The position numbers and the translations under genes were made by a program. The notes under the pieces are model-generated. The model did no database searches and had not been told where the DNA came from. It worked only from the letters and a program-made list of their open reading frames with translations. DNA of 64,000 nucleotides from Octopus sinensis (lineage: Eukaryota), in the NCBI RefSeq assembly GCF_006345805.1, contig NC_042998.1, forward strand, positions 169,818,001 through 169,882,000. Direction: 5' to 3'. Shown here in pieces: positions 1 through 64,000 of the stretch. Position 1 is the stretch's first letter; each line of letters begins with the position of its first letter.

Positions 1-699
1 AGAGTTTCATTCATTGGTAGTTACCAATGCATATAACTCTCAGCCCTTGAGTCACTCTAACTTCTGCTGGTTACTAATATAAAAATATAAATTCATGTTT
101 TGAGTTCTATTTCTCTGTTAGCATTACTACTAACCACACGTGCACATACAAAATGGCCTCAGAGCTCACACTTGTTAGTTAGTTAGTTAGTGTAACTTCA
201 GTTCTATGTATAGTATCTTGTCTATGAAGTAGCCAACAGCAACTGCCATTTTGAAAAGACTCCAGTAACAATGTAATTTGTTAATAGCTCCAATAAGTTG
301 CATATTAACAAAGTTCTCTGCATACCATGATAATATGATTAATCTTAAAAGACTGTACTGTTAGAGGAAAATTAGAAAATTACAAAACCTTATTCCATAA
401 GGTGCCATAGTGCAATAATTCTTGAAATGCATGTCCTTATAATGATTCCATTATATTTATTTGCAAGCCCTAAAAATAGTAATATTTTGTTACCTACCAA
501 AAATAATACTAGTTCTTTTATACAATAACAGCAGCAGCAGCAAGATAAGACTTCAGAGCTAGTAGTGTTGAGCCTGTTATTGTGCTACTACATGAAATAA
601 TGCATAAGCAAAGCTTTCAGTTTTATATGTAACAAAAAAAAAATTTTCTTGCCAACTCATTGACAGGCTTAGACACTATGCTGGTGAGGTCTAATAGAC

Positions 700-966
700 T
701 GAAACATGTCCATAGTTGTCTCTTGCTTGCTTGCAAATAATGATCAGACTTCTAATTTTTTTCTTTAATCTTTTACTTGCTGACTCTAGAGAAAGGAGTA
801 GTGCCCATGGCTTTTGCCAGCCAACCAAGACTGATGAGATTGATACGGTTGATGTTTTCCTTAATCCTTTGCAAGTCAACACTTGGAGGAAAGACATGAA
901 CAGTGATGGAATTCCAGAGACCTATATTCTGAGAAGGAAGGTCTTGGTGTAATGTTTAGTGTGGGG
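700..966 (-). mobile_element. Old LINE 3' end (C-terminus of ORF2 plus 3' UTR), decayed
   Basis: Minus-strand manual translation with one frameshift gives PHTKHYTKTFLLR..GLWNSITVHVFPPSVDLQRIKENINRI. This matches the F.PRT..LWNSLP..VFP...DL..FK..I C-terminal motif of L2/CR1-group ORF2. The left boundary is approximate. Confidence 0.55.
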
Positions 967-1120
967 CTGTCATGGGCAAAATGTGACCTGCAGGACTTCT
1001 TGAATGGCATACCTAATGAAAAATTAGCTTGAATTTTTTTTAATGGTGTTCCTCTTTCCCTTCACATGTTATGATGAGCCATGGCAAAGGTGGCCCACTT
1101 CTTGTAAAAGTTTGCCTATG
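967..1120. mobile_element. Decayed hAT-type MITE (related to 31830-31976)
   Basis: Begins ctgtcatgggcaaaat and ends aagtttgcctatg. Shares the internal tgaatggcat.cctaa...cttgaattttttt with the copy at 31830. Confidence 0.45.
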
Positions 1121-1264
1121 TGGAGGACTTGGACTAGGTAGGGATAGATACAAGGATGATGATGATGATGATAAAGGGATATGAGTTGGGTGTAAATGCC
1201 TTAGTGGAAATGATATGAGCTCAGCCACTTCTGAGAAGTAGAGGCCGTCATAGTAGCAGTAGAA

Positions 1265-1490
1265 AGTGGTTCTCAACCATTTTTTACTTAGGGACCCTCT
1301 TTGATTCCTGTTTTACTCTACTGGACCTCCATAGCCATTTGATGTGTATAAAAAAAACATCTTACTGTATTTTTATAATAAAATATTATTAAAAAAATAA
1401 AAATATTTTGTGTATTGTTGAAGTATAAGCATTTTATTGCACATAAATTTTAACAAGAAAATCTTATATGGACCCCGACTGAGAATTCCT
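1265..1490. mobile_element. Decayed hAT/Charlie-type MITE (same family as 25451-25998)
   Basis: Starts agtggttctcaacc and ends tatggacccc..tgagaa. Internal sequence is colinear with the 25451 copy once that copy's SINE insertion is removed. Confidence 0.55.
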
Positions 1491-1749
1491 AGTCTAGGAT
1501 GTATGTGCATGCAGCAGCACTGATACAGATGTGAGAGAATGATCTCACTATGGGCCTTACTTGAGCTTTGTACAGTATCGATAATTAAATATCTTCTGGC
1601 TCTGGAGAGAAGGGCTAATTAAGCAAATAAAAACTAAGAGATTAATTTTTAATTTGATTAAATTATTGCCCTTTTTTCTTTGAATGTGTCAAACAAAATC
1701 AAGATTTTTTTTTTTCCTTCAACTAAAAGGCCTGACAATGAAAGTTGCA

Positions 1750-2001
1750 ACTGATCTGATCAATGGAACAGCCTACTTGTTAAATTAATGTGCAAGAAGC
1801 TGAGCACTCCACAGGTGCACATACTCTTTATGTAGTTCTCAGAGAGATTCATCATGACATACCAAAGGTGACAAGACTGGCCTGCTGAGCAACAATTACA
1901 ACTCATTTTTGCCAGCTGAATGGACTGGAGCAATGCGCCACCGATAATCTAACTCACAATTTTACATTCATGAGCCGAATACCCTAGTCATTAAGCCATG
2001 C
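1750..2001 (-). mobile_element. tRNA-derived SINE, family D (decayed); other copies about 15365-15592(+), 16061-16310(-), 23890-24060(-)
   Basis: Minus strand starts gcatggcttaatgactagggtattcggctc (A-box-like). All listed copies share a central ttgctccagtccactcagctg motif with variation. Confidence 0.6.
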
Positions 2002-2173
2002 ATATTCAACTTAAAAGGCAAGTTCAATTAAGAATTATTTGTCTATGACATTCAGTACAGCACACTTTAACTTAATCTTTTAAATTCCTCCCATTGTTCC
2101 ATTTGAGTTATTTCCCTTAACTCATTATTTTTAGTTTAGATTTAAATTTTGGTTTTAGATATTGCATATGATA

Positions 2174-2580
2174 GGTGTAGGAGTGGCTTGCTTACCAACC
2201 ACATGGTTCTGGGTTCAGTCCCACTGCGTGGCACCTTGGGCAAGTGTCTTCCACTATAGCCTTGGGCCGACCAAAGCCTTGTGAGTGGATTTGGTAGACG
2301 GAAACCGAAAGAAGCCCGTCGTATATATATATATGTGTATGTGTGTGTGTCTGTGTGTGTGTGTGTGTATGTTTGTGTCCGTGTTTGTCCCCCCAATATC
2401 GCTTGACAACCAATGCTGGTGTGTTTACGTCTCCATAACTTAGCGGTTCGGCAAAAGAGACCGATAGAATAAGTACTAGGCTTACAAACAATAAGTCCTG
2501 GGTTCGATTTGCTCGACTAAAGGTGGTGCTCCAGCATGGTCACAGTCAAATGACTGAAACAAGTAAAAGAGTAAAGAGTA
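2174..2580 (+). mobile_element. tRNA-derived SINE, family A (about 400 bp, internal (TA)/(TG) microsatellite, gactgaaacaagtaaaagag tail)
   Basis: B box ggttcagtccc, then caccttgggcaagtgtctt...ggaaaccgaaagaagcccgtcg, a microsatellite and a conserved 3' half. The A box is partly deleted in this copy. More than 15 further copies or fragments in the window, e.g. 3330-3780-, 4575-4930-, 8755-9116+, 11563-11920+, 18901-19350+, 28470-28880+, 30900-31176-, 38860-39240-. Confidence 0.9.
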
Positions 2581-5288
2581 TTAAAGAAAAGAGTTAATCT
2601 TGTACTCACTAAAATAGCCAAAGAATTTAGAAATTAAAACAAATTTTCAGACACAATGGCTACATAGCCTATCTTCAGAGATTATATAGAATTATATGCT
2701 ATAAGTAAGTTTTTCTCAATGACCATACTATGGTCTTGTGTATGTTGAAATCACATACACTGAAGTTTATTATTATCACTTTCCTATGCAATAAATAATT
2801 CTTTTGTATGAACTTGCCAAACTCAGACTTGTACTTCTAACAACATAGAGATAGTTTTGTGTAAGAATTTGGGATATTTCGTGTTTATAGGGGTTGTAGC
2901 AGTAAGAGTAATAAGTAAATTAGATCTGATTGCAATCATTTAAATTTGGATAACAGGCACCCACTTGTCTCAGGGTGCCGCTAAATAGTTTCTCATTCCA
3001 CAACTACCGAATCCTAATTTCCCTGAAATCACGCCCTATCATCTTAAATAAATAAGGATAGATTGCACAATGTAGTGTCCCAGATATGTGAAAAAGATGG
3101 GATGGTCACAGCTGGAATCATACTTCTTTGATCATACTTCTGTACCATTACTATTAACCTATAAATAGGCCTGGCCTCAATACAATTTATATAGGAGATA
3201 TTCCTTATGAGCATGTATCATAGTAAACAACAACCATATTAATGATTCCTAACATAGGCTCAAGCCTATACATTTTTGGGGAGGAGGGGGTTCAAGTTGA
3301 TTTAATTGACCGAAGTATCTTTTATCTTTTACTTGTTTCAGTCATTAGACTGCAGCCATACTGGGATACCACCTTGAAGGATTTCTATCTAGTTGAATGA
3401 ATCAACCTCAGTACTTTTTTATTTTTTTACTTATTTCATTGGATTGCAGCCATACTGGGGTATTGCCTTCAAGGGCTTAATTGAACAAATCAACCCCCAG
3501 TAATTATTTAAGTCTGATACTTATACTATTGGGTTCTTCTGCTGAACTGTTACATTACTGGGACATAAACAAATCAACACTGGTTATCAAGTGGTACGGG
3601 AGAACAGCACACACACATGATGGACTTCTACACAGTTTCTGTCAACAAAATTCCTTCACACAGCATTAGTAGGCTCAGAGCTATAGTAGAAGACACTTGG
3701 CCAAGGTTCTATGCAGTGGGACTGAACCTGGAACCACGTGGTCGCAACACAAGCTTGCTTACCACACAGCTGTGCCTGCGCTTTCATATAATTTCACTCA
3801 AAGCCAAAAGTATAGCAGGAGATATAATACATGTCTAAGGTGCCACACAGTTGAATCAAAATCAAACTTAAAAAATAAAGATGCAGGACTGAAGTATTTT
3901 TGTACTAGAAGTTTAAATTGCTGAAATAATCTAAATCAGTGAGATCTACTATACACTTGATCTCAATAAAGTGTATAGCAATGAAACAATATAATTCAGA
4001 TTTGGCTTGCTTTTTTTTTTTTTTTGGCTTTTGTTTTTACCAAAAGTGTAATCAATAATCTACAGTGATGAATACAAATATTTTAATTGACATATCCAGT
4101 TACTAATAGAATTAAATGATGATCTCCAACTAATTAGTCCAGATATAGAACCAGAATGTAGCTTCAAGTTTTGTTTGTTAAAATATGAAATATGTAGGGC
4201 AGTAGAAGAGTTTAACGTGTATTTAGTTGCTGAGAGAAAATTATTAATTATTGTTCCAGGTCTTTGCATTTTGAGTTCAAATCTTTTCTGGGGCCTATTT
4301 TGTTGATAGAGTTAATTTGTTGTTTTAACACTACCACCTGGTCTTTGGGTGCCTTTAGTCCATTCTATTGAAATTATTTGAACCAACTCTTCAGCTTGAG
4401 GATGACTTTCTCCCTTCCTCACTCTCACTAGTCTCAGAAGCCCTAGTAATGGTCATAGGTATTTCCCATCCTTCCTGATCAAGTGATAAAAACAAAAAAA
4501 TTGAACGTTTGGCTACTATTTCTAACGGATTGAGCTCAAAAAGTGGGTGTATCAATATTTTAAAAATATTTTATTTCTTACTTGTTTCAGTCATTTACCT
4601 GTGGCCATGCTGGGGCACTGCCTTGAAGGGTTTAGTCAAATAAACCAACCTCAGCCTGATACTTTGTTCTATCAGTCTCTTTTACTGAACCACCAAGTTA
4701 CAGGGACATAAACAAGCCAACACTGGCTATCAAGCAGTGGTGAGGGACCAACACATATACACACACACATGCACACACACACATATGAGTGATGGGTTTC
4801 TTTCGTTATCTGTTCACCAAGTCCACTCACAAGGCTTTGGTTGGTCTGGGGCTTTAATAGAAAACACTTGTCCAAGGTGCCAAGCAGTGGAGAAGCAAAC
4901 ATCTTATCACAGAGCCACAATTGTGCATATACCTGTTGAAACTTAATATTTCTTTTCCTATCTTCATTGATAGAAACATTGCACTAATTATCCCAAGAAT
5001 GAACCTTATAATAGAATGATAACAATCAAGACAAGAGAAATAAAAACCACAAAATTCTTCAGGCTAAACGTTAAAGATATTTTCAAAACTTTGGCCTAAA
5101 ATAGCAAAGATAATTCTTGCTGACATTCATCTTTTGTTGACAGATAAAAAAAAATTCTTTCAACTCAGTTTATTTAGAATGTATTTAAAGCACTGATAAG
5201 GCGTTCTTCAACACATATACACAATAATGCATGCATGCATGTATGTATATATATATATATATATATATAAGCACACACAAACATACAC

Positions 5289-5560
<272 letters not shown>

Positions 5561-6001
5561 GGTTCTTTTACAAGAGGAGTACTGAGAGTGACTTTGAATC
5601 TTTGGCCTGCTTAGCTTTTATTGGACTATGGTACATTTGAGTTTATGTAGTCTCTTGTAAGTTTATTTTGCCATGGACAGATGGAACTCTGTTGAATGAT
5701 AATTAGGTTATAGGGTAAGTTCTGATGTAACAGTACTATAGAGCTTTACCTACTCCAAAAAAAATATTATAAATAATAAACTCACCTGAGTACATTTGAA
5801 GTCATCTTGGCTTCAAATAATAAAGCTAAGATGACTTGAAATGTACCATAGTCTGATGAAGTCTAAGCACGCTAAAACTTTGAAGTCCCTATCAACATTA
5901 TTCTTGTAAAAGAATAATAAGTATTCTACAAAAAGAATTGAGTAATTCTTCAGTTTTATATAAAATTGCTTTTATTATAATTTGACATAAAAACAATGTG
6001 T

Positions 6002-6751
6002 TAGTTAATTTTTTGGCTCAAAAAGCAAAAAGCAAGGCCATGTAGGGGGACATGGAGTTATGTACAGGGTGGTGTTCATGTAAAGAGTTCAGGCCACTTG
6101 AGGTCAAGGGAGACTTTGAACCGAGTGGTCGTCGGCATCTTCACCATCTCGTCTGGCAGCTTATTCCATGGTTCCGCAACCCGGACGGAGAAAGCCCCTC
6201 TCCTTCGATTGAGATGAAATCGTCGCAGATAGAGCTTTTCGGAATGACCCTGCAGCCGACACTCTGGAGCAGGAGTGAAGAGCAGCTCTTTCGAGAGGTT
6301 ACACTTTCCGCTTATGATGTTGTGAGCAAGAATGAGGTCTCCACGGCATCGTCGTTTTTCTAGAGAATAAAGGTCGAGCATCTTCAGCCTTTCTTCATAA
6401 GACAAATTCTTGAGACCAAAAACCATGCGGGTAGCCAGCTTCTGGACTCTTTCGAGATGCTGTATGTCTTTGAGGAGATAAGGAGAAGAGGCTTGAATCC
6501 CGTACTCCAATATGGGTCTCACCAGCGTGACATAGAGCGGTAGGAATATGGCTGCTGTGAGCATTCCGAATGACCGTCGAATCAAGAACAGAATTCTGCG
6601 TGCTTTGTTGGCAGCATGGACGCACTGGGCCGAAGGTGAAAAGGAGGAATCCACCAAGATACCCAGGTCCTTTACCTGATCGGTCCTCTCCAGCAGCAAA
6701 CGACCCGGCTCAAAATCAAGTTGAGTTGCAGGAGGAGAGCCAACTTGGAAT
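6002..6751 (-). mobile_element. 5'-truncated CR1-clade LINE: RT thumb and C-terminal region plus short 3' UTR
   Basis: ORF 6076-6699 has KDLGILVD, LYVTLVRPILEY, LERVQKLATRMV, YEERLKMLDLYSLEKRRCRGDLI, GHSEKL and FSVRVAEPWNKLP, all CR1 ORF2 C-terminal motifs. The frame stays open to about 6750. GC/CpG-rich relative to the flanks. Possible short TSD atgtgt at 5996 and 6752. Confidence 0.92.
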
Positions 6752-7910
6752 ATGTGTGTGTGTGTGTGTCAAGTTTTTCAAAATCTGTTCTAACAATTTG
6801 GATGATATAAAGTTTCAGAATGTTAGTGAAAGATTATAAAAGATTCTAAGTATTTCTTTGAAGTGTGGGATCACAAATGATGTTCCTGTCTGTGAATAAA
6901 ATATTCAGCATTGTAGCAAAATAAATACACTAAGAATGAACACTCAGTTAAACCTAAAAAGAGAAATTCTTTAAAATTACTGTCTGAATAAAGAAGAAAA
7001 GAAAAGAATGAAGACTTCATTGGTATGAAATCCAACACACAAAGTTCAAAAGACTTTTCATCTTTATAATAACATGTGTAGGAAATTGAAAATATGTAGC
7101 ACTGACAAGTAAAAAAAAAATCATGATTAAAGATGTAAAATTCTTTTATGGCAGTTTCAGACTAAGGAAGGTCATAGCATACTATGAAGATGGAAGACAT
7201 TGTTTTTATGTGGTTTATTTGGAATATTCCAAGTTGTTCCAATTTTGATATAAAATAATACAAAAACGAAATTTTTGGTGCTCCAAAATCTAATTTTTAA
7301 CATTCATAAGTGTAAAAGATTATATGTATATATATATATATATATCATCATCATCATATATATGGAAAGAGAGAAAGTACAAAATCTGAAAATGTTGAGG
7401 ACAGAGGTGAAGAAACAAAAGATAGAAAGAAAAAAAAAATAAGAGGAGAAAACAGAGGAAAGTCAAAAATAATAGAAAGTAAAACAAAATGAGGGAGAAA
7501 CTGAATCAAATAAAAAAAAAACAGAACAGAAAAGGGGGTGGTGATAGAAGAAGCAATGAGCAGCAAAAAGGAGAAATTTGCTATGACATTTTAAATTTAT
7601 GACCTATTAAGAGAATAATTTTGTTGGGTTGGAGAAGTTATGATAATAAGCGAGTAGTAATTGTACATTCAGAATTACAAATACCAATAATAATTTACAT
7701 AAGTCTACTGTTAATGAGTGGTCCAAAAAAGATATTTTTCAGACTGGTAGCTTGTAAGTAAAATATAGTTCTATTGTTATAAATATTTGTTGTAAAGATG
7801 TAACTGGTACATTCGAAGGAAAACAATCTTATAATTAAAACTTACATGATACAAATTCCAAAAGTTGAATTTTAAATAAGTGAGTAAGTATAAGGATGAT
7901 AGGGGCTTGG

Positions 7911-7942
<32 letters not shown>

Positions 7943-8339
7943 TGTTTTTTTAGTTTTACAGATGTTGATTTAAATAAGGTTGACCTTGAATTCATATATG
8001 TATGTGTGTGTGTGTGATAATTTCCTTGGCAAAGTGTCAATATTCATTCAGAGGCTTCATACACTGTGCATAAATACTTTTGAAAGTATTATCATTGGTC
8101 AAAATAGACATTGGGGCAGAATATATAAACATTGCCATACCAAAAGTAGTAAATATTGTAGGATGTAAAATAAACAAAAACATGTAAGGATGTATGTACC
8201 TGGTTCTGATCTGAAATACTTACCAACTGGATTTCTATTAAGTTTAGTATTAAAGATCAACCACTTGTTATTTTGTAAAATGTCTTGTGAGAAATAAACA
8301 ACAACATAGACTGAGATTATGAATAGTTATGTAACCTTA

Positions 8340-8740
8340 TCTTTCTATATATAAAACTGAAGTTGTCTGTGTATGGCAGGTTTGGTAGCCTTCAACTAAT
8401 ACTATCTCCTCCGAGACCCTGCGGTGCAAGTTGACCAAAATTGAGAGTATGATAGAAGAAGGCTTGCTCTACCTTCCATAGAAGAAAAAATTCAAATTGG
8501 ACCATGTTAACACCAAAAATTATTTACATCAAAAAGGTGCTTTTTTTTCTATGATAATCCCTATTTTTTATGATTTTTTTTTACTGCTGTGTCGCCATTT
8601 TTCGGTGTATTTCAACCAGAAAAATGTTCACTTAAAGAGAATAACAAACTACATAATGCAAAATTTTTACTTTTTAAAAATTCCAATTCTAAAGGGTCGA
8701 CTAGAAAACAAGCCCAAGCAACGCTGGACTATACTGCTAG
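8340..8740 (+). mobile_element. Non-autonomous Helitron (about 400 bp)
   Basis: 5' end A|TCtttctatatataaaa. 3' subterminal hairpin cccaagcaacgctgga (8713-8728) followed by CTAG|T at 8737-8741. Inserted between A and T with no TSD. Confidence 0.8.
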
Positions 8741-9220
8741 TGTATATATAAATAGGTGCAGGCGTGACTGTGTGATAAGAAGCTTGCTTCCCAACTACAT
8801 GGCTCTGGGTTCAGTCCCACTGTATGGCACCTTGGACAAGTGTCTTCTACTGTAGCCATAAGCCAACCAAATCCTTATGAGTGGATTTGGAGAAGGAAAT
8901 TGAAAGAAGTGCGTGTGTGTCCCACTGCTTGACAACTGGTGTGGTGTGGTGTGTGTAGATCCCGGTAACTTAGCAGTTCGGCAAAAGAGGCTGCTAGAAT
9001 AAGTACCAGGCTTTGAAAATAAAAGTCTTGGAGTTGATTCATTTGACTAAAAATCCTTCAAGGTGGTGCCCTAGCATGACTGCAGTCTAATGACTGAAAC
9101 AAGTAAAAAAAAAAAGTATATATATATATATATAATAAAAGGTAAAATTAATTAATTAGTAATTAATAATTTCACCAAGTAGTTTTCGGCATGTTAAAAA
9201 GACCATTTTCGGTAAACTTA

Positions 9221-9478
9221 AACAATATTTTTTTATAATTATGAGTATAATTATATTTAGGGCTCAGCAAAAAATGTTCTTAACCACATACCGAACTTTA
9301 GAAATAGCAGCCAAAAATACTTAGCTACTTCTTCTACTATAAGTAGAAGAGTTGCTTCTTATAGTAGAAGAAATAGCTAAGTTATTTTGGCTGCTATTTC
9401 TAAAGCTCGGTATATGGTTAAGAAAATTTTTTGCTGAATCCTAATTATAATTATACTTATAATTATAAAAAAATATTG

Positions 9479-9480
<2 letters not shown>
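9221..9480. repeat. Long inverted repeat (arms about 123 bp, 9221-9343 and 9358-9480, 14-nt spacer) in a (TA)n-flanked element
   Basis: Arms align by eye with about 10 mismatches. Confidence 0.92.
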
Positions 9481-9509
<29 letters not shown>

Positions 9510-9512
<3 letters not shown>

Positions 9513-9690
9513 AGAGTCTACGGAAAAAAACAAAAGAAGAAGACGGGTGGTGTACAAAACAAACAGATGTATTAGTATAACGCTCAGGAATAGAAAAAGT
9601 CTTTTACGTTTTGAGCCTATGCACTTCTACAGAAAGGGACACAGAAAACAAGGAGAGGAAAAAAATGTGTGTAGTGGCTAACGATCTATC
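9510..9690 (-). mobile_element. PLE-type repeat with degenerate hammerhead motif (family also at 11360-11535+ and 17365-17555+)
   Basis: Minus strand 9601-9636 reads cttt CTGTAGA a gtgc atag gctc AAAA CGTA aaag. It is followed by cctgagcgttatactaatac, similar to the other two copies, and flanked by (TA)n. Confidence 0.65.
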
Positions 9691-9992
9691 ATATATATAT
9701 ATATAGCTTCATTTATATAGAAGATCAATAATAAAATAACAGATGCAAAAAAAACAAACGCACAATACATTGAAAAAAGTATTAAAAATAACTTAACAGA
9801 TATGGATGTATAAACATTCTAGTGTAGGTTGTATGGCACATGTACACTCGCTCATACAAGCATCCACGATGTAAGCCTAGACATGTGTGGTTTGGCGCAA
9901 ATACGTTCACATAGCTCCTTGGCATTTATAAGAATGGGGAGGTTAAAACTATACTTAATTCATCCATACCTTAAGGTAAATCATATTAACAG

Positions 9993-10409
9993 TTACTCAA
10001 ATTCATTCCCACTGCATTGTGTGAAAGTATATTTATATGAATGCAAGCATCATGAGAGTCTTTCAGAAATTCTATTAATGATCATCTCATTGATCCACAG
10101 AATAGACAGGGATTCCTTGGAGCAGAGTTGGCATCTTATGGTTTTCATATGGTTTTTCATACCTTACTATGGACCAAATTATGTTATATTTAATTTTATC
10201 TTCCTTGAGTTGCCACACAAAATCAGCCAAAGATTTTGAATGTCCCTTATTGATTTTCTTGAAGCTGGCAACATGTTTGTGATAATAATTCTTGAATGAA
10301 TCAGCCATTTGCCCAATATAAACATATATGGCTTTCCCCTTATGTGCACAGTGCATTTATATACAAGATTTGTATGCATACAAAGGTTCATCAATGGGCA
10401 TTTTGATAC
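9993..10409 (-). pseudogene. Penelope-like element GIY-YIG endonuclease C-terminal fragment (Naiad-like), frameshifted
   Basis: Joining three minus frames gives SKCPLMNLCMHTNLVYKCTV..YIGQMADSFKNYYHKHVASFK..SLADFVWQLKE..WSIV..PYEN..RCQLCSKESLSI..INRISERLS*CLHSYKY. This contains the CPL..C, VY/YIG, CxLC..E and N.R.E...C.H motifs of PLE GIY-YIG domains. Confidence 0.82.
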
Positions 10410-10935
10410 ATATATATGTATGAATATTGACACAGCTGTGTGGTTAAGAGGTTTCCTTTGCAGTTGTTTGCAGGTTCAACCTCCAAGTGTGGCAATGTGA
10501 TTGTCTTCTACCATAGTCTTAGGTTAACCAATGCCTTCTAAGTGAAATTTAATAGATAAGGACTGTTGTGTATACATACATATATTTGTGTGCATGCTGG
10601 TTAAATACCTTGGGGTAGCCATAAAAGGGAGATAACTTCAAAGGGATCTAAATCAGGTAACCTAGTCCATTCAGTAAATAGAAATTAATAAAATAGTACC
10701 ATACTTAATTTGGGGGTTGATATAATTAGCTAAAAGCTCTTTAAAATGTTTCAGTATGGTTGCAGTCCAATGACTGCAACTCGTAAAAGAAGAAAATAAC
10801 CTAAATGTCCATTTATAAACGATTTTCTCCCGGAAGAAGGAAGTGAGTGGCAGAGAACATACATGAAAACAATGAACAAAATTGATTTTTAATGAAACCC
10901 ACAAGAAGAAAACTACTGAAGTATATTAAATTATA

Positions 10936-11043
10936 AGTTTAGTAAACTGAGTTTTAGCAATTTAATATCGGATAAACTTGCCTTTAACTAGTTTAGTAAA
11001 CTAAGTTTTAGTATTTTAATATCAGATAAACTTGCCTTTAACT
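10936..11043. repeat. Tandem duplication of a 54-bp unit (2 copies)
   Basis: agtttagtaaact..gataaacttgcctttaact at 10936-10989 and 10990-11043, with about 4 mismatches. Confidence 0.9.
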
Positions 11044-11280
11044 TTTAACAAAAGCTGAATCTCCTACAACACCAATTAACTTTAATATTATGACTATAAA
11101 TACTAATTTCTTGATTTGAAATTGTGATAAATGTACATGGTATTCTTATCTTAACAAGAATTGTTATTAGAAACTAATAGGTATTATGTTCTAAGAAACT
11201 TGAAACTCTCACTATTTAGCATTTTAATTTCCTGTAGAAACTTGAATCATATGGAAGAGAGAGAGAGAAACAATATATAA

Positions 11281-11322
<42 letters not shown>

Positions 11323-11529
11323 TTTATATATATATATATAATAATATATATATATATTCAAAATGTGACCACGTGTGTACCGTTGGTGATTTTTTCCCTC
11401 TGTCTTCCCTTCTCTGGATCTTTCCTTTTCCTATGTTTCTAACCCTTCCTTCCTGAGTATCCAATAATACTATATTTGTTCCACGTCCTCGCATTGTTGT
11501 GTTTTCTCTTTGTGTTTTCATGTTTGGAT

Positions 11530-11565
<36 letters not shown>

Positions 11566-12119
11566 CATGGCCGTGTGGTAAGAAGTTTGCTTCCTAACCA
11601 CATAGTTCCCACTGTGTGGCACCTTGGGCATGTGTCTTCTACTATAGCCTTAGGCTGACCAACGCCTTGTGAGTGGATTTGATAGACAGAAACTGAAAGG
11701 AGCCTGTTGTGTGTGCGTGCACGTGTGTTTATGTGTATATATATATGTGTGTGTGTGTGTTATGACCCCCATAATTTAGCAGACTGACAAAAGGATGAAT
11801 AGAATAAGTACTAGATTTACAAAGAATAAGTGCAGAGGTCAATTTGTTCACTTAAATTCGTTAAGATAGTGCCCCTGCATGGCCACAATCTAATGACTGA
11901 AACAAGTAAAACAATAAAGAATAACTATAAGATGTTACTAGAAGCTAAATAACTGATTCATAATTAATAAAATGGGAAAGTGTCTTTTATGGACCAACCA
12001 AAGCCGTGTGAGTGGATCTGGTAGATGGAAACTGAAAAACTTCCATTGTATATATGTGTACATATATGTCTGTGTGCATGTGTGTTTGTGTCTCCTTGTC
12101 TTAACAAGATTCACAAATA

Positions 12120-12540
12120 GGCACAAGCATGGCTGTGTGCTAAGAAGATTACTTCCCAACCACATTATTCTGGGTTCAGTCCCACCACGTAGCACTTTAA
12201 GTAAGTGTCTTTTGATATAGTCCAGGGCCGACCAAAGCTTTGAAAACTTGTGATTGGATTTGGTAGATGGAAACTGAAAGAAGTTCATTGTATGTGTGTA
12301 TGTTTCTTTGTCATGATAGTTGCAAATGGGGGTCACTGTCGTACAAATTGTGTCATTCATTTCCAATATTCTGTAAGAACATATCCGGCCATCATGAGGA
12401 AATATTACCTTCCTCGAAAACAAGATAAGAAGTTATGACCGGAAGGGCACCCAGCCATAGAAAAATCTGCCACAATAAACTGTCTGACCCACACAAGCAT
12501 GGAAAAATGAACATTAAATTGGGAATGATGATGATGATAA
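12120..12540 (+). mobile_element. SINE family A2 (family A head with alternative 3' half ending in (GAT)n); other copies 32950-33535+, 40253-40638+, 41850-42295-, 52106-52552+, 61540-62010-
   Basis: Family A head up to the (TG)n tract, then catttccaatattctgt...gaaatattacc...gaagggca...gaccca..caagcatggaaaa..ttaaa..gatgatgat. Confidence 0.8.
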
Positions 12541-12964
12541 AATACCAAAGTTACAGATATTATTCTCAATAGCACATGAAAAACGGAGATGAAAGCAAAG
12601 CATTTAATGGTTAAGGAAATGAGCATACAGTAAGCTTAATTAATCACTTATAATCAGTCATGGAAAACAGACATTAAATGATGATGATGATAAGTATAGT
12701 TGCATACTGGCCAAGTCAAAAATTATCCCTTGAATCCATGTTAAAGGGTCAGAAGGTATCTTTATTGTCAACATCGTTTTTATGTCAGATTTTCCTCGCT
12801 TAGTGTCCTTTGTTGGGTGAAACATTTTAAGGCAATATTCCTCAACTGGATGTGTTTCTTGATACCAACTTTTATTTGTTTTCAATCCAGGCTCATTATT
12901 TCACTGACCTTCACATGTTGAATCGCCAAGCTGCAGGATATTTTGTTTTTTTATGTGCGGAAAA

Positions 12965-13345
12965 ATGTGAACACACACGCACACACGCACAAATGCGCGA
13001 GTGCCCACATATACATGCACACAGAGGTGAGTACACTTACACAGAGGCAAGCATACACATACACACACACACGCACAGGTGTGCATGTATGTGCACACAT
13101 ACACAAGTGCATGCATGCACATACATCTGCACACAAATGAGTATATATGTGTACACATACACATACGAAGTTCATGCATACACATCCACAAACAAATGTG
13201 CATGTATGTGCACACACACACAGAGAGGTGAGCACATATACATACACATGTATATACAGTCAAGCACACAGACACACATGGAGACAAGCACACACACACA
13301 GACAGACAAGCACATGCAAACATACATACAAGCACACACACACAT
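12965..13345. repeat. Complex CA-rich low-complexity tract with repeated cagaggtgag/gtgcatgtatgtgcac submotifs
   Basis: Read directly. It explains the overlapping H/T and C/V-rich ORFs in the track. Confidence 0.85.
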
Positions 13346-15053
13346 GTGTGACTTCCATCTACTAAGTTTCTTACACAAAGCATAGCTCAGCCAAAGGCTA
13401 TAACAGAAGATACTTGCTCAAGACACAAAACCCAAAGCCACATGACTGCATAGCAAACTTTTTAACCACCCAGCTATGGGTATGTCTTCTTCATGGAAAG
13501 ACTATAAGAAAAGAAAAGACTGTGAATTATTCTTAGTCATTTTAGGTTTTTTCTAAACTGAAAGTGGAAGGAGTGCTGTTAACATTTATTTTGAAACTGA
13601 ATTCATTTTTATGAGTTTGTGCATGTGTACTTGTCTGAGACAGCTAATTAAATATACTAAGAATAGGGTAGATATCATGTATATAAAAATAATAAACACC
13701 AGAGTTATATGAAATTATAAAAAGAAAATGGAAAGGAATCAATATAGTTTGATTATTTTTACTCGGAAAGAAACAGCGCAAAGTACATTAATATTAAATT
13801 AAACGAACAATTATAAAAGAATGGACAGAGTCAACGACTATTGAAAAGGTTGCAAGACGCAATGAAAATTTTAGAAAAAAAATGAATAAGTAAATGAGTG
13901 GAAATTGAACAGGGGAGTGTGTTAAATAATAAGGCACTAAAAGAGAATGACTCTCCCCAGACACAATAAAATATACTTCAACACATGAATTCACAAAGAA
14001 TCTTGCAAACCAAATATATAAATGAAATTATAAGAGAGTTATATGGGAATAAATACTGACAATTAAATTAAGGCCTTGACTTGGAAAAAAAATGTTACAG
14101 ATTCAGATTAGTCAATGCTTCAAATGCCAAAACTAACCTTTGCTTATGGCTTAAATTTCATAAAGATTTTGTCAATGCAAAGCATCACTAGTTTTCACAG
14201 CTCTCACCCCTTGTTTGATAGATGCAGGAATAGTGCTGAATACTGTGTCCCTTTATGTGGATCCACTGAAGTTGTTAAAGTATCATATTTTCTGACATAC
14301 AAATTGATGTATAATATGATGTAAACTTGTAGTGTAAACATTCAAACATTGTCATTATCTTTCCAAATCCTGCTGCATTTCATTTGGAATTTTTGGTCTG
14401 CCAAAGTCATTTTGATGCACAAGTTGACCAACCTTTTTTGGCTGTAAATTTTGGTCAGAATAATTTGACTTGTATGCCAGAAAATACAGTATTTTTACTT
14501 TGTTCATAGATATGTGGGTATACTATGATGAGGTGTGATCAAAGAGTGTTAAGGGGAGTGGTTTGTGATGCAGTTGGGGAGAGGAGTTGTTGCAGTTAGT
14601 GTAGTGTTTTAAGTACACATATTAGTGTAGATTATTTGGAATGGAGAGGGAATTCAGTTGTGTTGCTATTATGTTATTAGAGTTGTTTTCATATGAAGGT
14701 GTGCTATGTACATTGATGGAATTTGGAAGTGTGTTAAGCCATAGATGGTCATGTGTAGCGTATTGGTGATAAGTATATGTTCATTCCAGTGCAATTTAAA
14801 AGTATTATTTGTGATATATATGCATTTGATGAAGGATTTTATGGTTTCTATGAAGCCTTCACCGTAATTTGGCTTCCCCCATCTCAACAAAGTGTAAATA
14901 TGCATTTGTGAGGTCTTGTATTGGGGGTCACAGCATTAATTGCTGTTGTCAGTTGCACAAATCTATGATCAAATAGCAGTTCAAGATGACTATCCCATCT
15001 TAAAGACAGTGTGTCTTGGACTACATTATCCAATATATATATCCTTCCTTTAA

Positions 15054-15260
15054 TCCTTTAGCATTCAGATTATTCTGTAAAATGTAATGTTGTTTTCAAT
15101 TAATCATGCTTTGTTTTGAATTCATCAAGATTCCAATGATGTGATTGTTTAGTTTTATAATGACATTGTAGGGAAGGTGTGAGAGGCCAGATCCAGCCAA
15201 TTTGAACATAAAACAGGTAGAATATTTTGGTCGGATACAGCCAGTTTAAATGCTAAAGGG
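15054..15260. mobile_element. piggyBac-type MITE with TTAA target duplication; second decayed copy 41286-41489
   Basis: TTAA|tcctttagcattca ... taaatgctaaaggg|TTAA, TIR about 14 bp. Internal sequence is colinear with the 41286 copy. Confidence 0.8.
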
Positions 15261-15597
15261 TTAAGATAAATAGAGTATAATTTAAGGAAAATATAGCTAC
15301 TATTTCTAGTAAGCACTGGGGTCAAGTGTATTGTCTAACTCCACCTCTCCAAATTTGTTGGCTTTGTGGTCAGGACGTTGCATTCATGATTGCAAGATTA
15401 TAGTTTAAATTTTCAGACTGGGTGATGTGTTGTGTTCTTGGGCAAAACACTTCATTTCACATTGTTCCTGTTCACTCAACTGCAAATGGACTGGTGGAAT
15501 GTTGGCCTGCCCACCAAGCTAGTGGGATAGCATCATTTGAAAGCTAAATCAATGCAGGGAAGCACATTTTGACCAATGATGTATGACAACATTCATA

Positions 15598-15985
15598 GGT
15601 GTAGGAGTGGCTGTGTAGTAAGTAGCTTGCTTACCAACCACATGGTTCCAGGTTCAGTCCCACTGTGTGGCACCTTGGGCAAGTGTCTTCTACTGTAGCT
15701 TCAGGCTGACCAAAGCCTTGTTAATGGATTTGGTAGAGGGAAACTGAAAGAAGCCTGACATATATATGTGTGTGTGTGTGTGTGAGTGTGTGTGTCTGTG
15801 TTTGTTCCCCCAACATCACTTGGTGTGTTTACATCCCCATATCTTAGCGGTTCGGCAAAAGAGACCGATAGAATAAGTACTAGGCTTACAAAGAATAAGT
15901 CCTGGGGTCGATTTGTTCGACTAAAGGCGGTGTTCCAGCATGGCCACTGTCAAATGACTGAAACAAGTAAAAGAGAGTTAAGAGA
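15598..15985 (+). mobile_element. SINE family A, near-intact copy
   Basis: A box tggctgtgtagtaag, B box ggttcagtccc, full 3' half. Confidence 0.9.
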
Positions 15986-16483
15986 GGCTGATTGATGCAG
16001 TGAGATACATATTGACCAGATTATTGGATGTTATACATGTTATATATACATGTTATACATCCACGGGTCACAATGCACTTTGTATCGTTTTTAGCCTTTG
16101 AATGATAATGCCACCCCACTGGCCAGGTGAACAGGCCAACATTCCCCCTGATCAAAAGACTATTCTGTTGCAGGTTTACCATTTACAGCTGAGTGGACTG
16201 GAGCAATGTGAAGCATTTTGCTCAAAAATACAATGTGCTGTCTGGTTTGGAAATTGAACCCATGATCTAGCAATTGTTAGTACAACACTCTTACATTAGG
16301 CCATGTACCTTCACACATACACATACCTATATGCTGTCACCATCAACAAGAAATGTCATCACCATTGACACAAGTTGTTGTTACTGTTGACACATATTGT
16401 CAAAATGTGTTATTGCTGCTGACACGATGCTATTGATAATATTGTCAGTGATATTTCATAACTAGGTTATTTTGTTGTTGTTG

Positions 16484-16497
16484 TAATAATAATAATG

Positions 16498-16559
<62 letters not shown>

Positions 16560-16569
16560 AATAATAATG

Positions 16570-16606
<37 letters not shown>

Positions 16607-16668
16607 TAATAATAATAATAATGATAATAATGATAATAATAATAATAATAATAATTAATAATAATAAT

Positions 16669-16705
<37 letters not shown>

Positions 16706-16737
16706 TAATAATAATAATAATTAATAATAATAATAAT
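16484..16737. repeat. (AAT)n microsatellite interrupted by GAT/TAAT variants
   Basis: Read directly. Source of the poly-Ile ORF. Confidence 0.97.
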
Positions 16738-17247
16738 GGTGATAGCTTGATCATTCTTGAATTAAAATATCATTCATGCATCAAATTACTTTAAGACATA
16801 AACACACCCTGATACAAATGATGTCACTTGTTTATATAATATCAGTGTTATATACTAAGATAACCTTCACTGTGTGGTACCTACTTACGGCTATATGCAC
16901 TGAGCCATCACATGCTAGGCACCCAGGCTCACAAATACTTTAGAGTCAATTCCATTTATACAGTGTCAGGAAAACGCAAGAAACTAAATAAAAAAGAAAA
17001 TAAGTGTATAAATTCTAATTTGTTAATTTATGTCAAGATAACATCAGAACCATTAAACTAGCTTTGTTAATTAGGTGTTACTTCCTAGGAGTGGAGAAAC
17101 AAGATAGGTTACTGTCATCAGATAGCAAAAGTTTCATGGTTGAAGTAAAATACTTCAGTGAACTTGGAGTTAATCAAATCTCCTCGCAGTCTTTAAGTTT
17201 CTTCTTATCATCATGGTCTCAAGGTGTGTGTACACATACACACATAC

Positions 17248-17285
<38 letters not shown>

Positions 17286-17327
17286 TTTTATTGGTTTCAG
17301 CCATGCAGCTGCAGTGATGTTGGAGCA

Positions 17328-17367
<40 letters not shown>

Positions 17368-17421
17368 TTGGCAACCTTTTTTCTCTGCCTTCCTTTTCTC
17401 TTGGACTTCCCTCTGTCTCTT

Positions 17422-17456
17422 GTTTCTGATGAAGAGCTTTGCTTGAAACGTAAAAC
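17422..17456 (+). ncRNA. Minimal type I hammerhead ribozyme motif within a PLE-type repeat (17365-17555)
   Basis: GUUU CUGAUGA A GAGC UUU GCUU GAAA CGUA AAAC. Intact core, stem I GUUU/AAAC, stem II GAGC/GCUU, palindromic ACGU stem III, GUA cleavage triplet. Confidence 0.72.
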
Positions 17457-18354
17457 TACTTTTCTTTACTTCCCTGAGTGTCTGCTAATACTTTGCATAT
17501 ACCATATCCTGTTGTTTTTTTCTTGTGTTTTTCCTCATTTTTGGGAGGATTAATTATGTGTATATATATATATACTTTGATAGGTTTCAGCCAGTATTGG
17601 CCCAGGCCATGTCTAACTTAATAGCACCACCTGGTCATTCAAATTAGGAATCAGACAACATGGCCCACTTGAGGCGAGAGTTATTGTTTATGGAGATATA
17701 TATATATACACACACATACACACAAATATTTATATACATATAGATACATATACACAAACATTTATATACATAATTATACACACATACAATATTATCATCA
17801 TCATCATTTAACGTCCGCTTTCCATGGTAGCATGGGTTGGACAATTTGACTGAGGTCTGGCAAACCAGATGGCTGCGCCAGGCTCCAATCTGACCTGGCA
17901 GAGTTTCTACAGCTGGATTATATATATTATATATATATATATATATAGAAAGTCAGTGAACAACATTGCAATGCATTCCTTCCTAATATAAGACAGCATA
18001 AAGCGATTTGAAAGATATTCAGGTGTTATTTATAATAGGCTGAATTACAATGTTTCTTTTTGTGAGTGTATGTATTAGTTACTTGAGGAAATTGTTTAGA
18101 AGGGATTTATCTATCTATCTATAATATATGTGTATATGTAAGGCCGTGAGCCACCACGTTAGACAAAATGCTTAGCAGCATTTCTTCCAACTTTTATGCT
18201 CTGAGTTCAAATAATGCTGAGGTTGACTTTGCCTGTCATCCTTTCAGGGTTGATAAAATAAATTCCAGTTGAGCATTAGGGTCAATGTAATCAACTTGCC
18301 CCCTCCACCGAAATTGCTGGCCTTGTGCCAAAATTTGAAACCAGTATATGTGAT

Positions 18355-18386
<32 letters not shown>

Positions 18387-19061
18387 ATATATGTAATATG
18401 TGTGTGAAGAGAGAGAAAGAGAGACAATATTTCCTTTCCTAATTTAAGATAGCCAGTGGGTGCTATTTCTGGCTGGTCGGTTGACCATACAAAGGCCTTT
18501 CCTGTTGGTTCCACTTCATTACAAACTCACACAAGAGGTGTGTGTTTGTACATTATTGCATTAAGGTGATTATATTTCCAATGTGATCTTTCTTAATTTA
18601 AGACAATAAGATGTGATTGGAGAGTGATTTGACTACTATTTCTAGCAATTAAATACTTTTCCCCTTGTTAGCTTGAAGTAAATTTGCTTGTTGTGTAGCC
18701 CCCAAATCAAACTGCATTCAAACAAATCTACGATTATAAGCGTTCCAGAGCTATATTATTCAATATAACCTTTATTTTAATATGGTAGAATGAGGTTTGA
18801 GAGAGATTTGACTGCTACTTTGAACAGATCAAACAATTATGTCTGCATATGAGCATCACATATTCAGTCTCTCTCTCTCTCTTTTACATTTTCTTTTTAT
18901 AGGCATGGCTGTGTGATTAGGAAGCTCACTTTGCAACCACATGATTTTAGGTTCAGTCCCATTGTGTGGAACCTTGAGCAAGTGCCTTCTACTATAGTCC
19001 CAGGTTGGCCAATGCTTTGTTTGGGAATTTGGTAGATGGAAACAGTGTGGAAGCCCATCAG

Positions 19062-19093
<32 letters not shown>

Positions 19094-19462
19094 ACACACA
19101 CATACACAATGACACATACATATATGTATGTGCCTCCCCCACTCCCCAATGCTTGATAACCAGTTTTAGTTTGTTTACCTCACTATAACTTTGTTGTTTT
19201 GGTGAAAGAGATTAATAAATTTAGTACCAGACTCAAAAAAAATCTCTAAAGAAATAAGTACAGGGGGTGATTTTGTTGACTAAACTTTTGAAGGTGGTGC
19301 TCTAGCATGACTGCACTCCAAAGCCCAAAACAAAATTAAAGATAAAAGATATGGTAGTTAAACTAAGGCAGGTGGAGAGAGGAGTTTATTACTTCAAGGT
19401 AGTTGTCGTTAAGAGTGATGTAAATGTTAACTAAACTAAGGAGAGTAAACATAAGAATTGTA

Positions 19463-20710
19463 TCAGGTCATCCCATAAGTTCTGTCCAATTTACCTTTTT
19501 TAAAATTGAATGAAATTTAATAGTGTTTTAGAATGTCTAATGAAATTAAAAATTATTTTTATGCATTTGTGTACATTTAAACTAAATAAATAATATTTTA
19601 CGGGATACTAGAATTAAAATTTCTTTGATTAAAACCATTTCTAACATGGAAGTATCTAAAGAGCATTTGAGGCACATAATGCTTTATGAGTACAAAAAAG
19701 GAAACTCAGTTTATGGGGAAGAATGCGTGAAAGAAAGAACTTGCAGAAGATGGTTTGCAAAATTCAGACGTGGAGATTTCAGCCTTGTAGATGAAGATCG
19801 AACAGGACGTCCAGTTGAGTTTGATGATAAGCTCCTTGAAGCATTACTTGAAGAAAATCCTGCATTATCAGTTGAAGAATTGGCAATCAAGCTTAGTTCA
19901 AACCATACAACTGTTTATCGTCATCTTCAACAACTTGGAAAGGTTCCTAAATTTGGAAAATGGGTGCATCATGAATTGTCCGAAAACAACCACAAATCCC
20001 GAGTTGACATCTGCTCTTCTCTCCATTCTTGTGAACTCATTTCACCCTTTTAGGATAGACTTGTGATGAAAAATGGATCTTCTATCGAAATGTTAAATGT
20101 CATAAACAGTGGCTAGGTAAAAGGGAAAAAGCTCAACCACAACCGAGAAGGGAACTTCATGGGAAAAAGGTTCTTCTCTCTATCTGGTCAGATTGCAAAG
20201 GAGTAATTCACTTTGAATTGTTACCACCTAATGCAACAATCAATGCTCAAGTCAACTGTCAGCAATTAGAGTGTTTGAACCAAGCTTTGAAGAAAAAAAG
20301 ACCCGCTTTAGTGAATCAAAATGGAGTGATGTTTCATCAGGACAATGCATAACCCCGCACTGCAAAGATCACATCACAGAAGATCGAAGAGCTTGGTTGG
20401 GAAAATATTCCTCATCCACTTTATTCTCCTGACCTTGCTCCTTAAGACTACCATTTGTTTCGTAGTTTACAGAATCATTTAGGGGACATAACTTTCGCAA
20501 GCCAGGAGGAGGTCGAAACAGACATTTCAGAATTCTTTGCTTTGAAACCAAAAGAGTTTTACATTGAGGGGATTAAAAAGCTTATAAATAGATGGAAGCA
20601 AGTCATAAATAATCAGGGAAAGTACATTGATGATTAAATTTCAATAAAATGACACTTGATCACTTGTTTTCTTTATTCAAAATTTGGACAGAACTTATGG
20701 GATGACCTAA
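19463..20710 (+). mobile_element. mariner transposon, both ends present but defective
   Basis: 27-bp TIR t(c/t)aggtcatcccataagttctgtccaa with 1 mismatch. TA duplication at 19461-19462 and 20711-20712. Length 1248 bp. Confidence 0.96.
19646..20637 (+). pseudogene. mariner transposase pseudogene (D,D34D)
   Basis: Motifs RRWFAKFRRGD, RTGRP, WVHHEL, DEKW, HQDNA and YSPDLAP*DYHLF, with 34 residues between the 2nd and 3rd Asp. Stop at 20051, frameshift near 20065, further stops at 20350 and 20443. An in-frame deletion is likely in the first HTH near 19705. Confidence 0.95.
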
Positions 20711-20898
20711 TATTTAATTACAACCCTATAAGTCTTGAATTCAAACTTCTTATTGTCAACTTTGCTTATCATCCTTTGAGAGGGAAAGGTTGATAAAATA
20801 ATTGACATAATCAACTTTTACAATTTGCAGGCCGGTGTCAATGTGAAAAAAATTGTTATTCTGTTAGAAAAAGTGGAGAACTGGTAGAATCGTTAACA

Positions 20899-21278
20899 GG
20901 TGCAGGCATGGCTGTGTGGTAAGTAGCTTGCTTCCCAACCACATGGTTCCGGGTTCAGTCCCACTATGTGGCACCTTGGGCAAGTGTCTTCTACTATAGC
21001 CTCGGACTGACCAACACCTTGTGAGTGGACTTGGTAGACGGAAACTGAAAGAAGCCTGCTGTATATATGTGTGCGCATGTGTGTGTTTGTCCCCCACCAT
21101 TGATGACAACTGGTGTTGGTGTGTTTACATCCCCATAACTTCAAGGTTCAGCAAAAGTGACTGATAGAATAAGTACTCGGCTTAAAAGAATAAGTCCTGG
21201 GGTTGATTTGTTCGACTAAAGGCGGTGCTCCGGCATGGCCACAGTCAAATGACTGCAACAAGTAAAAGAATAAAAGAA
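20899..21278 (+). mobile_element. SINE family A copy inserted into a family B SINE
   Basis: Left flank ctggtagaatcgtta and right flank tgctggacaaaatg are contiguous in uninterrupted family B copies. Confidence 0.85.
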
Positions 21279-22577
21279 TGCTGGACAAAATGTTTATTAG
21301 TGTTTTTTTCAGATTTCTATTCTGAGATCAAATTCCACTGAGTTCAATTTTACACGGCATCTTTTCAGGGTTGATAAAATAAGTACTAGCCCAGAGCTTA
21401 TAACAGAAGGAATTCAGTTAGGAAAGGTGGTGGGTTAGCAAAATTGTTAGCATGCTGGACAAAATACTTATCAGTGTTTCTTTCAGATTTCTGTTCCAAG
21501 TTGAAATTCCTCTGAGGTCAACTTAGCCTTGCATTTTTTCGGGGTTGACAAAATAAGTACCAGTCCAGCACTGAAGCTGATGTAATTGGCTAGCCTTGTG
21601 CTTATAATAGAAGGAATTAGTATTCAGTTACTAGAAACACTAATGTACTGCACTGAATTACTCAGTCCCCATCCTTCAGTATTTAGTCACATCCTCCAGT
21701 GATTTGAGTTCAAATTCCACCACTATAGATATTCTCCATCACTCTCAAGTAATGAGGTTTATTTTATCAACTATACTCTTTGCCAACACACAACAAATTA
21801 AGAGTTGTTAGAGCAAATTAAGAGTTGTTAATTTGTAGCCCAATTTAACTATCAGCTGATTATTTGGCCACATTTAGCAAATTCACTGTTGCAAGCATTC
21901 AGGGCAGGTTTCTGGTTTGAGGATAACTTTTTTTTTTCACCAGTCTGGGTGGCCCTTCCCTCCCAAGTTAAGCACTAAGAGGTGGATGTTAGGAAGAGCA
22001 TTCAGCTACAGAAACCATGCCAAAGTAGACAGTAGAGCTTGGTACAGTCCTTCTGACTTGCAGGCTCCATGTCTAACTGTCCAGCCCATGTCAACATGAA
22101 AAACGGATGTTAAATGATTATGATAATTTTTAATATAAACACAATATCATACATGTTGGGAGAGGGAACAATCAGATAATATTCAATACAGTATATGACT
22201 TGTATTTATAGTTATGACCCCCCCTCCTCCTTTCACCAGAATGATAAAAGGCAAAGTCCACCTTCATGAAGTTCAAATTCAGAAAGTAAAGGGAGCTCAC
22301 TAAATACAGGAAAGTATTTTGTTTGATGATTCTAGTGATTCTGTAAATTTTTAAGTGAAAGAAATCAAGCAAATAAGAAAGCTTTTATACCAGATTTCTC
22401 CCAAATCATACCCTAATGTCTTGAAAGGCAAAGAACACATTAGATAATGTAGTCTTTGATATACAATGTATAATCAAGACAAGATATGATAGGACACTCC
22501 AGCTCTGACTAAGTCAGCTGGATTAGGACTAAGTCTGTCCTAAACCCAAAGACTCATAAGGCCAGAGTTTAACCTGA

Positions 22578-23255
22578 TTCCCAAGTCTTTCTCATTCACA
22601 AAATGAGCCCCACTTAATTTTGATTACGATCAACCAATTATTTTATCTTGTAAATAAAAGAATCTGATGTTATTTGGCATTAACATTGGGAAATTTGGGT
22701 AATTTTAACCAATCAACAGACAGTGTAACATTAGCAGCTTATTACCATGACAACCGCATGCTGTGTTGTGGTTCACTGTTGTCTGTACCGCTGTTGTCTA
22801 TGTTGATTTTTCACACTTAATTTTTCACACCACGAGATTCTTTTCAACTGCATGTTTTGTTTTAATTTTTCTGTGTGTTAGTATATTACATATTTTTCTG
22901 TACTTCTGTGTGTTAGTATTTTTCTGTGCTTTCTGTCTGTGTGCTAGTATTTTTACATATTTTTAAAATTTCATATAGTTTTGGGATTCATTGTCTCAGA
23001 TGGTTGGATTTGTGATTTCACTAGGTTAATTCTGTTCATAAAAATTTTAATTAGGAGTATTTCTTAAACCATTAGCTTCACATTTCAACAGTTTAACTGA
23101 AATTTAGCCCACATAACAGGAACTGAGAGGGATATCATGGAACAGAGAAACTGTGGGTGATACAGATAATCTGACATTATTTTTGAATTCTGCATTCAAA
23201 AATGTATAAGATACAGGTATTCTTTTCCTTGGGACAAATTCTTTGATGACCAGTG
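22578..23255. mobile_element. Probable non-autonomous Chapaev3/CMC-like DNA transposon remnant
   Basis: The right end ...gaattctgcattcaaaaa...ttccttgggacaaa...ttgatgaccagtg|TTA fits the CAC...GTG termini and TWA target of Chapaev3 as I recall them. The left end is only partly visible (ttcccaag). Internal ttttctgtgtgttagtat repeats. Confidence 0.4.
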
Positions 23256-25450
23256 TTATTCTTATCGTAGTTTACAAATCCAAGCATGAAAACATTACTC
23301 ACTTTGGAGTTTTGGAGACAAATGCTCCCTTCATTCATTCACACACACATGAATGCATAAATGTACATATAAACTTATATATGAATACATACATCCACAT
23401 GCACTTATATATTAATGATGTACACAAATACATGACAGGTATACATAATACCAAAGTATGCATAAAGTAAGCACATGCAGACAAATATATTAATATAACA
23501 AGTTAAAAAAATAATAAAACCATACAGTCAATGAAGAGACAAAAGAAACAGTAAGATGATACATGTTGATTTTATTAGGTATTTCTGTTTATTTAGAAAC
23601 CTAGAGTGAACAGGTTAGACGCTAAATTTCACAGGGCACAACCTTCAAGTTGACACCACTCAGCTAAATGCAAAAAATTTCTGTCTTGCTATTGACTAAA
23701 AATATACAGTTTTTAAAAAAAAATTTTTATAACTCTGTAACTTTTTTCTCCACAACATCATACTTTCAAAGCAATGAGATGGGAAGGCTACATTATTATA
23801 GCCGATTTTCAGATTTTTTACTGTCTTTTAAAAAATGCATATTTTGCTAATGAGAAAAACTAGATCCTATGTAAGTAATCGGGATTGCAACATTCCCTCC
23901 TGAACAGGATGTTGGCCTATTGCAGGGTTAACTTCCCAGCTACCGTTGGAACTCATTTACACTTGAGTGGACTGGAGCATTGCTGAAGAACACAATGCAC
24001 CACAAGGTCCAGGAACAAAACCATAATTTTACACCCTAACCTCTAGGTCAAGTACCTTTGCCTGGATTAAGACAAACTTGAAGCTAAATAGCAAATGAAA
24101 GAAATAAAATATTCATTTCATAAGTTCAGCTTGAATCATTAACTTCAGTCATTACTTAAGAATGTGACAATCTTGCTTTACACATATCTCTGGCTGACAG
24201 TACTAGGAATGAGCCTCTAGCCAGTTTTATAGTTTCAGCCAGTTTTATAGTTTCTTCTTTGACTTCAAAATTCCAGGTTAGTGTCTGGCATAGTTGGTCT
24301 CAAGCCTGTTTTGAGATAAGAGGAATGGAGCATGAGGTTACTAACCTTGCTTTCAGTGCTCAGATTACAACAAAAACAAATTGTCCCATACTCCATGGGT
24401 AGCAAGAGGAACTAGACTAAGCTAATGCAGTTATATTCTTTTTCTTTAAATGAAATATTAACTGAAGTTGTGTGGAACAGTAGATAAAATAGACCTTAAG
24501 TTCACATAATGGTGGCTAAAGCATCACTATAAATGTCACTTTCTTGGCACAAGGATGAAGAGAAAAGAACTGTAAAACCATCCCTTAGTCCCTGTCATGT
24601 CATGCCCAACCCCTCACAAAACCTAAAAAAAAACTAAATGTAAGAATGATGAAGGCGTGGAAAGATGTGATTTCCTTAGATTTGTCTCTCAAGAGACTTG
24701 TTGACAATCAATTTAGCATTGTAGGATAGTAAAACTAACAACAAGTCTTCATTATAATTATCTTTTACAGAAGAAGATACAAGAGATAATAAATATATTT
24801 GTGGAAAGCACATCCCCTCCTCATACACACCTACAGATAGGGTAATGAAATTTTGGAGACTCTCTCTCACACACACACACACTGATAACATCTCAGACAT
24901 TCTGATGTACTGATTAAATCTATGAAACATTACATACAATTTTTCTGTTCAAACACATATGGTTTTATATCTAATTCACAACACACACACACAGAGATTG
25001 ACATATTCCAGAATATACATCCAAAGTTCCTATATATAAGAGAGATACACATTTCACATTCAAACACTAATGCCATATCGTACACAATAAAATAAACAAG
25101 AATAAACAAATATGAAGTTGAATAAATCCTTATTCTTATATTGGTTGGAACCACCTTGAATCTATCCACTCCCTTCTCCAATGCCCTGAAGAAGAGGAGG
25201 AGGTGAGTATGGTGTTGGTGTGAGTTTACAGACAAAGGTGACAGGGACAAGCACTCCCTCACACTGCATTGTTTGAGAATGAAATTGGATCTTATAACCA
25301 AGTGTAGGAGGTGGGGGGCATGAGAATTTGGTGAGAAAAATGGTAAAATAGAAAATGAAAGACTTATGAAAAGTTCATGAAAGGAAATAGATAACAACAA
25401 TATTAACAAAAAGACAAAGAACATTCCAGTCATTCAGAGAGCTGTAGATT

Positions 25451-25998
25451 CAGTGGTTCTCAACCAATTTTTGCCTATGGACTCCTGTGATTACTATTTT
25501 ACTCTACTTGGACTATTCCATGTATATAAAAAAAAAACCCCATCCTGCTGTAGGTTTATAATTAAATATTATTAGGAATTGTGTTGGGCAAATGTCTTCT
25601 ACTATAGCCTCGGGCCGACCAAAGCCTTGTGAGTGGATTTGGTAGACAGAAACTGAAAGAAGCCTGTTGTATGTATGTATATATGTGTGTGTATGTGTTT
25701 GTCCTCCCAACATCGCTTGACAACTGATGCTGGTGTGTTTATGTCCCCGTAACTTCAAGGTTCAGTAAAAGAGACCGATAGAATAAGTACTAGGCTTACA
25801 AAGAATAAGTCTTAGGGTCAATTTGCTCGACTAAAGGTGGTACTCCAGCATGGCCGCAGTCAAATGACTGAAACAAGTAAAAGAGTAAGAGTATATTTTG
25901 TGTATTGTAGAAAGTGTAAGCTATTTATTGCACATAAATTTTAGCAAAATCTTATACGGACTTCTAAGGGCCATATGGATCCTGGTTGAGAATCACTG
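25451..25998. mobile_element. hAT/Charlie-type MITE containing a nested 5'-truncated family A SINE (about 25584-25892)
   Basis: TIR cagtggttctcaacc / ggttgagaatcactg. Flanks ctgtagat(t) and ctgcaggt resemble a decayed 8-bp TSD. Confidence 0.8.
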
Positions 25999-26908
25999 CT
26001 GCAGGTGGTCTTTAGATGGTGTTTTTTAGTTTCAGATCAACCTTGATCAAGAAGACCTAAATAATCAAAGACAATCCAGCAGTGACAATCCTATCTATTT
26101 TCTTTTCTTTTCAGGCATTGTATACTCCAGACTGTACTGATCATTTCCTCTGCAAAAACTGGATAATATTGGCCCAGCTGAGAAATGAGCCCTGCTAGAA
26201 CACATTTGCAATTATGTCTGCTGAACATACCATTTGGACCAGGGTGTACAACCAGTTACTCACCCACTCCATCTTTTGCTGCTTAATTCCAACCCACTTT
26301 TTTTTCTTTTTACTTTATTTCCTTGTTGAAGTAAATCTGGGTCTTTTTTTTTTCTTGATAATTTAATCTTTCATACTTTTAATTTTTTTCCTTTTTTTTT
26401 TCTTCCTGTATAAATGTGTTAAATAAAAATTCATTTCTTGAAAAAATATCCCAACAAAAAAAAAACAAGAAAAAAACCCTACTTTTTCTGTCATTGGATC
26501 ATGGCCATGATGGGATACTATCTTGTAATGTTTAAGTCGATTATATTGTCCCTATAACTTAGCAACTTCCATTTGTCACTGAACTAAGTTGTACTATTTG
26601 GGATGCTGAATACTGAGATGGTTGGGGAGGGACAATACCTTGTCCTTGGGTTTTCCAAAATAAAAATGAAATATGAAAATAACATGAAGTGAACACTTCA
26701 TTTCTAAACATGTTACTCCTACACTTACAGGTTATACTCCATGTGAGTCATCTTTAAAAATATATGTGTAAGGGTGCCTAAATTCAGGTTTACTGGATCA
26801 CCAATAACACTAGGGCCAGTCCTGCTGTTAAGTTATAGGAGATAAACAAAGACTCCATTTTTTTTCAACTGATGTAAAGACAGACATAGAGCCAGCCAGC
26901 CAGCCAGT

Positions 26909-26956
<48 letters not shown>

Positions 26957-29774
26957 AATAGGTTTCTGCACAATTTCAATCTACTAATTTTACTTGCAAG
27001 GTATTGATTGATCACCAACCTGAAGCTATAGAAGATACTTAAGATGCCATGCAGTGGGACTAAACCAAAGGCCATATGGTTGCAAAGCAAACTCCTTAAC
27101 CACAGCCATGCATATGTTTATTTTGCCTTTTCTCTCACTCTCTCTCTCTCTCTTTTTTTTTTTTTTAAATAAGATGATGTGGTATTATTTGTGAAAGATT
27201 TTTTTTTCAACTCTGAAAGGAAGAAAGGCAAAACTTGACTTTGGCCAGATCTGAAATCAGAATTCAAGGAGAGCAAATCATCCTATCAACTGACAGTTTT
27301 GACGTAGTTTTTACTTAACAAATCCCACTCAAAATGCATGAATAATCTAGGGTAGAAAATACTTGTTCCAAAATGCAGTGGGATTGACCAGAATTACAAA
27401 GTTGTAAAGAGAATTTAAGCACATAATCCTGTCTGCACCCATAATCAAAGACACCCTAACTGTAAACATCTCTTTTTTTATATAAACAGGACCACATTAT
27501 CTAATTTATACTTCCTTAGTTAGGGTGTGATTTAAGGAGGGTTTGGCTACTTTTCTAACAGTAGCAAGCAATGACAGACCTTCCTTCTTCAGTTCAAATG
27601 AACAATAGTTCAACCATGGCTTCGTTGTCATGTAACAGATAGTTTCTAGATACTTCTTTTTAATGTAACACCATAAGAGGAAAGTCACCTTCATGACTCC
27701 AGATGAAAGTTTGAAGAAATTTGAACTCTTTATATTAACCCTGGCAAGGTTCAAAACCTAATCAATACCTCAAATATGGATAAACCTACAATTAAAGCAT
27801 ATAGCTTTCTTCCTATTTCTTTTAGCAAGAAACCTCACAATAATATTTTTCAGTATATTCTTGGTATTTTTATGAAATATAAATATCATCATCATCATTT
27901 AAAGCCCATGTTCTGTGATGGTAGGGGTTGGATGTTTTGACAAAAACTAATGGGCTTAAGGACTGTATCGGGCTCCAGTGTCTGCTTCACTGTGATTTCT
28001 ACAGCTGGATGTTCTTCCTAATGCTAGCCACTTTACAGCATGTACTGGGTGCCACCAACACTAGAGTGGTCACCAGGCAGCTTGTAAAACTTCCAACTAC
28101 AAGGTGGGAGATTGGCTTTATGCTAGGAGATGAGGGACTAAATTATGAGAGGTGGGGTAGAGTGGGTTCTTGGTGCAGAGGAGCTACATGGCTCATCATG
28201 ATTAGAAGAGAGGGTGAGGATGATAAGTAGGGGTTGCTAAGAGATAACTAGTAGTGATGAGGTATCTAGGATGACCCTCTCTGGTATGAAATGAGGAGAA
28301 GTGAGGAGAACAGAGGAATTAGGAACCAGAGTGTGTGGGGATTTATGCAAGGAATGGGGGAAGAAGAGATAGGGTCATGGGTGAGGAGAGGGGGAGGTAG
28401 GCAACAACTGTAAAGACTGAGTATTTATATTTTATAAAAGAAAAAAAAACAAAATAGCTTCTAAAAAGGCACAGGTGTGGCTGCATGGTAAGAAGTTTAC
28501 TTCCCAACCACATGGGTTTCAGGTTCAGTTCCACTGCATGGCACCTTGGTCAAGTGTCTTCTGTTATAGTCCAGGGCCAACCAAGGCTTTGTGAAATTGT
28601 GAATGGATATGGTAGATAGAAACTGAAAGAAGCCTGTTGAATATGTACATATCTATGCACATTTGTCTTTGTGTCTGTCACCCCACTTCCACTTGACAAC
28701 TGGTGTTGATTTGTCTATGTTCTTGTAACTTAGCAATTGGTAAAATGAGACCAATAGAAAAAGTATTTGATTTTAAAAAATAAAATAAAAATACTAGGGG
28801 TGATTTGTTCAACTAAATCCTTCAAGGTGGGGCCCTAGCATGGCTGCAGTCCCTAAGTGAAACAGGTAAATAATAAAATAGATAAATACCTAAGTAGCAT
28901 ATCAAACAACTATTAAAAGTCTTCAGAAAGGTATTTAGGTAAGAACTCCGTGATTTCAAGATTATTTATTGATAGCACTCACATTCAAACTGTTAATTCC
29001 AAAGACAAAATAACCAAACATTTGCATATTATATTCAACCAAAAATCAATGCCAAACATAAGGTATTTGTCTGTCTGCATCCAAGAGGAGGAATTATATG
29101 GACAAAGCTAGAGTGCATTTATGGATTAACAATATGTAAAGTGGACATAGATTACATGAAGAAAAGAGCATAGTTTCTCTTATATATGCAAGTCTGACTG
29201 AACAGTATAATCAAATACTGGGAGATGTTGACATTTGTGCATTGGCTATCTACCCCATGTAAACTTAAATAAGCTATTCAAGGACAATGATTATTTAGAG
29301 TGGATAAGGTTAATGGTTTATAAAAAGCATATGAGTCACTCTTTGATTTGGAAAAACTTGCATTTTTGTTTCTTTTTATTCAAGCATAAATGCGATTTAT
29401 TTAAATTCAACTATAGTTTATGTTATGCTGTGTTAGAACTGATAAATTTTCTTTATCTAAGCTGAAAGTAAATGAAAATTCTAGCTGAAGACAAGTGTTA
29501 TTGGTTAACACAATAATGACTTAGAAAAAGAAAATCTACTCTAAGAACACATGAAAAGTGACGCCACAAAGAATATTCCATTATAGAATAATAACAAAAT
29601 AGTGCTGATGGTTATCAGTTATATATATCTTTATCTATTACTCTTTCACTTGTTTCAGTCATTTGACTGTGGCCATGCTGGAGCACCGCCTTTAGTCGGG
29701 GAAATCGACCCCAGGACTTATTCCTTGTAAGCCTCGTACTTACTTTATTGGTCTCTTTTGCCAAGCCACTAATA

Positions 29775-30075
29775 CATACATATACATATATTATATATAT
29801 ATATATACATATATATATATACATACTTATATACATACATATATACACATATACATATATACACACACACACACACATATATATACATATACATATATAC
29901 ACACACACACATATATATACACACATATATAACTATAGATATATATATATATATATACATATAAATACATATAAATACATATACATATATATACATATAA
30001 ATACATATACATATATATACATATATACATATATACATACATACATATATATATATATGTATACACACACACATA
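29775..30075. repeat. (TA)/(CA) compound microsatellite
   Basis: Read directly. Confidence 0.95.
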
Positions 30076-31195
30076 TTACTCCAGATTAATAAAAGAAAAT
30101 AACCTTAGTAACATGAGGTCAGTCTGTTTATATGTGGTGTAGGGATGAAGTCAACTTAGATATGATAGATATCTTGATGGATAAATGTTATAATTAGATT
30201 ACTTCAAGTGTTGTTTCCTATTGATGCCAGGAGAAAAATGGACATAAATAAATGATGATGATGTTGATGATAATATACCAGTAAGAAAAATAAAAGGAAC
30301 AAAAACTCTTTAAAACTTCCATTTCCAGAAAACCATAAATGAATTCAATTTCAGTTTGGTGAAAGAAATCAAAAGTAAGTAATTCCAGGTGTTTGTCAAT
30401 CTGCCAACTAGAACAAACTGCAAATAATGATTTATGAGCGAAATCCAGTTAGAACAGTACTTTTATGTGGTCACTCAATATGCTAGAAACAGTAGTTAAA
30501 CTCTCCTTAAAATATACTTTATCATTTAAAAAATCAGGAAAACACATTGGATAAAAATATGACAGAATATCCTTAGTTGAAACACCTTTGATCAGAAGTT
30601 TGTAGGGAGATGTATGTAATTTTGGAGTTGTAGATGTTTTGCTCCAGGCCAGCTCTGAATAAGAAGTTTCTAAATATCAATTAAATCAAACTGTATCAAC
30701 GCTTCTCTCAAGGGAGGATTTCACCATGATACCATTTCTTAGAATAGTTAATTACTTGCTTCTGAGAGTAAACTACGAGATTGTTTCATTTCACTTGATG
30801 AAGTTTACAGAAAACAATTTAAGATTATAATTTTTTTTTTTTAATCTTATACTTGTCTCAATTTCTGAACAAAGCATTGCCTTGAACAGAACAAATTAAA
30901 CTTATTTTTTTATGTCTGGTACATATTGTATTGTATTGGTCTCTTGTCAAATTGCTAATTTATGGGAACCAACACAAGATGTCAAGTGGTAGTGGGGAAC
31001 AAACACCACACACAGACACACATAAAGGGTTTTTTTCAGTTTCCATCTACTAAATCCAGTCATGATGCTTTGGTTGGCCTGGGGCTATAGTAGAAGACAC
31101 TAGCTCAATGTGTTATACAATAGTTGCTAACTCAAAACCACATGGCTGGGAAGCATTTTACCTATATAGCCATGCCTATATAGCATCAGTGAGAT

Positions 31196-31313
31196 GCTTA
31201 CAATACCTAGGTTTCTCAAGTGTTCACCCATCTAAGTATTAACTAGGCTTGACATTGCTTAACTTCAATGATTGGATGAAAATTATTGCTTCCAAAATGA
31301 CATGGCCCTAAGG
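31196..31313 (-). pseudogene. 5S rRNA pseudogene (full length, heavily CpG-decayed)
   Basis: Minus strand ccttagggccatgtcattttggaagcaataattttcatccaatcattgaagttaagcaatgtcaagcctagttaatacttagatgggtgaacacttgagaaacctaggtattgtaagc is colinear with metazoan 5S (GGCCATACCAC..GATCACCGAAGTTAAGC..GGTTAGTACTTGGATGGGTGACC). Length 118 nt. Confidence 0.88.
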
Positions 31314-31829
31314 TATATAATTCCAAAGAGGTTCAATACAAAGCAATATTTTACTTTCTAATAACTAAGTAGAGGGACACCTGTTTAAGTGGAGGAGTTA
31401 TCTTTTCATCTTTTACTTGTTTCAGTCATTAGACTGTGATCATGCTATGGTAGTCAATATAACTGACCTTAAGTCAGGTGGTAAGCTGGCAGAATCATTA
31501 GCACACCAGGCAAAATGCTTAGCAAAATTTGTCCATCTTAATGCTCTGAGTTCAAATTCCGCCGAAGTCAATTTTGCCTGTCATACTTTTAGGGTCAATA
31601 AAATAAGTACCAGTCAAGTACTGGCATCAATGTAATTGACTCACCCACTCTACCAAAATTGCTGGCCTTGTTCCAAAATTTGAAGTCAATTTAGCTGACC
31701 TCAAGTATTTTAATGGTATTTACTTCATTCAAAACCAAAGAGATCAAAATCAGAATTTACTTTGGTGAGATTAGAAACCAAATATGACATTCATAATCTT
31801 ATAGAGTTCAAGCAAACATGTTTCTAGAT

Positions 31830-31976
31830 CAGTCATAAGCAACCTGTGGCTTGTGGGACATTCTGAATGGCATGCCTAACAAAATATTGTCTTGAATTTT
31901 TTTTAGAAGTGCACCCTATCTGATGAAGAATATTTCATGCAGCAAGCTTCTTGAAAAAAAAGATTGTCCATGCCTG
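31830..31976. mobile_element. Short hAT/Charlie-type MITE
   Basis: Ends cagtcataagcaacct / agattgtccatgcctg. 8-bp flanks ttctagat and ttatagac (6/8 identical, NTCTAGAN-like target). Confidence 0.6.
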
Positions 31977-32024
31977 TTATAGACCCTTCTGTAGTAACTA
32001 AAAAGAAATGCAAAAAGAGACAGT

Positions 32025-32027
<3 letters not shown>

Positions 32028-32087
<60 letters not shown>

Positions 32088-32499
32088 TGATGATGAGAGA
32101 TGGGGTGAAAGAAAGAAGTAGTGAAGGTAGTGCTGTCTTAAGTCTTGGACACACTGAGCAGTATCTGGAGTGGGGCCTCCACCAGTCTAGAGGCCCATTG
32201 CTAATCTATGCAAGTAAGCCGTAGTAGTTTATGTAGTGAACCCAGCACATAAAAAAGGGGAAGAGAAAGGGAGAGATATAGAGAAAGTGAAATGAAGGAG
32301 AAGCAGAAGTAAATAGAAAAATAGAGAGAGAGAGAGAGAGAGAGAGAGGTAAAGAAAAAAGTCAGAGATAGAGAAAAAGAGAAAGATAGAGAAAAAGAGA
32401 AATACATAGAAAGCAGCTGAAGAAAAGGAAGAGAAAAAGAGGCACATAAGGAAAGAGAAAATGAGAAAGAGAGGGACAGAGATGAAAAGAAGGATAGGT

Positions 32500-32562
<63 letters not shown>

Positions 32563-32580
32563 AAAGAAGCAGAGAAAGAC
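32028..32580. repeat. (AG)n microsatellites and purine-rich low-complexity tract
   Basis: Read directly. (AG)n at 32028-32082, 32322-32348 and 32502-32557. Confidence 0.93.
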
Positions 32581-34772
32581 AAAGTGCAGACTAAAACTTC
32601 TTCACATCCTATGCACCTACAAAGAAATTATTTTGTGTTGACAGATGCAGAAATTGTTACTTTTAAATAGTTCCTCATCCTTTACCTTACCTAACTGCAA
32701 TAATGTATAGCAGACATATGCACTCTCTCATACACACTTTGTGTATATGCTTTAATCTGCATCCATTTAAAATAGATATTCATTTCACTGTTTATTCTTA
32801 TTTTTAAACTTGTACATTTGACTACTTTCGCTGTCAACAGTTTTGCTGCTACACAAACTGTAAACCCTTTTTTTTGTGGTTTCTCATTGCTTTTCATCTT
32901 GATGCCATTTTACTAGCATTGCAAGCTGTGTAAGATCTGTTCATTTCATTTATGGGCTTTCATAGAAGTTTGTTTCCCAAGCACATGGTTTTGGATTCAG
33001 TCCCATTGCATGGCATCTTATTGAAGTGTCTTTTACTATAGCCCTGGGTCAAACAAAGCCTTATGAGTGGATTTTGTAGACAAAAACTAAAAGTAGCCCA
33101 TCAAGTGTTGGTGTGTGTGTATGTTTGTGTTTCCTTACTTTGATGTCATATGTTAATTACAAACAAATGTCTCCTTCATACAAGCAGTGTTGTTTGTTTA
33201 TATCTTTTTGTGACAAGAGATGTCCATCCAGTTGTACTTGTTCATGTTCAAAGGTTTAGGGAATATATTATCTCACTTCATCATCCTTCTCATTTGACGT
33301 CCATCTATCATGCTGGCATGAGTTGGATGATTTGACAGGAGTTGGCAAGCCAGGAGATTGCACTAAGCTCCACTGTCTGTTTTGGTATGGTTTTTACAGT
33401 TGGATGCCTTTCACAAGAAATAGGTAAGGATTGGTGACAGGAAAAACATTCAGCCATAAAAAGTCTGCTTCAAGAAATTTTCTTTCGTCCATGCAAGCAT
33501 GGGAAAAATGAATCTTATAACACTGATGATGATTATATGTTAGTTACTGAGACAGTAGGGATTGAACTTGAAGCTAAAACTACATGAACTATATGACACA
33601 TCCTGCTAGTACAATAATCCTTTACTAAATTCTCACACAAACTCCCACCCACCCACATGATCTCTGCTATTTGATGCAGATTTTATGAATTCTAAATGAA
33701 TAATTTACTAAGTTGGCCTCATTGGTCTCAGCAGGATTTGAATCCTAGCTAGAATCATAGACTAAGTTTCTCACTGGCAAATTGTATCTACATCAGCAAT
33801 ATATAATGTCAACTAGAAAAGCCAAAAGAATTTCTTGTCTCAGCAGTGGAAATAGTTAGAAAGAAGAAATATTTCTTTTAAGTGGTTGGAACTACTTTAG
33901 GAATGTGGGATTCAATACACAAATTTCATGCTGAACAAATGCGTCAAGCAAAAGAATTGATGAACAATGAATGGTCTTTATCTTTCTGTTTGGTTTCTGG
34001 CATGTTTTGAATTTAGCATTAATGATATATTTCAGCTAATGATTTTTTTTTTGTCACAAAATCCCAAAGCCAAAAATAATACTATAACATGAATTTTTTC
34101 AGATAACTGCCAACTGAGAAACAAATTCACAAACTGTCATAAGACAGACAATAGGCATGTTAAAATTAAAAGAAAGCAAACAAGATAAAAACTAAGTGCT
34201 TTTTAGCAGAGTGAAAGAAATTTCCTTCAAAACACAATAGATGTAGTTAATTTATCACAGTTGACTCTTTAAAAATGTTTCTTTAAAACATCTTTCTTAG
34301 CAAGCTAGACAATTTTTTTTTTTAAACAATTCAAAGTACAAACACAAAAAAAAGTGAAAAATAAAGTACTTTTCTTGATGTTTTATACATTTTTGACAAA
34401 TAGAAAACAAAACTTGGGGAGAACATGAGGGATGAAAGGGGTGGTCAAATGGAAAGAAGGATATTTTGAGAAGAGAAAGATGAGAAAGACACTGGTGACT
34501 GATTTGCCACATTGCATTTTAGCAAACCAGTTATGCAGAAGATTTATCACATCTTACTAGTCACCAATATTATTTTTCTTTTCTTCTTTCTTTCTTCTTT
34601 ATCTTGACAGTGTGAGCTTTCTTCTGTGTTAAGCACACCCTGAGAATTAGGGTTTAGAAGTGTCAAGAACTAGGAAAACCCTAGAGATTTTTAGAATAAA
34701 GTAAAAAGAAAATCTGTGATATATAGGAAAAAATGACAGAAAAAAGTCTACATTTTCTTTTACACTGTACAC

Positions 34773-35063
34773 CAGTGGTTTTCAAACTATATGCTGTGGT
34801 GTATTGGTAAACCTTGAAGGGTATCTGGTGCAGCATGGATTTTAAAGAATATAGTTTAAGGCTTTAGAAAACCCATATAAATGCTTGAACTTCTTGAAAA
34901 ACGTAATTTTGTTATACACAAATATGATTAATAAACAAGATAAGCAGTAGGTTTTGATATTTTTTCAAAAATTTTAATTATAAAACAGGTTTTTATCTTA
35001 ACTTTTTATGCAAAATATAGCAGTAGCAGTGTATCACAGAGTTAAAGGCATTGAGAACCACCA
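34773..35063. mobile_element. hAT/Charlie-type MITE
   Basis: cagtggttttcaa ... ttgagaaccacca, with flanks ctgtacac and gtgtagac (6/8 identical). Confidence 0.6.
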
Positions 35064-36050
35064 GTGTAGACAATTAAGTCAGTCAGATCATGAGAAATCA
35101 TTAACCATTAACAATAATTAACAATAATTCAGTGTAAAGAGGTTTATGAGCCAAGCCAAAATAGAACTCAATTCGATACTTATGATCTGAAGACAGAAAT
35201 ACTGTAATTAAATGAAACAACATAAAGGAGATATATATTTCTTGAGTTGAATATGGGAAGAATGGAGTTATCTAGCACAAGATGTGAGAATAGAATGGTT
35301 GGCTGGCAAAAGAAGGAGAGCAAGGTTCAACTGGGGAGCTTGAGTAAATGCTTCCTTTTCAAGAAGAACAAAAGCGGTTTTAAAGATTCAAATTAAATTA
35401 CTTTATTCAAAAGCTTCATCATCATTGTTTAATGTCTGCTTCCATGCTGGCATGGGTTGGATAGTTTGACAGGAACTGGCCAGTTGGGGAGCTGCTCAGG
35501 TTCCAACTGTTTATTTTGGCATGGTTTATACAGCTGGATGTCCTTCCTAACACTGGCCATTTCACAGAGTGTACTGGATGCTTTGTATATGGCACCAGCA
35601 CAAGTGTTTTTATGTGATACCAGTACAGGTACTTTTATGTGGTACCAGCATCGGTACTTTTACATAGCACTGGCATGGACAATTTTTTTGTGGTGCCAGA
35701 ATGGATGCGCAACTTACATATCTGAAGAGCCTTTCTCACTACTTTACCCCATGTCTTCCCGGGTCAACCCCTACTTGTGGTAGACCCAGGAAAAGCTTAT
35801 CTATAAAATAGTTTTTTTATTATTAGAACATTCTGAAATTAATTATACTTTTGTATACTGGTCAAAATTGAATAATATAGCCAACAGTTAAAATAATTAA
35901 GAAAAGAACAATCTCCTTTTTGACCAAAGACAGAAAATGAAAAAAAAAAAACAATGTTATGCTTTAACAAATAGTTATTAAACAAAGAACAACTCTTTTT
36001 CAGCAAGATTTTTAGGTTTTGTTCTTTTAATCAAAGAATGTCCTTGACAT

Positions 36051-36085
<35 letters not shown>

Positions 36086-39000
36086 AAAAAACAAACTACT
36101 TTTAGTTTTGAAATAAATGAAGAAAAATTGTTAAATAAGCACATTTAGAAAATAGTTGTTTCTGTATGTACAGCCTCAAAAAGAATGAGCTGGCAAAACT
36201 AGATATACTTTGTGATTATTTTAACACTATATTTATTGCTATATATATCTTCATACTCTAAGTTTTATAAAAGATTTAATACACAAACATTCTTCTTAAG
36301 AAAGTACATTAGTCCTCCACCTTCTCTTCTTCTATTTCACACTAGCATGGTTTGGATAAATTTGGATTGTAAAGTTGTAATATTTTGTTAATCAAGATTT
36401 TTATGGCTTGTAATTTTACCACAAAGTAAAGGATTTTATAGCTTGCTGTAATTGAAAGATTTCACTCATTTCCCACACCATAGTAGTCTGAATAAAATAA
36501 TTTGATCAAAAAACATGAATAGCAACAGCAGTGGGATATGAATTTTTAAACTGAGAAGAGTTAGAGAAGTCTCGCCATCTTCTCTCTCTTTTCCACACAC
36601 ACTCACAAAATATCAGAAGTAGTCTGATAGAAAAATGAAAGAGATAGAAAAAGGAGAGAGATAGACAGGCAGCAATAGTGAGAGATTGAAAAAGAAAGGA
36701 AAAGAGAAGCAAGAGAAAAAAAAACAAAGAAAAACAAAAGAGAACATATAATAAAATAAAAAATGTAATAAAGCAAGAGAAATGTGGGTAAAAGGAAAAA
36801 AAGATACAGAGAAGAGGAGCAGAAAGAGGGGAGAATAGAAAAGGGGAGGGAGATGGGCAGATACAGACAGATAATGAAGCTCCCTCCTCATCCTCACCCC
36901 AAAATATAGACAGACATAATGAAGTAGAAGAAAAAAGACTGTAGAAAGCAAAGGAGCAGACAGTGGTGTATCTTTTTATTGTTTTTGTTTTGTCAGTAAG
37001 ATTGTCTGACTAGTAAGTTTCTAGTTTTCTTAGAATAAAAAAAAAAGATAAAATAGATTTTTCTGCTAATACCTGAAAATTCTATGTGGGGACATTAAGA
37101 ATGTCTCAGACATAGTGACCAGGAGATGAAAAGTTCCAAGTAAGTTATGGATGAAAAGAAACAACCTATGGATAGTTTTATATGAAAGAAAAAAAAAAGG
37201 GGCAGAAAATACACCAGATTTGAAAAGCATGGAGAAGAATGGAAGGGGAGAGCGAGGGAGAAAGCGTGTGTGTGTGTGTGTGTGTGCATGTGAGTAAGAA
37301 TGTGAGTGTGTCTAATGGGTATAGCAAATGTTGCTTTTCTATATTCTTATTTTCTTTTTTATGTATCTGGAGTACCACTAGTTGATGCAGAAAGATGGTT
37401 ATTGTACAAGATAGAATCTGTACTCAGCAACTCTTCTCTCTTCCACTTTGGTGACAGAAACATAGCAGGAGCTGCTTAAAGGCTGTCTTTTAATTGGCTA
37501 CCAAAGACATGGAAATGTAAAGGAAAAGAAGGAAGCTGCTGTTTTTCCTTCCACCTCCCTCTCTAGTCTGATACATGTGGCACACACAATCCCTAAAGAG
37601 AGCATTGAAACATTTGTAGTATTAAACTACAGCAGTCTCCAGCAAATAGATCTTTGTGACCTAGTAGCATACATGGGCTGAGAAAAAGAGAGAAAGAGGA
37701 ACTGAAGAGAAACAGACATAAACAAGCACAACGTTGATGTTCCTCATCTCCCTCTCTCTCTTTTCTCCCTTCTCACAGTCCAGTTTATTATTTATTAAAT
37801 ATACTTTACTGACAGTAACTGTATTATACTTTTTCCATAACAACCTATTTTTTGTATGCCAAACTAATAAAATAGATTTTGGAAATATTCTACAGAAATA
37901 CTGTTCCTTACTGTTTCATATTGGGATGGCAGCAGTATGTTTCATATTGAAGACAATCTGTTCCATGTCATACTTTACAGCAGGCCTGCACAACATTATA
38001 GCCTGCTGGGTCTTCTTGTGTGGCCTGTGATGTATTTGGAAATAATATTTACAAGAAAACCAAGGGATAACACAACAAAACTAGCAGGAAAAGGAACATT
38101 TTCTATACAGCTGGGTGCAGAATAATTCAAAATAAAAATTTGTCCTTCAGTTCTCTTATTCAAGAGTCTCAATTAAAAATACAAATAATCAAAACATATT
38201 TATTTATTCATTGAAAATCTACTGCACTTGAGAACTTCTGATCTCTTTATAGGAAAGGTTAATTTTTGTGTCCAGCAAGGATACTAAAAGTACTTTTCAT
38301 TTGACTGTAGCCACACCTTCAAGGGTTTGGGCACTACCTTCAAGGGTTTGGTTGAACAGATTCACCCCAGTACTTTTTTTATTTTTTTAAAGCCTGGTGC
38401 TTATTCTATCTATATTGAACTGAGAGATGTAAACACATCAACACTGATTGCAAGCAGTGGTGGAGGAGCAAGCACAAACAAAAACATATACACACATACG
38501 AATATATATATATATATATATCATCACCATTTAGCGTCCATTGTCTATGCTGGTATGGGTTGGATGGTTTGACTGGGCTGGCACATTGAAAGGCTGCACC
38601 AGACTCCAGTCTGATTTGGCATGGTTTTCTATGGCTGGATGCCTTTCCTAATGCCAACCACTCTGAAAGTGTAATGGGTGCTTTTATGTGCCATAAATAC
38701 AACGGGCTACTTTTAGATTCTGTCAACTAAATCTACTCACAAAGCTTTGGTTGGTCCAAGCCTATAGTAGAAGACACTTGCATAATGAGCCATATGGTGG
38801 GACTGAACTCAAAACCATGTGATTGGGAAGCAAACTTCTTACCGCACCTATACATATTTTATCTACTACTTGTTTCAGTCAATAGGCTGCAACCATGCTG
38901 GGGCATTGCCTTGAAGGGTTTTTAGTTGAACTAATTGATCTCAGTACTTTTTCTTTTTAAAGTTCGGTACTTATTCAATCAGTCTCTTTTGCTGAACCAC

Positions 39001-39656
39001 TAAGTTTCAAGGATGTAAACATACCCAAACCTATTTTCAAGTAGTGGTAGCAGGAGACAAACACAGACCCTTTCTACACATGTGCAAAAGGCTTTCATAC
39101 AATTTCTGTCCGACTTCATTCACAAGGCATTAGAGCAGCTAAGGTTTATAGTAGAAGACACCTGCCCAAGGTGTTGCACAGTGGGATTGAACCCAAAACC
39201 ACACGGCTGTAAAGAGAGCTTCTTAACCACATAGTTATGCCTGTACCTGAAGACCTGTCCACTACAGCAGAATATTGGTGCTATATAGAAAGCAGTTGTG
39301 CGGATACCTTGTTAAAAGTACTGGTACCACATAAAAGCACCCAGTACTCTCTGTGGAGTGGTTGGCATTAGGAAGGGCATCAGCTGTAGAAACCAAATTA
39401 GAACAGACAATGAAACCTGGTGTGGCCCCTGGCCTTACCAGTTCTGGTCAAACCAGCCAACTCATGCCAGCATGGAAAACAGATGGTAAATGATATATAT
39501 ATATGATGATGATATATATATAAAATTCATCCACAAGTCTTTTGTTAGCCTGGTACTATGGTAGAAGATACTTGCCTATGCAGTGAAACTGAACCCAGAA
39601 TCATGTGATTAGAAAGCAAACTTCTTACCACAGCCACACTTATGCCTGATATATAC

Positions 39657-40044
39657 GATGATGATATATAAATTAATGAATGATAAACGATTAGAAGCTA
39701 TGTAATCACCTTCATTAGCCAATAGGCTAATGTATCAGCTGAATGCATTAATGCACTGTTTCTTATATTGGTAACAGCTGTAAGCTATTGATGGTGATTG
39801 TGTAACTTCTATTCCTTTGTCATTCATTAACTGATATTACACTCTGTACTCTCCTGATACTTTACTCTAAAGTTAATGAATAATAAAGGAACAGGAGTCA
39901 CACAATCACCTTCATTAGCTTACAGCTGTTACTGCTATAAGAAGCAGTGCATTAATGCATTCAGCTATTCAATTAGCCTGTTGGCTTGAAGGTGATCACA
40001 TGACTTCTGATATTTTGTCATTCATTAATTTATATATCATCATC
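39657..40044. repeat. Long inverted repeat (arms 39657-39832 and 39871-40044, 38-nt spacer)
   Basis: For example, left cagctgaatgcattaatgcactgtttcttatattggtaacagctgtaagct pairs with right agcttacagctgttactgctataagaagcagtgcattaatgcattcagct. Confidence 0.9.
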
Positions 40045-40212
40045 ATCATATATTTATCAGCCAAAATTGTGAGGATAATCTGGTGCTTGACTGAGGATAG
40101 AGGGCTTCGAATGACTCATCTTTGTTTTCTTTGTATTGTCTATCTGGATGTTTTGTTGTCCCTTTATGTATCACCTAGCTGTCCGGATGTTTTGCATTCT
40201 TGTCCCATTCTG

Positions 40213-40251
<39 letters not shown>

Positions 40252-42096
40252 TAGGCATAGGTGTGGCTTTGCTTCTCAGTCGCATGGTTCTGGATTCTGT
40301 CTCACTGCATGGGCAAATGCCTTCTGCTATAGCCCCAGGCCAACTAAAAACTTGTGAACAAATTTGGTAGATAAATATGTGTGTGTGTGTGTGTGTGTGC
40401 ACATATTTGTACTAACTTGACATCACATGAAAATTGTACACAAGTGTCACTGTTGTGCAAGCAGTGTTCTTTATTTCTAATATTCTGTGAAAATATGTCT
40501 GGCCATGGAGAAATAATATCTTATGGAAACAGAAGGTTGGTAACAGGACAGACATCTAGCTGTAGAAAATCTGCTTCAGCAAATTCTATTTGACCCATGC
40601 AAGCATGGAAAAGTGAAAGTTAAAACAATGATGATGAAAACTAGTTGTTCAAAATCCCATTAGTGGGTATTTTAGAAGAAAGAAACTGACAAATGAAACA
40701 AATTGAATGTTTAGATTCAAAAGAAAAAACTAAAGAATTAACTGTGACAATAAAGACATCAGTGTCTAGGGTGGGAGGGTGGTGGGAATAATCTGATACA
40801 GTTAAAAAATAAATAAATAAATAAATAAATTACTATAGTCATTTTACTCCAAAGCTTGGAGCTTCAATTGCAATGACACTGATTCTGACTTATGTTAATA
40901 AGTACTGCACGTCAAAGTTTCTTTATGATAATCAATAAACAACTTTTTTTCATAAATAAGTTTTTAAATGTAAAATTGAAATGCGATATTTAAATCCTTG
41001 ATAAACAATCTTGGTCCTTGGCTAATAAAATAGAATATATTTGTAGTTGGAAAAATTTACAAGCAACATCTACTTAAAGTAGAAGTATTATATACCAAGC
41101 CAATTTTTTCTAGTTAGCAACATGATTAAATTTTGATGGAAGGTTGAAGAAACTGGAACAAAATTAAAGACATCAGATTTGAAATGATGCTGAACTGCAG
41201 TGGGGAGAGGAAAAAAAAAAAAATCAAATTATTGTTTAAGTTGTAGGTCATAAATAGAGAGGGTATCAGTCAAAAGACACCTTAACCATTTAAAATTCAG
41301 ATCATTCTGTCAAACATAATGCTTATTTAATCACTTTGTTTTGAATTAATCATGCAATATCTTTTAGCTTTGTGACTTTGATTATGGGTTTGTTTACTTT
41401 TGGTATAACATTATGAGGTAGGTATGAAAGACTGTATTTGGTTAGTTAGAATCTTTTGGTCAGCTAAGGCCAGTTTAAATGCTGATGAGTTAAACGAAAA
41501 AGAAGACCTTAGACTAAAACTGAAGCACAGGTATGGCTGAAAAGTTAAGAGGCTTTCTTTGTGACAATATAATTAATTTTATCTCTTTCAAATTCTGCTG
41601 ATGTCGACTTTGCCTTTCATCCTTTCGGGGTCAATAAATTAAGTACCAGTTGCGTACTGGGGTCAATCTAATTGACTGACCCTCTCCCCACAAATTTTGG
41701 GCTTTGTGCCTAGAGTAGAAATGAATATAATTCCATCTCATTCTGAGGCACATTAAGTAGTACAGTATTTTCTGCTAAAGCCTTGAGCTGGAAAATGCTT
41801 TGTGAATAAAATTTAGTAGATGGAAACTGAATGGAAGCTCAATATACCATCAGCATTATTTAACATCCACTTTTCCATGCTTGCACAGGCTTGAGAAAAA
41901 TTAAGACAGATTTTCTATGGTTGGAAGCCTTTCCTGTCACCAACCCTCACCTGTTTCCAAGCGAATAAATATTTCCCCATTGGCCAGACATGTCCTTGTG
42001 GAATCTTGAAAATGAATGACACTCTGTTTTTATTACAGTGGCAGTCATTTACAACAGTTACATGATGTCAAAATAAGGAGACACAAAACACACACA

Positions 42097-42130
<34 letters not shown>

Positions 42131-43791
42131 TGTATATTTACATGATGGGCTTCTTTCAGTTTTCATCTATTAAATCCATTCAGTAGGCTTTGGTCGACTC
42201 AGGGCTAGTAGAAAACACTTGCCTAAGGTACCATACAATGAAACTGAACTTAGAAGCATGTGGTTGGGAAGCAAACTTCTTACCACACAGCCATATTTGA
42301 ATGCTTCCAGGCATTTTCATATTGGCATCTGGTGAACAAAAACAGAGACAGTGTTTTTAGTTCCTGTAATATCCTGTATCAGTGGTGTTTTCATGTATCA
42401 AAACCAGTGGAATGACCATACCTTGTGTGAAAAACAAGCAAGGGCTGACAATAATGATATTTGGCGGCAAAATATTGCTTCAATAAGTCTTGTCCAATCC
42501 ATGGTAATATGTGGCGGGGGGGGGGGGGGGTGTATTAAAAACAATGATGAATTACGACAGTTATAAATTGCTAACAGCCTTTAAGCAAATTTTTAACAGA
42601 AAACGAAGTGACAATAAGGAACCTCAAATAAGTTATCTGAAGCTTACAGAATGAACTTCTATATGTGTGGCTGGTCCTTATACTTAATGATTTTAGCAAA
42701 ATTATTTCCCAAACTGAATAAATACTAAGCCCTGCTATTACATTCTTTGCTCCCATAGGATTGGCTGGTCCCTGCTAAATATAGGCAACTCACTCCCACA
42801 TTGAATTACTTCCTCCACAACACCAACTCCTTTAAATTGCTTGTCTGGCACTAAGTCAGCCAACTAATCGGAACTCTATTAATTCTACACTGACTTGCTT
42901 CCACATCAAATCTGCTTCTAGTCTTCCTCTTATTCATCCAAAACATCTACACAAATAACTGATATCATCCTTTTGGTATATCCCCTTACATCACTCTCAT
43001 AACCAAAAGTGCACAATCATTAACCCTCCAAATGCTTTTATCTGCAGCTGCGCTGTACCTAGAGGATATCATTCACCCACTAACTAGGATGTATTACGGT
43101 GTGTCACAATCTTTGAAAGCAAATGAACTGGTAAACTTGCACTTGAACTGTTCTGAAAGAAAATGTATCAGGTGAAACATATTCCTCATTTTACTCATTA
43201 TTTTAAGATAATTTTTTCTGTTTTAAGTGTTTTGTTAGTATTTAATTGTCCACTCAGATTCTCTACAATTTACTTTTGCATTACTGGAATAAACAGGACA
43301 GTGGCCATGCTGGGGCACTACCTTTAAGAGTTTAGTCAAATAAATTGACTGCAGCATTTCTTTTCTTTTTTTGTTGGCACTTATTCTACTAGTCTCTTTT
43401 GCCGAACTGCTAAGTTACAGAGACATAAACAAACCCACAAAGGTTGTCAAGCAGTAAGTGTACAAACATAAAGACACACACACATGTATATGCGTAAGTT
43501 GTCTAAAAGTCCACAAGTTAGGGAAAGATGCACTCGTATATCTGTCAATAGAGTGGGCATATTATCCAACATGTACAATAAGATGTATCTATCACGGCTG
43601 ATCTTACCACCTGGTTTCGCACTTAGGGTACAACAAAGTGTAAGGTAACAATCTGATTATATAACTCTATGCTCATTAGAGGTAGCTGATACAGAATGAA
43701 ATATAACACTCTGTTGAACCCCTAGTTGAAACCGGTTAGTAAGATCAGCTGTGATGGATATATAATACTGTACACTTTGGATGATAATAAA

Positions 43792-44340
43792 TCATCATCA
43801 TCATCATCGTTTAACGTCCGTTTTCTATGCTGGCATGGGTAGGACGGTTTGATTGAGGTCTGGATAGCCAGTGGCTGCACCAGGCTCCAATCTGATCTGG
43901 CAATGTTTCTACAGCTGGATGTCCTTCCTAACGCCAACCACTGAGTATAGTGGGTGTTTTTTACATGCCACTAGCACAGGAACCAGTCAGGTGATCCTGG
44001 CACCGATCTCCTTCGGATAGTGCTTTTTACATGCCACCAGCATGGGAGCCAATCAGCAAGTACTGGTATTGGCCACATTCAGATGGTGCTTTTTATGTGC
44101 CACTGGCATGGGAGCCATTCAGGGAACACTGGCATTGACCATGTTTGGATGATGCATTTTACATATCACAGGAACAGGGCCAGTCAGGGGCACTGGCCAC
44201 AACTGCGATTTTGGTTTTACTTGACTCAACAGGTCTTCTCAAGCATATCATATTGCTTGACGCATCAAGGGTACTCTTAAATGGGTTGGACATGCAACAC
44301 TGGCATCAGCCATGGCTGCAATCTCTCTTTAGTTTCCAGG
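43792..44340 (-). mobile_element. SINE-like retroposon family C ((GAT)n tail, internal tandem ggtgcttttacgtgccacc subrepeats); other copies 17795-17918-, 21985-22120+, 27886-28040-, 35417-35700-, 38520-38692-, 39290-39510+, 48493-48782-, 57291-57660+
   Basis: Shared ggaagggcatccagctgtagaaa...cccatgctagcatggaaa.cggacgttaaa(tga)n 3' end with variable 5' truncation. Confidence 0.85.
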
Positions 44341-44343
44341 TCT

Positions 44344-44388
<45 letters not shown>

Positions 44389-45421
44389 TACAGTGTTTAC
44401 ATTTACCAAATTCTCTCTAAAGGCATTGGTTCTGGGGCTAAGACACTTGGCCATGGTAATGTGTAGTGGGACTGAACCCAAAACCACATGGTTACAAAGT
44501 GAACTTCTTAACCACACAGCCATACATGTATGCTTCTTGAACATAGTGATTTCCAGCTTAATGTTTTGCTTTGGATGGATATCATTAGGTTAAAACATCC
44601 GAGTCAGAAACTACAAAATGTATATTAAATACCATTTTTTTCCCCCAAGTAAATAAAATGGTATTTTAATCACTGCTTAAATTATAAAAAAAATTTCTTT
44701 AAATTGCAAATGATGTAAGTAACATTTGAAAGGAAAAACAGCAATGACTAAACTAAAATAAACACCAGATAAAAGTCAACAATTAATTGTACTAGTAATT
44801 AGAAATGAAGTGTGATTGATAAAAAGTGAGCATATCTAGAAGAGAGAGAGAGAGAAGTCAGTGTTATATGAGTAGCATACAATTAGTTCCAAACAGCTTT
44901 CAATAAAAAATGTCTTTATTTGGTGAGAAAATCTAAGCACTCTGCTTCTATATGAATAAATAAAAGATATTTCTTAAAAGTTTTATCAATAATAAAGGCA
45001 ATACTGGAGCAGTGGTATATGACAAGATGTTGCAGTAAATCAGCCCTGATTAGGAAGGTCTATGATCAAAGGTATTCCATTCAAGACCATCCTGTCTTTT
45101 CCCTGGGTGCGATACACATGAGAAATCATTGACATGATGTATTATGTTGTCATCATGATCGTAATTGTTTCCATGTCCACTTTTTTTCCATGCTGGCATG
45201 GGTTACATGAAACATTTTGGCTGGTTCTACATCTAGATACTCTTTCTGTTGCCAACCCTCACTTGTTTTCCAAGCAGATATGTTTATTTTATGTGTTTTT
45301 TTTTCTTTCATAAAACTGCCAAACTATGAGACAGAATTTACTGAAAACAAACAACATCATTGCTCAAACAGTGTCAATGTGATGCATGCCAGAAATTAAC
45401 TCCTTGCACTTACTCTAGCTC

Positions 45422-45465
<44 letters not shown>

Positions 45466-45524
45466 ATAGGTTGCTGCACTGTTTCCATCTACCAGTTCTA
45501 TACAGAAGGCATTGGCTGAATTCA

Positions 45525-45945
45525 GGCGGCGAGCTGGCAGAAACGTTAGCACGCTGGGCGAAATGCTTAGCTGTATTTCGTCTGCCGCTACATTCTGAGT
45601 TCAAATTTCACCGAGATCGACTTTGCCTTTCATCCTTTCGGGGTCAATTAAATAAGTACCAGTTACGCACTGGGGTCGATATAATCGACTTAATCTGTCT
45701 GTCCTTGTTTGTTCCTTCTGTGTTTAGCCCCTTGTGGGTAGTAAAGAAATAGGTATTTCGTCTGCTGTAACGTACTGAGTTCAAATTCCACCGAGGTCAA
45801 CTTTGCCTTTCATACTTTCGGGGTAGATAAATTAAGTACCAGTTATGCACTGAGGTTGATGTAATCGACTTAATCCCTTTGTCTGTCCTTGTTTGTCCCC
45901 TCTATGTTCAGCCCCTTGTGGGCAATAAAGAAATAAGAAATAAGA
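45525..45945 (+). mobile_element. SINE family B, 1.5-mer with 17-bp TSD, nested in a family A copy; other B copies 18142-18343+, 21279-21620+, 31476-31686+, 41590-41720+, 48830-49000-, 57110-57690-, 59470-59678-, 59694-59905-, 61144-61369+
   Basis: Head ggcggcgagctggcagaaacgttag, B-box-like gagttcaaatt, central gcctttcatcctttcggggtc. TSD attggctgaattcaggc at 45511-45527 and 45946-45962. Confidence 0.9.
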
Positions 45946-46736
45946 ATTGGCTGAATTCAGGCTATGATGGAAGATACTTGCCCAAGATGCTACACAGTAG
46001 AACCAAACAAAACCACATGATTGTGAATACAACGTCATAAAAACACAATATGCCTATAGACACACATACACACACACTAAATGAGCTTCCATACAATTTC
46101 CATCTATCAATCTCACTCAAAAGGAATTGGTTAGCCTGAGGCCTATAGTAATAGAAAGTTACTTGTTCAATGTACCAAACTGTGGAACCCGAAACCATGA
46201 GGTTATGAAGCAAGTTCCAAATAGTTTCTTTAAACTTCAGCAATGAATTTTTATTTCAGATTGTTCAGTAAAATTGTTGCTGTGTAATGTTTAGTAACTA
46301 ATAATTCTTGCTTCACAAGGCTTGATATATTGGGAGATGGGGAGGTCATCAATTACATCAAACCCCAGTGCTTTTATGGACTGTGAAAGGATGAAAAGCA
46401 AAGTTGATCTTCAGAGAATTTGAACTTCAAACTTAAAAAGCTAAAAGAAATGACCTCTCCTTGTCCCTTTTTTGTATCATCTGACTGGATGTTTTGTTGT
46501 CTCGCTTTTGTATCATCTAGCAGTCTGGATGTTTTGCATTCTAGTCCCATTTTTTGTATTCCTTTAAATATATCATCATCATCATCGTTTAGCGTCCGTT
46601 TTCCATGCTATATATACACACACACACACACACCTATATATATATATATACATACACACATTATCATTTTAGTCATTTTTGACTGCGACCATGCTGGATC
46701 ACTGCCTTTAGTTGAACAAATCGACCCCAGGACTTT

Positions 46737-46769
<33 letters not shown>

Positions 46770-46816
46770 TATATATATAAATATATAAGAGAGGGATGAC
46801 CACTATGTGGACATCC

Positions 46817-46859
<43 letters not shown>

Positions 46860-46866
<7 letters not shown>

Positions 46867-46870
46867 TATA

Positions 46871-46910
<40 letters not shown>

Positions 46911-47023
46911 ATACATACATAACATATACACACATATATATATATATACATATATATATATACATAACATATACACACATATATATATATATACATATAT
47001 ATATATACATAACATATACACAC

Positions 47024-47054
<31 letters not shown>

Positions 47055-47210
47055 CATAACATATACACACATATATATATATACATATATATATATATAC
47101 ATAACATATACACACATATATATATATACATATATATATATATACATAACATATACACACATATATATATACATAACATATACACACATATATATATACA
47201 CATAACATAT
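46860..47210. repeat. Higher-order minisatellite built from TA/CA microsatellite (about 34-36 bp unit tacataacatatacacac(at)n)
   Basis: About 9 recurrences of cataacatatacacac separated by variable (AT) runs. Confidence 0.9.
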
Positions 47211-47232
47211 ACACACATATATATATACACAC

Positions 47233-47285
<53 letters not shown>

Positions 47286-50088
47286 TATGCATATACATAT
47301 ATATATATATATATCAAAATAAGTAACAGGGATATCCAGAGGTAATGCAGTACGATCATTTCAAGCAACTCCATTTAATTGAACAATGCAATCATTACAT
47401 CAATTTAAATGCAGAGAAATCCTCAGCTGCATAAAGACATACAATTTAATTAAATTAAAACAGATGGACACAGTATAATTTTACCTAAAAACTCCAAGAA
47501 GGTAAGGGGATAAACAGTGAACATGCTGTCTTCATTTCAACTAAGTGAAGACAGCATGTTCTCTGCCATACATATACATATACACATACATTTATACATA
47601 CATACATACATACATTTATGCACACACACACACATATATATGTATATAATATGTATACATGAACACACACACTTTTCTACTGCTTTCAGTTACTAGACTG
47701 TATAAACAGTGACCATGTTGGCACACTGCTTTAAAGGGGTTTATTTGATCTATCAACCCTAGTACATGTTGTAAGTATGGTACTTATTTTAGCAATGTGT
47801 ATTTAGAGCACTGATACATAACAAGAAATAAAGTTAGACACTTGTTTTGTGAAATGTAGAGATCAACACGTACAAACATATGCTCATATACATGTATGTA
47901 TATGACTACTACATAGTTTCTGTCCACCAATTCCTGAAGCCACAGTAGATAATATTTGCCTGAGGCACCAGGTAGTCAAAACAAACTTCTTAACTACACA
48001 ACTGTAACTGCACTGTGTCAATTTAGTTTGGCTTCTGTGTGGATGCCTTTCCTAATGCCAATTGTGTGTGTGTGTTTAGGCCAATATGCGATCTGATAGC
48101 TTAAGCTAGCCATTTAATAGAAGTTGATAAAATAAGTACCAGATTGAAATAAGTAATAAGATTAGTGTGACTGGACAGTCTAATGCATGAAACCAGTAAA
48201 AAATACACAATTGAATAATTACACAATTTGCATTAAATTAGGACTGTTCTTCCATAGAGTGAAATATTAAAAGCACACCATATTTCATGAATAAATGATA
48301 AAACAGGAGAACTAACTCAGTGATCATCCATTTGTTTACACCCATTTTTTCATGTTGGTGTGGATTAGATAGACTCATTAAAGCATAATTTTATAGTTTG
48401 ATACCCCTCCTGTGGCCAACCCATATCTATTTTTCAAGTAAGGGATTTCTTTTTATTATTTCACTAGTACTCCTTGCAATCATATGAAGACATCATCATC
48501 ATCATCGTTTAACGTCCGTTTTCCATGCTAGCATGGGTTGGATGGTTTGACCGGGGTCAGGGAAACCAGGAGGCTGCACAAGGCTCCAGTCTGATCTGGC
48601 AGTGTTTCTACAGCTGGATGCCCTTCCTAATGCCAACCACTTCGTGAGTGTAGTGGGTGCTTTTTACGTGCCACCGGCATAGGTGCCAGGCGAGGCTGGC
48701 AATGGCCACGATCGCTTGGTGCTTTTTACATACCACCGGCATGGCCATGTTCGGATGGTGCTTTTTACGTGCCACCAGCACATGAAATATAAACATTCAT
48801 ACACACACATATTGTCTAATCATAGACAAAAAGCCTGAAATTTTGAGCCAATTACATCAACCCTAGTGCTCAACTGGTACTTATTTTATTAACCCTGAAA
48901 AGATGCAAGGTAAAGCAGAACCTGGCAGAATTTGAACTCAGAGCAAAGTCAGAAGAAATGCCATAAGCATCCTGTCTATTATGCTAACAATTCTGCCCTG
49001 TGTGCATACATATGTACAATCACCCATCCATTCATTTGTGTGTGTGTGTGTGTGCGTGTATAAAATACTAAATAATCATAATTCTGAAACTACATTTTTT
49101 TCTGGTACATTTTTGTTTTTTTACTTCCTTACAAAAAGAAATTGTTTATATGATAATGTAATCCTTGGGGAGAAACTTGCTGGCTGATAGTCTTTAGAGA
49201 CATTACTTCGCATATATGAAACTGTCAATAGACAATGTGGCCAGCAGCAACAAGCTTCTAAGCCAATAAGAGATTGTTACTTTAAAGAAATGCAATGAAA
49301 GTCTTAAAATATTTAAGTTGCAGATATGACAAATAAGAATGTTGTGTACTAGTTGTATGAGTGTAAACAGCCTGAGAATCAATATATGAAACAAACTATT
49401 AAATAATAAAACTTAGATTTAAAGAAAAAAAAAAGCCATTAACATAGCAGATACTGAAATTAGGTCACTATGTAAAATTTTTCAAAACAGTAAACGTATA
49501 ATGCTTAAGACAAACTTAGACAAGAATTAGTCCAATCCAATAACAAATCGCTCATTGATGCAGGCAGCGTTAAACTTAAATGTCCTACTGTTGGTTCAGA
49601 TTTGCTTTTTAACTCTCTGCAGTTGAGAGAACAAGTTCCTTTATATACTGTATTGAAAAGAAAAAAAAAAACAACAACCCAAAAAACGAAAATGAAAAAA
49701 AAAACCCAAATAAAACAGAACTTTATTATTTAGAGACACCATCCACATGAAAACAATATTTAAGTCAGTGTTAATATTTAATTAGTGACGAAATGATAAC
49801 GTTAGGTCAATGACTACTAATATTATCATTTACATTATTTTGTCAAGCAAGTACAGGAGACAACCCTGGACTTATTTCAGACTTATAAGACTTCCTCAGT
49901 GAAGCATTGACTTCACTATACTTGCTTAAGTAGTCAAGAGTAAATTACTAAGTAGATGTGCTATACTGTACATATACACACATGTGGAAAATCCTATTTA
50001 CTTAGATTTTTGCTTTCTATATTAAATCTCTAGATCACTGATATGTATGTTGGTTGATTTATTTCTCTAGTCATACTTTACATCATAT

Positions 50089-50127
<39 letters not shown>

Positions 50128-50890
50128 GATAGGTAGATAGACATAGAGAGATAGAAAAAGAGAGAGATATACAAAGTTAACATAAGTTGATAGAGAAACA
50201 TCAAAATAGAAAAGCAGTGGTAGGAGGATGGTAAAGATGGTAAAAGTTATGAGGTTGATGGATGCCTAATACATGACACACACACACATACTTGCAGGTA
50301 GATGTACACACTTAACTACTGTTTCAGAAGAATAAACTTGACCGGCTGTTGGTAGAAGAGGTAAAGAAGCAGTAGGTAGGTTGAGATGGATGGATGGATG
50401 GATACATGGATAGCCGGATAGACAAAACGTGCTTATACTGTCTCCTTCATAAGCTTGTCTTCCTAGCATTCATAATAATTTTTCTATCATCTTAGCTTAA
50501 CAGCCCTCACCAATTGTTTTTACTGTTTTGTACTCACTGTCCTGTTCTTGTTACCACTTTCACCTTCCGCAAAAAATCCCAAATTTTATTTAATTTGCTT
50601 TGCGGGAAGGACTGTTTTAGCGAAGTCATATATTGCCCTTGCCTTCGAAATGTGGAGTAGATGAAACAGAGACAACTCAAGAAGGGGAATATTCTTTATG
50701 TTGTATGTCTCGTTTCTCTGTTTGATTTTTTCATTGTTCGAAAAAAAGTTTGTTTCTATGTTTTTGTTTTTATGTTTTCGTTTCTCATTGTGTTCAACGT
50801 TTTTTTGATGTCCTGTACCCATATATGCATGTATAGGTATGCACATATATGTATGTATCTATGCATATATTTATATATTATTTATATTAT

Positions 50891-50891
<1 letters not shown>

Positions 50892-50951
<60 letters not shown>
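50892..50951. repeat. (GATA)n microsatellite
   Basis: Read directly. Confidence 0.95.
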
Positions 50952-51689
50952 TTTGATATAATATTAGCCAATAATCCAACCTATACCAGAATGGAAAAGC
51001 AATCTTTAAAAAAAATGGAGATGATGATGGGGAAAGGGTTGGCAGTTGTTTTTCTCATTGTTATACAATCCAGATGATGAAGGTCCATAGTTAATGGCAC
51101 AGTGTTGTAAAGGAATTCCACTCTTGCCTGCATGGGAAAAATTGACGCAAAATTTACGATAATGAGTCACAAAAGATTTATGCCCTCCCCCGCATTTGGA
51201 TAATTGGTCTTGTGTTTAAGAAATTAGATTCAGCCTTTGCAAGAGTCACTTTCATTAGTACATATATGGCTGCTAAAATAATGTAACACTATTTAGTTGT
51301 TGATTATTTGGTCATTGAACAAAGTTAAAAAGAAAATACAAAAGTTAAAAGCATTAGACTGACGTACTGTACAATTTGCTAAATACAAAAGTAAAGGTGT
51401 TAGCATATTTGATATAGTAAGTTAAGACATTTTAATTAAAACTGCACCTTTAATGATGAGAACAATAATTATTTAAGTGATTAATTCTGGTCAAAAAGCA
51501 GGGGAGATAATCTAAAGATTTTAATTAAATTAATTAAATATGGAATGCAGTAGACAGTGAGTCTGATCTAATTAAGATATATTGGTATATTCAGCAGTGC
51601 AGATTTTAGCAAGTGTGCTCCGGAAATGTACTTTACATAAATCTCAAATATGCATTCTTAATGAAGTTAGTATCATTGTTAGCAATATA

Positions 51690-52080
51690 CTCTCTTTTAC
51701 TCTTTTCAGTCATTTGATTGTGGCCATGCTGGAGCAATGCCTTTAGTCGAGCAAATCGACCCCAGGACTTATTCTTTGTAAGCCTAGTACTTATTTGATC
51801 GGTTTCTTTTGCCGAACCACTAAGTTACAAGGATGTAAACACACCAGCATCGGTTGTTAAGCGATGTTGCGGGGACAAACACAGACACACAAGCACGCAC
51901 GCACACACACACACACACACACGACGGGCTTCTTTCAGTTTCCGTCTACCAAATCCATTCACAAGGCTTTGGTTGGCCCAAGGCTATAGTAGAAGACACT
52001 TGCCCAAGGTACCATGCAGTGGGACTGAACCCAGAACCATGTGGTTGGTAAGCAAGCTACTTACCACACAGCCACTCCTA
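51690..52080 (-). mobile_element. SINE family A, near-intact CpG-retaining copy
   Basis: Full head (taggagtggctgtgtggtaag), B box and tail on the minus strand. Confidence 0.92.
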
Positions 52081-54710
52081 TGCTTATAAAGCATTACTAC
52101 TGACACAGGTGTGGCTTTGTGGCAAGAAGTTTGCTTCCCAACCACATGGTTCTGGATTCAGTCCTACTGCATGGCACCTAGGGCAAGTACCTTTTAATAT
52201 GGCCCCAGGCTGGCCAAATCCATGTGAGTGGGGCTGGTAGATGGTAATTGAAAGAAGTCAGTTGTATATATGTATATGCACATCTGTTTATATGTATATG
52301 TGTGTGTGTGTGTATGTGTTTATGTTTGTGTTTCCTTGTGAAAATTGTAAATGAATGTCACTGTCACATAAGTAGTGTTGTTCATTTCCAATATTCTGTA
52401 AGAACATTTCTGGCTATGGGGAAATATTACTTTGCTTGGAAACAGGTGAAGGTTGGTGATGAGAAGGGCATCTGGCCATTGAAAATTTGTCTCAATAAAC
52501 TCCATCTGACCCATGCAAACAGGGAAAAGTGGATGTTAAATGATGATGATGACTACTCTATTATTAATACTAGTTTAGAATTCAAAGGAAACAATCTAGA
52601 TAACACATTAAATGACCAGTTTGGTTGTGCTAACAATGGAGTCTGTAAATGATTGCTGAACGTGTTGAAAATAGCAGCCAAGTTTCCCTTACATTAAATT
52701 TTTCTATCTTAGAAAGTTGACACCAGTACCATTTGAACTCAAGAATGTGGGACAGAGCTAAATGTGGTAAGTAATTTAATATGGTACACCATTTTCCCTG
52801 CCATTCTGCCAGTTCAATAATTTCTGTCAGACACATAGCTACACATTTTGTGAGGCTGGGTGAGGGTGTAGTCAATATAATTGCCCTCAATACTTTACTG
52901 GTACTTAATGCCACCAGACAGATAAAAGACAAAGAAAATCTGGTTGGGTTTTAAACATACTAAGAAAAGGATATAATTATACACAGCAATGCATTACCAC
53001 TGTTGTGGTCGTATCTATAATCGTTTTTTTTTTTTCTTTTCTTTTCTTTATTTGATACAACAGCATTCCTTAATATATATTTTCTGAAGTGTGCAAACAA
53101 ATCCAAAATCATACCAGAATGATGCATGAAGAATAAAATCCTGAATGTAATGTCCTGCTGGTTTAAAATAGGGAGTATTCAAAAAAGGAATTAGCTATAA
53201 TGGAGTGCTGATTTTTTTCTGTCTTTCATACATACACTCTTTCTCATTCCCCTCTCTTAGATTATGCTGAATAGATAGTATATATTGGAACACTAGTTAT
53301 TAAAATTCATCATTAAAAATCATATCTTTGAAAGTTTAGTATGTGGTTTCAGATATAAAAGATAGAATACAATTCATTAATTATTTTACATTTAAATTTA
53401 GTTTATATTTATAAAACATTCAGGTATTATGCCCTATATATCAGACTTGACTTTTATAAGGTTTGAAATTTAATATATATAAAATATAATTCCTGCTTTC
53501 AAATGACTGTTAGGTATTACAGGCCGTGCATAAAATGGTGTGAAAGACAACTTTTAATGTTCAGGAGTGGAATGATCATTTGGCTGTGTCTCTTTTTGCC
53601 TCTACCAAAAGAAAAGGCAGACTGAAGCCCTCAGGCAAGATTGGATCCCTTGATTAGTTTCTTATAAAATATACTATGTGTTTCAGTTAATTTCAAAAAT
53701 AACGATTAAATAGCACAGCAAATGTTTACAGGCACATTTTGACATGATTGGGTAGCATGTGTTTACAAGTTGATCAATAATTCTTATACTGTACATTAGC
53801 AACCTTGACTTTTAGTTAAATTACTTTATTTCTGATGCCATCTACTAAACCAGGATGGCTGAACTCCTGTTCTTTGAATTTTGAGTAAAAAGTAATTTTC
53901 GATAAAGGCAAACACTATTTTAATAGAGTACACACTTCTATCACCTGTTTCACTACAGATTCCACTATTATTAAATCAATCACTGCAGTTACTACTGTGC
54001 AAATACTAAAACTAATATATTTACAAATTAATAAATTATTTATTCAACAACATAACCCTTAAATTTTACATATGAAATTGCTTTTAATGAACAAGATAAT
54101 TTTCATTGAAAGAGAATAAAAATACCTAGTTTATTCATTATAAATGATACAATTTTTCCACAAGTATAACAATTATAGCAGGAGCACTTTGTGTCTACAA
54201 ATTTCTATTATCATATGAAAGTGCTAAAGTAAGAATTTGACTTTCAAATGTTTTGTGAACAGCAAGGTGAGCCAGTCTCTGAAATATGTATAATGTGGCC
54301 TGTTTGAATAAATTTACTATTTTTAAAAGGAAATAAGAGCCACCTCCACCAAAAAAGACAAAAATAGACCTCTCAAACAGCATTCAGAATAACATAATCA
54401 AGTCTTTGGCTACTTCTACAAGAAAATCAGAACTAAATGAAATCAAGGCAAAAACTATATATTCATTTCTTATGAATGAAACAACAGCTGTTTCCTCACA
54501 ATGAACAGCTATATGCATACACTATGTGTCTGATAATGAATCAAAGAATGCTTCATTGAAGTATGTGTCTATACTAGTGAAGAGCTGGAGAGGATGGCTG
54601 TTTCTCTTTCAATTTTTTTTTTAGAGAAAAAAAAATGGCTACAGTTCTATATTTGAGAGATGAGGAATTATGTACATTATTTACATTTGTCCTCATCTTG
54701 TTTGTTGTTA

Positions 54711-54754
54711 GCACAATGTTTCGGCTGATGTACTCTCCAGCCTTCATCAGGTGT
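54711..54754 (-). ncRNA. Minimal type I hammerhead ribozyme motif
   Basis: CAC CUGAUGA A GGCUG GAGAGUACAU CAGCC GAAA C AUU GUG. Intact core, stem I CAC/GUG, stem II GGCUG/CAGCC. The stem III palindrome ACGU appears mutated to ACAU. Confidence 0.72.
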
Positions 54755-54828
54755 CCTGGGGGGAATTTGGAACCTGGGTTCTCATTCCTAAAGTATTTTT
54801 CCGATGTTGTCATTATTATTATTCAGGC

Positions 54829-54897
54829 CACTGCATGGAATTAAACTCAGAATCTTGGGGTTAGTAGCCTGCACTCTTAACCACTATGCCGTGTGCA
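54829..54897 (-). promoter_or_regulatory. tRNA-like sequence / internal Pol III promoter (not a functional tRNA)
   Basis: cggcatagtggttaagagtgcaggctactaaccccaagattctgagtttaattcc has an A box (GGCATAGTGG), an anticodon-like loop CTACTAA and a decayed B box (GAGTTTAATTCC). The stems pair poorly. Confidence 0.65.
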
Positions 54898-55403
54898 CTT
54901 ATGGAGTGAATTTTAGGGCTTATAAATCTAATATTTTCCTATCCTTCCTTAAAACTGGTTCCCATATGCTACTCATATCTGCACTAGGTTTGCTTATTAT
55001 GCCCTAGCATATGTGCTACCTCATTTAGTTTTCATATTTTCCAGTCTGGAAGTGAAAATGAGCTAAGAGGAATAACTAAGAGTTAACAATGGGATATATT
55101 AAATAACATACAGGATAAATTTTTGATTTATAAAAGTTATTTACAAATCAAAAATTTATCTTGTCTGTCACTAGATAAAGACTGTTGTTAAATTTGAGTT
55201 ACTTCTCTTAGCTAATTTTCAGTTTTTTGTGTGTGTGTGGTCTAAGAGACCAGCAGCCACCATATTCTTTACCATATAGGATAACTCTGATGAGCATAAA
55301 GTTATATAATCGGATTGTTACCTAACACTCCATTGTATTGTTTATGTCAAACTGAGTGGTAAGATCAACCGTGATGGATATTTAATACTATACTTTTTGG
55401 ATA

Positions 55404-55442
<39 letters not shown>

Positions 55443-55621
55443 AAGGCGGTGCTCCAGCATGGCTGCAGTCAAAGGACTGAAACAAGTAAAAGAGTATATA
55501 ACCCATGCTAGCATGGAAAACGGACGCTAAATGATGATGATGATGATGATGATATACACACACATGCACACAACCATACATACACATGTATGCACATTTC
55601 TGGCATCCTAATTTTTCTACC

Positions 55622-55780
55622 CTGGTCAGTTAAGAGGGTAGCCAACTGTGGCAGGTTAACAATAATACAGTAGTCAGTGAACAAAGTAGATGGTTCTGGT
55701 CAGTTAACAGAGTAGCCAGCAATGGCAGGTTAACAGTATAATATATAGTGAACAAGGTAGTTGGTTCTGGTCAGTTAACA
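55622..55780. repeat. Tandem repeat, about 72-bp unit x2.2
   Basis: ctggtcagttaa..agtagcca...tggcaggttaaca...agtgaacaa.gtag.tggtt is repeated. Confidence 0.85.
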
Positions 55781-58498
55781 GTAGTAACTAAAAATTCAGG
55801 AGCTAATTTTGTGTGCTGTGAGGAGAGAGGAGTTCTGACATTTCAAGCAGACCGTCATCACTAGTTTCCTCGGATTCTAGTTTTTCTTTCTGTTCCTAGT
55901 AACTGATATTGTTTGGTATTGTTACAAAAGAAACAAAAATAAAATGTTATTCACAAGTCCTTAACATGACATGTGAAAGGTCATGGAATATGAACTTTAA
56001 CAAATCATTGTAAATCAACTTCAACTCTTTATGCCTTCCTAGAATTGCTGCTACTACTAACACTATCACTAAAATATAGAATGGCAGATTCACATTCAAA
56101 TACTGAAATCTGGAATGTCTACAAAGAAACGCATTTACAATCCTAGCTTTACTGAGAGGACAGACACTAAAGTTTATTTACAGTGTACTAAAATAAGATG
56201 AAAAATATAAGATTTTGTGGCAGAGACATACATAAGAGAGAGAGGATGGTGAGAGGAAAAGAGGGAAAGAAGCAATCAATGGAATGGAAGAAAGCAGAGG
56301 GGGGAGGGTGAAAATGAAAGAAAGAAGGAGAGGGAAAGAAGAGAAAGAGAGACAATGAGAAAAAGAAAGACATACATAGTTATTTCTCTCTATGTAATTT
56401 TTATGGATACAAATAAAAAGTGGTTAAATATTGAGAAGAAATAGGATAATTGATTCAAGAAACAAATCAGGAATGTACAGAAGGGGGAAAAAAACCCTAT
56501 TCAAGTACAAGAATATGTATGTACATACACACAGTATGGTCTGCTGCCTAAAGTAGCAGATGTTACCAAATGTCTGAGACACACCCAAAAATTGTCTCTT
56601 CCAGCCAATTGTGAAAGAGAAAATATGGAATGACAAAGTAGAAATTTTTGTTTAAAAAATAAAATACAATAAAAAGGCAGGGAGAAAGAAAAGTAAAAAG
56701 AAAGAATAATAATATTACATATGTTGGCAAAGCATGAAGCCTGCACTAAAGATAATAGAAATTTCTCACCAGAGAGACCAAGACATTTTGTGAGAAAGTC
56801 TTTGATTTAGGAAAGCAACAAGTATGACTGATGAGAAAGCAAAAAATAGATGGAACGGATTCAGTTCTGAAGGGAGCAGAAAAGTGAATTGTTTATGACT
56901 AACAACAATGTAATAGTGGGAAAGTAAGGAGTTTATTAATGCTTTCAAGGTCATTTAGAATCAGTCTGTAAGAAATGATTGATTGGCCATTTAAAAAAAA
57001 AAAAGAAATTGGCACTATTAAAAAAAATAAACTCTTGCAAATATACTATAAACAGTGTAGTTAATACTTTTCCTTGGCATAATAGCAATATAATTCTTTC
57101 TAATTTGGGTGTAAGGCCAGTACTGTTGAAGAGAGGGTGCAACTCAATTACATCAACCCCAGTACTTGACTGGTACTTACTTCATCATCACTGAAAGGAT
57201 GAAGGGCAAAGTCGACCTCAGTGGAAGTTGAACAGAGAAATATAAAGAGTAAAAAGAAATGATGCTAAGCATTTTGTCTGATGGACTAACGTTAAAAACA
57301 CCATTCGAGTGTGATCGTTACCTGCGTCGCCTACTAGCACTTGTGCTGGTGGCACGTGAAAAAACATTCAAGCAACCTCATTGCTAGTGCCGCTGGACTG
57401 GCTACTGTGCAGGTGGCACATAAAAAGCACCATTTGAGCATGGCCGTTGCCAGTACTGCCTGACTGGCCCTCGTGCCGGTGGCACGTAAAAGCACCCACT
57501 ACGCTCATGGAGTAGTTGGCATTAGGAAGGGCATCCAGCTGTGGAAACTCTGCCAGATCAGACTGGAACCTGGTGCAGCCATCTGGTTCGCCAGACCTCA
57601 GTCAAATCGTCCAACCCATGCTAGCATGGAAAGCAGATGTTAAACGACGACGATGATGATGTACTAACATTTCTGACAGCTCACCATCAAGATAATAATA
57701 AACATTGCAAATTAGAGAGCATTCATTCTAGCTTGGATTGCTAGGGATAAATTTTCTTTACAAATTTTTTATGAATTTATTCTAAATTGACTGATTGGGT
57801 ATTTAATAACATGGGCATGGCTGTGTGGTTAGGGAGCTTGCCTCCTAGCTACATGGTTTCGGGTTCAGTCCCACTGCGTGGCACTTTGGGTAGGTGTCTT
57901 CTGCTATAGCCCCGAGCCGACCGAAGCTTTGTGATTGAATTCGGCAGGCGGAAGTTACTGCCGTGTGTGTATATGTGCGTGTAGGTGCTTGTGCCTCTCC
58001 GAAAGAGAGAGAGAGGGGGGTACAATGAGTGTGATCTATTGTAAATATTCTTTCAACAGTGGTGCAAAAAGAAAATATCCTGGTTGCAAGTTAGAGACAC
58101 TTTAAGTTTATATTGTGGTTCAGTCCTGGGTCAAATGTTAAAGTGATGACATGCAGTCTTATGTTGTGGTTTATTCCTAGATCAGCTCTTATCAAACTGA
58201 ATTACAGCACTTTTTTTTTCCTTAAACAGCCAGAACTTGACTTCGTGTGAAAATGTGGATACTTTCATGAGTTTTTAAACTGTTCCTTTCAAAGAATCAT
58301 CTATACTTGTAACTAAATGTATTTTCTTTTTATCAGAAACTAGAAAAATTAAAATGTCATCTTGTAACAAGTAACTTAAAAGTGGTGTTTAACATTGATA
58401 ATCCAGATGTTGGTGTGTAAAACCTATTCATCTTATCTCTGTTCTCCTTTTAGTCAATAATCTATAATCTCTCTTATTTCCATTTAACACTATCTAAA

Positions 58499-58600
<102 letters not shown>

Positions 58601-60711
58601 ATATTTCATTTCTTCCTGCTCTTGATACTGCTTCTACTCTGAATATTTTTTTGCTTTCTGATATACCTCTTTCAATGGGTATATTTTGTTTTTCTTTTCA
58701 TGAGGTCCACTTTTTATAAACAAAACTTATAATCATTTGACTTACCATAGCATTCCTACTTTAAGCAGATGTTTTTGTAAATGTTAACATTTTCACACTC
58801 AATTTGTACGTCGCTATTACCCAGACAAGAGTTAAGAAAAACCTATCAAAAATTTTTTAATTTCAGCCCTTCTCTTAAAAAGTGACATCAGCCAGGTTGA
58901 TTGAAAATGAGAATTAAATAGTTTTTTTTTTTTTTATATCTCTACTTCTGTAACGAAAGGAATATAATCAACTCAAATTTCTTGTCTTACTCTTATTTAC
59001 TTTATCTTAACCCTGGAGTGATGAAGGACAAAAGTTAGCCATGGTAGGATTTGAAATTGGAACCCTAAAGAACCAAAATAGATACCACCATAAAATAACT
59101 AGTATCATTATTTACCATTCATTTGTTAGTTCCTTTGCCAACATCTCTAAAATAATAACTAGATATTAATGTTGATAATCAGAGAGATGTGAAAGATAGT
59201 TGTCCTCATACTGAGAGGATATGAATCCAGAATGCTAGGAAGGAAACTAAGCACAATAATGGGGAGGGAAATAGTAGATGCAATTTACCCCAGTACTTAA
59301 CTGGTATCTATTTTATCAGTCCTGGAAGGATGAAATGAAAACCTCCCTAAAGATTTAAGCTTATAACATAAAGGATATAACTAATGGTACTGCAAAAGCA
59401 ATTTATCTGATGCACAACCATTTCTCCCATCTGCTACCTTTTCAGTAGTAATAATAATAATAACCTTTTCTACTATAGGCACAAGGCCTGAAATTTTGGA
59501 GAAGGGGTCTAATCAATTATATTGACCCCAGGGTTTCACTGGTACTTAATTTATAGACCCTGAAAAGATGAAAGGCAAAGTTAACCTCAATGGAATTTGA
59601 ACTCAGAATGTCAGGATGGATGAAATGCTGCTAAGCATTTCACCCGGCATACTAACAATTCTGCCAGCTCGCTGCCTGGGTAATAATAATAATGGTTTCA
59701 AATGTTGGTACAAGGCCAGTAATTTGTAGGGGTTGGGTGTAAGTCAATTACATCAACCTGTGCTTAACTGGTGCTTATTTTATCAACCCCGAACGGATGA
59801 AAGGCAAAGTTGATCATAATGGTATCTGAACCAAGAATGTAAAGCTGGAAGAAATGCCACTAAGCATCTTTTCCGGTGTGGTAACAGTTCTGCCAGCTCA
59901 CCACTGTAGATAATAGTAATAATAATAATGACAGGATTGAAAACACTGTATGAATAAAAAAGATAATATTGTTTTCTGAAAGAAAACAATATTATTAACA
60001 ATGGAAAATTGCATACGCTTAAACACTTACATTAGCCCTCCACTTCATAGATGTTTATCTTAAAATTGAACTCTTACTTGTTTAAACAAAGGGTTCCTAT
60101 GTTAATTCATATAAAACTCATAGCATGGAAGAGAAAGCTTATAGTAGATTGAAATTTAATAAAAGAAAAAGAAGAGAAAATAAAGACAAAATTTGTCAGT
60201 AAATTTTCTTACTCATGTGTCTTTTCTCTCAGTAATTTACAATTGAGACTTCTGAATGTATTTTAACTTGTTTTTGTCTTTAGCTCCTCCTTATCTGCAT
60301 GAAATCTAACTCCACCCCAATGAAACTACATTTTAAGTTCTCTTTGTAGTATTAAGACACTTTTATATGCCAAGGTGTGAGAGACATGAACATCTTCAGA
60401 AAAATGACATCTTAGTTGCTCTATATTTTGAGGCCATTTTTTCATGGTCATTTTTACATTGTAAATATGCTTAGAGTGTATAAGAAGGAAATTTAAAGCA
60501 AATAAAAGAAAGATTTAAGATCAAGTCTGAATTTTCTGAACAAAAATGTTAATAAATAAATAAATAGACAACAGAGTATGCTGCTGGCTTTATACAATGA
60601 TAGCAATGAAAATTTAAATCTTTTTGCCCTCCAGACAGGAAAGAAAATAAAATCATGACTCATATCATTAACAAACCAACACAGTAAATGTTTACCCTTG
60701 AAACAGATCTT

Positions 60712-61396
60712 CAGCTACAAAAATGCTCCTTCGTGATGAGAAACAGCTTAAAGCCCCCAAAGAAACTAAGACAATCTCGCAATCTCTTAAAACAAACTCA
60801 TGAATGAACGACAATGCCACAAATGTTGAGAAAGAAATTTCTATTAATAGACAGGCAAATAAAGTTAAAGCTGTTTTGCTTAGAAACAGTATAATTAGGA
60901 TGTAATGTTTAGATCTATGATAGTTGCTAATTGATTAAGGTGTTCAATTGTACATTATATTAATACAGAAATTATTTTGATATCAATTTGAAAGAAGGCT
61001 GCTTTCTGATGGGAGAAGAAAAATAATTGACTAATTCAGGACATACACACACACATGCACATATACAAACATAGATGCATGCACACAAATGAATAACCCC
61101 ACCACATATCTATGTGTGTGTGCATGCATATGTGTGTGTGTGTGCTGGCAGAATTGTTAGCATGCCGGGTGAAAGGCTTAGCGGTATTTCGTCTGCCGCT
61201 ACATTCCGAGTTCAAATTCCGCCGAGGTCGAGTTTGCCTTTCATCTTTTCGGGGTCGATTAAATAAATGTACCAGTTACGCACTGGGGTTGATATAATCA
61301 ACTTAATCTGTTTGTCTGTCCTTGTTTGTCCTCTCTGTGTTTAGCCCCTTGTGGGTAGTAAAGAAACAGGTGTGTGTGTGTGTGTGTGTGCACGCA

Positions 61397-61437
<41 letters not shown>

Positions 61438-61959
61438 TTCAGATGGTATTATGTTTGATGATCATTCACTGCAGATGCATTGCTATTGTTCGTTATTACT
61501 ATTATGCAATGTTGAAGTCCTTATTTTATAACCTACATCATCCTTTAATGTTCACTTTTCCATGCTTGCATGGGTAAGATGGAATTTGTTGAAGTAGATT
61601 TTCTATGGCTAGATGTCCTTCCTGTTGCTATTCCTGACTTGTTTCTAAGCAAGGCAATATTTTGTGTGGCCAGACACATTTTTCATGGAAGACTGGAACA
61701 ACTTGTTGATTTACAACCATTAAGAGATGTCAAGACAAAGGTACACACACATTCATAGCAGGCTTCTTTCAGTTTCCATCTACCAAATCCACTCACAGCT
61801 ACAAAAAATATCCTTTGTGGTGAGAAACAGCTTAAAGCCCCTAAAGAAACTAAGATATTTCACAATCTCTTAAAACAAATTCATGAATGAATAACAATGT
61901 TAAAAACCTTGAAAAAGATTTCTGTTAATATGCAGGCAAATAGAATTAAAGCTGTTATG
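60712..61959 (+). repeat. Dispersed direct repeat of about 165 bp (60712-60878 and 61796-61959)
   Basis: cagctacaaaaa...gagaaacagcttaaagccc..aaagaaactaaga...caatctcttaaaacaaa.tcatgaatgaa...caggcaaata...ttaaagctgtt occurs in both positions, roughly 80% identical by eye. Confidence 0.9.
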
Positions 61960-64000
61960 TGAGGCAGAAGACATTTGGCCAAGGTGCTGTGCAGTGGAAC
62001 TGAACCCTATCCATGAAACGTAGAACATCAGCCAAACAAGTTCTATGATTTATGATAATATATAGCAAATAAAATAATCATGTTGGTTCAAAATTTAAAA
62101 CAGACACATTGAAAGTTTCAGTTTGTATTAAGTAAAGTTATTTAAAGATACTTTAGATAAGGTTGTATAAAATTAAATAAAATAGTTATGGCTGCATCAT
62201 CATAAATCTATACTGTCTCATAAAATCAAAATCTTCAGAAACTAAAAACACATAAACACTTCAACTCTAAACTATTTTAAATGCTATTATAGAGTCAAGC
62301 TAGAGTCCACTTGCTACTGATATATTGAAAGAGTAAATTTAATAGAACAGATAGACGACCAAATTTTCACAAATTATACGCAAACATTATCTAATAAAGT
62401 TTTATTGCAGAGATAAGGGAACTATACTTGATAACTGTTCAGCTTTTGAGAATATTATCAGAAAATGAAGAGATTGCCAACTGAAGACCCCAAATATTTT
62501 TTCTCAGTTACCGAATGAAATAACAACAGTAAAAAGTGCTGTAAATATATACACTATGTGGTAACTAAAGCAATGTGATTCTGAATTACACACAAACCTA
62601 GAATTTAGAGAATGAGGGATATGAAATAGTACCAGTAGTGAGTGTATGTGTACTTATGATCATGTTGTTTCCACTTTGCTGTGAAAGATGTCTGGTCATG
62701 GGAAATATGTTGCTTTGAAACATGTGAGGGTTAGCCACAACAGGAAGGGCATCTGGCTATAGAAAACTGATACAAATGATACAAAAAGCAAAAATTTACT
62801 GAAGTAGGGCATGAATGATCATTGAATCAACCTGTAGGATACGCTGGTACAATTTTTTTCCAAAATGTGGATTTTTGTCCTTAAAAAAAATACAGTTGAT
62901 CTTTTTGGATTTGAACTTAGAATATAGAGGAACAAAACTAAATATCATTTCATGCCCAGTCTGGTGTTATTTGTTGTGTGTATCCTAGTTTAAATTAGGG
63001 TCACTGTATCTCAGAGTGTCATAAGAGGGAAATGACAAGAAGGGAGTAAAATGGCTGTAAAACACTGCTACTAAATCTAATTTGGTGCTCTGCTCACTGT
63101 TATTTGATTGTTACTAGAAAAATATTGTAAGGAACAAATGTAAGTTTTCTAAGATGTCCAAGGAAATAAAGAACCGCAGTTTGAAAAGTTATACAGAGAA
63201 TATACAATTTCAAAATTCCATTTAAAATTGTTAAAAAAATGCTATATTTATTTCTGTCGCTTTACTTTCACATATTATGTAACAACAGTTTTAGCCATAG
63301 CTTTGGAAAAGTGAATGACTTAGCATTTATTATTGTTTCAACTTGGGTGATCTAACTTACTTCAGGAACTTTACTCAAGAAGCCATACTAATATTTTTTA
63401 TATATTGAATATATTCAATTGAACTTTCCTGTAATGAATGGTGTAAGATAAATCACTATATTTAAAGACTTAACTGAAAATTTCAGACTGAAGAAAACAA
63501 TAACACAAAATAAATCAAGAGGACATTACAGTCATAATGATGACTGTAAACAAACTGGTAGACATAACGAAATATCAAGAAAGCATATTTCTAATAAGAC
63601 AGCTATGTTAGACTGACTTAGCTAAAACCTTATATTACATCTGTCAACCTATAAGCCATTGTCTACATCAAAATAGAATTAACATTCAGCATCATATAAG
63701 ACAGTGTTCAGAGGAAAAGTACTTTTTCAAAAGTTGTCCTTTAAGTAAGGTCAAGGTCAGAATACTGTTATTCAATCGTTTACAAGTTTTGGCAAGTTTT
63801 CATCAAAGTTATGACATTCTTTTATCTCCCTCCTATCTACTGTTTTAGTCATTGGACTGTAGCCATACTGGAGCAGTGCCTTCAAGGGTTTAGTCAAAGA
63901 AATCATCCCCTTAGTACATATCTTTTAAAGTCTTGTACTAATTCTATTGGTAACTTTTGTTGAACTGGTAAGTTATGAGGAGATAAACCAACACTGGTTG

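Follow-up and report, generated by a model that had tools for sequence, protein, structure and literature searches.

The question raised by this locus is whether the terminal repeat (pLTR) of a Penelope-like element (PLE) can itself carry a tRNA-derived promoter, and which copies of the element such a promoter could account for. In an earlier note, an ORF remnant, A and B boxes, an AAT tract, a hammerhead and a hairpin had been read from the minus strand of the window (the whole 64-kb stretch of DNA that was analysed). All of these parts were recovered where that note had placed them, and were delimited against the family as follows:

54642..55045, minus strand: decayed 3' end, cut short on its 5' side, of an element of Penelope/Poseidon type; it comprises ORF end, pLTR and tail and is 86% identical to the family consensus, and homology to other copies ends on both sides.
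54920..55045, minus strand: C-terminal end of the RT-GIY-YIG ORF, with an 8-nt deletion that shifts the frame; the stop ends at 54920.
54898..54919, minus strand: short 3' UTR.
54824..54897, minus strand: tRNA-like head without a cloverleaf; 8 nt of its 5' end are deleted here.
54881..54891, minus strand: A box, with two changes against the family consensus.
54837..54848, minus strand: B box, both CpG bases decayed here.
54806..54823, minus strand: (AAT)n tract, which varies in length among copies and in them is often broken up by other retroelements; (AAT)4 lies at 54823-54812.
54783..54785, minus strand: ATG presumed to open the consensus ORF of 835 codons in those repeats that lie 5' of the element body.
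54710..54755, minus strand: minimal type I hammerhead motif, predicted cut 54715/54714; the stem III palindrome and one stem I pair are lost here.
54658..54698, minus strand: 9-bp hairpin with one arm at 54698-54690 and the other at 54666-54658; the first of two family 3' ends falls in its loop.
54642..54673, minus strand: optional Penelope tail of about 30 nt between the two 3' ends.
55055..55065 with 54632-54641, minus strand: possible imperfect target duplication, uncertain; 10 nt separate 55055..55065 from the element.

The copy had rightly been called decayed. Relative to the consensus, it lacks 8 nt from the head's 5' end, both bases of the B-box CpG, the CpG of stem III and one pair of stem I, while the last 27 codons of its ORF remnant still give an 85% match to the family ORF. 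It is an inert, dead 3' fragment, and no second copy of the family was found within the 64-kb window. Elsewhere in the window, two inverted copies of another abundant short repeat (52035-52151) form a hairpin that gave spurious miRNA matches. Judged by their motifs, 6076-6768 on the minus strand is presumably a LINE 3' ORF remnant, and 19586-20053 on the minus strand presumably the remnant of a mariner-like transposase.

Library searches for the two RNA parts gave no call: ARAGORN reported 0 tRNA genes in the window and 0 in 58/58 loci, and Rfam returned neither a tRNA nor a hammerhead match. Because neither program called them, both parts were tested through the family. A DNA search of the 2.7-Gb host assembly yielded 7,470 first-look candidates; at 80-86%, the best 40 of these extend from window position 55045 to about 54640. 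One 21-mer taken from the hammerhead had 6,969 exact matches in the genome (reversed control, 0); since it was intact in just 20 of 65 repeat arms found through ORF queries, these matches suggest some 20,000 arms in the genome. Copies were about 5.5% diverged outside CpG, with CpG heavily decayed, which makes the family old, and an intact copy was not seen. When a headless PLE family was sought in the same genome as a control, 30/30 loci examined belonged to the same headed family. The best-scoring intact RT genes (L307-L336) and many tRNA genes (several of L192-L216) were located on small unplaced contigs, which may not be host DNA.

Alignment of long copies gave a family unit of 2,922 nt, built as repeat, body and repeat. 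The consensus contains a single ORF of 835 codons, RT followed by a C-terminal GIY-YIG domain, and the order head, (AAT)n, hammerhead and tail was found at both ends of it. RVT_1 matched weakly on one family copy; homologs contained RVT_1, with GIY-YIG matches that ranged from weak to passing. The endonuclease has the CCHH motif, the linker motif CX2-5CxxC is absent, and the family has a pLTR, inverted 5' copies, a tail of 30-40 nt and target duplications of 8-12 bp. By the motif definitions in the accessible text of PMC8557442, it is thus classed as an EN+ PLE of the Penelope/Poseidon type. Protein identity was 75% to P0001, 56% to P0010 and 37% over 808 aa to P0108 from an anole.

Whether the tRNA-like part belongs to this repeat was decided by its position. 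In the best whole-region copies of the first alignment the head stood 29 nt past the stop in 29/29 non-self copies, and it stood at the same place in 22/22 copies retrieved by way of the ORF alone in which both ORF end and head were alignable, a count that left out long copies without an alignable head. It also stands 5' of the ORF start in family copies. In the family consensus the A box and the B box are both intact and spaced as in a tRNA; pairing of the acceptor and T stems has been lost, and there is no cloverleaf. When 40 distinct tRNA genes of the assembly were combined into a profile, it matched the consensus once, at the head (E 1e-4). Compared with single tRNA genes (51 genes called in 43 loci), the head had 37-50 of 74 identities over 10 isotypes, none of which could be named as the donor; it may resemble tRNA-Ile(AAT). 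A second B-box-like motif, with one mismatch, was seen in a small hairpin just past the ATG, in the consensus interval between AAT tract and hammerhead (window about 54780-54762).

Had the tRNA-like piece been an independent SINE that inserted into the window copy alone, which has a practically negligible chance, the resemblance of head plus (AAT)n to a simple SINE would be explained. The head, however, occupies the same place in all aligned ORF-linked copies, 26/29 matches to a head-only query continue into the hammerhead-side sequence on the same strand, and no duplication flanks it, and the family-wide fixed position refutes such an insertion. Five loci (L064, L066, L072, L077, L078) were broken at the AAT tract on one arm. 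A tRNA-headed pLTR is therefore a real, family-wide feature: the proposal that the tRNA-like part lies inside the pLTR was borne out, ORF end, tRNA-like part and hammerhead stay linked across copies, and both boxes are present in the consensus.

The same feature was sought in other PLEs. Among 80 related PLE loci on metagenome contigs, 34 had enough sequence past the ORF end, and A plus B boxes were found in 0/34 of these 3' regions by a test that detected them in 26/30 decayed family copies; the head thus appears special to this family among the PLEs compared. In 3/34 regions (L368, L378, L434), CCAAT and TATA motifs about 40 nt apart took the position of the head, just upstream of a variant hammerhead core, a layout resembling that of Pol II promoters.

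The 5' ends of copies were then informative on what the head may do. Arms were taken as the first 96 of the 6,969 exact 21-mer matches in genome order, without regard to their 5' extent, from 90 loci on one contig. The head was reached by 54 of them; 13 stopped between anchor and AAT tract, and 29 stopped in the tract or at its border. At least 10 of the 29 tract-ending arms adjoin 3' ends of other retroelements, and their true starts are hidden because those ends abut the tract. In seven loci (L135, L155, L161, L181, L185 and the related L143 and L186) the abutting sequences were 3' ends of LINEs with a restriction-like endonuclease domain, which suggests that the (AAT)n tract is their target; by motif, these LINEs are presumably R4/Dong-like. 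A second repeat with an AAT tail was found in the same tract at L158, L160, L184 and L284, and at L184 the head resumes about 600 nt upstream and starts at -2.

Among the 54 head-reaching arms, 32 started at -20..+10 relative to the head, none at -180..-21, 11 further upstream and 11 inside the head (+11..+74). The start rate per base at risk was 13.8x higher at the head (binomial P 2e-19), for a bin that was drawn after inspecting the data, with six loci giving two arms each and 7 arms reclassified by BLAST; the gap at -180..-21 is independent of all three choices. With the head-only query, 26/29 non-self matches began at -17..+7. Solo copies without a fold-back ended at -9..+9, several with abutting target duplications, and what begins at -14 to -20 belongs to fold-back arms and not to the element. 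Of the clustered arms, 12/32 had no long inverted partner, and 5 of these 12 showed a target duplication of 8-12 bp; for all solo arms the figure was 6/44 (null 1.8%). Four of the 11 copies that reach the ORF (L093, L145, L179, L162) were truncated at -181 to -197, three of them within one base, in an AAT-like stretch of the ORF that is a possible microhomology hot spot.

Because most short head-reaching copies begin right at the head, the head is likely a Pol III start site. Long copies gave a divided picture. Three ORF-bearing copies, L118, L275 and L281, begin at -2, -2 and -7. In the ORF-start set (40 loci, several of them duplicates, most truncated below the head), six copies covered the 5' end of the head: L292, L295 and L302 carry upstream ORF-end sequence, and three start at or inside the head; at L272 and L306, ORF-end pieces are present and the head is deleted. 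Half of the informative full-length copies thus extend upstream of the head, and longer RNAs must have existed, since ORF-start copies carry ORF-end sequence there. L281/L286 (G000:C4:154068241-154072184) is a perfect palindromic insertion, both arms of which contain the ORF start and are joined at the head.

Those upstream extensions are also what would be expected if the head were a passenger in RNAs made by Pol II from further upstream, the pile-up of 5' ends being produced by a hairpin at the head through an RT stop, cDNA fold-back or a nuclease cut. In the consensus, the final ~18 nt of the 3' UTR repeat the head's first 20 nt imperfectly and in inverted orientation, and the resulting hairpin of -13.4 kcal/mol spans the head start; 20/32 clustered arms have an adjoining inverted arm, many of them centred on the loop of that hairpin; and known pLTR promoters are of the Pol II type, as far as described in the accessible text of PMC8557442. 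Ends produced by a stall, however, should lie at the stem's 3' base (about +10 to +20) and not at the solo-copy ends given above, several of which abut target duplications. In addition, both boxes have been kept at tRNA spacing while the stems decayed, and the 3' UTR arm looks like a fossil of a fold-back of the head itself, which joined head to ORF. On balance, the passenger explanation is considered improbable.

The reading preferred here is that this high-copy PLE terminal repeat opens with a tRNA-like cassette which is likely an internal Pol III promoter and likely sets the 5' end of the RNA. Pol III would start a few bases upstream of the head, in keeping with the solo-copy ends, and, as the sense strand has no TTTT, would carry on across ORF and 3' repeat. 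RT would then prime at internal positions, the tail sites, as has been shown for PAc of the anole. Priming in the repeat that begins the RNA would give SINE-like copies of about 270 nt, and priming in the 3' repeat would give long, usually truncated copies; the hairpin at the head would let finished cDNA fold back, which would yield the head-to-head palindromes.

Copy 3' ends fell at two sites about 30 nt apart in 88/96 arms (49 at the first, 39 at the second). In the accessible text of PMC11167929, the same tail signature is attributed in PAc to two internal priming sites. The hammerhead was recognised from its core (CUGANGA / GAAA / NUH) plus stems I and II, and not from the score of a model. 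Stem III kept its four-base palindrome in 61/96 arms, and CpG decay was seen in 21/96, the window copy belonging to the decayed form. MFE cofolding returned stem-II-swapped dimers and not the hammerhead dimer, a result that counts for neither side. Cleavage is predicted for the motif only in dimeric form or with help from a protein. It was probably not used in making the short copies, because these span the cut site. For PAc, the ribozyme is reported to need protein and the uncut RNA to be the main template (PMC11167929, accessible text).

The ORF probably starts upstream of the hammerhead. Its ATG lies about 70 nt before the predicted cut, so that hammerhead and hairpin would fall within the first part of the coding sequence; the peptide encoded across the hammerhead is conserved in P0010, the 56%-identical homolog. 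A hammerhead overlapping the ORF start is likewise described for PAc (PMC11167929, accessible text).

The earlier note had further proposed that the repeat seeds SINE-like or retrozyme-like derivatives moved by a PLE, and this held in part. Short, head-starting units are common and bear Penelope insertion signatures; a separate lineage was not recovered, and the short unit was not seen in direct tandem array at any of the 90 loci. Outside CpG, divergence was 5.5% for short and 5.4% for ORF-linked copies (32 vs 33 copies), and no diagnostic allele was found between the two sets outside the anchoring 21-mer (best unanchored P 0.008 over ~250 columns, uncorrected). Since short and ORF-linked copies agree in age and alleles, a separate SINE lineage is not supported, although 32 + 33 copies are few enough for a genuine SINE sub-lineage to have been overlooked. 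Of the features of SINE2 elements, one is present, in that copies have at their 5' ends a tRNA-related head containing both boxes, and a non-autonomous lineage distinct from its partner was not seen in these copies. A better explanation of the short copies is that their cDNA was primed within the pLTR and extended as far as the RNA's 5' end.

A division of labour between two promoters was also considered, in which the products of Pol III, transcribed from 3' repeats and solo copies, would be limited to short RNAs running from head to tail, amounting to a SINE mobilised by Penelope, and the coding RNA would come from Pol II read-through. This comes closest to the idea of the earlier note and is partly compatible with the preferred reading. 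Short head-starting copies far outnumber long ones (7,470 vs 345 first-look candidates), every solo copy holds both boxes and both priming sites, and no Pol III RNA would have to be translated. The equal divergence and lack of separating alleles just described speak against it, however, as do the three ORF-bearing copies that begin at the head and the scarcity of TTTT along the whole ORF, and it is regarded as doubtful, with a small but real chance.

The coding RNA was examined through Pol III terminators. The 2,922-nt sense strand contains 0 TTTT and 16 runs of three T; 3.1 TTTT were expected in the ORF from synonymous shuffles (P 0.023). In 27 long copies the density was 0.48 per kb vs 2.5 in T-poor control frames. 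Among 39 control frames from other elements, which represent few families and lie partly on unplaced contigs, 0/39 lacked TTTT and 12/39 lacked GGGG, and GGGG is likewise absent from the family consensus. In related PLE ORFs without a known head, 3/61 had <=0.5 TTTT per kb (median 3.0). The absence of TTTT is weakly consistent with Pol III.

RNA-seq reads of a related organism covered both strands at equal depth, 69-77% of them ran into unrelated sequence, and no start site at the head was found in these reads, for which library strandedness and size selection are not given. Equal strands and the lack of a free start are as expected for dead copies read within host transcripts. The reads break off at the head boundary into fold-back or unrelated sequence, which suggests that this boundary is shared in the related organism; one short back-jump junction looks like the product of a single locus.

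Taken by parts, Pol III initiation at the head is judged quite probable, and a full-length Pol III mRNA of the element falls a little short of an even chance. The most far-reaching form of the argument, held tentatively, is that an autonomous PLE swapped its Pol II promoter for a captured tRNA promoter and purged its terminators, so that a 2.9-kb mRNA for an 835-aa RT would be made by Pol III, shedding tens of thousands of SINE-like, ribozyme-bearing repeat copies by internal priming. Counting against it, an uncapped Pol III RNA would still need to be translated. In the prevailing view, an autonomous retroelement requires Pol II, and Pol III promoters are a property of short non-coding parasites; in print, the need of autonomous elements for Pol II is argued in PMC10886601 (accessible text). 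If confirmed, a protein-coding element whose RNA begins at a tRNA head would put both the Pol II rule and the translation of uncapped RNA to the test. It would also offer a direct route from a Penelope terminal repeat to promoter-plus-hammerhead elements like Sm-alpha, and a large family likely annotated as a SINE would be the end repeat of a PLE. That hammerhead and hairpin lie within the coding start, and that the head may drive a full-length coding RNA, had not been mentioned in the earlier note.

No description of a tRNA-headed PLE was found in the literature searched; Repbase, Dfam, most subscription papers and supplements lay outside that search and may record the family. The accessible parts of PMC6962438 and PMC13282606 contain nothing on an arrangement of tRNA head and hammerhead.

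Among known systems, the closest is PAc of Anolis carolinensis, which P0108 (37% over 808 aa) probably represents. As described in the accessible text of PMC11167929 and PMC8557442, PAc shares with the family a single ORF with RT and C-terminal GIY-YIG, the CCHH motif without a linker zinc finger, a pLTR and inverted 5' arms, together with two 3' ends about 30 nt apart and a hammerhead overlapping the ORF start (PMC11167929). In contrast, the pLTR studied here opens with a tRNA-like A/B cassette at which copy 5' ends pile up; those PLE promoters that have been characterised are of the Pol II type with a 5' intron (PMC8557442, accessible text). The hammerhead resembles the minimal metazoan pLTR hammerheads in being type I, with a 5-bp stem I, an unpaired base 5' of stem II and a palindromic four-base stem III (PMC4209133, accessible text), and differs from them in a stem II of 5-6 bp and a consensus triplet GUU, cleavage here being a prediction.

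In the accessible text of PMC6765202 and PMC2770079, Sm-alpha and Sj-alpha of Schistosoma likewise combine, at high copy number, a tRNA-derived promoter of the Pol III type with a hammerhead. Sm-alpha, however, is non-coding and tandem and loses its promoter on cleavage (PMC6765202, PMC2770079), whereas in the present family the cassette constitutes the terminal repeat of an element that codes for protein, the head is retained in copies, which run across the cut site, and repeats are joined head-to-head. Boxes of Pol III type derived from small RNAs, kept in a terminal repeat after the fold was lost, are known from TRIMp3 (Cassandra, Helenus, Ajax); these are short non-autonomous LTR elements, whereas the present family is an autonomous 2.9-kb PLE (PMC10886601, accessible text, for TRIMp3). 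Animal non-LTR retrozymes are similar as short hammerhead units related to pLTRs and likely moved by PLEs; they are defined by tandem arrays, and tRNA, Pol III or a promoter is not mentioned in the accessible text (bioRxiv 10.64898/2026.07.22.740005). RTE-1_DAn and elements related to it, finally, are autonomous retroelements with a tRNA-like sequence as well, but RTE-1_DAn is a LINE and not a PLE, and no promoter role is given for that sequence in the accessible part of PMC5786205.
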